A DNA stretch of 64,000 nt from a virus (taxonomy: Duplodnaviria; Heunggongvirae; Uroviricota; Caudoviricetes). The stretch is taken from positions 24,361 to 88,360 of the IMG/VR virus record IMGVR_UViG_3300016484_000450; one strand, 5' to 3'. Below, piece after piece: positions 1-64,000 of the stretch; within the stretch, counting starts at the first letter, position 1; every line of letters begins with the position of its first letter. The position numbers were made by a program, and so were the translations under genes. The notes under the pieces were generated by a model, which searched no databases, was not told where the DNA came from, and saw only the letters and a list, made by a program, of their open reading frames with translations.

Positions 1-29
1 AGTGATTTCGTAACAATACAAATTTAAAA

Positions 30-1850
30 ATGGCACAGAAAAAAATAAATTATTTATCAAGGAACTTTGCTGAAGTAAGGACTGATTTATACAATTTTAT
101 TAAAAAATATTACCCAGATTTAATGTCTGATTTTAGTGATGCATCTATTGGTAGTATGTTAATTGAATTAAACGCTGCTGTAGCTGACATGTTGTCATAC
201 CAAACGGATAGAATGTTTAATGAAACACAAATAGATTATGCTCAACAAAGAAAGTCTGTTTTAAATATGGCCAGAACTTTAGGTGTTAAAGTACCTGGTT
301 ATAGACCTTCAGTAACATTAGTCGATTTTTCAGTTAAAGTACCCCCTTATGGTGATACTTTTGATGTTAGATACGCACCAGTTTTAAGATTTGGTGCTCA
401 AGTTACTGGAGCGGGTAAAGTTTTTGAAACTCTAGACGATATTGATTTTTCGTCACCATTCAGTAGTGGTGGTGTACCTAATAGACTTATCATCCCTAAT
501 TTTGATAATAACAATAATTTATTGAACTATACATTAGTAAAAAGAGAGTTAGTTGTTAATGGTAAAACGAGTTACTATACTAGAGCTATTGGTTCGTCAG
601 ATATAGTACCGTTCTTAGAAATAATTTTACCAGAATCTAACGTACTTTCAGTTGAGAGTGTTATCACTGTTGAAAATGCTACACCTTCTATCCCACCATT
701 AGATTATTTTATTGACCCTAATCTTAGATGGTATGAAGTTGATTCCCTGGCTGAAGATAAAGTTTTTATAGATGATAATTCCAGATATTCTGATAATATA
801 TCTATAACTCCGGCTAAATGGAAATCTATTACAAGAAAGTTTGTTAGTGAATACACTGATTCTGGTTTCTGTAAATTAACTTTTGGTAGTGGTGTTAATG
901 ATGATAATAATCAGTTAACACAATTACTAGCTAATTCTAATAACTTTATTAATACATTAGCTTTAGGTGAAATACCTAAGGCTGGTACCACATTATATGT
1001 TAGATATCGTGTAGGTGGGGGGTCTTCATCTAACCTAGGACCAAATGTTTTAACTAGTATTGGTACTATTGATATGGTCGTAAACGGGCCTAATGCAATA
1101 ATAAACCAAACAATCAAGAATTCTTTAACTGTTAATAATCCTATACCAGCTGTAGGTGGTGGTGAAGCACCATCTATTGATGAAATCAGAAATTTAACTA
1201 AATATAATTTCGCTTCACAAAATAGAAGTGTAACAATTAAAGATTATGTAGCACAACTACTTAAAATGCCTGGTAAATATGGGTTGGCTTATAGATGGAG
1301 TGTTGAAGAAAGGTCTAATAAAGTGGTAATAAACTTATTAGGTTTAGATCCTAGTGGTAAATTAACTAATGTTAGTTCATCTACCTTAAAAGAAAATATA
1401 GCAACGTGGTTAGCAGATTATAGAATGATTAATGATTATGTTGAGATAAATGACGGTAGAGTTTTAAATATTGGTTTAGATATAGATATTTTCGTAGATA
1501 AAAGTTTTAATGGTTCTGAGGTTGTTAACAACGCAATACAAAAAACTATACAATATTTTGATATCAAAAACTGGAGTATGGGTCAGGATATATATTTATC
1601 TAATCTTATTGAGACCATAAATAATGTTCCTGGAGTATTAAATGTTATTAATATACAAGTTAAAAATTTTGTTAGTGGTGATTATTCATTAAATAAGGCA
1701 TCACAACAGATAATAAGTGAGGATACAACGGTTTCACCGGCAGTTAGAATATTAAATACATCAGATTTTACAATATTTGGTGAACCTAATGCTATGTATG
1801 AGATTAAGTATCCTAACAAAGATATAAAAGTTAGAGTTAAAACTAATTAA
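30..1850 (+). CDS. virion structural protein, possibly baseplate wedge (gp6/J-like)
   Basis: 606-aa ORF that heads a long co-directional run of large structural ORFs. The next gene starts at its stop (TAATGG). No diagnostic motif was seen; the call rests on position and size. Confidence 0.3.
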   Translation: MAQKKINYLSRNFAEVRTDLYNFIKKYYPDLMSDFSDASIGSMLIELNAAVADMLSYQTDRMFNETQIDYAQQRKSVLNMARTLGVKVPGYRPSVTLVDFSVKVPPYGDTFDVRYAPVLRFGAQVTGAGKVFETLDDIDFSSPFSSGGVPNRLIIPNFDNNNNLLNYTLVKRELVVNGKTSYYTRAIGSSDIVPFLEIILPESNVLSVESVITVENATPSIPPLDYFIDPNLRWYEVDSLAEDKVFIDDNSRYSDNISITPAKWKSITRKFVSEYTDSGFCKLTFGSGVNDDNNQLTQLLANSNNFINTLALGEIPKAGTTLYVRYRVGGGSSSNLGPNVLTSIGTIDMVVNGPNAIINQTIKNSLTVNNPIPAVGGGEAPSIDEIRNLTKYNFASQNRSVTIKDYVAQLLKMPGKYGLAYRWSVEERSNKVVINLLGLDPSGKLTNVSSSTLKENIATWLADYRMINDYVEINDGRVLNIGLDIDIFVDKSFNGSEVVNNAIQKTIQYFDIKNWSMGQDIYLSNLIETINNVPGVLNVINIQVKNFVSGDYSLNKASQQIISEDTTVSPAVRILNTSDFTIFGEPNAMYEIKYPNKDIKVRVKTN

Positions 1851-2632
1851 TGGAACATTATTCACTTAAAAATACTTTTAATGGGGCTAATTTTTATACC
1901 GATGGTGAGTTATTGAATACCTCAGAGCCTACCAAGTTTCTTAGTATACCGATAAATCTATCTATAGATAATACTGGTTACGAAGATGTTATAAATCAAA
2001 TCATATCTGATGAAGTTAATAAAAATGTTAACTTAGTTAATGATAGAGAGACAATAAAATTTAGTTCAGCTGTATATAATACCTCAGAGAAATCTAATCT
2101 TAAGTTTAAATTCTATTTTTCATCAACAGCAGGTACTTATGGGGATAGTTTTATTTATGCTGGTTTTACACAAGATGATATAACTAATGTTAAAAATAGA
2201 TTAACTAAAAGTTTTTTTAAACTAGATTTTTATGATGGAGAAGATGATAATAAAAATTATTTATTCTCCGAATTTATAAATGTTAACTTAAATGTTAACA
2301 GTACAACTTTTGATTTTAATAGAATTTATTGGTTAAAAAATGACACTAAGTTTATTAACGAAAATACCTATAGAAAATTATATTTTGATGTAACATTTTT
2401 TAATGCTAAAGATGGTTCTATAAAAAAATTTATAAATAGAAACATACCTTCAGCTGTATATATGAACGAGTATAAAAATAATCCTAGTTGGAGATATTCT
2501 GAATTTAGAGTTTTAAATCCGTATACTAATGTTAATAATTTAAGTTTTAATAATAACAAAGTTTTTTATGTAGAACCTAGAAATGGTAATACAGATACAT
2601 TAATAAATTTTGTAGAAATAAAAATAATATAA
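1850..2632 (+). CDS. hypothetical virion protein
   Basis: 260-aa N/T/S-rich ORF, translationally coupled (stop/start overlap) within the structural block. Confidence 0.3.
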   Translation: MEHYSLKNTFNGANFYTDGELLNTSEPTKFLSIPINLSIDNTGYEDVINQIISDEVNKNVNLVNDRETIKFSSAVYNTSEKSNLKFKFYFSSTAGTYGDSFIYAGFTQDDITNVKNRLTKSFFKLDFYDGEDDNKNYLFSEFINVNLNVNSTTFDFNRIYWLKNDTKFINENTYRKLYFDVTFFNAKDGSIKKFINRNIPSAVYMNEYKNNPSWRYSEFRVLNPYTNVNNLSFNNNKVFYVEPRNGNTDTLINFVEIKII

Positions 2633-2634
2633 TA

Positions 2635-2862
2635 ATGGAATTTTATAAAAGAACAATAAAAACATCTGATTTTAAAAAAGTGGTAGATACAGGACAACCT
2701 GAATTACCATATCTTTTAGATGAAAAAGTGTCTTTAAGAATATTCCTAACACAAAACATAGAAGATATAGGGTTTTATGAGGATTATAAAACTGAAAGTA
2801 GAACTATAAATTTTAATGGTGGATTAAATTTCACAACAATAACTGGACACACAAAAATGTAA
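2635..2862 (+). CDS. hypothetical protein
   Basis: 75-aa ORF tightly packed between structural genes. Confidence 0.25.
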   Translation: MEFYKRTIKTSDFKKVVDTGQPELPYLLDEKVSLRIFLTQNIEDIGFYEDYKTESRTINFNGGLNFTTITGHTKM

Positions 2863-3536
2863 TGGGAGTAACAGGATTAACACAAAATAAATTATTTAGG
2901 ATAAAATCATTAGATCCCAATGACCCATATAAAGTAGGTTATAATGGTGTATTAGATGTATATAACGATGATTTTGGTTACACCATAGTTAAATATGAGA
3001 TAGATGACATCATATATAAATCCTATTTACCGACAACAAAACCACAGAATAGTATTAGAGATTTTACTTTAAATACAAGTAATACTTATAGTGGTTCTAA
3101 AAACATAGCAAAATTACCTTCAGATGGGTTAAATAAAATTAAGCTAGGCAACACAACATTAAAAAATAATGTTGGTAGTGTTTTCACTAAAAAAGACATT
3201 TTAAATTCAGGTCCTGATAATGTTCTAACTAAAAGTGTTAAGAATAATAATGTGATACCAGTTAATTATAGAACTGGTTTATATGGTAGTAACCCTGTGG
3301 GTGATACAATATTTGAAACTAAAACATTCAGTTACGCTCAGTTCATTACATCAGGTATTTTAAAAAATGAAAAATATATAGGGTTTATAGGTAGCCCAAA
3401 AGTTGAATCCGACCTATTTATAGAAAGAGATCAATACCCAATCTATGAGAGACACCAAAGACTTTCAGAAATAAATAATTTAGCTGAGTTATTCAATTAT
3501 AGAAACGGTTATTATACAGAAATAAACACAATTTAA
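2862..3536 (+). CDS. hypothetical virion protein
   Basis: 224-aa ORF with an ATG overlapping the upstream stop. Confidence 0.3.
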   Translation: MGVTGLTQNKLFRIKSLDPNDPYKVGYNGVLDVYNDDFGYTIVKYEIDDIIYKSYLPTTKPQNSIRDFTLNTSNTYSGSKNIAKLPSDGLNKIKLGNTTLKNNVGSVFTKKDILNSGPDNVLTKSVKNNNVIPVNYRTGLYGSNPVGDTIFETKTFSYAQFITSGILKNEKYIGFIGSPKVESDLFIERDQYPIYERHQRLSEINNLAELFNYRNGYYTEINTI

Positions 3537-3539
3537 AAA

Positions 3540-4427
3540 ATGGCAACAGGAAATTATGGTGTAGTAAGACCAGCTGACGTTTCAGTAGCGGACATACAAA
3601 TATTTTACAATTATACACCTAGTAGAAATATAAAACCATCACCACTTATAGAGTTAAGTGCCGATTCTTTATTAGAAACGGTTACTTCACCTATAGACCT
3701 TAATGGTGTAGCTTCAGCGTTACCTGGTTTATATAATTTAAATTTACCGGCTAATGTATTTAGTCAAAAAGGTTTTTATAACATAGTAATTAAACCTAGA
3801 GAATATAGGTTAACAATACAAGATTGTGGTGTATTATCTTCATCACCAGATATAAAGGGTGTTATTCTTAACGCTGCTGATTTACCTTCTAATATTACCT
3901 TAGATAGTTCATTAATAGGTTATAGAATAGAGTATTTCTCAAATGATGGTACTAAACTTAATAACATTTTTAGAATAATCACCTCAAATGGTAGAGTGGA
4001 ACCAGTTAATCAAAATTTAAATAATACTTCACAGAAGGCTATTAGATACAGATATAGAGATAACTCAGATTTAATATTTTGTACGTTAACACCAACATCT
4101 AACCCTGTAACACAACCAAATAAAATACCTTTTATTGGTTCAGCTGGACAAGTTATTACAATAACTAATACGTTCTTTAATCCAGTATTTTTAGAAATAG
4201 AAATGACTGAATACGATTTAGAAACATTATCATATGGTATATATGGTAACCAAACTAAATCAATACAAGATGGTAAATACACTATATATGATTCAAATAA
4301 TCAAATATACAAACAATATAATCTTTACGAAATACAAGATAATACTGGTACACCTTTATATGAAGTTAGACAAGAAGTTGATACAATTGATACCACTAAA
4401 AACTTTGATAATATAACTCTACCTTAA
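3540..4427 (+). CDS. hypothetical virion protein
   Basis: 295-aa ORF in the structural block. Confidence 0.3.
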   Translation: MATGNYGVVRPADVSVADIQIFYNYTPSRNIKPSPLIELSADSLLETVTSPIDLNGVASALPGLYNLNLPANVFSQKGFYNIVIKPREYRLTIQDCGVLSSSPDIKGVILNAADLPSNITLDSSLIGYRIEYFSNDGTKLNNIFRIITSNGRVEPVNQNLNNTSQKAIRYRYRDNSDLIFCTLTPTSNPVTQPNKIPFIGSAGQVITITNTFFNPVFLEIEMTEYDLETLSYGIYGNQTKSIQDGKYTIYDSNNQIYKQYNLYEIQDNTGTPLYEVRQEVDTIDTTKNFDNITLP

Positions 4428-4437
4428 GTAAAATAAA

Positions 4438-7158
4438 ATGGCAATAAAAGTAATACCAGGGGCTTTAACAGATGCTTATAAAAGTAGGGAAGGTGACTTT
4501 GCCCCAGATTTGGTAGGGTTCCAATTCACCAAAAGTTCAGCACTTTTTACTCTAGGTAATTTTTCATTAACTACTAACACAGACCAACTTACTGGTCAAG
4601 TTTTTAATACAGGTACTTTTTCTGACCCAATAAGTTTAGATAGTTTAACTTTATCACAAGTAGAATCACAAGCTATTGAACAAAATAGTAATACACTATC
4701 TGTTACCTTAAATAATAATAAAAATAATTTTTTAAGTTATGTTTATTTTGGTGAGTCTAAAAAATTCTTAGAGACAGAGATAAGTGGTATAATCAATAGT
4801 TGGAAAGGTAGTTTATATATTGAACAATCTAATTTAACAGATACTGTTGTAAACTATAGTTACAACCAATATACTAATGAAACTTATTTTAGTTTTTCAG
4901 TGTATGTTGCTGAAAATATTTTTAGTTTAAGTACTGGTTCTAGTGATTTTACATATGATGAAAATAATATTGGGTTTTTACAACAAAATTATTTAAAATA
5001 TGAAATAAAAAATGATTACGGTGTATTCCCAGTTATTGGATACACTGGTAATAGTGTAAATAGTGATTATATAAATCTTAAATTAACAGGTAATGTTTGG
5101 CCTTCTTTAACAGCTAACACTAGTGGTTCATTTACTTATCATTTAAAACCTAATGATAGTTCTTTACAGAAATATTTTTTCAGTAAATTAAGTGATTTTC
5201 AAAATCAATTATTAAATAGATTAACTGTACCACAATATACTTTAATTTTAGATATACCATATAAAAATGAATTAGGTTATACATTTACAGTATCTAAGAG
5301 TTTTACTTGGCCAACAAGTGATGGATTTAACTTAGATGTAGATACTAGAAATTATGGTGAATATTTGGATAAAATATTTGGTTTAGCTAATGATTTAGAT
5401 GCTAATAGTACTAGTATAATGACTAGAAAATTGGTAGCATCTTCAATACTAGAATTTGATAGTGAGGGTGATGGTACTACGACTACTGGTCGTAAAATGG
5501 ATAAATTACTTAAGATTTGGGGTAGGGAATATGATGAAGTTAAGAGATATATTGATGGTATATCTTTTGCTAATGTTGTAACATACGATGGTAAAGACAA
5601 TACACCAGACGAATTAATTAAAATATTAGCTCAAACATTAGGATTCGATACAATACAAACGTTCTCAAACAATGATTTAGTAAATTATTTAGCCACAACA
5701 ACTAACGCTATTTTTTCTGGACAATCAAGAAGTTTATCAATACAAGAATTAGATACTGAACTATGGAAAAGATTAGTAATAAATGCTTGGTGGTTATTTA
5801 GGTCTAAAGGAACTAGAAAAGTTATTGAATTTTTCTTAAATCTTTTTAGAATAGATGAGTGTTTAATAGATTTAAATGAATATGTTTATTTAGTTGAACA
5901 AAAAATAGATTACCTAGAAGCAAGACAAAAAGTTTTTGATTACGTGTTACTGTCTACTGGTATTGATGCTGACGGTGATAACGCTTCTTTTTATAATTTA
6001 AATATACCAATAGATAGAGATGGTTATCCATTACCATTACCTGATACATCAGACTACTACTTCCAAATGGGAGGATTTTGGTATAATGGAGGAACTGAGG
6101 ATAATACAAAACCAAATATTAACGGTAATAACCCACACTATGGTCCTTATGATTATGGCGAGGCTTATTTCAATAAATTCAGATGTTTTGTCGACAATTT
6201 TAACCCATTAATACAAACAGTTAATTTAAACCAATTAACATTTAACTATTTTAAAGATTATACTTACGGTTCTATAGAAAATAGTACACCACAAACTTTA
6301 AGCATTTCTAACGCTACTGGGTCTACAGTTAATTTAACAGAAACTGGAACAATACTAACTAATTACAATCAGTTTTATGCTGGTGTAATGAATGATAACA
6401 GTAGGGTGACAACTGGGACAACTGTTCTTAATGCTGGTAAAACAGATGAATACAGTAATACTGGTAATTTCTCTTTCAAAATTAATTTCTCAACAGGAAG
6501 TGGTAAAGAATGTGAAGTATGTCCACCACAAATATTTTTAGGTAAGGGTGGTACTAGTGATGGTTTAGTCACTTATTTATATAACGATGAATTATTCAAC
6601 GTAACATCGAAAGATTGTTGTGATTTTTATCATTTCTACACATACCCTAATTTAGACACTACTACTGGTGGTAATCTATGTTACTGGTGCCCACCTAAGA
6701 GTAGTTTTGTTGAGGTTAGTCCAATAAACGGTAACATTATTGTCTTACCACCATTAAATACTGGTACAACAAACCCTACAAACCCAGCTAACCCTATTGG
6801 TGGACCGACACTACCTTCTAACCCTATTGGTGGGCCTACAAGTCCATCTACCCCAGTTTTAACACCTACTGGTGTTGGATCTATAGTATCCCCTGTATTA
6901 GTTACGTCATCAGTAGGTAATGTAGCAACTAGTCCAGTATTAAAAACGCCGGTACCTAATGGTGGTTCTTTATCAGTACTTTCACCTAAAAAAGATACTG
7001 TAATATATTTTACAGGTCCTGATGGTACATTAATACCACCTAACAAAGATTGTTGTACACTTAGAGGTTATTCTTGGAACTATATAACTAAAAAATGTGT
7101 AACTAAAGTAATAACAACAGATACGGCCACATCTAATGATGCGGTAGCTGTATTATAA
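4438..7158 (+). CDS. large virion/tail protein with Cys-rich C-terminal modules and a Pro/Thr linker
   Basis: 906 aa. The C-terminal third carries repeated CC-x(3-6)-G-[YFV]-x-W-x(4-8)-C modules (CCDFYHFY...CYWCPP; CCTLRGYSWNYITKKC). A P/T-rich linker carries NPIGGPT(L/S)PS repeats. Confidence 0.4.
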   Translation: MAIKVIPGALTDAYKSREGDFAPDLVGFQFTKSSALFTLGNFSLTTNTDQLTGQVFNTGTFSDPISLDSLTLSQVESQAIEQNSNTLSVTLNNNKNNFLSYVYFGESKKFLETEISGIINSWKGSLYIEQSNLTDTVVNYSYNQYTNETYFSFSVYVAENIFSLSTGSSDFTYDENNIGFLQQNYLKYEIKNDYGVFPVIGYTGNSVNSDYINLKLTGNVWPSLTANTSGSFTYHLKPNDSSLQKYFFSKLSDFQNQLLNRLTVPQYTLILDIPYKNELGYTFTVSKSFTWPTSDGFNLDVDTRNYGEYLDKIFGLANDLDANSTSIMTRKLVASSILEFDSEGDGTTTTGRKMDKLLKIWGREYDEVKRYIDGISFANVVTYDGKDNTPDELIKILAQTLGFDTIQTFSNNDLVNYLATTTNAIFSGQSRSLSIQELDTELWKRLVINAWWLFRSKGTRKVIEFFLNLFRIDECLIDLNEYVYLVEQKIDYLEARQKVFDYVLLSTGIDADGDNASFYNLNIPIDRDGYPLPLPDTSDYYFQMGGFWYNGGTEDNTKPNINGNNPHYGPYDYGEAYFNKFRCFVDNFNPLIQTVNLNQLTFNYFKDYTYGSIENSTPQTLSISNATGSTVNLTETGTILTNYNQFYAGVMNDNSRVTTGTTVLNAGKTDEYSNTGNFSFKINFSTGSGKECEVCPPQIFLGKGGTSDGLVTYLYNDELFNVTSKDCCDFYHFYTYPNLDTTTGGNLCYWCPPKSSFVEVSPINGNIIVLPPLNTGTTNPTNPANPIGGPTLPSNPIGGPTSPSTPVLTPTGVGSIVSPVLVTSSVGNVATSPVLKTPVPNGGSLSVLSPKKDTVIYFTGPDGTLIPPNKDCCTLRGYSWNYITKKCVTKVITTDTATSNDAVAVL

Positions 7159-7177
7159 TATATTAAGATAAAAAATA

Positions 7178-10147
7178 ATGGCTTGTAGAATAGAAGACCT
7201 TGAACCGTCACAGATAATATTAGGTTGTACAGACCCACTAGCATCCAATTTTAATGCTGATGCAACAGTTGATGACAATTCTTGTTTATATACAATTAGT
7301 TATGTTTCTGGATGTACAGACCCTAGTGCTTTAAATTTTAATGCTGATGCTACAGTTGATGATGGTTCTTGTGTTTTTAAAGAATGTCCTACTGTTTTTG
7401 AAATAAGACCTAGTGATGGAGTTGTTTTTTATACAGAATATACACAAGTAAAAGGTGTATCAACTACAGGTCCAACAAATCCTACGGTACCAGTTTCAGT
7501 ACCTTTAACAGAAGATTGTTGTACAGAAGCTATAGTTGGCCAACCCGTGATTTGGGATGGGACTTTTTGTAAAATAACTAGTTCTGGTAAATGTCCAGAA
7601 CCTTTATCTGTTAGTGTTGAAGGTGTTATTTTAAGTAGTTTTGGTACACCAGTAAATGAAACTTGTTGTTCATACGTTAAATATGGTGTTTGGGATCCTA
7701 ACTACCAAATAAGTACGGCAACAGCTCCAGGAGCTTGTATTGATACAAGTTTTAATGCTGAAGAGTGTAATTTAAGTTTATCTGATTTAGTATTTAATAA
7801 TGATGGTTCAATATCTGTATTACCAGACCCAATATTTACTGGAACAACTGGTAATAGCAATGTAGATAGTGGTGGATTATTAGGTGATACAGGACAATCT
7901 ACCTGTGTTAACTTACAAAATTGGTTTGTAGTTCCCTTAGATAATATCTATAGTACAACATCCATTCCTTTGGGATATCCTAATGGTAATGTTGTTGTTT
8001 TAACTACAAATGATGCTAACGCTTTAAATATACCACAAGGACAACAAATACAACTTATTGGAATGGATGTTGTACCTTTACAAAATACTTGTTATAACAT
8101 AACATCTATATCTACATTAAATACGGTAACAACTGTATTAGATGTTGTTAACTTCCCAGGGTCTTCATTGTATTATATTTATACATCAATTTATATACCT
8201 AGTTCTGAAGCTATCTCAAATAACTGTGTAAACGTCCAAGGACCACCAGAAACTTCATTAGAAATTGTTGTAGATGGTAGTGGTTATGCTTGTTTAGTTT
8301 TTGGTCAACCAGAGCCTGGACCGACAAATGGTTGTATACCATTTAATAGTTTCTTTTTTGACCCACTTTATTTAGCTAGTTCTTATATAACAACAATTAA
8401 CGGTAATAACACTAATTTATGTAATTTACAAAATTTATATAATAATGATTATTATTTATATGTCATAACCAGTGACCCAAGTATTTTAAACTTAAATGAT
8501 TGTTCAGATTATGAGTTCGATTCATCATTTAATCAAGCTTTAGCTGATAGTTGTTGGGGTCAAGTATATACTGTTTATGAAACAGACCAATACGGAAATC
8601 AATCTAGTATTTTACAGGGACAATTAGATGTTAATTTTACCACAGCAACATTATTAGCAAAAAATATTGTAAATTCTGGTCAATATGCTGGTAATTATAT
8701 AGCTTTATTTAATATTAGTATACCTGGTTTAGGTGGAGATAATTTAAAAAACAATCAAAGTTGTGGAACCATAGAATACTCTGGACAAATATGTTTAGGT
8801 GTAGGTACGGGTAATAAAACACCAGTACCATCAGTAAGTAAAAAACTACCACCATATAATCTTAATGGAGACTTCTCAAATATATTAGATATTTTAAATA
8901 ACAATACCAATAATCCTAGTATTGAGTTAACTGAAATATGTTGTGAAGAATTAGGTAATGGTTTCTGGACATTTGTTGACGGTAAGTGTTATTGGAAAGC
9001 CCCTAAATTACCAGAATTAGTATCTTTAGGTATTAGTGAGAATGATGTTATAGTAACAGATTCTGGTTGTGATACATTAAGAGTTTGTATGTCATTCTTT
9101 TTAGAAAGACCAGATAGACCAGAATGTGATATAGCTGATAATAATATTACAGCTAGTTTAGGAATATATAGTGGAGATATAGCAACTAATTTATTAAATG
9201 TAACACAAGTATCTACATTTGATTTATCTAGAGATGGATACTGTCAATGGATAAATTTATGTATCGATGTAACTGGGTTTGAGGGAATTCCTTTTAAAAT
9301 CAAATTAAATCTTGACGGTGTTTTAGACTGTTGTGATTATGAAGTTTATGTTGATGATATTAGTGTTAACTGTACAATACAGGATGAGATAACTGTTTTA
9401 AATCAAAGTGATTGTCCAGGATTTAAATTACGTAAAGTAGTTGATAATAAAAAATCTTGGGTATACAATGATGGTGAGGTTATTAATAGAATATTCGCTC
9501 CTAGTGTGGATGCTGATATTCCTTGGAGATATACAAATTATTTTGAGCAATCTGGTGTATACGAAACACATAGTAAGTTAGTATTGAACACTAAAGAATT
9601 ACAATTAACTTTTAATATGTGTTCTGGTGAAAATTGTAGTGTTAGTGGTACATCACTTTCTGTTTACGATTTAATAAACTATAAAAATAACTTCCAGAAT
9701 TTCTGGGTTAAATTTATTGAGCAATTTGTACCGGCAACTACAATATTTGTGGCTGGGGAAAAATGGTGTACAAGAGAAAATCAGATATGCCAAACTTATA
9801 CTGATTGTAATTATAATAATAACTTTAGTTTATCTGATTTAGGTATTACCCATACAAATGGTGATACTAATAAGAGAACTACTAATATAACTGAAGGTAG
9901 TAATGTTGATATTAATATTGGTACAACTACAATAACTTCTACTAAAACAGGTGATTACGGAACTAATAATACAGATCAACCTATAATAACTAAAAACTTT
10001 GTAGGGTCGTTTATACCAAACGATACCAGTACTTTAGTTGATAAAGAATTGACTTTGATTAAAGGTTTACTACCATTACTTGAGAAGGGTATGACAGATT
10101 TTAGAAGTAAAATAAATACTCAACAAACTATTAATATAATAATTTAA
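7178..10147 (+). CDS. large tail fibre / receptor-binding-like protein
   Basis: 989 aa. Two N-terminal tandem repeats match GCTDP(L/S)A(S/L)NFNADATVDD(N/G)SC. Further CC...G.W...C modules follow (CCTEAIVGQPVIWDGTFC; CCSYVKYGVW; CCEELGNGFWTFVDGKCYW; CCDYEV). Confidence 0.4.
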   Translation: MACRIEDLEPSQIILGCTDPLASNFNADATVDDNSCLYTISYVSGCTDPSALNFNADATVDDGSCVFKECPTVFEIRPSDGVVFYTEYTQVKGVSTTGPTNPTVPVSVPLTEDCCTEAIVGQPVIWDGTFCKITSSGKCPEPLSVSVEGVILSSFGTPVNETCCSYVKYGVWDPNYQISTATAPGACIDTSFNAEECNLSLSDLVFNNDGSISVLPDPIFTGTTGNSNVDSGGLLGDTGQSTCVNLQNWFVVPLDNIYSTTSIPLGYPNGNVVVLTTNDANALNIPQGQQIQLIGMDVVPLQNTCYNITSISTLNTVTTVLDVVNFPGSSLYYIYTSIYIPSSEAISNNCVNVQGPPETSLEIVVDGSGYACLVFGQPEPGPTNGCIPFNSFFFDPLYLASSYITTINGNNTNLCNLQNLYNNDYYLYVITSDPSILNLNDCSDYEFDSSFNQALADSCWGQVYTVYETDQYGNQSSILQGQLDVNFTTATLLAKNIVNSGQYAGNYIALFNISIPGLGGDNLKNNQSCGTIEYSGQICLGVGTGNKTPVPSVSKKLPPYNLNGDFSNILDILNNNTNNPSIELTEICCEELGNGFWTFVDGKCYWKAPKLPELVSLGISENDVIVTDSGCDTLRVCMSFFLERPDRPECDIADNNITASLGIYSGDIATNLLNVTQVSTFDLSRDGYCQWINLCIDVTGFEGIPFKIKLNLDGVLDCCDYEVYVDDISVNCTIQDEITVLNQSDCPGFKLRKVVDNKKSWVYNDGEVINRIFAPSVDADIPWRYTNYFEQSGVYETHSKLVLNTKELQLTFNMCSGENCSVSGTSLSVYDLINYKNNFQNFWVKFIEQFVPATTIFVAGEKWCTRENQICQTYTDCNYNNNFSLSDLGITHTNGDTNKRTTNITEGSNVDINIGTTTITSTKTGDYGTNNTDQPIITKNFVGSFIPNDTSTLVDKELTLIKGLLPLLEKGMTDFRSKINTQQTINIII
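7221..7370 (+). repeat. tandem coding repeat (2 x about 63 nt) encoding the GCTDP...NFNADATVDDxSC motif
   Basis: ggttgtacagacccactagcatccaattttaatgctgatgcaacagttgatgac... and ggatgtacagaccctagtgctttaaattttaatgctgatgctacagttgatgat..., with an 87-nt period, inside ORF 7178. Confidence 0.6.
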
Positions 10148-12156
10148 TGGGTTCTAATAAGACTATAAGATTAAGTACAACGCCTGGAGAGAGTAAAAAT
10201 ATACAGGTTAAGATTGAACAGGAATTTGATACGTTGGACATATTGAGTTTAAAGATAACTCAGTCTGAAGCGTATCGTAATTTTTGTTCTGATTATGGTG
10301 TTATTGTTGGTAGGGTTATAGCTAATGATGGTTTTGGCGTTGAGAACGCTAAAATTTCTGTGTTTATACCTATAGATGGAGAAGATTCACAAAATACGTT
10401 AATTAGTACAATATACCCATATACCACACCAAACGATTTAAATTCTGAAGGTATAAGATATAACCTACTACCAAAAAATGGTAAAAGATATACCTACTAT
10501 CAAAAATTTCCTGCAAACATAAATCCTAATAACGATATATATAACTACCAGGCACCATTCAAAGGTTCTTGGGCAACAACTTCTTGGTATTTAGAATCTT
10601 TATATGAAGATGGTTCACAATTACGTAGTAGGGAAGTAAATTCTCAGTATGGACCTAAAGTTCCAGTAGGTACTTTTCCTAGTAAACAAGAATTCTTAGA
10701 TAATGATATATTATTAGAGATATACGAAAAATATTATAAATTAACCACTAAAACTAATATTTCTGGTGATTATATGATATTTGGTGTACCAGTAGGAAAC
10801 CAAACAGTTCACATGGACGTTGATTTAAGTGATGCCGGACAATCTACGTTAACTGTAGAAGATTTTTTAAATGCTGGATTCCCATCTAGTTTATTTGATA
10901 TAGAAAATAATACATTTAAATCATCAACTAATTTAGATTCATTACCTCAGATAGAAAGTAGGAATATTAGTGTGGAAGTAGTACCGTTTTGGGGTAACCT
11001 AGAACAGTGTGAGGTAGGTATAACTAGATTAGATTTTAACTTAAATAAAACAGTTACACCTTCAGCATCATTATTAGGATACGCTTTCACAAATTTAAAA
11101 GGTTGGTTTAAACCAAATGGCCAAATAGGTGGTGGAGCTGATTTTGGACTCGATTTTGGACTAATAGGGTCTATGATACCATTAGGTGTTAGTGTATATT
11201 CTAAAGCTGTTAATAATGATTTTACTAAAACAGAAAGTTTTACTGACGGACCTTTTTTAACAACTGTACCAATGTACAGTGATAGATTAGTTACTGACGA
11301 ATTTGGTAATTTAGTTCCTAGCCCTGATAATATTAAAGGTATACCAACCTCTGGTGAATATCAATTTTATATATGGACACCAACATCACATGCTTCAGTT
11401 GAAGAAAACGCTGGTGAAAATAAAACTGCTTACCATTCTGTTAATAGATCAATACTTAGATACGATATCTTAAATAAAAAAAGATTAATATATACTATAG
11501 GACAAATAAATAACGGACAAGATTGTGCAGCTTGCCAATATAGGAAATGGTCTATTTTAGGTAATGATAAATCACCAGACGGTTCCGTTTTAACATACCC
11601 AAGTAATTATAAAGGGTTTGATAATTCTGATAGATTTGGTCGCGATAAAATTTGTTACGGTTCATTATATATGCCAAAATTTGAAGTTAAAGATGGTAAT
11701 AATACTGTTTTTGAGTTTATAACTAATTACCAACCCAATTCTATTGGTGAACCTTATGAGGGGTATAGATATAACACCGTTTGTTATTTAATGGACATTA
11801 CAGATGTAGTGACATTTAATTTACCTACATCAGCTAAAATAGGTTATACTGGTGGACAACAAATTAATGGTTTAGGTACTGGTGGTAATGAAGATAATGT
11901 TAATATCGCTAATGAAACAATACCGTTAAAAAATAACACTAACAATGGTAACGCTATAGCACCTTTATCTAGTAATAGGTTAAATACCATAGACCTTACT
12001 TTATCTAACATAGCAAACCAATCATTATTTGATGATAATGCTGGTAATATATTGGTAAACAATAAAAAGTCCCAGGCAGGTAGATATTTCATGTATTTTG
12101 GATTACATGCAAATAATAACGCATTAACTTATTTAAAAGAAAAATTAGGTGAGTAA
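10147..12156 (+). CDS. structural protein with a carboxypeptidase-regulatory-like beta-sandwich motif
   Basis: 669 aa. The N-terminal motif YGVIVGRVIANDGFGVENAKISV resembles CarboxypepD_reg-like domains common in phage tail proteins. Confidence 0.35.
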   Translation: MGSNKTIRLSTTPGESKNIQVKIEQEFDTLDILSLKITQSEAYRNFCSDYGVIVGRVIANDGFGVENAKISVFIPIDGEDSQNTLISTIYPYTTPNDLNSEGIRYNLLPKNGKRYTYYQKFPANINPNNDIYNYQAPFKGSWATTSWYLESLYEDGSQLRSREVNSQYGPKVPVGTFPSKQEFLDNDILLEIYEKYYKLTTKTNISGDYMIFGVPVGNQTVHMDVDLSDAGQSTLTVEDFLNAGFPSSLFDIENNTFKSSTNLDSLPQIESRNISVEVVPFWGNLEQCEVGITRLDFNLNKTVTPSASLLGYAFTNLKGWFKPNGQIGGGADFGLDFGLIGSMIPLGVSVYSKAVNNDFTKTESFTDGPFLTTVPMYSDRLVTDEFGNLVPSPDNIKGIPTSGEYQFYIWTPTSHASVEENAGENKTAYHSVNRSILRYDILNKKRLIYTIGQINNGQDCAACQYRKWSILGNDKSPDGSVLTYPSNYKGFDNSDRFGRDKICYGSLYMPKFEVKDGNNTVFEFITNYQPNSIGEPYEGYRYNTVCYLMDITDVVTFNLPTSAKIGYTGGQQINGLGTGGNEDNVNIANETIPLKNNTNNGNAIAPLSSNRLNTIDLTLSNIANQSLFDDNAGNILVNNKKSQAGRYFMYFGLHANNNALTYLKEKLGE

Positions 12157-13954
12157 TCAAGATTATAATATAAAAACCGTACTTGGTATTTACAAGAATA
12201 AGGTGTCTATTAATAAAGACACTTTTGTTGGGTTGGAATTGGTTAATAAAACTAGATTAACCGAACAAGATAAGAATGTTCATATAGTAAATAATGTTGA
12301 TAGATTTAATTACGAAAGAAACACTTCTGGTAAATATAGAATCAACGGTAGATTGGAAATAGTTACAGGTAATGTTAATTCATTTGCTTTTAATTATTTT
12401 CCAGCTGAAAGTGATTGGAACTTAGAAGAACTCGATACAAATCAAATCACTAAAAATTGGATAATCCAATTAACATACCCATATAGTAATGATGTCACAA
12501 CTGATATTATAACATCTACAAGTACTGGTGTGAAAACATCGAAACCAGATAAGGGTGTACAAATTTTATCTATGACTCCTGTAGATTATACTGGACGTAG
12601 AACAAAAGTATTATTAAGAACTGTACAAAAACATGGTATTTTAAATGTGGGTGAATTTATATACATAACACCAGATAATGGTATTTTAAATTATTTAGGG
12701 TTCCATAAAGTTTTAGATTTTGAATTCGGTAACGAAGAGAGGGGTTTAATATTGGAAACACCTTATGAAGGGACTATAGATATAGGTAACGTTAAAAGGG
12801 TTTTCGAACCATCAACTAACGACACACTGTATCTTAACGCAATAAGTTTAGTACAAATTTCTAAATGTGATTCGCAAGGTACAACAATAGGGGCTTTAAA
12901 TCATACTAAAATATATGATACAAATCATGGTCTTAGACTTGGTGATTATATTGATTTAAGATTTAATTCTCTTAGCCTTATAAATGGTATACATAAAGTA
13001 GTTGCTATACCTAATAGTAGTGAATTTGTTATAAGATACGAATTACCGTTTACCAATGTTGGTCCTGTTAATATTACTGATTTATCAGCAACAGCCGAGT
13101 TAAGATATAGAAGAATAGATGGTACACCATCAGATTATTATTTCAGAAAATTTAAAATATTAACAGACCTTAAAGATTATGAAATTTATAAAGCTGCTTA
13201 TTCGGTTAATATTTTTTCTGATGAATTTACTAATAAATTAAGTCTTTTCCATTTCAATAAAAATGTTGATGTAACTGATTTAAGAGATAATTTAAACAGA
13301 CCTTTAAGTGAACTTTACTTAACTGTAACTAGGAGGTCTAACCCTTTTTCTGATGTTATTAGTATATCAGAAGAAAATAGTAGTCTAGTACCTATTAGTT
13401 CTAGTGATGGGCCTATAGTTTTAGAAACTCTTTCTTATTGGACAACTAATGGGGTTGGGAGCATCCAAAGACCTAACAGTGGTGATACCTTATATGGTGA
13501 CTTTGTTGAATATAATAGTTCCTTTTTACAAGAGAATGTATTGTCTAAAGTAGTAAATAGGTTTGGTGTGTCTAGATATAATAGTACCTCTAATACTTAT
13601 TATGATAATGGTGATGGATATTATTATTTACCACATAATAAAATACAAATTAGAAAATATTCAACTACAATTGAAACAGTAGATAATAAACCAGATGAAG
13701 AATACCCAGAATATGCCCAATTAAATAATAATGGTACAGTTTCTTGGAGAGATTTATTGGATATAGGTTTTTATGATACAGTAACCAATGGTGTTGATTA
13801 CCCATTTGTTAACGGTTGTCATTATTTATATGATAATTATACTATTTATATAAGGAGACAATTACAACCTAATTTAAATGATGTTAGAATAAGAGAAACA
13901 GATTTTGTTAAGGTAAATAACCTAGACGGTAATGGTTTAGGAGAAAAATGTTAA
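12149..13954 (+). CDS. hypothetical structural protein
   Basis: 601-aa ORF overlapping the upstream gene by 8 nt. Confidence 0.3.
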   Translation: MSNQDYNIKTVLGIYKNKVSINKDTFVGLELVNKTRLTEQDKNVHIVNNVDRFNYERNTSGKYRINGRLEIVTGNVNSFAFNYFPAESDWNLEELDTNQITKNWIIQLTYPYSNDVTTDIITSTSTGVKTSKPDKGVQILSMTPVDYTGRRTKVLLRTVQKHGILNVGEFIYITPDNGILNYLGFHKVLDFEFGNEERGLILETPYEGTIDIGNVKRVFEPSTNDTLYLNAISLVQISKCDSQGTTIGALNHTKIYDTNHGLRLGDYIDLRFNSLSLINGIHKVVAIPNSSEFVIRYELPFTNVGPVNITDLSATAELRYRRIDGTPSDYYFRKFKILTDLKDYEIYKAAYSVNIFSDEFTNKLSLFHFNKNVDVTDLRDNLNRPLSELYLTVTRRSNPFSDVISISEENSSLVPISSSDGPIVLETLSYWTTNGVGSIQRPNSGDTLYGDFVEYNSSFLQENVLSKVVNRFGVSRYNSTSNTYYDNGDGYYYLPHNKIQIRKYSTTIETVDNKPDEEYPEYAQLNNNGTVSWRDLLDIGFYDTVTNGVDYPFVNGCHYLYDNYTIYIRRQLQPNLNDVRIRETDFVKVNNLDGNGLGEKC

Positions 13955-13963
13955 AAATATTAA

Positions 13964-15586
13964 ATGTCTATTTGTGATATAATTAAAAACCCGTTTAATG
14001 AGTCTGTTTTATTAACAGATATAAAAAGAGATTATGGATTAACTAACATTAATAATGTTAATCCTGGTGTAGATATTTGTGCTGAGATATTTAATGGACC
14101 TACCTTTACAAGTAATTTTACTCAACTAGTTAGTGGTTTAACTGAAACTTCATCAGGAGTTTTTGATGTAAGTAATAATGATTTAACTTTTACTTACACA
14201 TTTACAGGTAATACCGATACATTAACAGCATATACTGGTAATTTTCAGTATAAAATATATGCTAGGAATATTGAAAACCCTACAAGGACAGTTGACAATA
14301 TTACTGGGATAGTACCTACACCACCAACTTTCATAGAAACATTAACATATAGTGCTAGTACACCTTTTAGTGCTATCACTAATAGTGGTTTTACGTATAA
14401 CGATACAATATTACTAGATACTATAGATCAAGAATATGTTTTTAATAGTAATTTTAATTTTTTAAATAAAGATTGTTTAATTCGTAGAAATATAACAACA
14501 ACTAATTTAGAAAATACATATGAAGATGGTTATTCTTTATACTTCGTAACTCTAGTAAAACCAGAGATACCTAAATTAGGACCATTTAAACCAGTACAAA
14601 CATTAACACCTAGTTTATTAACAGTTAATTCGGGAACTAAAGCTGATGGTGTAGATACGTATGTGTTTACAGTACCACAAGCCACAACTGATTCTAATAA
14701 TAGTAGTAGTGTTAATTGTAAATTAATTACAGAAACTTTAGATATTGGTCCTACATTATTAAACACATTCACTTTAAGTTATTTCCCTTTTGATGATAGT
14801 GTGATGGTATCTGTTAACGGTATTACATTATCAAGTTTAGATTATACAATAACAAATAATGTTATTTTAACTATATCAGAAAATTTAGACCCTAATAGAG
14901 ATATTATAACGGTAACTTATTTAGCTTGTGACTCAACTGTTGATAGTATATCTTCAGAACAATATCTTATTACAGGGGTAACTAGTGGAACAACATCAGC
15001 GTATGTACCTACAGAGAAAGTTTATTACAATACAGACCACTCTAAATTCGAATACTACACTAATTACCAAACTAATGGTGATGAGAATACTATAGTATTT
15101 TTAAATGGTGTTAAATTAACTTATGGTTTAGATTATTATAACAGTGTGACAGTAAATAATAGAATTATTTTCGATAGTGTTACATTAGGATCTAACGATA
15201 TAATACATGTAATATATACATACATTAACGATTCTGAAGGTAACTATGGATATGTAAATATCCCTGGAAAGGCTTTAGAATGGCAGGTTTTGATACCAAC
15301 GGTAGTTAATGAAAGACTTGATGGTAATTTCTTAGTGGAGATAACTGAAAGTTGGGATACAACATTTAGTTCTACCGCAACAACACAACAAATAACAGTT
15401 GATTATATCAATAATCAATCACTTTATACAACCAGTGTACCGTCAGGTTTAACTGCTAATAACACATATATTTGGAGAGTAACTAACAATAAGGTTTATT
15501 CTGGGCTATTAGGTAATATATTTACTAAAACAAATACAAGTAAAGTAGGTAAAATTTCTTTTGGTAACGGAATAAATTCTTACTAA
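13964..15586 (+). CDS. hypothetical structural protein
   Basis: 540-aa T/S/N-rich ORF. Confidence 0.3.
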   Translation: MSICDIIKNPFNESVLLTDIKRDYGLTNINNVNPGVDICAEIFNGPTFTSNFTQLVSGLTETSSGVFDVSNNDLTFTYTFTGNTDTLTAYTGNFQYKIYARNIENPTRTVDNITGIVPTPPTFIETLTYSASTPFSAITNSGFTYNDTILLDTIDQEYVFNSNFNFLNKDCLIRRNITTTNLENTYEDGYSLYFVTLVKPEIPKLGPFKPVQTLTPSLLTVNSGTKADGVDTYVFTVPQATTDSNNSSSVNCKLITETLDIGPTLLNTFTLSYFPFDDSVMVSVNGITLSSLDYTITNNVILTISENLDPNRDIITVTYLACDSTVDSISSEQYLITGVTSGTTSAYVPTEKVYYNTDHSKFEYYTNYQTNGDENTIVFLNGVKLTYGLDYYNSVTVNNRIIFDSVTLGSNDIIHVIYTYINDSEGNYGYVNIPGKALEWQVLIPTVVNERLDGNFLVEITESWDTTFSSTATTQQITVDYINNQSLYTTSVPSGLTANNTYIWRVTNNKVYSGLLGNIFTKTNTSKVGKISFGNGINSY

Positions 15587-15603
15587 TATCATATTTATAA
15601 GAA

Positions 15604-17655
15604 ATGAGCTATATAAGTAAAAATACGGGGGCGTTTGTTAACGCCAGATTGACAGATAAAGGTAGGGAACTTTTATCAATTGGACTATTAAATTTCTCAA
15701 CTTTTAGATTGGGTGATTCAGAAGTTGATTATACAACATTAGGTAGTAACTATAACATTGCTTTACAAAATGTTCTTAAACCCAAGTCTAACCAACCTAA
15801 TTTAAAAACACCAATATTACCTACAGCTAATGCTGTAACAGCAGATGTAAGTATTAATGAATTATTACCTACAGTTTTACAAACAATTGTTGCCGCACCA
15901 GAAAAAGGGTTTTTTAACTACGATGCTACTGCTACAACAATTCAGTATACGGCTTATACGACTAATGATTATGTTGTTTTAGCTGATACTTTTATTCCTA
16001 TTACAGGAATGAATGGTACTAATATTGTAAGTGTTTATCAAGCCCCTAGTTATGTAACTGGTAGTACTGAACCATCTATTAACGATTTAATGTTAATTAA
16101 AATGAGTAACCCAGAGTTGGCATCTACACAAACTTTAGGTGTTGTTGAACTTAATACTCCAGTACCTTATTTATGGTATAAAATACAATCTTTAACGGGA
16201 GCAGTTTCTACTAACGATTTAATCGTAGAATTAGACAGAAATTTACCTGATTTTAGTACATCTACATCAGCTAATATAGCTAATACAATGTTCTATCCAC
16301 AAAATGATTGGTTGTTTGATAATGGTATCTATTCAGCTGGTACAGTATGGAATATGAATAATGTATGGAGTTACAATATACCAGGTGTTGATGTTTCGGT
16401 ATACGAAGGTTTTGAAAAATATGGCTCTGAATCATTTGTAGGTTCAAAAGAATATTATGGTTACGGTTCTGAATATAAATTAACAGGTTCTACTTCAGGA
16501 TTCTGTGACGATGTGAATTCGATTTCAATCATCCATTATTCTAATATCGAATCTTGTTCTAATCAACCAGAATTAATCTACGGACAAAAATTCTATGTTG
16601 ATACAACAATTAGTGAGTCACCTGTATTAAAAATGCCAACTTTAATGTGGCATAAAAGATATTTCTCTGGTTCTAGTACTGGTAACTTAATCGGTCAAAC
16701 ATTTATAGCTACAGGATCAACTAAAGCTGTTACATTAAATAATATTGTTACAGGTATCCAATACTATGATTTAGTAGACTCACAAACACCAACAGTTAAA
16801 GTTGGTAGAATATTCCCAGACTTACAAACTATAACAATAGATGATCAAGAGTTGGTTGCAGCATTGTCTTATAAATCTAATAGAAACTGGACTTTACCTA
16901 CAATGGAATATGGTTTAACAACTAATACAAATGGTTTCTTTAGTCAAACACAAGACGTTTATGTAACTTACTTATTAGAAAGTACTAGTGGATATACTTC
17001 AGGGATGCATTGTCAGAATATCACATGTATCACATTTAGTGGTATAGAAGGATGTCCACCTGACACATCTAAAAAAGATGTACAATTAACTTTCCCTATA
17101 TCAGAATTTCCTTACATGTACACTTCAGGTGGTACTGGGTGGTACGCTGATACATTTAAAATATTAGCACAAAGAGTTCCAACTGGAAGTTACCCTACAT
17201 CTGATGCTTGGGTAGAAATGGACTTTACATCAAGTATTAATGGACACACAGTGGGTAATAGAATAGACCCTATTAACCTTGAAAACACAACATTTACAAT
17301 AACATCAGACATATACAATAGTGGTACTACATATAATTTAGATAATTATATTAATATACCAGAAATTGGTGAAACTAGTATTCTACAATTTGGTGATGAA
17401 CAGTTCTTCTATGGTAATCTAGAGGCTTCTGGTGTTATAACAAACTATAGAACAGTGTTTAATTTTACTGTTCCACCTAATCAATGGAATTTTTCACAAA
17501 ACCCAACTTATCCTAATAGTGGACAAAATGTTCATATATCAGAAATTGGTGTTTATGATAATGTTGGTAATTTGGTCGCAATAGGTAAGTTTATTACACC
17601 TATTGAAAAAACTAATACAACAACAATACTTTTAGAAATAGCTTTAGATTTTTAA
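15604..17655 (+). CDS. tail fibre-like protein (paralog family; shared N- and C-modules)
   Basis: 683 aa. Its N-terminal 45-aa module (LTDKGRELLSIGLLNFSTFRLGDSEVDY) is shared with ORFs 17655 and 17880. Its C-terminal about 40 aa (YDNVGNLVAIGKFITPIEKTNTTTILLEIALDF) is shared with ORF 19321. Confidence 0.4.
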   Translation: MSYISKNTGAFVNARLTDKGRELLSIGLLNFSTFRLGDSEVDYTTLGSNYNIALQNVLKPKSNQPNLKTPILPTANAVTADVSINELLPTVLQTIVAAPEKGFFNYDATATTIQYTAYTTNDYVVLADTFIPITGMNGTNIVSVYQAPSYVTGSTEPSINDLMLIKMSNPELASTQTLGVVELNTPVPYLWYKIQSLTGAVSTNDLIVELDRNLPDFSTSTSANIANTMFYPQNDWLFDNGIYSAGTVWNMNNVWSYNIPGVDVSVYEGFEKYGSESFVGSKEYYGYGSEYKLTGSTSGFCDDVNSISIIHYSNIESCSNQPELIYGQKFYVDTTISESPVLKMPTLMWHKRYFSGSSTGNLIGQTFIATGSTKAVTLNNIVTGIQYYDLVDSQTPTVKVGRIFPDLQTITIDDQELVAALSYKSNRNWTLPTMEYGLTTNTNGFFSQTQDVYVTYLLESTSGYTSGMHCQNITCITFSGIEGCPPDTSKKDVQLTFPISEFPYMYTSGGTGWYADTFKILAQRVPTGSYPTSDAWVEMDFTSSINGHTVGNRIDPINLENTTFTITSDIYNSGTTYNLDNYINIPEIGETSILQFGDEQFFYGNLEASGVITNYRTVFNFTVPPNQWNFSQNPTYPNSGQNVHISEIGVYDNVGNLVAIGKFITPIEKTNTTTILLEIALDF

Positions 17656-17876
17656 TGGCATTTGTTGAAATAAATAGTAAAGTTAAGTTGGTCTTAACTA
17701 AATACGGTAAGGAGAAACTTATTAAAGGTAATTTAAATTTTAAATACTTTAGTTTTTCTGATGAACCTGTAAGATATGAGTTAGACCAAGAACCAGACCA
17801 TGTGATTGACACACAAGGTAGTGGTGATACTACTTTTTATAATGGTAATAAAAGTACTATAATATATAAAAGATAA
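17655..17876 (+). CDS. short paralog carrying only the shared fibre N-terminal module
   Basis: 73 aa. MAFVEINSKVKLVLTKYGKEKLIKGNLNFKYFSFSDEPVRYE matches the N-module of 15604 and 17880. Confidence 0.3.
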   Translation: MAFVEINSKVKLVLTKYGKEKLIKGNLNFKYFSFSDEPVRYELDQEPDHVIDTQGSGDTTFYNGNKSTIIYKR

Positions 17877-17879
17877 AAA

Positions 17880-18989
17880 ATGGCTTTTGAAAATGTAACA
17901 ACTGGTGATTTTAAAACCTACTTAACTAAGTATGGTATGAATCGACTATTAAACAATAAACTTAATTTAAAATATTTTAGTTTAAGTGATGACGGTATTA
18001 ATTACGCGGAAACTGTAGATAGTTCAGTTTTAGTTAAATCCGTAACAGGGGAGGAAATTAAAACCTTCTATAATTCATCTAATGAATTAAGATTTGTATC
18101 AGATACTACTGTTACAAGTACTAATAATATATCTAAAAAAGAAGTAGTTTTTGTTGATGAATGTAATGGTAATGAATATAAAAATATTACAGCAACAGTT
18201 TATTTAGGTAATTATTTACAAGAATTAAGAGATACGTTGTCGAATATAGACACTGTATCTATGAATTATAAACCTTATATAAGATTATTCGATTTCGTTA
18301 AAATTTATGAATACACTGAAAACGCTTTTAATGAGTATAAATTGTGGGACACGAAAGATGCTAACATCACTTATACATTTAACTCAGATGATGATTATAA
18401 AAATTACACCATATTTGACAATACTCATGTAACTAAAAATTCTGGTAGAACTAGTATTAGTTACGACCAGAACAGATTTAAAACACCATTTAAATTAAGT
18501 TTTAGTAGTTTAAGAGCTGATAATGGGGTTATAACACAAAACGGTGCTGGTAATATAATTTTATATCCAGTAAATGAAATAGGTTATTTAGCTGATGGAA
18601 CTTTTTATAGACCAGAGAACTTAACACAATTAGTTTACGATAACTCTAGAAACATATATCCTACAGTTAGATTTAACAATATTTATCATAATCTAAAACC
18701 AGATACAACAACAGTATATAAATCACCTGTGAATAGAGAAATATTCAGATTTGAAAACTTATTGGAGTCTGGTATTACTGCGGCTAAAAATATGTTTGAT
18801 TTTTATGGCGTTACATCCCCTTATGACCACAACTTAAAGTCAATTACAATTAACATGAGAGTTAATTCATCATCTTCTGATACTGATACAGTTAAAGCTA
18901 AAGACGCTAATTTAAAACTTATTTTAACTTTAGATTTGGATGAGTCTAATTGGAGTTCATTGAATAACAAAATTGATATTAACATTTAA
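17880..18989 (+). CDS. tail fibre-like paralog
   Basis: 369 aa. The N-terminus YLTKYGMNRLLNNKLNLKYFSLSDDGINY matches the shared module. Confidence 0.35.
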   Translation: MAFENVTTGDFKTYLTKYGMNRLLNNKLNLKYFSLSDDGINYAETVDSSVLVKSVTGEEIKTFYNSSNELRFVSDTTVTSTNNISKKEVVFVDECNGNEYKNITATVYLGNYLQELRDTLSNIDTVSMNYKPYIRLFDFVKIYEYTENAFNEYKLWDTKDANITYTFNSDDDYKNYTIFDNTHVTKNSGRTSISYDQNRFKTPFKLSFSSLRADNGVITQNGAGNIILYPVNEIGYLADGTFYRPENLTQLVYDNSRNIYPTVRFNNIYHNLKPDTTTVYKSPVNREIFRFENLLESGITAAKNMFDFYGVTSPYDHNLKSITINMRVNSSSSDTDTVKAKDANLKLILTLDLDESNWSSLNNKIDINI

Positions 18990-18991
18990 AA

Positions 18992-19294
18992 ATGACTGAT
19001 TTATATATCCTATCGAATACAAACTGTATTTCCTGTTTAGACTCTAAAGGTATGGGAAGATACTTAGATAACGGGAAACCTTATGGTGATAATATTTTTA
19101 AAATTATAGACTCGTTTGACCCTAATAGTGTTACAATCGGAGCAACTAATTTCTTTGGTTATTCTTTAGCCGAATACGGTTATTATGTTTATAAAAAAGA
19201 TGGTAATAAAGTAGAATTACAAAAAACAGAATTTGCTAATTTAGATACGTTATATCTAACACGTAAAAATGATAAATGGATGTTAGGTGTCTAA
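18992..19294 (+). CDS. hypothetical protein
   Basis: 100-aa ORF packed between fibre genes. Confidence 0.3.
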   Translation: MTDLYILSNTNCISCLDSKGMGRYLDNGKPYGDNIFKIIDSFDPNSVTIGATNFFGYSLAEYGYYVYKKDGNKVELQKTEFANLDTLYLTRKNDKWMLGV

Positions 19295-19320
19295 AATAAT
19301 AAAAAATTAATAAAATTAAA

Positions 19321-20436
19321 ATGACTAAATTATTAAAACCAATAGAAAGTGTTACTTACTCTGAAGAGATTATAAAAAGTAATTTCACTACAATATCTGG
19401 TGATGAGTTAAGTTTTTTATTGGTACCGTTTAGTGGTAATTCTTATTCACATTTGTGGATGGGACCACTTTTTAGTGTACCAGTAAATGATAAAATGAAA
19501 GATCCTTTTACTACATCTTATTTAGATGGTGGTTATTCTGGTACTTCATTAGAATATTTGGTAACAAATGTTGGTGATAATATTATTGTTGGTAACATCA
19601 GCAATAGTGTTTATGATATGTCTATAGATGGTTTAAATTTTAGTGTAACTATACCTTTAAACTCTTCTTACACTGGTATCACTTCTGGTTTAACAACAAC
19701 AACTTTATATGGGGCATACGCTAAAACTCCTCTATACGATAAAAAGAATACTGTAGGCCCATGTGCTTGTTCTGTTATGGATAATATGTATTCTGAGGAA
19801 TTTTCTGTTGTAACAAGAGAGATTAATCAAGGACTACCTTATAATGAAGGTGTTAATCCAGAATCTAATATGCCATACAATAGTGGTATTGTTTATTTAT
19901 TCTCTGATGATATTAGAAAACCTAATGTATCTGCTACAACAATCACAACAACAAATTCTTGGGCAACTGGATTTGGTAATGACTGCCCTTATACATTAAA
20001 TAAAAAATTCCCTTTTAATTATACAACTGACTCAATCAATGGGTATTATATGGACCAACCAGTAGGAGCAGTAGATTTATTAGGTGGTATTATTACAATA
20101 TTTAATGAAGATTTAGTTAACGCTTTTAACTTTGGTGCATCTACAGGTGGTACAAGTACTTCTGGAGCCACTTTCCCTACATCTGCTGTAACATCTACTT
20201 TTAAATCAATAGACTTACAACAGTCGTTGAATATGACGTTAATAGCGGGTAAAAATGAATTTATCACATCGACTAACCCAACTTGGGACCCTTTAGTGTG
20301 TGTTAACAAAACTTATGTAACATATCTAGAAATATACGATGAAACTGGACAATTAGTCGCTAAAGGTGTGGCAGACTCACCTCTAGAGAAAACCAACTCA
20401 TCAATGTTAGTTTTAGATGTACAATTAATGTTTTAA
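19321..20436 (+). CDS. structural protein sharing the C-terminal module with 15604
   Basis: 371 aa. The C-terminus YDETGQLVAKGVADSPLEKTNSSMLVLDVQLMF parallels the C-terminus of ORF 15604. Confidence 0.35.
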   Translation: MTKLLKPIESVTYSEEIIKSNFTTISGDELSFLLVPFSGNSYSHLWMGPLFSVPVNDKMKDPFTTSYLDGGYSGTSLEYLVTNVGDNIIVGNISNSVYDMSIDGLNFSVTIPLNSSYTGITSGLTTTTLYGAYAKTPLYDKKNTVGPCACSVMDNMYSEEFSVVTREINQGLPYNEGVNPESNMPYNSGIVYLFSDDIRKPNVSATTITTTNSWATGFGNDCPYTLNKKFPFNYTTDSINGYYMDQPVGAVDLLGGIITIFNEDLVNAFNFGASTGGTSTSGATFPTSAVTSTFKSIDLQQSLNMTLIAGKNEFITSTNPTWDPLVCVNKTYVTYLEIYDETGQLVAKGVADSPLEKTNSSMLVLDVQLMF

Positions 20437-20465
20437 TAATTAAAAAAATTTATAAATAGTTTTAA

Positions 20466-21107
20466 ATGAGTGAAGAAAGAAAGAGTGGACGCATTCTAGG
20501 ATTAGATGTGTCTACTAAAACAATTGGTATTGCTTTGTTTGAGGGTGATGGTACGTTAATGGAATTAACTAATATTACCCCTGTGATTAAACCAAAACCA
20601 GAAACAAAATTAGAAGAACTTTTTAAAAAAGTTGATGCTTTTGAAAAACTAATAACTCGTTATATCGAGTTAGATATAGAAAAAGTTGTCATAGAAGAAC
20701 CACTTTTAAATAGTAACAATGTATATACAGTTGCTACATTACTTAAATTTAATGGTATGATTTCTAAAGTAGTTTCAGAAGTTTTAAATGTTATACCAGA
20801 CTTTATATCGTCTAACGACGCTAGAAGATATTCATTCCCTGAATTGGTACAAGTAAGAACCCATAATAAAAAAGGTGAACCATATAAACAAAAAGATATT
20901 GACAAGGCATCACCAGTTCTTTTTGGTGGTTATGACTGGGAAGTTGATAAAAAGATGGTTATATGGGAAAAAGTGGCAGACTTAGAACCACAAATTGTTT
21001 GGGAATACGATAAAAATCAAAAACTTAGAAAAGAAAACTTTGATATGACTGACAGTTATGCTGCGGTTAGAGGGTTTATGTGTAAAAACGACCTTTGGAA
21101 GTGTTGA
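20466..21107 (+). CDS. RuvC-like Holliday junction resolvase
   Basis: ILGLDVSTKTIGIAL parallels RuvC ILGIDPGSRVTGYGV. VVIEEPLLNSNNVYTVATLLKFNG parallels the RuvC [22 protein letters not shown] block that holds the catalytic E. A C-terminal D..D.YAA parallels DAADALAIA. Confidence 0.6.
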   Translation: MSEERKSGRILGLDVSTKTIGIALFEGDGTLMELTNITPVIKPKPETKLEELFKKVDAFEKLITRYIELDIEKVVIEEPLLNSNNVYTVATLLKFNGMISKVVSEVLNVIPDFISSNDARRYSFPELVQVRTHNKKGEPYKQKDIDKASPVLFGGYDWEVDKKMVIWEKVADLEPQIVWEYDKNQKLRKENFDMTDSYAAVRGFMCKNDLWKC

Positions 21108-21138
21108 TTTATTAGTTATGGTTAATTAAACTTAACCC

Positions 21139-22104
21139 ATGGCTAAAAATACTCTATTATTTGGTGTTATAACTGACATCCTAGGTAAACCTAAGAAAAC
21201 AAACCAATCAAAACAACAATATTCTTTTGATTGTCCAGTTTGTTCTGCTGAAAAAGGTCTTGATAATGGTGACGGTAAGGGTAACTTAGAAATTAACCTA
21301 ATTGATGGTATTTTTCATTGTTGGGCATGTGGACAAACACATGGAACACATGGTAGTTTAAGAAAGTTATTTAAAAGTTTTGGCAATAAACAACAATTAG
21401 ATACTTTAAAAAAACTTGGTGTAGATGTTTCTGAAATGAAAACAGGTAAGAAACAGAAAAATGTAATAGAAGATTTAACTTTACCTGAAACATTTATAGA
21501 GTTTAAAGACTCAAACCCAAAATCGTTAGAACATAAAACAGCTTGGAATTATTTAGTTAAAGAAAGAAAATTAACCGAAGACATTATAACCAAGTATAGA
21601 ATGGGTTATACAACAGGTGGACCTTATGCTAATAGAATTATTTTACCGTCATATGATTTAGAAGGTAAATTAAATTATTGGGTAGGTAGAACTTATATAA
21701 ACCAAAAACCAAAGTACCTTAATCCAGATTCAGATAAAGAAGAAATAATATTTAATGAATGTTGTTTAAATTGGGATTCTACAATTTATCTTGTGGAAGG
21801 ACCTTTTGACCATATTGTGGTATATAATTCTATACCCATTTTAGGTAAAAAAATATCAGATAAACTTATGTCAGCTTTATTAAAAAAATCTACAGCAGAT
21901 GTTGTTATATTAATGGACGGTGATGCCTGGGGTGATACTAAACAACTATATTCTAAATTAAATGTTGGTAAACTACATGATAGAGTTAAAGTCGTTAAAT
22001 TGAAAGAACAATACGACATATCTAAAATTAATGAAGATTTCGGTAGAGATGGTGTGATACAAGTAATGAGGTCATGTTTTAAATTAAAAGAATGTAAGTT
22101 ATGA
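21139..22104 (+). CDS. DNA primase (Zn-finger + TOPRIM, DnaG/T7 gp4-like)
   Basis: N-terminal CPVCS...CWACGQ zinc ribbon. TOPRIM motifs IYLVEGPFDHIVV (E..D) and VILMDGDAWGD (DxD). Confidence 0.7.
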   Translation: MAKNTLLFGVITDILGKPKKTNQSKQQYSFDCPVCSAEKGLDNGDGKGNLEINLIDGIFHCWACGQTHGTHGSLRKLFKSFGNKQQLDTLKKLGVDVSEMKTGKKQKNVIEDLTLPETFIEFKDSNPKSLEHKTAWNYLVKERKLTEDIITKYRMGYTTGGPYANRIILPSYDLEGKLNYWVGRTYINQKPKYLNPDSDKEEIIFNECCLNWDSTIYLVEGPFDHIVVYNSIPILGKKISDKLMSALLKKSTADVVILMDGDAWGDTKQLYSKLNVGKLHDRVKVVKLKEQYDISKINEDFGRDGVIQVMRSCFKLKECKL

Positions 22105-22334
22105 ATAAGTACAAAGTAGGTGATACGGTTAAAAAACCAAACGGTAAATGTAAATTTAAGATATTACATATAAACACTATAAATAGACGTAAATTTGGTG
22201 ATTGGTATGTAGAAAATTTAACAACTGGTAGACAATACATGACGCACAGTAAAGGGTGGATTATTTATGACCCCTTCAAACCGAAAAACATAGAAATAAG
22301 TGATTTAAGATTTGATTTTAAAAATGGGATTTAA
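22101..22334 (+). CDS. hypothetical small protein
   Basis: 77-aa ORF with ATGA overlap to the primase stop. Confidence 0.3.
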   Translation: MNKYKVGDTVKKPNGKCKFKILHINTINRRKFGDWYVENLTTGRQYMTHSKGWIIYDPFKPKNIEISDLRFDFKNGI

Positions 22335-22545
22335 TAAAAAAATTATTAAGAAAGAAATTTTGTTAGAAAGATTTAGACTTGAAGGTTATCAAGGCATCAT
22401 AGATTATATTGGTAACGCTGACACTCTACTTGGTTTAACTGATGAAATAAGAGAGATATTGGACGTAACTTATTGTGATAATTGTCCTACTAAAAAGGAT
22501 GTGGAGATTAATAAAATAATATACAAAAATGGCAGCAAATTGTAA
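22312..22545 (+). CDS. hypothetical small protein
   Basis: 77-aa ORF overlapping its neighbours. Confidence 0.25.
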   Translation: MILKMGFNKKIIKKEILLERFRLEGYQGIIDYIGNADTLLGLTDEIREILDVTYCDNCPTKKDVEINKIIYKNGSKL

Positions 22546-22777
22546 TGTAGCTGGGTTTTACCCAATTTCTAAAGAATCTGAACTTTTAAGAAGAATAGAA
22601 AGATTAAAAAGAAAGGTTAATGACCTAGAAATTAAAAATGAAAAATTAGAAAGAATAGTTAACAATTCTTTTGTTGGATTTAAATTTAATAAAGAAGATA
22701 TACCTAATAATTCTAATCACGAAGCAGCAGATGATTTGAGACGAATGAGGTTTAGACAAATGCTTAGTAGAAGATGA
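22529..22777 (+). CDS. hypothetical coiled-coil protein
   Basis: 82 aa with a heptad-like LRRIERLKRKVNDLEIKNEKLERI. Confidence 0.3.
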   Translation: MAANCNVAGFYPISKESELLRRIERLKRKVNDLEIKNEKLERIVNNSFVGFKFNKEDIPNNSNHEAADDLRRMRFRQMLSRR

Positions 22778-23526
22778 AAAGAGAATGTGATGTTTATTTA
22801 GAACCAATAGAACACGTTTATATTCATAAAAAAACGGGTGAAAAGTTTAAGTCGGTTACTACAGTTCTAAGTATGTTAGAACCACATTTTCCTGCAGAAG
22901 AAGTTGCTCTTAGGATTTCTTTACAACCAGACGATGTTAGGAAACCAGAATATAAAGGAATGACTCAACAACAAATTTTGGATGAGTGGGTTAGAATCAA
23001 TAAAGAGGCTAATGAATACGGTACTGAAATACATGAGATACTTGAAAGATATCTTTTAGCGAATAAAATATATATACCTAAAAGTGATTATGAAAGAGAT
23101 GTGATAAGTAAATTTCAAAAAGTTGATAAAATGACAGGTACTTTATACCCTGAAACTGTATTATTTTCTGAAAAATATAAAATAGCTGGAATGTGTGATT
23201 TAATTGAAGATTTTGGGGATTATTTTAATGTGTGGGATAATAAAACAAATAAAAAAATTAATTATATTTCACCTTATGGTCATTGGTTAAATAAACCTGT
23301 AACACATTTATCTGATTGCCAATACAATATATATAGCCTACAAATGTCGATTTACGCTTATTTATACCAAATGGAAACTAGGAAGAAAGTCGGTAGATTA
23401 GCTTTATATTATTTAAATCCTGAAAAAAACTATGAATTTGAAGTTATACCTTGTCCATACCTAGGTAGAGAGGCTAAAGATGTGTTAGATTATTGGAAAG
23501 AGAGTCAAGAAAAGGGGGATCATTAG
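22774..23526 (+). CDS. PD-(D/E)XK family nuclease (Cas4/RecB-like exonuclease fold)
   Basis: CDLIED...VWDNKTNKK fits a D-(x)n-(D/E)-x-K core. It sits in the replication block. Confidence 0.45.
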   Translation: MKRECDVYLEPIEHVYIHKKTGEKFKSVTTVLSMLEPHFPAEEVALRISLQPDDVRKPEYKGMTQQQILDEWVRINKEANEYGTEIHEILERYLLANKIYIPKSDYERDVISKFQKVDKMTGTLYPETVLFSEKYKIAGMCDLIEDFGDYFNVWDNKTNKKINYISPYGHWLNKPVTHLSDCQYNIYSLQMSIYAYLYQMETRKKVGRLALYYLNPEKNYEFEVIPCPYLGREAKDVLDYWKESQEKGDH

Positions 23527-24379
23527 TAACCCAATTAACAACATTGATTGAATTATCATATTTTATTCTAATTAAAGATACCCCATTTTGTACACAATAT
23601 TGGTTTTTTATTTCATCACATTTTTGTGTATATTTAAGGTTGACACCTTTTTTATCTTTAAAATGTGGTTGAAAATGTTGTATACCATCATATTCTATAC
23701 ATAAATTTAAAGAAGGGATGTAAAAATCAAATTTTAATAGGCGTTTAAATTTACAACCATTAAAAGTTTTTTGTTTAATATAATTAAACCCTAGATTATC
23801 TAGTAACATACCAAGACCGGCCTCCCCTTTTGATGTACAGCAAGATGGGCAACCTTGATTATGTGATAAATGTGTGTCTGGTCTTTGATTAAATTTACCA
23901 TGTTTTTTACAAATTATTGTTACTGGTGTTTTGTTATTAATGTAATTAACTAAACTATAATCATATTTATCACCATTTATATTTTTTGATTTTATAATAA
24001 AATATTCTGTATTACATTTTATATTCCCACTACATAAAGAACAACCTTTACCATACATATGACTTTTGGCTACTTGCTCAAATATACCGTGGTTAGGACA
24101 AATTATTTTTACTAATTCATATTGATTATTGTAGACAACCAAAGAGTAATCATATTTGTTACCATGCTTTTCTTTTGATCTTTTTATAAATGATTGTGAG
24201 TCTAATTTATTAACTGATGTCCTATTTAAAATTTTTAAATTTAAATAACTTACTTTAGCTTTTATTTTATTTATAGGTATATTTAATTTTTCAGCACACC
24301 ATTTAGCACCCATACAAGGGTAATTTTTTATTATAAAATCTATCTCATGTTTAGTATATTTATGATGTTTATTAGGCAT
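23474..24379 (-). CDS. homing endonuclease-like protein (tandem Zn-ribbon repeats + Vsr/DUF559-like PD-(D/E)XK domain)
   Basis: Two repeats match KYDYSLV...ICxxHGxFxQ...H..GCxxC. The C-terminus FDFYIPSLNLCIEYDGIQH...K resembles Vsr-like very-short-patch-repair nucleases found in phage homing endonucleases. It is an isolated minus-strand gene in a plus-strand block. Confidence 0.45.
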   Translation of the reverse strand: MPNKHHKYTKHEIDFIIKNYPCMGAKWCAEKLNIPINKIKAKVSYLNLKILNRTSVNKLDSQSFIKRSKEKHGNKYDYSLVVYNNQYELVKIICPNHGIFEQVAKSHMYGKGCSLCSGNIKCNTEYFIIKSKNINGDKYDYSLVNYINNKTPVTIICKKHGKFNQRPDTHLSHNQGCPSCCTSKGEAGLGMLLDNLGFNYIKQKTFNGCKFKRLLKFDFYIPSLNLCIEYDGIQHFQPHFKDKKGVNLKYTQKCDEIKNQYCVQNGVSLIRIKYDNSINVVNWVTNDPPFLDSLSNNLTHL

Positions 24380-24506
24380 TATTTTTGATAAATTCTTTAA
24401 TTTTATTTTCTATAAATTTAGATTTATTTATACTTAATTTTTCACTGATTTGTTTAAATTCGTTGTATAATTTTTCATCGATTGTAATTGTAACTTTTTT
24501 TTTCAT
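24372..24506 (-). CDS. small ribbon-helix-helix (CopG/Arc-like) protein
   Basis: 44-aa ORF absent from the supplied track (below its size cutoff). MKKKVTITIDEKLYNEFKQISEKLSINKSKFIENKIKEFI has an RHH beta-strand plus helix pattern. Its stop overlaps the ATG of the downstream endonuclease gene (ATGCCTAA). Confidence 0.35.
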   Translation of the reverse strand: MKKKVTITIDEKLYNEFKQISEKLSINKSKFIENKIKEFIKNNA

Positions 24507-24544
24507 ATGATATGTAATTATACATATAAATATTACCACACAAC

Positions 24545-24582
24545 AAAAAAAGAAGTCTTAAATATATAAAACTTCTTTTTCA
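24545..24582. terminator. bidirectional rho-independent terminator
   Basis: AAAGAAGT-(14 nt)-ACTTCTTT stem, flanked by an A-run and a T-run. It lies between two minus-strand genes. Confidence 0.45.
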
Positions 24583-24699
24583 GGTACTATTAATTTAACA
24601 TCGTCTTTTTTTATTACAACAAATGTGATTATAAATAATGCATCAAAGTATTTATACGATACTGTATAAACTTCTTCTTTGTAAATAACCTTTTCCATA

Positions 24700-25257
24700 T
24701 TATTTAATTTTAAATTCAATACTTAATCTGTTATAACCTTTCCATCCAGAGTTTATTTTCCACCTAAATTCTAAATCAGATGTCGACACAAAGTCGTCAA
24801 TTAAATAAATACCATTAAATGTTGAAGTAATTTTATTAATTAAATCCTCACCCACTATTTCGATCATTCCAGAAATAAAATCATTATAAACTTCTTTAGA
24901 CACTTCATAGTCACCATTACCGAAAAGGTTAATAACACGAGACATAGAACTTCTATCAGATACTTTAAAAATAGGTTCAGATAATAAGGTCCAGTCTTTA
25001 ATGTGTGATTTATCGTATTTTTTAATTTCGTATTTATTACCATCATTATCGACAGCATCGTACTTATCAAATCTAGATTTATCTAAATCAGGTAAGAAAT
25101 TAGATGGGTTAAAATTAACGGAAGCAATTTTATTAAAATTTGTTCTACCAGTACCTAACCATTTAATTCTAGGACTAGCCGATTTATGTATTAAACCGTT
25201 AGATTCACAAATTTGTTTTTCAAAATCTACACCAGTTTTATTTCTTTTTTGACCCAT
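24700..25257 (-). CDS. hypothetical protein
   Basis: The track ORF starts at 25332, but its hydrophobic N-terminus overlaps the divergent gene. An internal ATG at 25257 (MGQKRNKTG...) gives a sensible 185-aa product and leaves a divergent promoter region. Confidence 0.4.
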   Translation of the reverse strand: MGQKRNKTGVDFEKQICESNGLIHKSASPRIKWLGTGRTNFNKIASVNFNPSNFLPDLDKSRFDKYDAVDNDGNKYEIKKYDKSHIKDWTLLSEPIFKVSDRSSMSRVINLFGNGDYEVSKEVYNDFISGMIEIVGEDLINKITSTFNGIYLIDDFVSTSDLEFRWKINSGWKGYNRLSIEFKIK

Positions 25258-25263
25258 AATTCG

Positions 25264-25284
25264 TATCTTTGTTATACAAATATA
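25264..25284. promoter_or_regulatory. divergent Bacteroidetes-type -7 promoter motifs (TATCTTTG on +, TATATTTG on -)
   Basis: TATCTTTG at 25264-25271 on the + strand, upstream of the ATG at 25311. Reverse-complement TATATTTG at 25277-25284, upstream of the minus gene start at 25257. Confidence 0.35.
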
Positions 25285-25310
25285 CATAAAATAAATAAAA
25301 AAAACATAAA

Positions 25311-26468
25311 ATGAGTGGAAAAACACAATCAAATATCGAAATAAAACTTACAGAAGAAGAAACTATTAACATTAAAAATGATTTAATGAACTTCTACCGT
25401 AATCTAGAAACAATACAAGATTATTTCCTTGAGAGGAAAAAAGAAAAGATTGTGGATATTAATCACGACAAATATACTAAAGATATGTTTACTGATTATA
25501 GTATCGAACCAAAAGATATGAATTTTGAAATAGAAGTTATAGACGGTAGCTTATTCAACCCATCAACACAGATTATCACATCACTACCTTTAGAATCACA
25601 GATTGGCAGACAAATCATGATGGGTATTAAAGAAACAACAACCAATACTTATGTAGGATTTATTCGTATGGCTTCACCAGTTTTATCTATTAAACCTAGA
25701 AATGATTTCTTTGGTGAAACAGTTAGAGCTACAGCAGTTAATAAACATATGATTAACGGGGCTATTATTGTTCCAGTACAACCTTTTGGGTATAATTACC
25801 TTGGTGGTAAGTTGTTGGCTTTAATTTCATGTTCACACGAAGTTAGAAATATGTTAAAAGAAAAATATGGTGATAAAATTGATATATGTTTTTTTGAGAC
25901 AACATCTCTTTATGGTGATATTAAAGGTATGAGTCAATACGATGGATTGAAGCCTTTTATTAGATATCAGGATATGACAGAATCAGATTTGTTTTTATTC
26001 CCAACAGAACAAGTATATGACCCTATTAGACGTAAAATGAGAGAGTTATATGGTAATCCTGAATGGAATGGGAACACTGTAGACCCTGGACCATCTGGAC
26101 CAAAGATGAGAGAATTTAATAAAGCTATCTCAATCCTTAAAAACCATCTTAAACACTATAATATGGAGGAGTACCAAGAATTTTTTGATTTCACAAAAAC
26201 CCATATGAAAGCTAAGACTAAAAAGCGATATTACTATTCTAATTTTGGTTTTGATAATGTTATTGAACACGTTAATACTGGTGGTGAAGTTCCATTAGTA
26301 GAAGGTCAGAATTTCCATAAACATAGTCTTTCTTATATGATTGAGTGGTGGAAGGGCAAATCTCAGAAAAGATATGAAAAACTTGTCGAAGAAAATAAAT
26401 TAAGACATGAAATGGAAATCTACACTCTTGAAAGAATAGAGAATAACGAAGTAGATATGGTTAGATAA
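25311..26468 (+). CDS. hypothetical protein
   Basis: 385-aa ORF downstream of a TATCTTTG -7 motif. No recognisable motif. Confidence 0.4.
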   Translation: MSGKTQSNIEIKLTEEETINIKNDLMNFYRNLETIQDYFLERKKEKIVDINHDKYTKDMFTDYSIEPKDMNFEIEVIDGSLFNPSTQIITSLPLESQIGRQIMMGIKETTTNTYVGFIRMASPVLSIKPRNDFFGETVRATAVNKHMINGAIIVPVQPFGYNYLGGKLLALISCSHEVRNMLKEKYGDKIDICFFETTSLYGDIKGMSQYDGLKPFIRYQDMTESDLFLFPTEQVYDPIRRKMRELYGNPEWNGNTVDPGPSGPKMREFNKAISILKNHLKHYNMEEYQEFFDFTKTHMKAKTKKRYYYSNFGFDNVIEHVNTGGEVPLVEGQNFHKHSLSYMIEWWKGKSQKRYEKLVEENKLRHEMEIYTLERIENNEVDMVR

Positions 26469-26806
26469 TGCAACCTAGAAAAGATTTAAAATCACACGCA
26501 CTAAAAGATAAAGTAAGATTTGTATCACCTGGTGTATATACCCGTGATATAGATACAGCAGTTATAACTCTTAATGTACCGATTACTTATACCGTACAAG
26601 TAGAAAGAACTGTTAGTAATGAATTATTACACCCATATAATATGTTTAACGATGATTGGATTAGAGTTGTTAAAGAACGAACTAAATCTGACATGTTAAA
26701 AGAGTTAGTTGACAAATTATATGATAATGGACTTATTGAAATTGTTGAAACATTAGATGACAATACCAGTAGAATCCAAATGAATATTAAAGTTGTAGGT
26801 ATTTAA
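26468..26806 (+). CDS. hypothetical protein
   Basis: 112 aa with ATGA overlap. Confidence 0.3.
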   Translation: MQPRKDLKSHALKDKVRFVSPGVYTRDIDTAVITLNVPITYTVQVERTVSNELLHPYNMFNDDWIRVVKERTKSDMLKELVDKLYDNGLIEIVETLDDNTSRIQMNIKVVGI

Positions 26807-26807
26807 T

Positions 26808-27227
26808 ATGTATGTTGAAATAACAGGTAGACAAACAGGTAAATCAACTAGAATGGTTGATGATATCGCCACATTTTTAGAGGAAAATGGTAATAAAACA
26901 GCTTTAGTGGTTTCACCTACTGTTCACAGTAGAAAACTCATCAAGGAAAAAATATTTAATAAATGTGGTTATTGTGTGAACAGAGTTGTAACATCAAATA
27001 AGATGTTGCCAGTTGCTGATACAATTAAACAATATGTTGACGAATTTTTTAATGTTAGAGAAAGTGATTTAGTTATAGATAAAAATGCTTACTATTGTGG
27101 AACACCTAAAAATGATGGGTTATATGGTATCTATGAATTGATTTATGAAACCTTCCAATTACAAACAAACGGTAATATGATTCCTATTAAACCATTGAAG
27201 AGACATGAATTTGGAGGAAATAATTAG
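26808..27227 (+). CDS. small P-loop NTPase with a terminase-like deviant Walker A
   Basis: ITGRQTGKST matches the terminase large-subunit deviant Walker A ([ST]RQxGK[ST], as in T4 gp17 SRQLGKTT). LIYETF lies about 100 aa downstream in a Walker-B-like position. The ORF is only 139 aa. Confidence 0.4.
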   Translation: MYVEITGRQTGKSTRMVDDIATFLEENGNKTALVVSPTVHSRKLIKEKIFNKCGYCVNRVVTSNKMLPVADTIKQYVDEFFNVRESDLVIDKNAYYCGTPKNDGLYGIYELIYETFQLQTNGNMIPIKPLKRHEFGGNN

Positions 27228-27606
27228 AAAATGGGACGAAATGTTTATGTTAGAAGGTTTACCTGAAGAATATAAACCCAATGTTGCTATGATATATGAA
27301 AAAGTGTATCAAATATTGATTATTGATGGTAGTCTGGACACTAATATAGATGTTATATCAGTAATTATATTCCCTATTATATATACAATTTTTAAAAAAG
27401 GGTACACTATTAAAAACCCAAGAGATTTAATAATCATGTTTAAGGAATTTATAGATGATAATGGAGAAGCTATAACTGATAATACATACTCTAATGTAGA
27501 TATGGAGGCTCAAATGTATACATACTTTATTGAATATTATTGTGAACGGATTGAAGATAACGAAGAGATAGGACCAATAAAATATGTAATAAAACATAAA
27601 TTATAA
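27205..27606 (+). CDS. hypothetical protein
   Basis: 133 aa, overlapping the upstream ORF in the +1 frame. Confidence 0.3.
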   Translation: MNLEEIIRKWDEMFMLEGLPEEYKPNVAMIYEKVYQILIIDGSLDTNIDVISVIIFPIIYTIFKKGYTIKNPRDLIIMFKEFIDDNGEAITDNTYSNVDMEAQMYTYFIEYYCERIEDNEEIGPIKYVIKHKL

Positions 27607-27896
27607 TGGACTCATACTATAGATTAAAATTTTGGTTTCTACTTAATTATGAACATTTAGGGTTTGATTTATCCCCACTTTACCAGGATGAGGATAATTT
27701 AAAATTTTATTTTGGTATTGTATATAATAACAATAAAACAGATATATGTAGGATAAGTTTGGAGAATGTTTTAGATTTTACTACTCATGACCTTGAACTC
27801 AGGAAACTAATATTTGACACATTATTAACAACTTATGGTTATAGATTAGATTTAGATTTCACACCAATAAAAAAAGTTAAACAATTTGAATTGTAA
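27606..27896 (+). CDS. hypothetical protein
   Basis: 96 aa with ATGA coupling. Confidence 0.3.
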   Translation: MDSYYRLKFWFLLNYEHLGFDLSPLYQDEDNLKFYFGIVYNNNKTDICRISLENVLDFTTHDLELRKLIFDTLLTTYGYRLDLDFTPIKKVKQFEL

Positions 27897-28204
27897 TGGA
27901 TGAAATTTCAGAATGGTTTCAAGAAGTTTATGGGCGTTTAGGGTTTACGGTAACGCCCTATATATACGACCCAAATGATTTTACACCTATTAGAGGCGTA
28001 TTATGGAAAAGACCAAATGGTAGTATGGTAAAAACTAATATTAGGATATCCGTTGAGTTATTTCATGATTTAACATCTTCGTATCATGACCCCTTATTAG
28101 AATACAAATCATTACTTATAGATGCGGTAAATGATTTTTTAGAATCACAAAACTACGAAAAAGACTTTAAACCAAGAAAAAAAATCAGTAAACTTAAACT
28201 ATGA
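27896..28204 (+). CDS. hypothetical protein
   Basis: 102 aa with ATGG coupling. Confidence 0.3.
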   Translation: MDEISEWFQEVYGRLGFTVTPYIYDPNDFTPIRGVLWKRPNGSMVKTNIRISVELFHDLTSSYHDPLLEYKSLLIDAVNDFLESQNYEKDFKPRKKISKLKL

Positions 28205-28210
28205 TAAAAT

Positions 28211-29197
28211 TTATATACCATTACTACAACTTCGATCATATTTTCTAAACAAACCTATACCATCCCATTTTTTCCCGTATAAAAAATGGGATAATTTGGT
28301 TATATCATATTTTTTGTTAATTCTAACTTCACTAAATTTAGAGTGTTCTTTAAAAACGTTCCTTATTTTATAACTTATTGATAAGGAATCTAAAATTTTA
28401 GTAATAAACAGCCAATCATAATTATAAGGGCCCGTTACACCAAAACTAACATTACCTGTTTTTCTGTTTAAAGGGAAGCTACCATCACCATCAAAAAAAC
28501 CTCTAAAAAAATACGGTAAATTTTTTTTTGGTATTTTTTTAATTAGTTTGGTTGGTGGTTTTTTTGATTTTTCATGAAAATCATAACTACATAACCAATC
28601 AAAATAGGGTTTACAGTAAACATTGAAGGACCTATATCTATCTTTTTCGTCTTTAAAATTCCAACTACCATATTTAGGTAATATTTTTTCTAGAGAGTTT
28701 AACATATCTTCTTTAAGTAATGTCATAAAAATTCTGTTATTTTTTATACAACCATCAGCCCACATAAAACCTAAAAAATATACCACTATTTTATCATTAA
28801 GATTGGTTAAGTCATTATGTAATATTTTAAAATCTTCTTGGTTTTTTAGTGACTCCCTATTTAACATACTATTAACATATATATTACTCTTGACTTTAGA
28901 GTTTAAGTACACACCTATAGAATAGGCTTTATATTTTATCGACTTTTCAGGTTTATCTATTTTAGATATACATTCATTAACGCCACCATTTGGATAGCAC
29001 TTTTTTAAAATATTAACTTCTTCCTCAGTCCAAAAGTCACGTATTTTATAGTTATTTATGGGGTCAATAAAGTCTAATTCATTATAATAATTTTTATAAC
29101 CATCATTTTTTATTGGTTTTATTTTATATTTTTTTGTTAAAAAATTAAAAGAATGCTCTTTTAAATTATATTTATTGAGTATTTCCTTTTTAGTCAT
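28211..29197 (-). CDS. LAGLIDADG-family homing endonuclease (two-motif, free-standing)
   Basis: Two LAGLIDADG-type motifs, YFLGFMWADGCI and FFRGFFDGDGSF, sit about 100 aa apart. It is a lone minus-strand gene between plus-strand genes. Confidence 0.65.
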   Translation of the reverse strand: MTKKEILNKYNLKEHSFNFLTKKYKIKPIKNDGYKNYYNELDFIDPINNYKIRDFWTEEEVNILKKCYPNGGVNECISKIDKPEKSIKYKAYSIGVYLNSKVKSNIYVNSMLNRESLKNQEDFKILHNDLTNLNDKIVVYFLGFMWADGCIKNNRIFMTLLKEDMLNSLEKILPKYGSWNFKDEKDRYRSFNVYCKPYFDWLCSYDFHEKSKKPPTKLIKKIPKKNLPYFFRGFFDGDGSFPLNRKTGNVSFGVTGPYNYDWLFITKILDSLSISYKIRNVFKEHSKFSEVRINKKYDITKLSHFLYGKKWDGIGLFRKYDRSCSNGI

Positions 29198-29248
29198 AAA
29201 TGATTAATTTTAGGTTAATTATTGCGTTACAAAAAATAAATATGCCTT

Positions 29249-30046
29249 ATGTTTAAAAAAAATAAAGTTGTTTTAATTTCTGATATACATATTAGATTAT
29301 TTAAACGTTTAGATGAATATTCAGAACAATTCGATAAAGTTTATAAAATACTCACAAAAGAATCACCCCAATATATAGTCCTAGGGGGTGATATATTTCA
29401 TAATAAAAACAATTTATCACCAGAAGCTATAAGTTTAACATCTTCTTTTTTTAGGAACCTAAGTAATTTATGTGAAAAATTAATAATAATACCCGGTAAC
29501 CACGACCTATTAACCAATAATCAAGATAGGATGGACTCAATAACACCTATTGTTGATAGTTTAAATATGGAAAATTTGTGTTATTTAAAAAATAGTGAAT
29601 GTTATGATATAGGTGATTATGTTTGGTGTTTATGGTCACAAATAGAACACAACACAAGACCTAAAAATTTAGAAAATTCACTTAAAAATAATCCTAAAAA
29701 ACACATAGGATTATATCACGGTGTCATATCTGGTATGCTAACTGATATTGGTTTTAGTTTCGAGGGTGGTATGAGGTCAGATGAATTTGACGGTATGTGG
29801 TACACATTATGTGGTGATATACATAAAAGACAAATTTTTTACACATCTGAAAAAAGACCCATAATAATGGTTGGTAGTTTAATACAACAAGATTTTGGTG
29901 AGTCTGCAGATAGACATGGTATGTGTGTTGTGGACCTAGAAAAAGATGAGTATAGTTTTATAGATTTAGATTCTGATTATGGTTTTTACACATTTAGAAT
30001 AAACTCTATAGAAGATATCGAAGAAGGTTTAGAAAGGTTAGTATAA
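29249..30046 (+). CDS. sbcD: SbcD/Mre11-like metallophosphoesterase nuclease
   Basis: Calcineurin-like motifs are present in the expected order: LISDIH, GGDIFHN, IIPGNHD, GLYHGV, CGDIHKRQ. Confidence 0.7.
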   Translation: MFKKNKVVLISDIHIRLFKRLDEYSEQFDKVYKILTKESPQYIVLGGDIFHNKNNLSPEAISLTSSFFRNLSNLCEKLIIIPGNHDLLTNNQDRMDSITPIVDSLNMENLCYLKNSECYDIGDYVWCLWSQIEHNTRPKNLENSLKNNPKKHIGLYHGVISGMLTDIGFSFEGGMRSDEFDGMWYTLCGDIHKRQIFYTSEKRPIIMVGSLIQQDFGESADRHGMCVVDLEKDEYSFIDLDSDYGFYTFRINSIEDIEEGLERLV

Positions 30047-30342
30047 TGGAACCTAAAAAATATATAAAAAAATATAATTTTGATGGTTTTGATTTTGAAA
30101 AAGAATTGTATCGACTTTTAAATGAATGGTCAGAATTGGCTCAAAGTAATATTAGAAGAGGTCCTGCCAATTGGATTGTTTGTTCATCACAAGTAGCTGA
30201 TTCAATAAATTCAACGACTATGGAAGTACAAGCCGACGAGTGGAGAATAGAAGATAACAATTTTATACAAGATATACAATTAAGACCTAGAAGAGGACTT
30301 GAGTATATTAATATAACTAACACAGATATTAATTTTTTATAA
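30046..30342 (+). CDS. hypothetical protein
   Basis: 98 aa with ATGG coupling. Confidence 0.3.
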   Translation: MEPKKYIKKYNFDGFDFEKELYRLLNEWSELAQSNIRRGPANWIVCSSQVADSINSTTMEVQADEWRIEDNNFIQDIQLRPRRGLEYINITNTDINFL

Positions 30343-30347
30343 ATAAA

Positions 30348-30671
30348 ATGGCAAATTTTTCAGAATTAACAACACAAAGAGAAGAAATCATTAAAAAGTG
30401 GATGGACACTGGATTATTAGACGGTTTAGATAGTCCAGATACCCCAATTTTAACAAAAAAGAATTATGCTGAATTGATGGAGAGTCAAGCATCACATTTG
30501 GTTAATGAAGTTGATGAAGTACCCAACAATGGTGGTTTTGATACTGTAGTGTTTCCCATAGTAAGGAGGGTGTTTGCTAGTTCACTATTCCAAGACATAC
30601 AGTCACATTATGTGGAATTTAAAAAAGATGGTTTAACACCATATAATTACGTTAAAAAACATAAATTATGA
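30348..30671 (+). CDS. hypothetical protein
   Basis: 107 aa. Confidence 0.3.
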   Translation: MANFSELTTQREEIIKKWMDTGLLDGLDSPDTPILTKKNYAELMESQASHLVNEVDEVPNNGGFDTVVFPIVRRVFASSLFQDIQSHYVEFKKDGLTPYNYVKKHKL

Positions 30672-30886
30672 ATATAGGAGATAAAGTAAAATATGAGAAT
30701 TCTTTTTCAGATACTATGATAGGTATTATAGTTAGTAAAGAAGTACCTACTTGTAAATGTAAAGGAATGGGTAAATGGGTTATTGACTTTAATGGTGAAA
30801 TTAAAAAAATAAAAACAAGTGACGAAAGGTTAAGTCTATATAATATAGAACCTACTAAAAACAATTTAAATTTTAATTTTGGATAA
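30668..30886 (+). CDS. hypothetical protein
   Basis: 72 aa with ATGA coupling. Confidence 0.3.
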   Translation: MNIGDKVKYENSFSDTMIGIIVSKEVPTCKCKGMGKWVIDFNGEIKKIKTSDERLSLYNIEPTKNNLNFNFG

Positions 30887-31280
30887 TAGTAAAAAATATC
30901 CAGATAATATTGTCTTTAACAAAGAGACAGATAAGTTTGATGCTAACTTAAAACATTATCCAACAACAGTTGGTGCACAAAAGTTTGAAATTTTACAGAT
31001 AGATAAATCAGATGCAATAAAAGCTGATAAGTATTTTAATAAAAAATTAGAAGAATTAAAAGAGGAGTATAATAAATTGTTGAACGAGTATGAATCAACG
31101 AAGTTAATATACAACACCAAGTATTCATTTCAGCCTATATTAGGTGAAGTTTATTATATCTATAAAAACAATAATGATGAAAATTTTTTAAGTATCATAA
31201 AACCTAATGAATGGGATAAACCATGTTACGGAAGTTATAGATTGAACACTAATGGGACATGGGAAGAGATAGAGTATTAA
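30879..31280 (+). CDS. hypothetical protein
   Basis: 133 aa. Confidence 0.3.
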   Translation: MDNSKKYPDNIVFNKETDKFDANLKHYPTTVGAQKFEILQIDKSDAIKADKYFNKKLEELKEEYNKLLNEYESTKLIYNTKYSFQPILGEVYYIYKNNNDENFLSIIKPNEWDKPCYGSYRLNTNGTWEEIEY

Positions 31281-31283
31281 TAA

Positions 31284-31874
31284 ATGAATAGAAATATAAC
31301 TTTACAAGAGAAAATAGATAAATTAGTCACTAATAGTTTTCATGTGATAAATAATAATATTACACATGGTGAACAATTTACGAGAGAAAACTATGAAAAT
31401 TTTCGTGAAAAATTATTAGGTTTAATGGAGTTTTTTGAAAATGAAAAAGTTTATGTTATGGACTTACCGATGGGTATAATACCTCATCCTGAAGCTAGAA
31501 GGAGAATGGTAGATCCAGAATTGATTAATACCCCAGTTAGTAAATCTTTGTCGGTTATAGCTGAAGGATTTATTGATTTTTATGGTTTAACACAAAAAAT
31601 AACAGAACTACTAACACAAGGTAGAGAAGTTTTTATTTATACAATTGAAATTGTTAGACAATTTAACCCAACCAGTTTTGAACCCACATTTAGACCTATT
31701 ATAAGATATAATTCTATAGAGATGGATTATTGGTACACTCAGATAAATAATCAAACCAACATCATCCCAGTTAGAAATCAAATTACACTAACCATTGAAA
31801 GAGAAACAACAGAAAAAAAACCAAAATCAGTAGGTGATAGTAAATTAAAACATAACTTCAATGGAGATACCTAA
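31284..31874 (+). CDS. hypothetical protein
   Basis: 196 aa. Confidence 0.3.
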   Translation: MNRNITLQEKIDKLVTNSFHVINNNITHGEQFTRENYENFREKLLGLMEFFENEKVYVMDLPMGIIPHPEARRRMVDPELINTPVSKSLSVIAEGFIDFYGLTQKITELLTQGREVFIYTIEIVRQFNPTSFEPTFRPIIRYNSIEMDYWYTQINNQTNIIPVRNQITLTIERETTEKKPKSVGDSKLKHNFNGDT

Positions 31875-32541
31875 AAATTTAAAAGACGAGATTTGGGAAT
31901 ACTGTAGATTAAACGATATAACCGATATAAATTTGTTTATTATAAACATGTTAAGACAAGGTTATAATGTTGAAAAATATGGTGCAACACCCTATTCACA
32001 TAAAGAACCTGAGATTATAGAAAAAGAAGTAATCAAGGAGGTTGAAAAAATAGTAGAAGTACCTGTCGAAGTTATAAAGGAAATTGTTGTTGAAAAAGAG
32101 GTAATTATAGAAGTTCCTGTCGAAGTAGAGAAAATTGTTGAACTTATTAAAGAAGTGCCTGTTGAGGTTATTAAAGAAGTAATTGTAGAAAAAACACTTA
32201 ATGAAGGTGAAAAAGACTTAAAAAACGAGGTAATCCGTGAAAAACGGGTAGAGGTACCTGTTGAAATAATTAAAGAGGTGATTGTCGAGAAAGAAGTAAT
32301 TAAAGAGGTTATTGTAGAAAAAATAGTTGAAGTACCAATTAAAAGTGACGAACACACCAAAAAATTAGAACAACAAATACGAACACTTAAAACAGAATTA
32401 GAGTTGGAAAAAAATAGAAATTACGTACCGCCAAAAGTGGAAAAACCTATAGATGAAATTTCACAGAGAACTAATACAGGTAATGTTATTTCTTGGGTAT
32501 CTAAAGAAGAAAGAGACGGTAAAGATCTTTATGGTGAATAG
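31861..32541 (+). CDS. tandem-repeat protein (about 17-aa E/V/K/I repeats)
   Basis: At least five copies of a unit like EVPVEVIKE(V/I)(I/V)VEKEVI. The codons differ between copies (gaagtacctgtcgaa / gaagttcctgtcgaa / gaagtgcctgttgag / gaggtacctgttgaa), so this is not a simple DNA slippage repeat. A C-terminal coiled-coil follows. Confidence 0.4.
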   Translation: MEIPKNLKDEIWEYCRLNDITDINLFIINMLRQGYNVEKYGATPYSHKEPEIIEKEVIKEVEKIVEVPVEVIKEIVVEKEVIIEVPVEVEKIVELIKEVPVEVIKEVIVEKTLNEGEKDLKNEVIREKRVEVPVEIIKEVIVEKEVIKEVIVEKIVEVPIKSDEHTKKLEQQIRTLKTELELEKNRNYVPPKVEKPIDEISQRTNTGNVISWVSKEERDGKDLYGE

Positions 32542-32560
32542 AATATATTTATAATTTAAA

Positions 32561-32758
32561 TTGTGTTTTGTTATGGAGAAATTAATTAATGTTACAGGTT
32601 ATTCTTATATTGATGAGGTTATTGAACAAATAAAAAATACCTTACCAGATAAAGAAAAAAAATCTTTTGATAAGATGTGTAAAAACATTTATTTAGCTGG
32701 TATAACCGAAGGGCTAAACAGGTCCAAAAAAATAGAAGTTAAACACAAAAAAAACTAA
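32561..32758 (+). CDS. hypothetical small protein
   Basis: 65 aa. Confidence 0.25.
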   Translation: MCFVMEKLINVTGYSYIDEVIEQIKNTLPDKEKKSFDKMCKNIYLAGITEGLNRSKKIEVKHKKN

Positions 32759-32807
32759 TATTCTTTATTTAGAAAAATTTTTTATCTATCATTAAAAAAA
32801 ATGTTTA

Positions 32808-35183
32808 ATGAAAGAAGTGATAGAAAAAGTGGTAAAAATACCTAATAAAGCTAAAATTAGGGTTATATGGGACGATAGTCCAGAAAATTATACACAGGAA
32901 CGTTCAAAAAGAATTACTAAGTATTTCATTGAAAAATACAACAATCCGAATGTACAAGTTATCTTTAAACCTAAAAAAATACTTACCGAAGGTGGTGAAG
33001 TAGAAATGACTGTTGCTGATAACGTAATGGATGTTACGTATCAAAGAAAATTATTTAAACAATGGATAACAGACAATAAAGTTGATGTCGACTGGGACCG
33101 CCTATTAAAATTAGATGATAAAGTAAACGAAAAGTTATCTCAACAAAGAGAAACTGATTATAGATACCGTAATTGGTATATTAAAGAATTGGAGTGGTCT
33201 AACTTCCTTTCTTATGGTGATGGTAATAAAATCTCTTTTAAAGAGTTAGAGGGTATTACCGTAATTACCTCAGACCCATTGAACATGGGTGGTAAAACAA
33301 CCTTAGCATTAGATTTGTTATTGTTTTTATTTTTTAATACAACAACTAAGGGTAGTACCGCTATCAAGATGTTTAATCTATTTAGAGAAGATAAAAATGA
33401 AGTTACTGTTAAGGGTAAGGTAAATATTGATGGTGTTGATTATATCATTGAACGCACAGTATCTCGTAAAGCCAAAAAAAATGGTGATGAATATACAACA
33501 AAGACTGATTTAAGTTTCTATCGTATTTTACCAGATGGTAGTATAGAGAATTTAGAAGGTGAACAACGAAGAGAAACAGAAGAATTTATTAAAAAGTCTG
33601 TAGGTTCGGTAAATGATTTTTTATTAACTATTATTGCTGATGCTGATAACCTTGAAGATATTATCAAAACCAAACCAACAGAAAAAGGTAGAATTTTATC
33701 TAGATTTATAGGCTTAGAAGTGATTGAAGATAAAGAAACTATTGTTAAAGAGATGAAGTCTAACTGGTCTAAAAATCTTAAATCCGACCAATATAACGTA
33801 TCTGACCTAAAAAATGAGATTGATTCATTAAAAACATCTATAGAGTTAAATGAGGATACTATTAAGAATAATGATTTGGATATTAAAAAATTAGATATCG
33901 ATATTAAAGCCTCTATTAGTAAAAAAGAAAATTTAATTAGTAAAAAAATAGAGATAGATTCAGATGTTATTAATTTAAGACCTGAAGATATTGACAACGA
34001 GATTGATAGAATCGAATTATATGGTAAGAAGAAAAAAGGTGAGTATGATGATGCTAAAAAATCTTTTGAAGCTATGACAGAACCAGTTTATGATGAAGAT
34101 TTACATGAACAATACGTAAAACAAGAAAGAACCTTTAGTTTAGAACTAGAGAAAACTAAGTCTAAAATAAAACAAACCGAAAAAACAATTAAAAATTTAG
34201 AAGAGGGTGAGTTTTGTTCTTTATGTAAACAACCTTTAGCTGATGTAGACCATTCAGGTGAAATTGAAGAAAATAAACTATTATTAAATAATTTGGGTGG
34301 TGACTTACTGTCTTTATCTGAAAAATTAGTTGAAATCACAAATTTAGTTAAGGAACAAGATAATATTAAATCTTCTGTATGGGAATATGATAAGACTTCT
34401 TTAATGGTTTCTAAGTTAGAACTGGATTTAGAAAAATTAAGGTTAGAAAGAAAAGAAAAACTAGAACTTAAAAAACGTTATGAAGATAATTTAGAGAACA
34501 TCCAAAAAAATAAAGATTTGGAGAGTCAAATATTGGGTTATAACTCTAAAATTAGTGGTTTAGAATTAGAAAAAACTAATAAAATTAAATTGGGTGAGAG
34601 ATTGTCTAATGAAATAGAACAATACCAAATAAAAATAAATAAAAACGAAGAATATATTAAAACCATTAAAGCTGAAGAAGAAATTAAAATAATTTTTGAT
34701 GTATATGCTAGAGTGGTTGGTAAAAATGGTATCATTAAAATTATAATGAGAAGTGTTATGCCACTAATCAATTCTGAGTTAGACAGGTTATTAGTTGATA
34801 CAGCCCCATTTAAATTAGAGGTAGATATTAACGATAAAAAAGAAGTTGAATTTTTAATAATAAAACAACAGGAAAATGGTGATATAGTAAAATACCCTAT
34901 CATAGAAGGTAGTGGATTTGAAAAGACCGTATCATCATTAGCTTTACGTTGTGTTATGTCAAAAGTGAGTTGTCTACCTAAACCAAATATAATTGTATTT
35001 GATGAAGTTTTTGGTAAAGTAGCTAATAGTAACTTGGAGTTAGTTGGAAACTTCTTCCAGAAATGTTCAGAAATGTTCCCTAATATTTTTATTATCACAC
35101 ATAATGAAATTGTTAAAGATTGGTCAACCAAAATAATAACGATTAAGAAGAAAAATAACATATCTTCATTGACTGTACAATAA
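32808..35183 (+). CDS. sbcC: SbcC/Rad50-like SMC-type ATPase
   Basis: Walker A VITSDPLNMGGKTTLAL. A long central coiled-coil with a CSLCKQPL zinc hook (CxxC). C-terminal signature SGFEKTVSSLALR and Walker B IIVFDEVFG. Confidence 0.75.
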   Translation: MKEVIEKVVKIPNKAKIRVIWDDSPENYTQERSKRITKYFIEKYNNPNVQVIFKPKKILTEGGEVEMTVADNVMDVTYQRKLFKQWITDNKVDVDWDRLLKLDDKVNEKLSQQRETDYRYRNWYIKELEWSNFLSYGDGNKISFKELEGITVITSDPLNMGGKTTLALDLLLFLFFNTTTKGSTAIKMFNLFREDKNEVTVKGKVNIDGVDYIIERTVSRKAKKNGDEYTTKTDLSFYRILPDGSIENLEGEQRRETEEFIKKSVGSVNDFLLTIIADADNLEDIIKTKPTEKGRILSRFIGLEVIEDKETIVKEMKSNWSKNLKSDQYNVSDLKNEIDSLKTSIELNEDTIKNNDLDIKKLDIDIKASISKKENLISKKIEIDSDVINLRPEDIDNEIDRIELYGKKKKGEYDDAKKSFEAMTEPVYDEDLHEQYVKQERTFSLELEKTKSKIKQTEKTIKNLEEGEFCSLCKQPLADVDHSGEIEENKLLLNNLGGDLLSLSEKLVEITNLVKEQDNIKSSVWEYDKTSLMVSKLELDLEKLRLERKEKLELKKRYEDNLENIQKNKDLESQILGYNSKISGLELEKTNKIKLGERLSNEIEQYQIKINKNEEYIKTIKAEEEIKIIFDVYARVVGKNGIIKIIMRSVMPLINSELDRLLVDTAPFKLEVDINDKKEVEFLIIKQQENGDIVKYPIIEGSGFEKTVSSLALRCVMSKVSCLPKPNIIVFDEVFGKVANSNLELVGNFFQKCSEMFPNIFIITHNEIVKDWSTKIITIKKKNNISSLTVQ

Positions 35184-35193
35184 ATTATTTTAG

Positions 35194-35201
35194 TATATTT
35201 G
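35194..35201 (+). promoter_or_regulatory. TAnnTTTG -7 promoter motif
   Basis: TATATTTG lies in the gap after sbcC, 31 nt upstream of the ATG at 35233. Confidence 0.35.
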
Positions 35202-35232
35202 TACTTAAGATATTTATTATAAAAACCAAAGT

Positions 35233-35670
35233 ATGAATAACAAAAGATTTATGATTATTGTATTAGGACCGACTAAAGGTATTGATGATGACCTTAATAA
35301 TATAGCAGATGGTGACTATGGTGTTAATTATGTAGACGGTAACGGTATATTTATAGGTACTTTTTATAGTCATTACACAACTTCAGAAATTCATGAATTA
35401 TTATTAGGAAGACCTGCGTTCTTGATTTTTGATATAACTGACGGAAGTAAAAATGCTGTAAATCTACCATCTAAGTATTATAAAGGTTTATTTCCAGAAA
35501 TTGACGATGTTTTACCTATAATGAATAAAGATTATCGGAATGTTAAAGAAGAAGTAGTAGTCGAAAACGACTTAACTAGTATAGACCAAATCATAGATAA
35601 ATTAAAAGAAAATAACTATGACGAATCTTGCCTAACAGAAAAAGAATCTGAGATTTTAAAGAATTATTAA
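35233..35670 (+). CDS. hypothetical protein
   Basis: 145 aa, downstream of a TATATTTG motif. Confidence 0.35.
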   Translation: MNNKRFMIIVLGPTKGIDDDLNNIADGDYGVNYVDGNGIFIGTFYSHYTTSEIHELLLGRPAFLIFDITDGSKNAVNLPSKYYKGLFPEIDDVLPIMNKDYRNVKEEVVVENDLTSIDQIIDKLKENNYDESCLTEKESEILKNY

Positions 35671-35681
35671 AAAATAATTTA

Positions 35682-35689
35682 TATCTTTG
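35682..35689 (+). promoter_or_regulatory. TAnnTTTG -7 promoter motif
   Basis: TATCTTTG lies 5 nt upstream of the ATG at 35694. This would give a leaderless or very short-leader mRNA. Confidence 0.3.
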
Positions 35690-35693
35690 TGAT

Positions 35694-35894
35694 ATGGAAA
35701 AAACGACAGATAAAAACGGAAGAAACCTCAATATAGGTGATTATGTCCAAGTAGTTAATAGAATTACTGGTTTTATCGAAGATTCGGGTGTTATAACCAA
35801 AATTGATGGAAAACAAATTCATCTTGGTATTGGTTATGTAGATGGCAAAGAAATTAGTTTGATTTATTTATCAGACCAAGTAATTAAAAAATAG
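35694..35894 (+). CDS. hypothetical small protein
   Basis: 66 aa. A TATCTTTG motif ends 5 nt before its ATG. Confidence 0.3.
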   Translation: MEKTTDKNGRNLNIGDYVQVVNRITGFIEDSGVITKIDGKQIHLGIGYVDGKEISLIYLSDQVIKK

Positions 35895-35910
35895 TTTAAA
35901 TTTTAACATA

Positions 35911-36312
35911 TTGGATTACGAAAAGATAATTAAAGAAGGTGAAAGAGTCGATTGGTACGAAGAATCAGTCCCAAAGGAACTTATTAATGGTAAAGTTACT
36001 ATGTGGTGTGAACCATTACTAAGTCAAATACATATATTAGAAGGTGAATTAAGTGACCTTCGTGGTAGTGAAAAAGAAAAAAGACAGAATACTATTAAAA
36101 ATTTATGGAACAAAATTAAAACTGCTCCGTATACTATTAATGGTGACGTTTATTTAATTAAAAAAAGACAATTTGAGTCTGAAATGGTAAAGGTAGAACC
36201 TAAAAAAGAAAAAAGGGTTAAAAAAACAACAGAGAAGACAACTAAAACGAAGGAAAAACCGTTAGATAAAGGTACAAAGAACAGTAATTTAATTTTTGGA
36301 AAAAACAAATAA
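35911..36312 (+). CDS. hypothetical protein with a lysine-rich C-terminus
   Basis: 133 aa with a K/E-rich tail (KKEKRVKKTTEKTTKTKEKP). It overlaps the start of the sigma factor gene. Confidence 0.3.
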   Translation: MDYEKIIKEGERVDWYEESVPKELINGKVTMWCEPLLSQIHILEGELSDLRGSEKEKRQNTIKNLWNKIKTAPYTINGDVYLIKKRQFESEMVKVEPKKEKRVKKTTEKTTKTKEKPLDKGTKNSNLIFGKNK

Positions 36313-37135
36313 AACATATATGGTTTCAAATAAAAGGTATATTGACACATCAGAAGAGAGTATTTCTAACTATCTAAAAGAAGTTAGAAGATTTGACGTT
36401 CTAACTCCAGAACAAGAATTAGAGTTGACTAAAAAAATTGTTAACGGAGACCAAAAGGCTATTGATGCTTTGGTTAACGCTAACCTTAGATTTGTTATAT
36501 CTATAGCTAAAGAATACCAGGGACAAGGGTTGCCTCTTGTTGACTTAATTAATGAAGGGAATTTCGGCTTAATTAAAGCTGCTAAAAAGTTTGACCATAC
36601 TCGTGGGTTTAGATTTATTTCTTATGCTGTTTGGTGGGTTAAACAATCTATATTACAATCTTTGTGTGATAACTCTAGAATGGTTAGATTACCAGTTAAC
36701 ATCACAAACCAACTATCAAAAATCAAAAAAGAAATCGCGGCTTTTGAACAAGAACATCAGAGAATGCCAATAAATGGTGAGATGGATTTGTCAGTATTAA
36801 ATCATCCTACTTGTGGGTCGTTAAACGATAAAATCAATGAAGAGGGTGATGAGGTTTTAGATGTTATCCCAGATTTTACGTTTTCTAGACCAGATGAGGA
36901 TATCTATTCTGAAGACATTTTGAAAAAACAATTGGACACTACTTTATCCGTATTGAGTGAGAGAGAAAGAGAGATTATTTACATGTATTTCGGTCTTGAC
37001 GGTCAATCATTAACACTTGAACAAATTGGTGAGGAGTATGATTTAACAAAAGAGAGAATACGTCAGATTAAAGAAAAGGCTTTAAGAAAACTTAGGTCTA
37101 ACGCTGACAATCTTTTTGAATTTATTTATAAATAA
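36296..37135 (+). CDS. RNA polymerase sigma factor, sigma-70 (RpoD/SigA-like) family
   Basis: Region 2: LRFVISIAKEYQGQGLPLVDLINEGNFGLIKAAKKFDHTRGFRFISYAVWWVKQSI. Region 4: LSEREREIIYMYFGL...LTLEQIGEEYDLTKERIRQIKEKALRKLR. Confidence 0.85.
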   Translation: MEKTNKTYMVSNKRYIDTSEESISNYLKEVRRFDVLTPEQELELTKKIVNGDQKAIDALVNANLRFVISIAKEYQGQGLPLVDLINEGNFGLIKAAKKFDHTRGFRFISYAVWWVKQSILQSLCDNSRMVRLPVNITNQLSKIKKEIAAFEQEHQRMPINGEMDLSVLNHPTCGSLNDKINEEGDEVLDVIPDFTFSRPDEDIYSEDILKKQLDTTLSVLSEREREIIYMYFGLDGQSLTLEQIGEEYDLTKERIRQIKEKALRKLRSNADNLFEFIYK

Positions 37136-37138
37136 TTC

Positions 37139-37169
37139 ATTGCCAATTAAAATAATACCCCTATATTTG
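37139..37169 (+). promoter_or_regulatory. promoter-like element (ATTG, 19-bp spacer, TATATTTG)
   Basis: It sits directly after the sigma factor gene. A terminator lies 60 nt downstream and no long ORF intervenes. Confidence 0.3.
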
Positions 37170-37226
37170 TATTATAGATAAGGAAATAAATTAAATGTTC
37201 TTATTGTCAGAATACATTAAGAACAG

Positions 37227-37255
37227 CCACGGTCAGAATACCGTGGTTTTTTTTT
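37227..37255 (+). terminator. rho-independent terminator
   Basis: CCACGGT-cagaat-ACCGTGG stem followed by T9. It overlaps the stop of the convergent minus gene. Confidence 0.6.
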
Positions 37256-37649
37256 ATGGAACAAATATTTGTAGTTGTCCAGCACTTACAGTAAAATTAG
37301 GTTTTTTCATCACTGTGATTGTAACTAAATTCCAATGATTTGTTTCTAATTTTTCAGGATTAATAACAACATTTAAATTATCACCACCATCTCTTGAAAC
37401 TATAAATCTCCTATTAGGTCTTATTTCATTATCTATAATGCTATAAATTATTTCATCTTTAGCATCATCAAGTAGGTTGATAATATCATAATCATATATT
37501 TTCTCACCACCCCCGTGTCTCCATTTTCTTTGTGCTGTATGGCCACCGGCATCATGGTATAAGTCAAAAGTAAAAGTAATTTCACTACTTAACTCATGAA
37601 ATTTTTCTTCTCTTAAGATAGTTTCTTTTATTAAAGATTTAATGTTCAT
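37254..37649 (-). CDS. hypothetical protein (convergent to the sigma factor gene)
   Basis: The start was moved to an internal ATG (MNIKSLIKET...). The upstream part of the track ORF is low-complexity and would run across the next + gene start. The product is 132 aa with a GG-rich motif HDAGGHTAQRKWRHGGGEK. Confidence 0.4.
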   Translation of the reverse strand: MNIKSLIKETILREEKFHELSSEITFTFDLYHDAGGHTAQRKWRHGGGEKIYDYDIINLLDDAKDEIIYSIIDNEIRPNRRFIVSRDGGDNLNVVINPEKLETNHWNLVTITVMKKPNFTVSAGQLQIFVP

Positions 37650-37689
37650 ATTTATAAATATGAGTTTATAATTTAAAAAAAAAATAGAT

Positions 37690-38019
37690 ATGAAAAATTT
37701 TATAGAATTAGTTAAAAAATATAAACTACACATTTTGTATGGTTTATTATTTATCTTTACTTTTCGTTCATGTGTTAAATCTAGTGAAATTAGAAAATTG
37801 GATAAAATTAAAACGGAAAACACCCAAACTATCGATAGTTTAGAAGTTATTATTAAAGGACAGAGAGACACTATTAATAATATTTCTGAAGTGATTAGAC
37901 AAGAAAAGATTAAAGTACATTCTGAGTATGATAATTACATCTCAAAACAAAATAGAGGTGAACAATTGATGGACTTACATATGATTGTTAAAAACAATAT
38001 TAAAAAACTACAAAAATGA
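37690..38019 (+). CDS. hypothetical protein with an N-terminal TM helix
   Basis: 109 aa with a LHILYGLLFIFTF hydrophobic segment. Confidence 0.35.
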   Translation: MKNFIELVKKYKLHILYGLLFIFTFRSCVKSSEIRKLDKIKTENTQTIDSLEVIIKGQRDTINNISEVIRQEKIKVHSEYDNYISKQNRGEQLMDLHMIVKNNIKKLQK

Positions 38020-38963
38020 GAAAACTATGGGATTGGGTAAAAAATAACCCTAATAGAACTATGTTCTTATTACCAATTTTATTGGTGGCAGGCATATCTA
38101 TTTCACACGTTGTTTCTTGGTATAGTATAACTAACCCATTTAGTTGGGCAATTTACTTATCAATCGCTATTGAGGTGGGAGCTATGACAGCACTTGTTGC
38201 CGCAACTAATAAAATTAAAGGTGGTGTTTGGTTTATGTTCGGATTAATCACATTAATACAAATGATTGGTAATATATTTTTCTCATTTAAAGAAATTGAT
38301 GAGAATGGACAACTTTTTAAATCCTGGGTAGAACTTACAGGTCCACTTTGGGATATGATTGGTTCCGATTCTACAGATATTGTCTCTATGAAAAGATGGT
38401 TAGCCTTTTTGGAGGGTGGTTTACTACCTATTATTTCATTAACATCATTACATTTCTTTGTTAAATACGAAACGGCAAAAACAGACACAACAAAAGAATT
38501 GTTAGAGGAAATTGTTGATGAATTAAATACTGAAGAAGACCAATCAGACGATACCGATAATCTTTTCCAAGAAGACGTTTATTTACCTACCAAACAAGAG
38601 AACTTAAAAAATATGGATAAAACTCTAACTGAGGAATCTAAAAGAGTTTGGGTAAAGGTCCAAGAATTAAGGGAAGAAGATAAATTACCTATTCCTACTG
38701 AAGAAGATATTGTTGATGAGCCAACTGCTCTAGCCAATTCACAATATAGATTAGAAGAACTTAACGATGAAGATGATTATGAAAAACCTTTATTAGTTGA
38801 GGAAGAAAATCCAGAAGACGAATTTGATTTTAAAAAAGAGTTTATAGAATCACAAACAAAATCTATTGAACCAGAATCTATTGAACCGGCCAGAAACTTA
38901 GGTCGTGAATTAGCCAAAAACTGGAAGAAAATAGTTAGAAATAATAGTATTGGTAAAATTTAA
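38016..38963 (+). CDS. multi-pass membrane protein with an acidic C-terminal tail (holin-like candidate)
   Basis: About 4 N-terminal TM segments and a highly acidic C-terminal half. It ends 3 nt before the amidase gene start. Confidence 0.35.
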   Translation: MRKLWDWVKNNPNRTMFLLPILLVAGISISHVVSWYSITNPFSWAIYLSIAIEVGAMTALVAATNKIKGGVWFMFGLITLIQMIGNIFFSFKEIDENGQLFKSWVELTGPLWDMIGSDSTDIVSMKRWLAFLEGGLLPIISLTSLHFFVKYETAKTDTTKELLEEIVDELNTEEDQSDDTDNLFQEDVYLPTKQENLKNMDKTLTEESKRVWVKVQELREEDKLPIPTEEDIVDEPTALANSQYRLEELNDEDDYEKPLLVEEENPEDEFDFKKEFIESQTKSIEPESIEPARNLGRELAKNWKKIVRNNSIGKI

Positions 38964-38965
38964 GA

Positions 38966-39562
38966 TTGATCGACACAACTACATATCAACTAAACGATAG
39001 TAACTACCACAAAAATATTTTTAAAAAAACACAAATTGTGATAGGACATAATGGTAGAAAAGATATGCGTCATTACCAAGGTTGGTTAACAAGAGAAATG
39101 GGCGAATATAAAAAAACCGCACACTTCTCAATAGATAAAGACGGTAAAATCTACCAACACTTTGATCCAAAATATTACTCAGATTTATTGGGTGTTGAAC
39201 AAGATAAATCTAATATATCAATTTTGTTAGTTAATCAGGGGTGGTTAAAGTTGGATGTAAATTATAATATATATGTAGATTGGTTAGGTCATGTTTACAG
39301 TAAAAAAACTGAAAATTTAGTAAATAAGTCCTGGAGAGATTATGATTTATGGGTTAAATACACTGATGAACAATATGAATCATTAAAATTTTTAGTCACA
39401 TCATTATGTGAACAGTTTAATATACCAAAACAATCTATAGGTAGTAACGTTTATGATGAAAACGTAGATATTTATAATGGAATAACTTTTAGAAGTAATT
39501 ATTCACAAGAAATAAGAGATGTTAGTCCAGCATTTAACATGGACATATTAAAAAACCTTTAA
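38966..39562 (+). CDS. N-acetylmuramoyl-L-alanine amidase (Amidase_2/PGRP, T7-lysozyme-like)
   Basis: IVIGH, AHFSIDKDGKIYQ, NISILLVNQG and YTDEQYESLKFLVTSLCEQFNI run collinear with T7 lysozyme blocks IFVHCSAT, YHFIIKRDGTV, NSIGVCLVGG and FTPAQMQSLRSLLVTLLAKY. Confidence 0.6.
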   Translation: MIDTTTYQLNDSNYHKNIFKKTQIVIGHNGRKDMRHYQGWLTREMGEYKKTAHFSIDKDGKIYQHFDPKYYSDLLGVEQDKSNISILLVNQGWLKLDVNYNIYVDWLGHVYSKKTENLVNKSWRDYDLWVKYTDEQYESLKFLVTSLCEQFNIPKQSIGSNVYDENVDIYNGITFRSNYSQEIRDVSPAFNMDILKNL

Positions 39563-39563
39563 A

Positions 39564-40085
39564 ATGGATGATAGAAAATTTTTAGACAAAATTAGAGAAT
39601 TACAAAAAAGTGGTAAAAGGGTTGGTTTAACTGAAATTACTGACACAAAATATTATAATGAAAAAACTTCTAGTAAAAAATTTTTAACAGAAAGTACATC
39701 AGAGGGTGTTCAAAATATTGAAGCTGATGAACAAAGAGATGAAGAAAATAAATTTAAGGAGATTGTATCAAAGTTAGTTAAATTCGAACCAATTAAAGTA
39801 CACCAGGAAAATGTTGAGTGGTCAGGACATTTAATTAGAGAAAAAATCGATTGGACATTCTCATTAGACGATACAATTGGTTGTTATGTATATACAACTG
39901 AGGTAATACAATTACGTGATGAAACTTTAGAAGTACTTAAAAAACTTAGAGGATATTATGACGTGTGGAGTGATGAATGGTCATCAAGATTAACAGGAAC
40001 ACCAACAGAAGAAACCGTAGAAGAAACTCCAGAACCAACTACACAAACTGGTAATGAAGAAGAAGGTGCTGAATTTGGATTTTAA
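39564..40085 (+). CDS. hypothetical acidic protein
   Basis: 173 aa with an E/T-rich tail. Confidence 0.35.
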   Translation: MDDRKFLDKIRELQKSGKRVGLTEITDTKYYNEKTSSKKFLTESTSEGVQNIEADEQRDEENKFKEIVSKLVKFEPIKVHQENVEWSGHLIREKIDWTFSLDDTIGCYVYTTEVIQLRDETLEVLKKLRGYYDVWSDEWSSRLTGTPTEETVEETPEPTTQTGNEEEGAEFGF

Positions 40086-40096
40086 AAAAGATAATT

Positions 40097-40903
40097 ATGA
40101 AAAATTTTAATTTAAAAGATACTGCCTTATTTGGGGGGATTTTAGTTTTAATATTTTTACTTATTGTTAGTAAATGTGAAAAAACTAAAATGGAAAAAGA
40201 CTTGTATGAACAAGTTAGATCTACTAATAAAGAAATAGTTAAAAACAGTAAATTAATAAAAGAAAAAGATGGACAGTACTCAAAGTTCGTTAATAATTTC
40301 AATGACCAAAAAGATTTACTTAAACAACTAAAAGATGAGAATAAAGATTTGTATAAAACAATCAAAAAAAGTGATGAAAAACTTTTAATGATTAATAATA
40401 CACTAGTCACATTGGAAAGCCAAGTTTCAGAAGGGTTTGGTAATATTAATACTACTGATAGTAATTTAATTGATTTAAAATTAAAATACCCTAATGACAA
40501 AGATTGGTTCATCTCTTGGGATGGTTCCGTACATAAGAAAACAGCCTTCTATAAAGGTGACTGGACTTTTGGTAACTTGCCTTTACAAATTGTTTTAACT
40601 GAAACAGATAAAGGGATTTGGAATAGTAGATTAATAGGGCCAGAATGGTTAAAGGTAGATAAAATGGAAATTAACGCTATCAAACCTGAAGACATTGTAT
40701 CACCATATGTACCACAACCACGTAATTTCGGACTTATGTTAGGTGGAGGATATGTTAGAGGATTTAGTAATCCAAACACTAACGGACTTTCTATTGGTGT
40801 AGGTGGATACTTTAAAAATCACTCAATAATAGTTAATGGTACAACAAATATGACAGTAGGCTTTAATTATTATTATAGATTTATTAGTTTTAAGAAAAAA
40901 TAG
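40097..40903 (+). CDS. hypothetical envelope-associated protein (N-terminal TM/signal, Gly/aromatic-rich C-terminus)
   Basis: 268 aa with N-terminal hydrophobic LFGGILVLIFLLIVS. The C-terminus GGGYVRGFS...GVGGYFKN...GFNYYYRF is beta-rich. Confidence 0.3.
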   Translation: MKNFNLKDTALFGGILVLIFLLIVSKCEKTKMEKDLYEQVRSTNKEIVKNSKLIKEKDGQYSKFVNNFNDQKDLLKQLKDENKDLYKTIKKSDEKLLMINNTLVTLESQVSEGFGNINTTDSNLIDLKLKYPNDKDWFISWDGSVHKKTAFYKGDWTFGNLPLQIVLTETDKGIWNSRLIGPEWLKVDKMEINAIKPEDIVSPYVPQPRNFGLMLGGGYVRGFSNPNTNGLSIGVGGYFKNHSIIVNGTTNMTVGFNYYYRFISFKKK

Positions 40904-40906
40904 TTT

Positions 40907-41230
40907 ATGGAAAAAGATAAAATTAAACAATTATTACAAGAGATTAATGATAATAGTTATAAGAAAGTAACTGTTTATGCTCTAGATGGTTGTCCAGCAT
41001 GTGAAGAATTGAAGAAAAAATTTAATAACATTGGATTGGTTTATGAAAATGTTACCATGAATGGTAATGATGATATGTGGAAAAAATTACATGAAATGGG
41101 TGGTAGTGATTTTGCTCCACAAGTTCAGGTAGAAGGGTATCTAATCAAAGAAGATGAGTATGACGATGTTAATCAATTAATCAGTGAGACTCTTACAAAT
41201 TTACTTGGTAGGAAAATTGTTGTATCTTAA
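40907..41230 (+). CDS. glutaredoxin/NrdH-like thiol-disulfide oxidoreductase
   Basis: VTVYALDGCPACEELKKKF carries a CPxC active-site motif in the position expected for the thioredoxin fold. Confidence 0.55.
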   Translation: MEKDKIKQLLQEINDNSYKKVTVYALDGCPACEELKKKFNNIGLVYENVTMNGNDDMWKKLHEMGGSDFAPQVQVEGYLIKEDEYDDVNQLISETLTNLLGRKIVVS

Positions 41231-41245
41231 AAATAAAAATATTAA

Positions 41246-41270
41246 AACCACTTACTTAAGTGGTTTTTTT
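41246..41270 (+). terminator. rho-independent terminator
   Basis: CCACT-tactta-AGTGG stem followed by T7, after the glutaredoxin gene. Confidence 0.5.
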
Positions 41271-41344
41271 ATGCTTTGTTGATATTTATCTATAAAAGAT
41301 CTTTTTTGGTGGTTAAAAATAATAAATCTAATATTATTGACAAT

Positions 41345-41494
41345 ATGAGTAGTGTTACCCATGTTGAAAAAATTAGTGCCGATTTCACAAAACTTTTAAA
41401 AACATTAACAAATGAATCTTTAGAACATTTCAGTACTGAAGTTAGTGAACCTAAACCAAGAAAAAAATACTATACAAGTAAATTTAATTTATAA
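41345..41494 (+). CDS. hypothetical small protein
   Basis: The internal ATG of track ORF 41276 was chosen because the track start lies inside the upstream terminator hairpin. Confidence 0.2.
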   Translation: MSSVTHVEKISADFTKLLKTLTNESLEHFSTEVSEPKPRKKYYTSKFNL

Positions 41495-41517
41495 CATATA
41501 AATAAAAACAAGTAAAA

Positions 41518-41679
41518 ATGGCAAAGAAAGTATTACGTTACACAGAAGATGAGTTTGTTACACTCTTAGAAAACATCGTTAAAAGAGTTAAAAAAGAGCA
41601 AATGATCGAAGAATCTAATAAAAATAGAGGAAACAACATTACTGAAAATTCTAACCAAAGAAGAACATCAAGAAGATAA
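41518..41679 (+). CDS. hypothetical small basic protein
   Basis: 53-aa ORF missing from the track (<60 aa). MAKKVLRYTEDEFVTLLENIVKRVKKEQ... Its stop overlaps the next ATG (TAATGA). Confidence 0.3.
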   Translation: MAKKVLRYTEDEFVTLLENIVKRVKKEQMIEESNKNRGNNITENSNQRRTSRR

Positions 41680-41948
41680 TGAGAGAAACCATCAAAAAAG
41701 TCTTAAAAGAAGAACTAACTAGGTCAGATAAAGCTGAAATTAAAAAATTAGCTAGGTCTGAGTTTGAAAGTATGCTAAATAGTTCCGATATTAAAACTAA
41801 AATAGAAAAGATGGTTAAAAATCAACTTGGTAAAGATAAAGCCACTCAAAAAGAAGTGGCTAATATCACTCAAAAAGTTTTAGTACAATTTTATAAAACC
41901 CTATGGAATAGAAGAACTTTTTGGGTTAATAAATTAGATAACATTTAA
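41679..41948 (+). CDS. hypothetical protein
   Basis: 89 aa. Confidence 0.35.
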   Translation: MRETIKKVLKEELTRSDKAEIKKLARSEFESMLNSSDIKTKIEKMVKNQLGKDKATQKEVANITQKVLVQFYKTLWNRRTFWVNKLDNI

Positions 41949-41951
41949 TAT

Positions 41952-43724
41952 ATGAGAAATATCGACCCAAATGCTAAAGTAGGAATGCGTATCCGTCTAA
42001 CAAAAGATATGGACGACCAACAACCTATACTTAAGGGACAGGAAGGTACTATTAACAATATAGATGATATTGGTACTTTACATGTTTTATGGGATGATAA
42101 AAGATTATTGGGTGTTATACCTAATGTAGATAGTTACGAGTTATTACCATCAGAAGATGAACAAGTAGACTTTAGTGTTTTTGAATCGACAGAAGGTAAA
42201 CTTACTAAAAATTTTACTAGAGAAGCTAAGAAGGCATTTTCTAGTGTAAAACCAAATCCAGGAATTAAGATAGAATCAGATTCTAAAGAAAACCCTAAAA
42301 AAACTATATTTAAACAAGATTTAGATAAAATCATGAATATTATTAGCACTGTTAAATTTATGCAGGTACAAATAGTAGAGAAAATGATTGATAATTTCTA
42401 TGAGAAGTATAAAGATAGTGTTTCTGATGGTAAAAAATTAGAAAGAATTATAGATAATCTTAAAGAAAAGTTAAGCAAAAAATTTCCTATAGATGAAATG
42501 GATGCGGCAGGTTCTAATGGATTAGCTGGTGCAGCAGGTTATTCATATTCAGCTCCTTTAAAAGAGGTGAATACTACGAAAAATACTGACCTCACAACTG
42601 GTTCTGATAGAGGTTACGATAAAGGAACTTGGGCAACTAAAGCCGATGGTTGGGATTGGAATGATGAAGCTTTATGGGAAGGTGGTGAAATAGTTGATTT
42701 ATTAACTAAAGTTAGAAATACTTGGGATGACTCTGATTTAGATATATCTAAACAATGGGATAAAGCTCAAAAAATTAAAGAAAAAGAAAACGAATTAACA
42801 GAATCTAAGAAAAATGGTAAGAAAAAAATTGAGGAAGAAGATGTTAATGAAGATACAACATTTGGGTCAGTATTTGGTTCTGGTTTCCCTGTTGGTCCAG
42901 CTTTCGCAGCTAAAAAAGGTCAATGGAGGTCAGCAAAAAAACCTATCTGGAAGGGTGGAACGATTATCCAGAAAGAAGAGGACTCAAACGAGGGTACTTT
43001 AAGACCTATAGACGAAGTTAATAAAGTTAAATTCGTTAAAGGTTCTAAGTACGTTAAAGTAAAAGATAAATGTGCTAAATACAATAACCAACCATGGTGT
43101 AATCAAGGGGCTATTGATAAACCTTTAGAACTTAGTAATCAAACATTTGAAAATATTAAAAAAGTATCTAAAAAAACTGGGGTACCTTTTAATGTTATTT
43201 TAGAAAATATAAATAAAAAACTACTTGAGGATTTTGGTAGGAACTACACAATTCAGTCATTATACGATGTTATCCAGGATGAACTATTAAACAACCCTAA
43301 GATAGAACAATGGAAAATGCTTATGGACTCACCTATTGGTGGGGTTGAGAATTTTGAAATGCCACATCACCAGAGAGATTATGGCAATACTGAAGGTATG
43401 TCTTATGATGAAGATGATGTTTTAGGTATTAAAGGACCCCACGGTATGTTAGCCATGGTTATCTTACCTAAATTAGTTGAAATGGGTATATTAACTGGTA
43501 ATCTTAAAGATCAAAATGAGTTGGGTATATTAAATACAATTAGTGAGTTATTATACCAGGACATAAAACCAGAAGGATTTAACGATGTTAAACACACTGA
43601 GGATGGTGATTATGATTTAACAGAAAATACAATTAAAAATATTAATAACTTATCTAAAAAATTAGGTATCAGTAAATCTGAAATAGTAGATAGGATTAAA
43701 TTTAAGTTTAAAAGTATTAATTAA
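41952..43724 (+). CDS. hypothetical protein
   Basis: 590 aa. No motif recognised. Confidence 0.4.
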   Translation: MRNIDPNAKVGMRIRLTKDMDDQQPILKGQEGTINNIDDIGTLHVLWDDKRLLGVIPNVDSYELLPSEDEQVDFSVFESTEGKLTKNFTREAKKAFSSVKPNPGIKIESDSKENPKKTIFKQDLDKIMNIISTVKFMQVQIVEKMIDNFYEKYKDSVSDGKKLERIIDNLKEKLSKKFPIDEMDAAGSNGLAGAAGYSYSAPLKEVNTTKNTDLTTGSDRGYDKGTWATKADGWDWNDEALWEGGEIVDLLTKVRNTWDDSDLDISKQWDKAQKIKEKENELTESKKNGKKKIEEEDVNEDTTFGSVFGSGFPVGPAFAAKKGQWRSAKKPIWKGGTIIQKEEDSNEGTLRPIDEVNKVKFVKGSKYVKVKDKCAKYNNQPWCNQGAIDKPLELSNQTFENIKKVSKKTGVPFNVILENINKKLLEDFGRNYTIQSLYDVIQDELLNNPKIEQWKMLMDSPIGGVENFEMPHHQRDYGNTEGMSYDEDDVLGIKGPHGMLAMVILPKLVEMGILTGNLKDQNELGILNTISELLYQDIKPEGFNDVKHTEDGDYDLTENTIKNINNLSKKLGISKSEIVDRIKFKFKSIN

Positions 43725-43754
43725 AATAACAAGATATTTATTTTAAAATACAAC

Positions 43755-44714
43755 ATGAAAAATATTATTAAAAATAAAATACAATCTTTATTAGAAACTA
43801 AAGGGTTTGAACATATGGAAGTAGCTTTTGGTGTTAAACATAAAAGTGATAATCTTTCTGACGCTGAAAAAAAACAATTTGGACCTATGGAATCTATTCA
43901 AGATAAAGAAACTGGTGTTGTTAATTTAGGGTTACCTAAAGCCGCTTCAGCACTTAAAACAACACAAAAAAAATCTAACGACGAATCTGAAGAATATTAT
44001 AAAGAAGCTTCAGATAGAGTTAAAGATTACCAAAAACCAAATCAAAAGGCATCACAATCTAGAATTGGTGAATCTTTCGAACCTAAAAAAATTAATAGAA
44101 AAGATGACCAAACATCACCTGAAGATGTTTATGACACTGAGGCTTTAGGTGTTGGGATGAATGCGTTAAGATATGACAATGAAGGTACACCAGTATTTGA
44201 TCAATTCATGAAAAGACAAGATGAGTTAAATGGTAACGATTCTACATATAAAAAATTAACTGATTATAGTAAAAAATATTTAAAACATAAGTACGGTGAA
44301 CCAGATGAATATCACTACACACCAAAAGTAAGAACAACTGAAAAAGATATTAATGAGTCTAAAAAATTCTCAGATGTAATTTCTGAAAATATTTTTAAAG
44401 TTAAAGGTGATATTAAATCAAAAGAACAAGTACTTAAAATAGCTAATAAAGTTCCTACAAGAGTTAAGATGGATGAAACTGTATTTGCTATAACTGACGG
44501 TAAAAACTATTACAGATTAATTTGGGAAGGTGATAAAAATGGTGAAGCCGTTATTACTCACGAAAAAAATACTAAAGTAGTTAACGAAAATATAGAAAAG
44601 ATGAAACATTTATGGAACTATAACGCTTCTGATGTAAACACAACTAAACATATTGTTAAAGAAACTGAAGAAGATAAGTTTAAAAAAATGTTCAGACAAT
44701 TAAAAAATAAGTAA
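43755..44714 (+). CDS. hypothetical protein
   Basis: 319-aa K/E-rich ORF followed by a rho-independent terminator. Confidence 0.4.
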   Translation: MKNIIKNKIQSLLETKGFEHMEVAFGVKHKSDNLSDAEKKQFGPMESIQDKETGVVNLGLPKAASALKTTQKKSNDESEEYYKEASDRVKDYQKPNQKASQSRIGESFEPKKINRKDDQTSPEDVYDTEALGVGMNALRYDNEGTPVFDQFMKRQDELNGNDSTYKKLTDYSKKYLKHKYGEPDEYHYTPKVRTTEKDINESKKFSDVISENIFKVKGDIKSKEQVLKIANKVPTRVKMDETVFAITDGKNYYRLIWEGDKNGEAVITHEKNTKVVNENIEKMKHLWNYNASDVNTTKHIVKETEEDKFKKMFRQLKNK

Positions 44715-44720
44715 TGATAA

Positions 44721-44744
44721 AACCCTCCTAAAGAGGGTTTTTTT
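44721..44744 (+). terminator. rho-independent terminator
   Basis: AACCCTC-ctaaa-GAGGGTT stem followed by a T-run. Confidence 0.55.
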
Positions 44745-44775
44745 ATGCCATAATATATTTATAAATAAAAACATT

Positions 44776-45234
44776 ATGAAAATTACAAAAATTAGTGATA
44801 AGGGTGTTAACCTTATTAAAGAATTTGAAGGTTTTATGTCTAAACCTTATTTATGCCCAGCTAAAATACCAACAATTGGATATGGGGCAACATTCTATCC
44901 TGACGGTAAAAAAGTAACGATGAATGATGCTGCTATCACAGAGGAAAAAGGTGTTGAATTACTTAAAAGTATGTTGGTAAAATTTGAACAGTACGTTGAT
45001 TCATATTGTGTGGACACAATTAATCAAGGACAGTTTGATGCGTTAGTTTCATTCTGTTACAACTTAGGTCCATCTAATTTAAAATCTAGTACACTACTTA
45101 AAAAAGTTAATATAAATCCCAATGACCCAACAATTGAGGCTGAATTCATGAAATGGACTAAAGCTGGTGGTAAAACACTTAAAGGATTAGTTAGAAGAAG
45201 AGAAGCGGAAGTTAAATTATACTTCAATAAATAA
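44776..45234 (+). CDS. lysozyme (GH24, T4-lysozyme-like endolysin)
   Basis: LIKEFEGFMSKPYLCPAKIPTIGYGAT parallels the T4 lysozyme catalytic E...D...T(I/V)G(I/Y)G block. Confidence 0.7.
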   Translation: MKITKISDKGVNLIKEFEGFMSKPYLCPAKIPTIGYGATFYPDGKKVTMNDAAITEEKGVELLKSMLVKFEQYVDSYCVDTINQGQFDALVSFCYNLGPSNLKSSTLLKKVNINPNDPTIEAEFMKWTKAGGKTLKGLVRRREAEVKLYFNK

Positions 45235-45251
45235 TAAAAATAAAAAAAAAT

Positions 45252-45845
45252 ATGTACACAAGAGAACAAGTTGAATCAGCTGTTAAAACAAAAGGTTATG
45301 TTTGGTTTGAAGACACAAATAATAAAGATTACGATGTTAATATTGTAGGTATTAGAAATTCTAATACAGGGCAAAAAGTTACTAACGTATTTGATGATTA
45401 CTTAACAGTATCATATAAAGTTGATGGTGAATGGAAATTCCATATTTGGCCAGCAACTACAGACCCAGGTAAAAAAGGTGTTATGCAATATCATAACGCT
45501 GCAGGTGTAGCTAGACTAGTTGAAGGTCAATATCGTGGTTCACACACAATCAGATTACACCAGGGTAAATATGAAGCATTAGGACAGGCAAAAAATGTTA
45601 AAGTTTATCGTGACGCAAATCGTGACTTAGTTTATGATGAGTCAAAAATTGCTGAAGGTGTTTTTGGTATTAATATTCACAAAGCTGGTGCTGATTCTAC
45701 ATATGTAGAGAACTGGTCTGAGGGTTGTCAGGTATTTAAAAAAGCGGCTGACTTTGAGGAATTCATGAAAATTTGTAGAAAAGCTAGAGATATTCATGGA
45801 AACTCTTTTAGTTATACTTTGATAGAATCAAAAGATATTGTATAA
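45252..45845 (+). CDS. putative cell-wall peptidase (YkuD/L,D-transpeptidase-like fold candidate)
   Basis: GINIHKAGADSTYVENWSEGCQVF has His...(about 17 aa)...S-x-G-C spacing like the YkuD HG...SHGC motif. It sits directly after the lysozyme gene. Confidence 0.3.
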   Translation: MYTREQVESAVKTKGYVWFEDTNNKDYDVNIVGIRNSNTGQKVTNVFDDYLTVSYKVDGEWKFHIWPATTDPGKKGVMQYHNAAGVARLVEGQYRGSHTIRLHQGKYEALGQAKNVKVYRDANRDLVYDESKIAEGVFGINIHKAGADSTYVENWSEGCQVFKKAADFEEFMKICRKARDIHGNSFSYTLIESKDIV

Positions 45846-45902
45846 CAACTAAAATAATTAATAAAATATTTAATTATCTAATCTATTAACTAATATTATA
45901 AC

Positions 45903-46385
45903 ATGAGTAGACTCAATAAAATATTAAAAACAATAGATTTTATAGAATACATTTCTAAGCCTATGGATAAGAAAGATATTTTATTAATTTATAAAGTTAA
46001 TAAAGTTTTACCAGAGAGATGTGAATTACTAATAGATTTCACTAAATCATTATATAGTAAAGTTATCAGAACTTATATGGGTGATAACTTAATGACAGAG
46101 ACAGAACAAACCCAACACTTTGAATGGTGTTGGGCCTCTGTTATTAATGACTTTAAAAGGGAATTAATATTTTTCGATAAAAGAGGTTCTTTTTACAATT
46201 ATTTTAAAGCCTTTATTCTAGAAACTTTTTATAAAGAGCTAGATAAAAACGAAAAAAATGTTGAAAACACTTTATATTTTGTAATAAATAGTTTTAATTA
46301 TAACAAAATAAAAACAAAATCAGAACTGGATAATTTTCTGGATTTGTACAAAATTTTTAATAAAAGTTTCAATGTTGGAGTTTAA
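45903..46385 (+). CDS. hypothetical protein
   Basis: 160 aa. Confidence 0.35.
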   Translation: MSRLNKILKTIDFIEYISKPMDKKDILLIYKVNKVLPERCELLIDFTKSLYSKVIRTYMGDNLMTETEQTQHFEWCWASVINDFKRELIFFDKRGSFYNYFKAFILETFYKELDKNEKNVENTLYFVINSFNYNKIKTKSELDNFLDLYKIFNKSFNVGV

Positions 46386-46612
46386 TGGATATTAAAACAA
46401 AACTAGGTATAATTACCAACCATTTAGTATTAGAAAAAACAAAAGCCGAGGCCGAATTAGAAAGATTTGTTAACAGTGATTTGCCAATTAATCAAATTTG
46501 TGAAGAAATTGGTGTTAAATTAAATAATTATAGGGACTCTATTTCTAATGTTACTTTATGGTTAGAATTTATAGAACCTATAGATAATAAACCCGAAGAG
46601 GGAAATAATTAA
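46385..46612 (+). CDS. hypothetical protein
   Basis: 75 aa with ATGG coupling. Confidence 0.3.
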   Translation: MDIKTKLGIITNHLVLEKTKAEAELERFVNSDLPINQICEEIGVKLNNYRDSISNVTLWLEFIEPIDNKPEEGNN

Positions 46613-46623
46613 AATAAACAAAA

Positions 46624-46812
46624 ATGTCAAACAGAGTTACAGAATTTGAAACACTTTTAGAGTCTTTCAAAGAAAATTACCTTAAATTCATGGAAAAAGG
46701 TAATAATACCGCTGGTACTAGAGCAAGAAAATCTTTACAAGATATTCGTAATCTAGCGAAAGAGGTTAGAGATGAAATCAGTAGCGTTAAGAAGGAAAAA
46801 ACAGTCGCTTAA
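46624..46812 (+). CDS. hypothetical protein
   Basis: 62 aa. Confidence 0.3.
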   Translation: MSNRVTEFETLLESFKENYLKFMEKGNNTAGTRARKSLQDIRNLAKEVRDEISSVKKEKTVA

Positions 46813-47003
46813 TGAATATTTTATCCAAAATAATGTTTTTTATTCTATTTATGTCAATATTAAATATATTACGACATGGATGGAAAATATTAATGGAATT
46901 AAGAAAAGAAGAGCCACAGAAAATAGAGTATAGTAAATCTGACATTTTATTTCTGGGCTTCTCTTTCTCTTATATTTTATCAGTTTTATTTACAATGGAG
47001 TAA
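46812..47003 (+). CDS. small two-TM membrane protein
   Basis: 63 aa. The MFFILFMSILNIL and ILFLGFSFSYILSVLF hydrophobic segments point to a holin/antiholin-like topology. Confidence 0.3.
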   Translation: MNILSKIMFFILFMSILNILRHGWKILMELRKEEPQKIEYSKSDILFLGFSFSYILSVLFTME

Positions 47004-47455
47004 TGAGTATACAAGAAAGAATAGACAAACTATCTTCATATTTTAAAGGTATTAAATTAGCTGAATCTTATAGAGTTATTGAGGTAAATATTAAAAAAGA
47101 TTGGACAATTCCTTTGACTCAGTTCGAATCTGAGGAAATCCAGTTTTCTCAAAAAGAATCTAAACAACCTTCTATTTATTATACAATGTTTTATTCAGAA
47201 ACTAAAACATTTGATGAGATTTTAGATTTTGTTGAAGAAAAAGTAATTAATTACAATTTAGAAATAGAAGAAAAAGAAAGACTTCTTAAAGCTAAAGTTG
47301 AGGAATTGAAGAAAGTCTTTGAATCCAAGTCGTTAGACGAATTAAACAACCTTAAATTTACCACAGAAGAAGATTCATTGAGTCTTAAAAATGTTTCAGT
47401 AGGTGTTGGGGGTCAAGGAGTTTTAAATAATACTGATAAAGAAAAAGTTTCTTAA
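47003..47455 (+). CDS. hypothetical protein
   Basis: 150 aa. Confidence 0.35.
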   Translation: MSIQERIDKLSSYFKGIKLAESYRVIEVNIKKDWTIPLTQFESEEIQFSQKESKQPSIYYTMFYSETKTFDEILDFVEEKVINYNLEIEEKERLLKAKVEELKKVFESKSLDELNNLKFTTEEDSLSLKNVSVGVGGQGVLNNTDKEKVS

Positions 47456-47456
47456 T

Positions 47457-47840
47457 ATGGGTGTACCTAAAAATTTTCATGAACAAGTTAACCTACCAAA
47501 AATGGTGGAAGCTTTAAATGATTTAAATTTCTACACTTTTAATTATACAATAGTTTTAACTGAAGAGTATAATAAAAAGTTACGTGAAGCAGAAATGCTA
47601 AATCAAGTATTAGACACTGAACTTAATGTTATAACCAGAGATGGTGATTTAACACTAGGTTGTATAAAAAGTTTTAGTGCTGTAGATGATGAAACAGCTG
47701 ATAAAAAAATGAAAGAATGGTTGGATGTTAAAATTGAAAACAATCAGATTTCTTCATATCTAATTAAAAGTTTTGAATCAAATACCTTTAAAGAAGAATT
47801 AGAGGAAAAGGGTTTAGATAAATTATTTTATAATAGTTAA
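47457..47840 (+). CDS. hypothetical protein
   Basis: 127 aa, followed by a bidirectional terminator. Confidence 0.35.
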   Translation: MGVPKNFHEQVNLPKMVEALNDLNFYTFNYTIVLTEEYNKKLREAEMLNQVLDTELNVITRDGDLTLGCIKSFSAVDDETADKKMKEWLDVKIENNQISSYLIKSFESNTFKEELEEKGLDKLFYNS

Positions 47841-47869
47841 AAAAAGGGGACAATTAAGTCCCCTTTTTT
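47841..47869. terminator. bidirectional rho-independent terminator
   Basis: A5-GGGGAC-aattaa-GTCCCC-T6 between convergent genes. Confidence 0.65.
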
Positions 47870-48212
47870 AATGTTCATTAAAGGCTCTTTCGGCCATTTC
47901 CTGGAAAGTATGAAGTAACCAAGTAGTACCTGAAGCTAACATACCGTCAAAAAATACGGAAGTCACTTCTTTTGGTATTGTAAAAAGGCCAAGATTTAAA
48001 TCTTCTAACCCATAATACAAACTAGGTGAAAAAAATGTTAATGAAAGGAAAAATCCTGCCCATGTAGGAAAACACATCATACAAGAAACTAATTTACCCC
48101 AAAAATTAGGGCTCTTCTCAGTCAAAAACTCTCTCATACTGCCAAATATTGTCCCATAAACAATAATATTTGACAATCCATAACAAACTAAAATAAATAA
48201 TAATGTATTCAT
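47868..48212 (-). CDS. hypothetical multi-pass membrane protein
   Basis: 114 aa with 3-4 hydrophobic segments. A lone minus-strand gene whose stop overlaps the bidirectional terminator. Confidence 0.4.
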   Translation of the reverse strand: MNTLLFILVCYGLSNIIVYGTIFGSMREFLTEKSPNFWGKLVSCMMCFPTWAGFFLSLTFFSPSLYYGLEDLNLGLFTIPKEVTSVFFDGMLASGTTWLLHTFQEMAERAFNEH

Positions 48213-48258
48213 ACTGTATTGTTTTAATATTTATAATTATAATGATTTTAAATATATA

Positions 48259-48693
48259 ATGAAAGAGTCTGTAGGAATTTTAATAATAGCAAGAGATACA
48301 AATAACTTTCTTTTGTTGCATAGGTCTGATAGGCCTATCGTTTGGTCCATTTTAACGGGTACTATGGATGTTGAGGGTGAAACACCTTTAGATTGTGTTA
48401 AAAGAGAAATTCAAGAAGAAATAAGGGTAGATTCTGGTCAAATACAGAACATTACTTTACTAGACACAATAACAAATGATTATGGTCTTTTCCATGTATT
48501 TGTTGGGTTTGTTAATTATGAGTTTGAACCTAATCTAAAGTTAGATGAAAACGACGACTACATGTGGACCGATGAAAATAATCTACCAAAACCGATACAT
48601 AAAGGTTGGAATAAGACTTTCCAATTAGTAGAACCTATATTAAATTTAAGAGAATCTATTAACAAAAAATTAAAAAAATTATTAAATGAATAA
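48259..48693 (+). CDS. Nudix hydrolase
   Basis: Nudix box GTMDVEGETPLDCVKREIQEEIRV (G-x5-E-x7-REUxEExGU). Confidence 0.65.
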   Translation: MKESVGILIIARDTNNFLLLHRSDRPIVWSILTGTMDVEGETPLDCVKREIQEEIRVDSGQIQNITLLDTITNDYGLFHVFVGFVNYEFEPNLKLDENDDYMWTDENNLPKPIHKGWNKTFQLVEPILNLRESINKKLKKLLNE

Positions 48694-48883
48694 AGATGAG
48701 TTGGAAATAGAACTTGAGAGACGTAAAATATTACAAGAGAGTTTTATTACAGAAATGAGAAAAAATAAATTTATTGATGAGATTAGTTCTGGGTTAGGTG
48801 AAAAAATAATTAAAGAACCTAACAAGATTCATAAAAAACCTGGTTTTTTTGGTAAATTAAAAAAAATATTTATAAATGACTAA
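48686..48883 (+). CDS. hypothetical small protein
   Basis: 65 aa. Confidence 0.25.
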   Translation: MNKDELEIELERRKILQESFITEMRKNKFIDEISSGLGEKIIKEPNKIHKKPGFFGKLKKIFIND

Positions 48884-58047: not shown

Positions 58048-58423
58048 TTTTGATGATTCAATAAATCTTAATATGACTTCTGTTATTGTTAATGGGGGTA
58101 CAAGAAGATTACGTGCAACATGGTCACCTGAACTAGCTCAAGATTTACAAGCGTATCATGGATTAAGCATCGAAGATGAATTAACAAGGTTATTATCTGA
58201 AGAAATTACTAGAGGTATTGATAGGGAAATTTTTAATACCATCACTCAAGATTTAGTAACCGTACAACCGTTAGGACCACCAACTGGACAACTTTTTTAT
58301 TTTGATTTTCATTACGAAATATCAGACCCCAAAGTTTACGATGATGGTTCCTGGAGCCTTGGAAATACTTTTGAAAGTTCTATAGGTTTTAAGATAGAAA
58401 TATTGCCACATAAGTTTATTTAG
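58016..58423 (+). CDS. hypothetical protein
   Basis: 135 aa. The start is uncertain; an alternative ATG lies at 58073. Confidence 0.3.
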   Translation: MEPIRKIPKFNFDDSINLNMTSVIVNGGTRRLRATWSPELAQDLQAYHGLSIEDELTRLLSEEITRGIDREIFNTITQDLVTVQPLGPPTGQLFYFDFHYEISDPKVYDDGSWSLGNTFESSIGFKIEILPHKFI

Positions 58424-58460
58424 TTACTTTTGTTAATATTTATTATTAAATGAAATTAAC

Positions 58461-58793
58461 GTGCAAAAAAATTTTTTTAATAGATTTTTGTTATCACTAG
58501 TTTTTTTTAAATCTGAGAAAGTTGAGACAAAAGAGCAATCTTTTAATAGATTAAAAAAATTAGTTCTTTCTGTTAAAAATAGAGAGGATTTAGTTAATGC
58601 CGTTAAATTAATAAACCACTTTAATCAAACCCACAAAATTCAAAAGGATTCACCAGAATTTATTTATTTTAATAAAATGGTGAGACTTATGAGATTGGTA
58701 ATCCGTAAGAAAGAGATTAAAAATGGTGATGAAAATGATGAGGGTCAGCGGAAATGCGAGATGGACTTAACATCTCATGAATTTTTAATTTAA
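58461..58793 (+). CDS. hypothetical protein
   Basis: 110 aa. Confidence 0.3.
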   Translation: MQKNFFNRFLLSLVFFKSEKVETKEQSFNRLKKLVLSVKNREDLVNAVKLINHFNQTHKIQKDSPEFIYFNKMVRLMRLVIRKKEIKNGDENDEGQRKCEMDLTSHEFLI

Positions 58794-58849
58794 CAATTTC
58801 ATAACGTTAGATAGTTAACCTTTTCAATTTTAATACCTATATATTGTAT

Positions 58850-58942
58850 ATGGAAACAATAATTTGTTTGTTATGTGCAATCTTTATTGGACTAACAATA
58901 GCTAAGGACAGGAAGGAATACTTCCAACATTATGGAAAGTAA
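58850..58942 (+). CDS. candidate 30-aa single-TM peptide
   Basis: METIICLLCAIFIGLTIAKDRKEYFQHYGK. It is followed directly by a strong rho-independent terminator and is not in the supplied track. Confidence 0.2.
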   Translation: METIICLLCAIFIGLTIAKDRKEYFQHYGK

Positions 58943-58946
58943 GATT

Positions 58947-58971
58947 CCTCACTCATAAAGTGAGGTTTTTT
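58947..58971 (+). terminator. rho-independent terminator
   Basis: CCTCACT-cataa-AGTGAGG followed by T6. Confidence 0.65.
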
Positions 58972-58998
58972 ATTTCTAAAAAAAAATTAAAAAAAAAA

Positions 58999-59028
58999 TT
59001 GACATTTAGATAACTTTTACTATCTTTG
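58999..59028 (+). promoter_or_regulatory. promoter-like element (TTG, 19-bp spacer, TATCTTTG)
   Basis: Intergenic, between two terminators and upstream of the tRNA array. Confidence 0.35.
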
Positions 59029-59065
59029 TATCATATTTAATATAAACGTATAATTTTAACAAGAA

Positions 59066-59173
59066 ATGACAACAAATACTAACATACCGACATTTAACTT
59101 CACGCAGGTGATGTTCCAGGTCCTTCCTTTTGGTACCTACCTCGGCTATATTAGTAAGTCACGTATTGTTTAA
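59066..59173 (+). CDS. candidate 35-aa small protein
   Basis: MTTNTNIPTFNFTQVMFQVLPFGTYLGYISKSRIV. It lies between a TATCTTTG promoter-like motif and a strong terminator. It could be coding or part of an sRNA. Confidence 0.15.
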   Translation: MTTNTNIPTFNFTQVMFQVLPFGTYLGYISKSRIV

Positions 59174-59204
59174 TCAATATATATATATATATTAACTAAT
59201 GAAA

Positions 59205-59237
59205 AGACCGAGGATTATTCTTCGGTCTTTTTTTTTA
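59205..59237 (+). terminator. rho-independent terminator
   Basis: AGACCGAGG-attatt-CTTCGGTCT (one G-U) followed by T9. Confidence 0.65.
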
Positions 59238-59314
59238 TTATAATTTTTAAAAAAGGATTGTTACAGCAAATTAAAAAACTTTATTGGAAAAGAACAAAAC
59301 AATCCTGTTAATAA

Positions 59315-59387
59315 TGTCCTTTGGTGTAATTGGCAACACGTCTGATTTTGGTTCAGAAGAGTCCAGGTTCGATCCCTGGAGGGATAA
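59315..59387 (+). tRNA. tRNA-Gln (anticodon TTG)
   Basis: Hand-folded cloverleaf. Acceptor TGTCCTT/AGGGATA (two G-U pairs). D-arm GTGT/ACAC. Anticodon stem TCTGA/TCAGA with loop TTTTGGT. T-arm CCAGG-TTCGATC-CCTGG. Confidence 0.6.
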
Positions 59388-59394
59388 CAAAAAT

Positions 59395-59469
59395 GGTGAG
59401 GTAGCTCAGTTGGTTTAGAGCGTAGGATTCATAACCCTAAGGCCGGAGGTTCGAACCCTCTTCTCACTA
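59395..59469 (+). tRNA. tRNA-Met or Ile2 (anticodon CAT)
   Basis: Acceptor GGTGAGG/TCTCACT. D-arm GCTC/GAGC. Anticodon loop TTCATAA. T-arm GGAGG-TTCGAAC-CCTCT. One A-C mismatch closes the anticodon stem. Confidence 0.6.
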
Positions 59470-59486
59470 CGATAAATAAAATAAAT

Positions 59487-59558
59487 GCCCCATAAGCATA
59501 TATGGTGATGTACCTGGTTTGTACCCAGGGGAAGGCGATTCGAGTTCGTCATGGGGGT
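59487..59558 (+). tRNA. tRNA-Thr (anticodon TGT)
   Basis: Anticodon arm CCTGG-TTTGTAC-CCAGG is perfect. T-arm GGCGA-TTCGAGT-TCGTC. Acceptor GCCCCAT/ATGGGGG has a G1-G72 mismatch. The D-stem is only 3 bp. Confidence 0.5.
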
Positions 59559-59567
59559 CTGATAATT

Positions 59568-59993
59568 ATGAAAACAATGAAAAAATGTAGTAAATGTAAT
59601 ATAGAAAAAGATTTATCTGAGTTTTTTTTTAAAAATAAAGAAAAAGGTATATTACATGCATGTTGTAAAGAATGTAAACGTGATTTAGATAGAAAATCTT
59701 ATCATAATAATAGTGAAAGGAAACAAAAAATTAGAAAAAGAGCTAATGAACAAAAAAAATACATATTAGAATATATTAGGAGAGTTAAATCTATTAGTAG
59801 TTGTAATATGTGTGGTGATAAAAGATGGTATGTTTTAGATTTTCATCATATAAAGGATAAAGAATTTAACATTACAGATTTAGGTACTAGAGGAGCTTCA
59901 ATAGAAAAATTTAAAAGGGAAATTAGAAAATGTATCACGTTATGTGCTAATTGTCATAGGGAAGTACATTATTTAGAAAGAAAGGTGTTGTAG
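59568..59993 (+). CDS. HNH homing endonuclease embedded in the tRNA array
   Basis: CxxC...CxxC zinc ribbon. HNH core DFHHIKDKEFNITDL...LCANCHREVH. The start was moved to the ATG at 59568 because the track start lies inside tRNA-Thr. The stop codon TAG (59991-59993) lies inside the 5' end of tRNA-Phe. Confidence 0.7.
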   Translation: MKTMKKCSKCNIEKDLSEFFFKNKEKGILHACCKECKRDLDRKSYHNNSERKQKIRKRANEQKKYILEYIRRVKSISSCNMCGDKRWYVLDFHHIKDKEFNITDLGTRGASIEKFKREIRKCITLCANCHREVHYLERKVL

Positions 59994-60056
59994 CTCAGTT
60001 GGTAGAGCACTTGACTGAAGATCAAGGTGTCACTGGTTCGATTCCAGTCAACACCA
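59984..60056 (+). tRNA. tRNA-Phe (anticodon GAA)
   Basis: Perfect cloverleaf. Acceptor GGTGTTG/CAACACC. D-arm GCTC-AGTTGGTA-GAGC. Anticodon stem CTTGA/TCAAG with loop CTGAAGA. T-arm ACTGG-TTCGATT-CCAGT. Confidence 0.85.
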
Positions 60057-60117
60057 CGAGAAAGGACTGTTACTAATTCATAGGGACCCAGTTGTGTTTG
60101 CGTAGAATTAGAATTAA

Positions 60118-60191
60118 CGAGTAGTAGAGGAGTGGTTTATCTCGCCTGTTTTGGGAACAGGAGCACACAGGTTCGAATCCTGTCTATTCGA
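60118..60191 (+). tRNA. tRNA-Pro (anticodon TGG)
   Basis: Acceptor CGAGTAG/CTATTCG (one G-U). Anticodon arm CCTGT-TTTGGGA-ACAGG. T-arm ACAGG-TTCGAAT-CCTGT. Confidence 0.75.
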
Positions 60192-60197
60192 CAATTT

Positions 60198-60270
60198 GGT
60201 CCTGAAGTTCATTTGGATGAACACCCCCTTGGTATGGGGGAGGTAGTCAGTTCGAATCTGTCCAGGACCT
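60198..60270 (+). tRNA. tRNA-Thr (anticodon GGT)
   Basis: Acceptor GGTCCTG/CAGGACC is perfect. D-arm GTTC-ATTTGGAT-GAAC. Anticodon arm CCCCC-TTGGTAT-GGGGG. The T-stem GTCAG/CTGTC has one T-T mismatch. Confidence 0.65.
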
Positions 60271-60281
60271 CTTAATAATTT

Positions 60282-60354
60282 GGGGATATAACTCAATTGG
60301 AAGAGTGTCACGCTTACATCGTGAATGTTAGGGGTTCGAGTCCCTTTATCCCTA
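60282..60354 (+). tRNA. tRNA-Val (anticodon TAC)
   Basis: Acceptor GGGGATA/TATCCCT. D-arm ACTC-AATTGGAA-GAGT. Anticodon arm TCACG-CTTACAT-CGTGA. T-arm AGGGG-TTCGAGT-CCCTT. Confidence 0.8.
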
Positions 60355-60361
60355 CTATTAA

Positions 60362-60435
60362 GTCCCCATGGCGGAATTGGTATACGCGTCAGATTTAGGA
60401 TCTGAATTTTGTAGGTTCGAACCCTACTGGGGATA
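60362..60435 (+). tRNA. class-I tRNA with anticodon TAG (Leu-type CUA decoder, short variable arm; isotype uncertain)
   Basis: Acceptor GTCCCCA/TGGGGAT with discriminator A. Anticodon arm TCAGA-TTTAGGA-TCTGA is perfect. T-arm GTAGG-TTCGAAC-CCTAC. The 5-nt variable loop is unlike canonical bacterial tRNA-Leu. Confidence 0.6.
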
Positions 60436-60486
60436 CAAAAAAATCATACTTTTATCTTTTATAATATATTTATTAATAAAATTTTT

Positions 60487-60927
60487 ATGAAAAATAAAGT
60501 GATAAGATTAAATGAGTCTGACATTGAAAGAATTGTTAAAAAAATAATGAAAGAAAATGACGATGAAGGTGGTGTAAAATTATATTGTTCCAAATTCCAA
60601 AATGGTGTTGAAACTTTAAAAACTGAAATACCAGAAAGAGTTTTTACAATAGACGGGTACGTAGTCGCTGAGAGACTTCTTGAGGGTGTACTATTTGATG
60701 TTTATTTTAATTCACGTGGTGAGGTTTTAAATGTTGAGGTACCTAATGAGAGACATAGAGTTTGGTTTGAATCTACTTTTAACTCTAATCGTTATTATGA
60801 ACTAGTCCGCGAGACAGCTATAGATCTTATATTAGACGGTGAAGAGGTAGATGTACCTAGATTTATAAAGGATAGATATTTTAGAAATGGTATAAACACT
60901 GCTTACATTGTTAATGAAAGAGGATAA
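60487..60927 (+). CDS. hypothetical protein flanked by duplicated tRNA copies
   Basis: 146-aa ORF lying between two roughly 85% identical copies of the tRNA(TAG) region. No motif recognised. Confidence 0.4.
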   Translation: MKNKVIRLNESDIERIVKKIMKENDDEGGVKLYCSKFQNGVETLKTEIPERVFTIDGYVVAERLLEGVLFDVYFNSRGEVLNVEVPNERHRVWFESTFNSNRYYELVRETAIDLILDGEEVDVPRFIKDRYFRNGINTAYIVNERG

Positions 60928-60969
60928 ACACTACCAAACCGTTAATCTTGAACATTTATCCCTACTATA

Positions 60970-61044
60970 TGTCCCATGGTGGGATTAGGTATATGTGTTA
61001 GATTTAGGATCTGAATTTTGTAGATTCGAATCCTACTGGGGTAC
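60970..61044 (+). tRNA. diverged second copy of tRNA(TAG); possibly a pseudo-tRNA
   Basis: About 85% identical to 60362-60435 and carries the flanking remnant tttatccctacta of the tRNA-Val 3' end. The anticodon loop TTTAGGA is identical. Several stem G-C pairs are replaced by G-U, consistent with C-to-T transitions. Followed by a T-run. Confidence 0.4.
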
Positions 61045-61084
61045 TTTTTTGTTTTATAAGATATTTATTAATAAATAAAATACT

Positions 61085-61669
61085 ATGAGTAGATTAATAA
61101 CAAAAGAAGCTTTAATGAGAGCTAATAAACTCAATGAAGAGTCTGAAGAAAGTGATAACAATTTAAAATCTGTTAAAGAACCTAAATTATATAAGTTAAG
61201 TGATAAAGTTATAAAAACTTTAAACGATAGAATTAAAGATGAGTACACGGCTCATTATTATTATAGAGCAGCATCAAACTGGTGTAATGACAGAAATTAT
61301 AAAAAAGCTGCTGAATTTTTCAAAAATGAGGCTAATGATGAATTAGAACACGCCACTTTAATACAAGAATATATGGCAGGTTTTAATATTTTACCTAACA
61401 TACAAAAAACTGAAACAAATCATGAGTTTGATAATTTAGTTGATATTGTTTATGGGGCTTATGAAATGGAGTTAGGTTTAATGGAAAGTTATAATGACGA
61501 TTCACATTCAATATTTTTAAATGATTTAACCACATTTGATTTCTTACAACAATTCAGAGAAATCCAAAGAGGAGCTGTCGTTGAATATAATGATTTGATT
61601 AACGCGATTGAATTAATTGATAAGACAGATAAATTCCAAGTACTTTATTTCGAACAAACTTATTTTTAA
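61085..61669 (+). CDS. ferritin-like protein
   Basis: LNDRIKDEYTAHYYYRAASNWCNDRNYKKAAEFFKNEANDELEHATLIQEYM parallels the ferritin helix A/B ferroxidase pattern (E...Y ... E..H). It has an N-terminal extension of about 30 aa and is followed by a terminator. Confidence 0.55.
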   Translation: MSRLITKEALMRANKLNEESEESDNNLKSVKEPKLYKLSDKVIKTLNDRIKDEYTAHYYYRAASNWCNDRNYKKAAEFFKNEANDELEHATLIQEYMAGFNILPNIQKTETNHEFDNLVDIVYGAYEMELGLMESYNDDSHSIFLNDLTTFDFLQQFREIQRGAVVEYNDLINAIELIDKTDKFQVLYFEQTYF

Positions 61670-61690
61670 GTAATAGTATCATCGAATAAT

Positions 61691-61719
61691 GACCCCTTTC
61701 AGAAATGTTAGGGGTTTTT
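61691..61719 (+). terminator. rho-independent terminator
   Basis: ACCCCT-ttcagaaatgtt-AGGGGT followed by T6, after the ferritin gene. Confidence 0.55.
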
Positions 61720-61752
61720 TGTTTTAGTGTTGTTTAATTAAAAAAAGATTTA

Positions 61753-61760
61753 TATCTTTG
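61753..61760 (+). promoter_or_regulatory. TAnnTTTG -7 promoter motif
   Basis: TATCTTTG lies 8 nt upstream of the ATG at 61768, directly after the ferritin terminator. Confidence 0.35.
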
Positions 61761-61767
61761 TTGAGTT

Positions 61768-61959
61768 ATGAAATATTTTAAACTGTTTTTAATGTGGTTA
61801 ACAGTTATTGTTATCACAACTTATTACGGGGATTACCTTGTAAGTAGAGAAGTAAACGGGTTCATCCAACTTTTAGGTTTCGTTGGAATGGTTGCACTCG
61901 TAGGATTAGTAGTAAACGAAACCATCAAAGTTTTAAATAATAAAAAAGAAGAAAAATGA
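61768..61959 (+). CDS. small membrane protein (NfeD-like partner candidate)
   Basis: 63 aa with two hydrophobic segments. ATGA overlap with the SPFH gene. A TATCTTTG motif lies 8 nt upstream. Confidence 0.35.
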   Translation: MKYFKLFLMWLTVIVITTYYGDYLVSREVNGFIQLLGFVGMVALVGLVVNETIKVLNNKKEEK

Positions 61960-62903
61960 TTAGTACAGTAATTTTTGTAGTGTGTTTAATTGCGGCTATC
62001 CTTACCGCTCTAAAAACTAGAGGTAACATGTTTGTGGCACAAGAGGGTCGGTATGGTAATACAGATAGGTTCAATCCGTCTTGGTTAATTAAACCTATTA
62101 GTATCTTTGTTGCAGGTATCATTATCGCAATGGTTCAGCCATTCGCGATTGAAAAAGTTGACGCAGGTCACAAAGGATTAAAAATCAATTTGGTTGGAGA
62201 CCAGAGGGGTGTATCAAGTTACCAATATAAAACAGGTTGGGTGTTTTTTAATACTTGGACTGAACAGGTATTAGAGTTCCCAACATATCAGCAACACATT
62301 GAGTATGAAGACCAAGGTGTGATTCTTAAAGGTGGGTTCTCAGCAACAATTAAACCAACATTTAACTATTCTTTACGTGAAGATGCTATTGGTGATATGT
62401 TTGTTAATTTGAGGTTACCTATTAATGAAATAGAAAAAGGTTGGTTAAAAAACGCTATTATTGGAGCAGTTAATGACGTAGCTAACACATGGGAGGTAGA
62501 TAGTATTTTTAATCACCGACAAGCTTTTGAATCAGCAATTGTGTTGGAATGTAATAACCGATTGTCAAAGTGGTTTAATGTATCTCAGTTAAGAACAAAT
62601 ATCACACCACCTGAGGCTTTACAAGAATCTATCATCGCTAAAACAAAGGCTATCCAACAAGCTGAAGCTTCTGAACAACAAGCTATCGCAGCAATTGCGG
62701 AAGGTAAACGAAAGGTGGCAGTGGCAAGAGCGGATTCAGCTGAGACTATTATTAACGCTAACGCGGCAGCATTGGCAATCAAGATTAAACAAGACCGATT
62801 GACACCGTTGTATATTGAATACTTGAAAGCTAACGCATGGGATGGAAAATTACCAACAACAGTGGCAGGTAATTCAGGAATGTTCTTAAACTTGAATAAA
62901 TAA
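61956..62903 (+). CDS. SPFH/band-7 (stomatin/prohibitin-like) membrane protein
   Basis: N-terminal TM helix, then a core with GLKINLVGDQRGV. The C-terminal Ala/Glu/Gln-rich helical region (AIQQAEASEQQAIAAIAEGKRKVAVARADSAE) is typical of SPFH proteins. Confidence 0.5.
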   Translation: MISTVIFVVCLIAAILTALKTRGNMFVAQEGRYGNTDRFNPSWLIKPISIFVAGIIIAMVQPFAIEKVDAGHKGLKINLVGDQRGVSSYQYKTGWVFFNTWTEQVLEFPTYQQHIEYEDQGVILKGGFSATIKPTFNYSLREDAIGDMFVNLRLPINEIEKGWLKNAIIGAVNDVANTWEVDSIFNHRQAFESAIVLECNNRLSKWFNVSQLRTNITPPEALQESIIAKTKAIQQAEASEQQAIAAIAEGKRKVAVARADSAETIINANAAALAIKIKQDRLTPLYIEYLKANAWDGKLPTTVAGNSGMFLNLNK

Positions 62904-63169
62904 TGATTAAGGGGTTTATTGTGGTGGTGATGTTTATCACCACCTTAATTCTGACAAGTTGTGGTTGTAGTGATGAAGAATTTTATAAACCAAAATTCAA
63001 GTTTAAACCAGGTGAATTTGTAACACATAAAGTTAGTGGGGATAAAATTCTAATTACAGATACTATAAGGAGTAATTCCGAATGTGGTTGTAAAGTTGTG
63101 TTATGGTATTATGGAGTTAACTCAAGAGAAGAAAATAATTCTTATGATGAAATCGAATTAAATAAATAA
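62903..63169 (+). CDS. small lipoprotein-like protein
   Basis: Hydrophobic N-terminus with lipobox-like LILTSCGCS. ATGA overlap with the SPFH gene. Confidence 0.35.
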   Translation: MIKGFIVVVMFITTLILTSCGCSDEEFYKPKFKFKPGEFVTHKVSGDKILITDTIRSNSECGCKVVLWYYGVNSREENNSYDEIELNK

Positions 63170-63176
63170 TATAAGT

Positions 63177-63437
63177 ATGGTAAGAAGATTTAGTTTTTTT
63201 ATAACAGTAATTTCTGTCGTATTAGTAACATATGGTATTCTAATGTATGGGAAAGTTGTGGATGATAAAATTTGTGATGAATTAGTAATAATGAATGATG
63301 GGTCACAAATTGAGGCGAGTGAAGTGGATGCGTATGAAAATGGTATGAGCCGTGTTCATCAATGTAACGGTGAGGATGTAAGAATACCAACCGTTAATAT
63401 TAAAATGATTAAAAAAATTAAATCCATAGAACAATAA
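63177..63437 (+). CDS. small membrane protein
   Basis: 86 aa with an N-terminal TM segment. Confidence 0.3.
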   Translation: MVRRFSFFITVISVVLVTYGILMYGKVVDDKICDELVIMNDGSQIEASEVDAYENGMSRVHQCNGEDVRIPTVNIKMIKKIKSIEQ

Positions 63438-63446
63438 AGGTGGGGT

Positions 63447-63479
63447 ATTTGTTTTTTTAATTAATTATTCATATATTTG
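63447..63479 (+). promoter_or_regulatory. promoter (-33 TTTG, 21-bp spacer, -7 TATATTTG)
   Basis: TTTG at 63447-63450 and TATATTTG at 63472-63479, upstream of the small ORF at 63502. Confidence 0.35.
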
Positions 63480-63501
63480 TTAAACTTAAAAAAGAAATAA
63501 G

Positions 63502-63681
63502 ATGGAAAAAATACCAACAGCAGAAGAATTTTTTGAACAAGGAGGTACTTACCCTGAATTAGCTATAAAATTTGCTAAACTTCATGTAGAAGCAGCATTG
63601 AAAGCTGCAGAATATTGTACAGAAGAATATGATTTCAGTGTAGAAATTAAAAACAGTTATCCACTAGACAAAATTAAGTAG
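63502..63681 (+). CDS. hypothetical small protein
   Basis: 59-aa ORF (MEKIPTAEEFFEQGG...), just below the track cutoff. It follows a TATATTTG motif with TTTG 21 bp upstream. Its stop is 1 nt before the next ATG. Confidence 0.25.
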   Translation: MEKIPTAEEFFEQGGTYPELAIKFAKLHVEAALKAAEYCTEEYDFSVEIKNSYPLDKIK

Positions 63682-63682
63682 T

Positions 63683-63907
63683 ATGAAAAGAATTATTAGA
63701 TTTAAAGATGCTGTTATTTACGGAACTGTGAAAGAAGATGTGGTAGCAATATTACCACAACTTGAAAACTCTTTTACACAACGTAAACAGTTCTTTGAAT
63801 ACTACTTTAAAGATACAGAGGTTGAGATTACACTAGAACAATTAGATAAACTATCTAGTGAGTTTAGAATCTTGATTGGATTCGATGATATTGAAATTTA
63901 TGAATAG
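63683..63907 (+). CDS. hypothetical protein
   Basis: 74 aa. Confidence 0.3.
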   Translation: MKRIIRFKDAVIYGTVKEDVVAILPQLENSFTQRKQFFEYYFKDTEVEITLEQLDKLSSEFRILIGFDDIEIYE

Positions 63908-63908
63908 T

Positions 63909-64000
63909 ATGGAAAAAGTTATTATTGAAAAAGATGTGGTACGTAAATGTGTAATCCTTGAAAAAGAGGGTGAATATGTATTTCGTTCAGGTTATGGTGA
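63909..64000 (+). CDS. hypothetical protein (5' partial; runs off the window)
   Basis: ATG 1 nt after the upstream stop (MEKVIIEKDVVRKC...). The window ends inside the ORF. Confidence 0.25.
   Translation, partial: MEKVIIEKDVVRKCVILEKEGEYVFRSGYG

Follow-up and report, generated by a model that had tools for sequence, protein, structure and literature searches.

A long variable arm is characteristic of tRNA-Leu, yet in E. coli it does not serve as an identity element (PMC9976931). In the 64,000-nt stretch of phage DNA analysed here, called the window below, a tRNA gene with the leucine anticodon UAG carries a short variable loop, and a diverged copy of it lies downstream, beyond an open reading frame. 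This raises the question of which amino acid the tRNA delivers, what the second copy is, and how the arrangement arose. The window harbors a cluster of eight tRNAs, and all features located below are on the + strand.

Copy 1 is a tRNA-Leu(UAG) with a short variable loop

The upstream gene (copy 1, 60362..60435) was called by ARAGORN as tRNA-Leu(tag) at 60362-60436, and the Rfam tRNA model (RF00005) matched it at 60362-60435 with 63.4 bits, compared with a gathering threshold of 29. Its minimum-energy fold was the cloverleaf, at -24.8 kcal/mol, with the conserved T loop and D loop. The anticodon arm TCAGA-TTTAGGA-TCTGA has a 7-nt loop with UAG at positions 34-36 between U33 and G37; the acceptor stem starts with the pair G1·U72, and the discriminator is A73, at 60435. 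The variable loop is ATTTT (5 nt), not the long class II arm of bacterial tRNA-Leu. A reading made from the sequence alone (the sequence-only reading) had described a clean cloverleaf, a UAG anticodon, a 5-nt variable loop and discriminator A, and ARAGORN, Rfam and folding agreed with it on these points; ARAGORN also gave the Leu isotype. When copy 1 was aligned with seven homologues from other viral contigs, 97.5% of the cells were paired, and compensatory change was found in 14 of 20 pairs; none of 500 shuffles gave a value as high. We presume that copy 1 is functional.

Copy 1 has the leucine identity set known from E. coli (PMC9976931), namely A73, U8-A14, A15-U48, G18G19, A20a, U54-A58, and G19-C56. 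Across eight short-arm Leu(UAG) genes of different viral contigs, A73, U8, A14, A15, G18G19, and U48 were invariant. The D arm of copy 1, TGGCGGAATTGGTATACGCG, differs very little from the D arm of the long-arm tRNA-Leu carried by related phages (L004, L167), and the anticodon is one of those of bacterial tRNA-Leu (NAG or NAA). Apart from a 5-nt loop where the long arm would be, copy 1 has the usual body of a bacterial tRNA-Leu; with its Leu body, a variable loop in the range of 4-5 nt, and long-arm forms coexisting with it, it belongs to type I tRNA-Leu.

By alignment counts, copy 1 shared 85% identity with a short-arm allele of the viral locus L161 and only 77% with the long-arm gene that L167 has in the syntenic position, and the best bacterial short-arm genes among the matches listed were 76-78% identical to it. 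The arm may have been lost in place, or the gene may have been replaced by a short-arm allele. An origin from tRNA-Gln by a U35A change was considered and rejected: although the anticodon stems are somewhat alike (family D1), both the D arm and A73 point to Leu, and a long-arm orthologue exists.

The host LeuRS would leucylate copy 1 through A73 and the elbow where the D loop and T loop meet. If expressed and charged as predicted, the tRNA would read CUA, and by U34 wobble probably other CUN codons, as Leu, and it would supplement Leu decoding in this AT-rich phage, whose GC content is 29% and whose Leu codons are CUA or CUU in 23% of cases. According to Fan et al. (2019, PMC6614811), E. coli LeuRS charges type II tRNA-Leu only and leaves the type I tRNA of Streptomyces uncharged, the charging of which depends on features of the Streptomyces LeuRS; tolerance of the short arm is thus not universal. 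In Aquifex, affinity was lowered when the arm was removed. Because of these two results, we treat the competence of the host LeuRS to charge copy 1 as an assumption. We consider it likely that copy 1 is a functional type I tRNA-Leu reading CUA as Leu, and that the second copy is a dead relic of a duplicated block.

CUA keeps its meaning in the phage

We compared 44 conserved CUA sites with the homologous positions. The homologue residue was Leu with a frequency of 0.61, and Leu was the majority residue at 31 of the sites. By codon class, the homologues had UUR-Leu (0.41), CUN (0.20), or a codon for F/V/I (0.20), and Thr was outside the nine commonest classes, that is, at most 0.02. This profile was similar to the profiles of the other Leu codons. 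These results show that CUA keeps its standard meaning, Leu, in this phage; nothing suggests a code change.

Recoding of CUA had been proposed in the sequence-only reading by analogy with yeast mitochondrial tRNA-Thr1(UAG), a tRNA whose body is derived from tRNA-His. According to PMC4267643, that tRNA assigns CUN to Thr and has an enlarged anticodon loop of 8 nt. It resembles copy 1 in its short arm and UAG anticodon but differs in the anticodon loop (8 vs 7 nt), in the body, and in the meaning of CUA. We regard it as extremely improbable that CUA (or CUN) is reassigned in the manner of yeast mitochondria, with the short-arm UAG tRNA charged with Thr or another amino acid: this superficial likeness is its one argument, whereas copy 1 combines the 7-nt loop with A73 and a tRNA-Leu D arm, the CUA sites align with Leu rather than Thr, and the same type of tRNA stands beside normal tRNA sets in bacterial arrays. 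Another alternative is that copy 1 is not used in translation but serves as a decoy, as a signal for processing, or as a site of recombination. tRNA-like elements can have such roles, and low expression is frequent among array tRNAs (PMC8421152). In copy 1, however, every feature that matters in translation is kept under covariation, namely A73, the elbow nucleotides, the T loop, and an anticodon loop with U33 and G37, and a Leu-type D arm goes together with a Leu anticodon in 104/104 of the genome matches listed, which makes a use outside translation very unlikely. For comparison, 23 of the 26 tRNAs in the Anabaena array, taken as a whole, are aminoacylated in vivo (PMC8421152).

A tRNA and 5'UTR block is repeated before a ferritin-like gene

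The two copies are parts of a repeat of three collinear pieces with an overall identity of 79.6% over 137 aligned columns. The first piece is the 3' end of the tRNA-Val(UAC) gene (60282..60355; ARAGORN; Rfam 66.7 bits): 14 nt at 60345-60358, the left edge of repeat block 1, recur with 100% identity at 60955-60968 as a relic that forms the left edge of repeat block 2 (family D19). The second piece is the tRNA body, with 82% identity, and the third is a 34-nt downstream block with 91% identity (60447-60480 vs 61042-61075; family D3), which was found in two places only in the window, where 0 matches are expected by chance. In repeat 1 the downstream block is the 5'UTR of the ORF at 60487..60927 and contains the promoter-like motif ATATTTAT at 60466-60473; in repeat 2 it is now the 5'UTR of a ferritin-like gene (61085..61669; PF00210, E = 6e-19), with the motif at 61061-61068. 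The motif shows strand bias and a position upstream of ORFs, and (G/A)TATTTAT stands directly before the ATG of ferritin homologues in relatives. The idea that the repeat is a dispersed promoter element was ruled out by its two occurrences in the window.

Both copies were present in other samples, two at 100% identity and the third at 99.9% (L164-L166), so the repeat is not an assembly artefact. A diverged second copy, a shared piece of the tRNA-Val 3' end, and an ORF between the copies had already been noticed in the sequence-only reading, and all were seen here; the downstream homopolymer that it had listed as shared was not, since the A7 run after copy 1 is absent at copy 2, where a 14-nt deletion has occurred.

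The related loci L167 and L168 have tRNA-Leu(UAG, long arm), the UTR, and a homologue of the ORF in the same order as in the window. The UTR of L167 is orthologous, and its AATAAAATTTTTATG is identical to the UTR of copy 1. Downstream of the ORF homologue, these two loci have neither a second tRNA copy nor a ferritin gene. Therefore, ORF 60487-60927 is ancestral in its place, and the second tRNA and UTR block, before the ferritin-like gene, is the addition, the reverse of the earlier view that a gene had been inserted between the copies. Copy 2 appears to have arisen by duplication of the tRNA-Val 3' end, tRNA-Leu, and the promoter-like 5'UTR to a position before the ferritin-like gene. As far as the end points of the repeat indicate a mechanism of recombination or duplication, the segment would have been duplicated once, with its right edge at ATATTTAT, which precedes ferritin genes in relatives too; afterwards, the UTR part was retained (91% identity) and the tRNA part decayed (82%).

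Copy 2 is a tRNA pseudogene

Copy 2 (60970..61044) has the same anticodon loop as copy 1 and a borderline Rfam score (29.5 bits, gathering score 29). ARAGORN missed it at default and called it only with a lowered threshold. Folded as a cloverleaf, it has an energy of -0.6 kcal/mol, and its minimum of -21.5 kcal/mol is a non-cloverleaf fold. It carries the substitutions C11T, A14G, C23T, C25T, and G53A; the D stem consists of three G·U pairs only, and G53-C61 has become an A53·C61 mismatch. Furthermore, 1 nt is deleted in the 5' acceptor strand, an extra A stands before G18, and the 14-nt deletion removes nt 71-73, including A73, together with the trailer. When the changes were polarised, eight derived changes were assigned to copy 2 and one to copy 1. 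Copy 2 is a tRNA pseudogene without a stable cloverleaf. The loss of A14, G53-C61, the 3' end, and cloverleaf stability bears out the decaying duplicate of the sequence-only reading and speaks against a deliberately kept pair, the other option that it had named.

The origin and fate of copy 2 could be seen in two other ways. ORF 60487-60927 could be a cassette inserted by tRNA recombination into a single Val-Leu-ferritin locus, with duplication of the target. Direct repeats on both sides of the ORF, an HNH endonuclease gene in the tRNA cluster, and ferritin genes directly 3' of a tRNA in relatives are in line with such an insertion, but the ORF homologue of L167/L168 follows tRNA-Leu(UAG) and the orthologous UTR with no ferritin gene or second tRNA downstream, and the Val-Leu-ferritin adjacency was not found among the ferritin loci of relatives; we consider an insertion improbable. 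It is highly improbable that both genes still function and are maintained together to raise the dosage of a CUA decoder. The identical anticodon loop, the Rfam score that just reaches the gathering score, and the conservation of both copies at about 100% across the three samples would agree with a kept pair. However, in copy 2 the change A14G has occurred, the D stem is all-wobble, A53·C61 is a mismatch, and nt 71-73, including A73, are gone; its cloverleaf is nearly without stability, ARAGORN rejects it at default, and the derived changes are distributed eight to one. Moreover, conservation is lower in the tRNA part than in the UTR beside it (82% vs 91%). The preferred reading is a duplicated block in which copy 1 is the tRNA presumed to be in use and copy 2 has decayed.

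Short-arm tRNA-Leu is widespread in phage clusters and bacterial arrays

We scanned viral contigs and bacterial genomes for short-arm tRNA-Leu; the scans were pattern-based, and the counts are those of the matches listed. Short-arm tRNA-Leu was found in crAss-like phages and four other groups of viral contigs (loci including L158-L160 and L161-L163). Bacterial genomes contained at least 104 short tRNA-Leu, mostly in multi-tRNA arrays (Flavobacterium, Nostoc, and others). Among the 104 bacterial matches listed, A73 was present in 96, a Phe anticodon in 0, and 69 were located in arrays. In the same clusters, tRNA-Ser (94/96) and tRNA-Tyr (53/55) keep the long arm, again among the matches listed. 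In relatives, a long-armed Leu(UAG) or Leu(UAA) occurs within the same clusters, and one bacterial locus (L288) holds both types; the nearest relatives at the protein level (84% aa) have long-arm versions. No short-arm Leu(UAG) was found in loci reached via the ferritin homologue or a TROVE-like protein. The core of the short-arm tRNA-Leu in Nostoc and Flavobacterium arrays is almost the same as that of the window tRNA.

Copy 1 is one member of a short-arm tRNA-Leu family that is widespread in phage clusters and horizontally spread bacterial arrays. To call a short-arm tRNA-Leu exceptional, as the earlier premise did, was an overstatement. What stands of the earlier interpretation is the short-arm UAG tRNA and the decaying duplicate; the recoding, the kept pair, the inserted gene, and the exceptional rarity do not. 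A prophage kinship of the bacterial arrays with the phage was also considered and rejected, as no proteins are shared except one HNH homologue.

Comparison with known systems

Streptomyces coelicolor has a type I tRNA-Leu(CAA) that accepts leucine, as experiments have shown (Fan et al., 2019, PMC6614811). It is like copy 1 in being of the bacterial type with a 5-nt variable loop and U8-A14; it coexists with long-arm tRNA-Leu, and the single LeuRS charges it, with U8-A14 as an identity element. It differs in its anticodon (CAA vs UAG), in being chromosomal rather than phage-borne, and in that A73 is not an identity element, and charging is established there whereas that of the window tRNA is predicted. 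E. coli tRNA-Leu from which the long arm was engineered away stays active (Asahara 1993/1998 and Larkin 2002, as cited in PMC9976931). This arm-less minimalist tRNA shares A73, A15-U48, G18G19, A20a, U8-A14, and the D/T-loop contacts with copy 1, but it is a laboratory construct, whereas the short-arm form of copy 1 is natural and widespread. Animal mitochondrial tRNA-Leu (type I), identified by A73 and A14 (PMC9976931), has a short variable loop as well; it has its own LeuRS and degenerate cores, whereas the core of copy 1 is fully canonical and bacterial.

The bacterial L-arrays (the Anabaena trn operon, PMC8421152; Tran et al., 2016, PMC4758250), long tRNA arrays that are transferred horizontally and carry supernumerary tRNAs, resemble the window in their clustered accessory tRNAs and homing endonucleases, and their tRNA genes are shared between phages and bacteria; the window has a small phage cluster in comparison. 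The main text of these two papers does not mention the short arm of array tRNA-Leu.

Promoter-flanked modules are reportedly shuffled in T4-type phages, as Arbiol and co-workers are said to have described in 2010. In T6, a tRNA-Tyr/segB unit is amplified by the action of SegB (PMC13096335). The T6 and T4-type cases are like the window in that a tRNA segment is duplicated, its ends lie at tRNA genes or promoter elements, and an endonuclease gene is in the cluster. The window differs in having one old, diverged copy that is not tandem-identical, with a decayed tRNA and no sign of dosage selection; its HNH gene is outside the repeat, and no microhomology or cleavage site was recognised.

Possible meaning of the arm loss

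tRNA-Tyr is cut in its variable arm by Septu and retron-Eco7, and the tRNA-Tyr of T5 is protected from this by a different variable loop (PMC13096335). In addition to its role in Leu decoding, a short-arm tRNA-Leu might similarly escape host nucleases for which the variable arm is a recognition or cutting site, and the arm loss would then be adaptive. Phage clusters and mobile arrays are where short-arm tRNA-Leu is mainly found, and one array adjoins a STAND NTPase gene. On the other hand, to our knowledge no nuclease targets the tRNA-Leu arm, the Ser and Tyr tRNAs of the same clusters retain their arms, and relaxed constraint with deletion bias explains the pattern equally well; constraint on the arm would be relaxed because LeuRS does not need it. 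We therefore regard nuclease escape as unlikely. If true, this route would be open to tRNA-Leu only, because LeuRS, unlike SerRS and bacterial TyrRS, needs no arm. The same low probability applies to the broader view that short-arm tRNA-Leu is a distinct, horizontally circulating accessory class in which arm loss was selected, making it invisible to nucleases that recognise class II arms.

For the window itself, the result is mostly a clarification: a standard Leu meaning, a dead second copy, and no code change. The rule that bacterial tRNA-Leu is long-armed has many exceptions, concentrated in phage tRNA clusters and mobile arrays and spanning Bacteroidota phages, crAss-like phages, Flavobacterium, Nostoc, and other lineages. 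In annotation, a short tRNA-Leu should not be flagged as an error or as a recoding agent. The short-arm set is a large natural dataset on arm-independent recognition by LeuRS, and whether there is a tie to defences that cleave variable arms can now be put to the test.

Neighbouring genes of the cluster

In the GenBank phage collection, the region had no close relative and gave tRNA-sized matches only. Rfam found nothing but tRNAs in the window and nothing beside the TROVE-like gene. ORF 60487-60927 encodes a tRNA-cluster-associated protein of 146 aa with homologues P0002-P0004 and synteny in L167/L168; it had no Pfam or PHROG family and no IMG/VR relative, and its AlphaFold model, although confident (pLDDT 86), had no fold match in the PDB. 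The ferritin-like gene, which received the duplicated block, has 55 homologues in IMG/VR and stands directly after a tRNA in several tRNA clusters. The HNH endonuclease gene lies within the tRNA cluster at 59568..59993 (PHROG 2255, E = 8e-31) and is a possible driver of cluster rearrangement. A homologue of it adjoins a short-arm tRNA-Leu in a bacterial locus (L177).

Structure and predicted leucine identity of the short-arm tRNA

The window is phage-like, with a GC content of 29% and 72 of its 78 long ORFs on one strand. At 59315-60436, ARAGORN called eight clustered tRNA genes (Gln-UUG, Met, Thr-UGU, Phe, Pro-UGG, Thr-GGU, Val-UAC, and Leu-UAG). The cluster also holds an ORF resembling HNH homing endonucleases (59568-59993) between tRNA-Thr(UGU) and tRNA-Phe. 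A homologue of this ORF (34% over 135 aa) adjoins a short-arm tRNA-Leu in the bacterial locus L177. The 60-nt spacer between tRNA-Phe and tRNA-Pro (60058-60117) is conserved with the related phage contig L167; the blastn match over tRNA-Phe and this spacer (window 59981-60115, L167 144-275) is 86.7% identical. Such conservation is beyond that expected of a plain spacer, and the stretch might encode a small RNA or act as a processing element.

The last gene of the cluster, tRNA-Leu(UAG) at 60362-60435 (copy 1), scored 63.4 bits with the Rfam tRNA model. Its acceptor stem (GTCCCCA/TGGGGAT) includes G1·U72 and its D stem, of 3 bp, includes G13·A22; the anticodon arm reads TCAGA-TTTAGGA-TCTGA, the variable loop has 5 nt (ATTTT), the T arm reads GTAGG-TTCGAAC-CCTAC, and the discriminator is A. 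The cloverleaf is its minimum-energy structure (-24.8 kcal/mol), in agreement with the clean cloverleaf, 5-nt variable loop, and discriminator A reported in a sequence-only reading of this region.

The D arm of copy 1, TGGCGGAATTGGTATACGCG, is the canonical bacterial tRNA-Leu D arm and is almost the same in the long-arm tRNA-Leu(UAG) of related phage contigs (TGGCGGAATTGGTAGACGCG in L004-L009; similar in L167). The leucine identity set of E. coli consists of A73, the A15-U48 pair, G18G19, A20a, U8-A14, and D/T-loop contacts; leucylation is not correlated with the sequence or folding of the long arm, and arm-less variants are still active (PMC9976931). Every element of this set is present in copy 1. 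These features identify copy 1 as a predicted leucine tRNA without the long arm. The type I tRNA-Leu(CAA) of Streptomyces coelicolor, likewise without a long arm, is leucylated by its own LeuRS; the authors termed it rare and stated that E. coli LeuRS charges type II tRNA-Leu only (PMC6614811). The kind to which copy 1 belongs is already known and little documented.

The closest syntenic relative is L167/L168, whose homologue of ORF 60487-60927 has 72% protein identity; DNA identity is 73.7% across 615 nt that take in tRNA, UTR, and ORF. At the equivalent position this relative carries an 84-nt tRNA-Leu(UAG) with the variable region TACTGTATAGTGT, an 8-nt difference from the ATTTT found in copy 1 and in the second copy downstream, so the short arm is older than the duplication. 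Counted on the alignments, copy 1 shares 85% of its nucleotides with the short-arm gene of other viral contigs (L161-L163) and 77% with the long-arm gene of L167; its identity to the best bacterial short-arm genes is 76-78%. The arm may have been deleted in place, or the gene may have been replaced by a circulating short-arm allele. We consider it improbable that the arm was lost as an escape from defences targeting variable arms.

CUA codons align with leucine

The sequence-only reading had raised recoding of CUA, with yeast mitochondrial tRNA-Thr(UAG) as a parallel. Window proteins were compared with homologues in 163 loci by tblastn, and 44 CUA codons lay at sites covered by five or more homologues. 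Leu was the majority residue at 31 of these sites, with a mean frequency of 0.61 (0.71-0.73 for the other Leu codons in the same comparison). Circularity was avoided because the codons of the homologues were counted: UUR-Leu accounted for 0.41, CUN for 0.20, Phe for 0.08, Val for 0.07, and Ile for 0.05, and Thr was outside the nine commonest classes, that is, at most 0.02. These results argue against recoding. Copy 1 has a normal 7-nt anticodon loop, and the parallel with the yeast tRNA breaks down in each feature tested. Leu codon usage in the window is TTA 0.66, CTT 0.13, TTG 0.10, CTA 0.10, CTC 0.01, and CTG 0.01. A U34 tRNA-Leu(UAG) would serve about one quarter of these codons, which fits the usual role of phage tRNAs; U34 is found in all four-box tRNAs of the cluster.

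Short-arm tRNA-Leu genes in phages and bacteria

Genomes of crAss-like Kehishuvirus have tRNA-Leu(UAG) annotated at 75-76 nt and tRNA-Leu(UAA) at 76-79 nt, and in some relatives Leu(UAA) is instead a long-arm gene of 85 nt. Searching for the Leu D arm together with class I spacing gave three further viral contigs (L158-L160), and a search with the anticodon arm of the window tRNA found L161-L163. Among eight distinct viral short-arm Leu(UAG) genes, standard pairs occupied 97.5% of pair cells and 14 of 20 pairs had compensatory double changes, a level reached by 0 of 500 shuffles; the paired fraction fell to 29-47% in slid controls. U8, A14, A15, G18, U48, and A73 were invariant.

We scanned bacteria, one genome per species, using a pattern that permitted the anticodon GAA (Phe), and obtained at least 120 loci, in which ARAGORN called at least 104 tRNA-Leu of 73-81 nt. 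Among the matches listed, the anticodons were GAG (38), UAG (38), CAA (13), UAA (11), and CAG (5), and there was no tRNA-Phe although GAA was permitted. A73 was present in 96 of the 104 tRNA-Leu listed, and 69 had three or more further tRNA genes no more than 2 kb away; the arrays listed reached 22-27 genes in Nostoc and Calothrix, with smaller ones in many Flavobacterium species. The core of Flavobacterium Leu(UAG) is nearly equal to that of copy 1 (e.g. ...GCGTCAGACTTAGAATCTGAATTTTG... in L248). In the same clusters, again among the matches listed, the long arm was kept by Ser (94/96) and Tyr (53/55) tRNAs, which fits the identity rules. Bacterial TyrRS, like SerRS, requires the long arm. 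Judged from these genes, the short-arm form of tRNA-Leu is both widespread and conserved.

Long tRNA arrays are horizontally transferred, are present in phages, and have homing endonucleases alongside, and 23 of 26 array tRNAs of Anabaena are aminoacylated in vivo (PMC8421152). Short-arm tRNA-Leu is absent from the main text of this paper and of Tran et al. (PMC4758250), and the phrase "type I tRNALeu" matched only the Streptomyces paper (PMC6614811) in the set of literature searched, beyond which other papers may exist. The breadth of short-arm tRNA-Leu therefore seems under-reported.

Large viral contigs sharing the short-arm allele also encode tmRNA (L161 8397-8798; L163 11150-11551; tag peptide GNVYNNMEIAGLLATSKVAA). 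In several phage clusters, ARAGORN called 84-89-nt 'tRNA-Met(CAT)' and 84-nt 'tRNA-Cys' (e.g. L002 2844-2931, L016 1843-1926), lengths unusual for these isotypes that could reflect introns, extra arms, or miscalls. Next to Flavobacterium arrays with short-arm tRNA-Leu are genes for a STAND NTPase (nSTAND3), an HTH protein resembling CI repressors, an RNase T-like exonuclease, and an SPFH/Band 7 protein (L216 82-3273 and 3389-3787; L248 939-2036). The tRNA region of the window also has an SPFH gene beside it (61956-62903).

A putative pseudogene copy

The second copy (60970-61044) scored 29.5 bits against the Rfam threshold of 29 and was not called by ARAGORN at default settings. The repeat block consists of three collinear pieces, namely the tRNA-Val 3' end (14 nt, 100%), the tRNA body (82%), and a downstream block (34 nt, 91%), and is found at two places only within the window. 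The same arrangement is present in independent assemblies (L165 and L166, 100% identical; L164, 99.9%), which confirms two diverged copies with a tRNA-Val leftover.

L161 and L167 served as outgroups to establish in which copy each difference arose. Eight changes were derived in copy 2 (C11T, A14G, C23T, C25T, G53A, a 1-nt acceptor deletion, and loss of nt 72-73) and one in copy 1 (T60C); three were ambiguous. A 14-nt deletion has cost copy 2 its discriminator, its trailer, and the 3' end of the acceptor, and its cloverleaf has -0.6 kcal/mol versus -21.5 for a fold other than that of a tRNA. Conservation between the copies is lower in the tRNA part than in the adjacent UTR part; purifying selection on a tRNA would give the opposite. 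Copy 2 is thus a putative pseudogene. A deliberately kept pair of CUA decoders, one of two readings proposed earlier, is contradicted by the one-sided changes and the lost 3' end; the other, a decaying duplicate, agrees with A14G, G53A, the deletion, and the weak cloverleaf. U28 and an extra A before G18G19 in copy 2 are common to L167 and may be ancestral, and therefore not every G·U pair of copy 2 reflects decay.

Origin of the duplicate block

ORF 60487-60927 had been regarded as a gene inserted between the copies. L167/L168 have the order Val(UAC)-Val(GAC)-Leu(CAA)-Leu(UAG)-UTR-ORF homologue. In them, the final 15 nt ahead of the ATG of this homologue equal the copy 1 UTR, and downstream of it there is neither a tRNA-Leu relic nor a ferritin gene. 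The ORF is thus in its ancestral place, and the wrong gene was taken as the insert. A third homologue (L169 1325-1843) is just upstream both of a Gln-Gln-Phe tRNA cluster and of sequence like window 59000-59042, which in the window lies ahead of the tRNA cluster; the ORF family is therefore consistently tied to tRNA clusters.

The block before the ferritin-like gene (61085-61669) has the window-specific Val-Leu junction and was therefore copied within the window lineage. Its right edge is just after ATATTTATTAATAAA. The motif ATATTTAT occurs in the window 22 times on the coding strand versus 3 on the opposite strand (positions include 15591, 35210, 43734, 44755, 51366, 56884, 60466, and 61061), a strong strand bias. 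Half of its copies lie no more than 45 nt ahead of an ORF start on the + strand, and the motif probably serves as a phage promoter or 5'UTR element. In relatives, the similar (G/A)TATTTAT immediately precedes the ATG of ferritin homologues, which are directly 3' of a tRNA in several tRNA clusters. In the simplest reading, one side of the block would derive from recombination between promoter-like motifs and the other from illegitimate joining within the T arm of tRNA-Val. The neighbouring 5' region would thereby have been copied to the ferritin gene, with decay of the passenger tRNA afterwards. The shuffling of promoter-flanked modules in T4-type phages is comparable to the proposed duplication. 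Another comparable event is the amplification of tRNA segments through endonuclease action in T6 (PMC13096335).

In the Kehishuvirus loci L001 (1656-2132) and L002 (1649-2125), a gene named DpsA in one of the two records lies between short-arm tRNA-Leu(UAG), which it directly follows, and tRNA-Leu(UAA). In gene order, the arrangement resembles the tRNA-Leu relic and ferritin-like gene of the window.

Host and neighbouring genes

The Bacteroidota -7 promoter consensus is TAnnTTTG. It is matched by TATCTTTG, found in the window at about 59014-59029, 61748-61763, and 62097-62112, and in L167 at about 1515-1525. This suggests a Bacteroidota host, probably of the Flavobacteriia, and tRNA matches to Cellulophaga phages agree with it.

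About 4 kb upstream of the tRNA cluster is a gene for a TROVE-like large protein (54108-55532; DUF2828 and DUF7788; PHROG 850 'RNA-binding protein', E = 4e-149) with 214 relatives in IMG/VR. Rfam gave no Y-RNA-like match in the 556-nt gap beside it (55400-56200 searched). The adjacent short ORFs 57802-58047 and 58016-58423 are distant from every obvious structural module. Their match to the T4 Gp23 major capsid family (PF07068) is confined to an internal part of it, and they may be a fragment of a capsid gene or a small protein with a Gp23-like domain.
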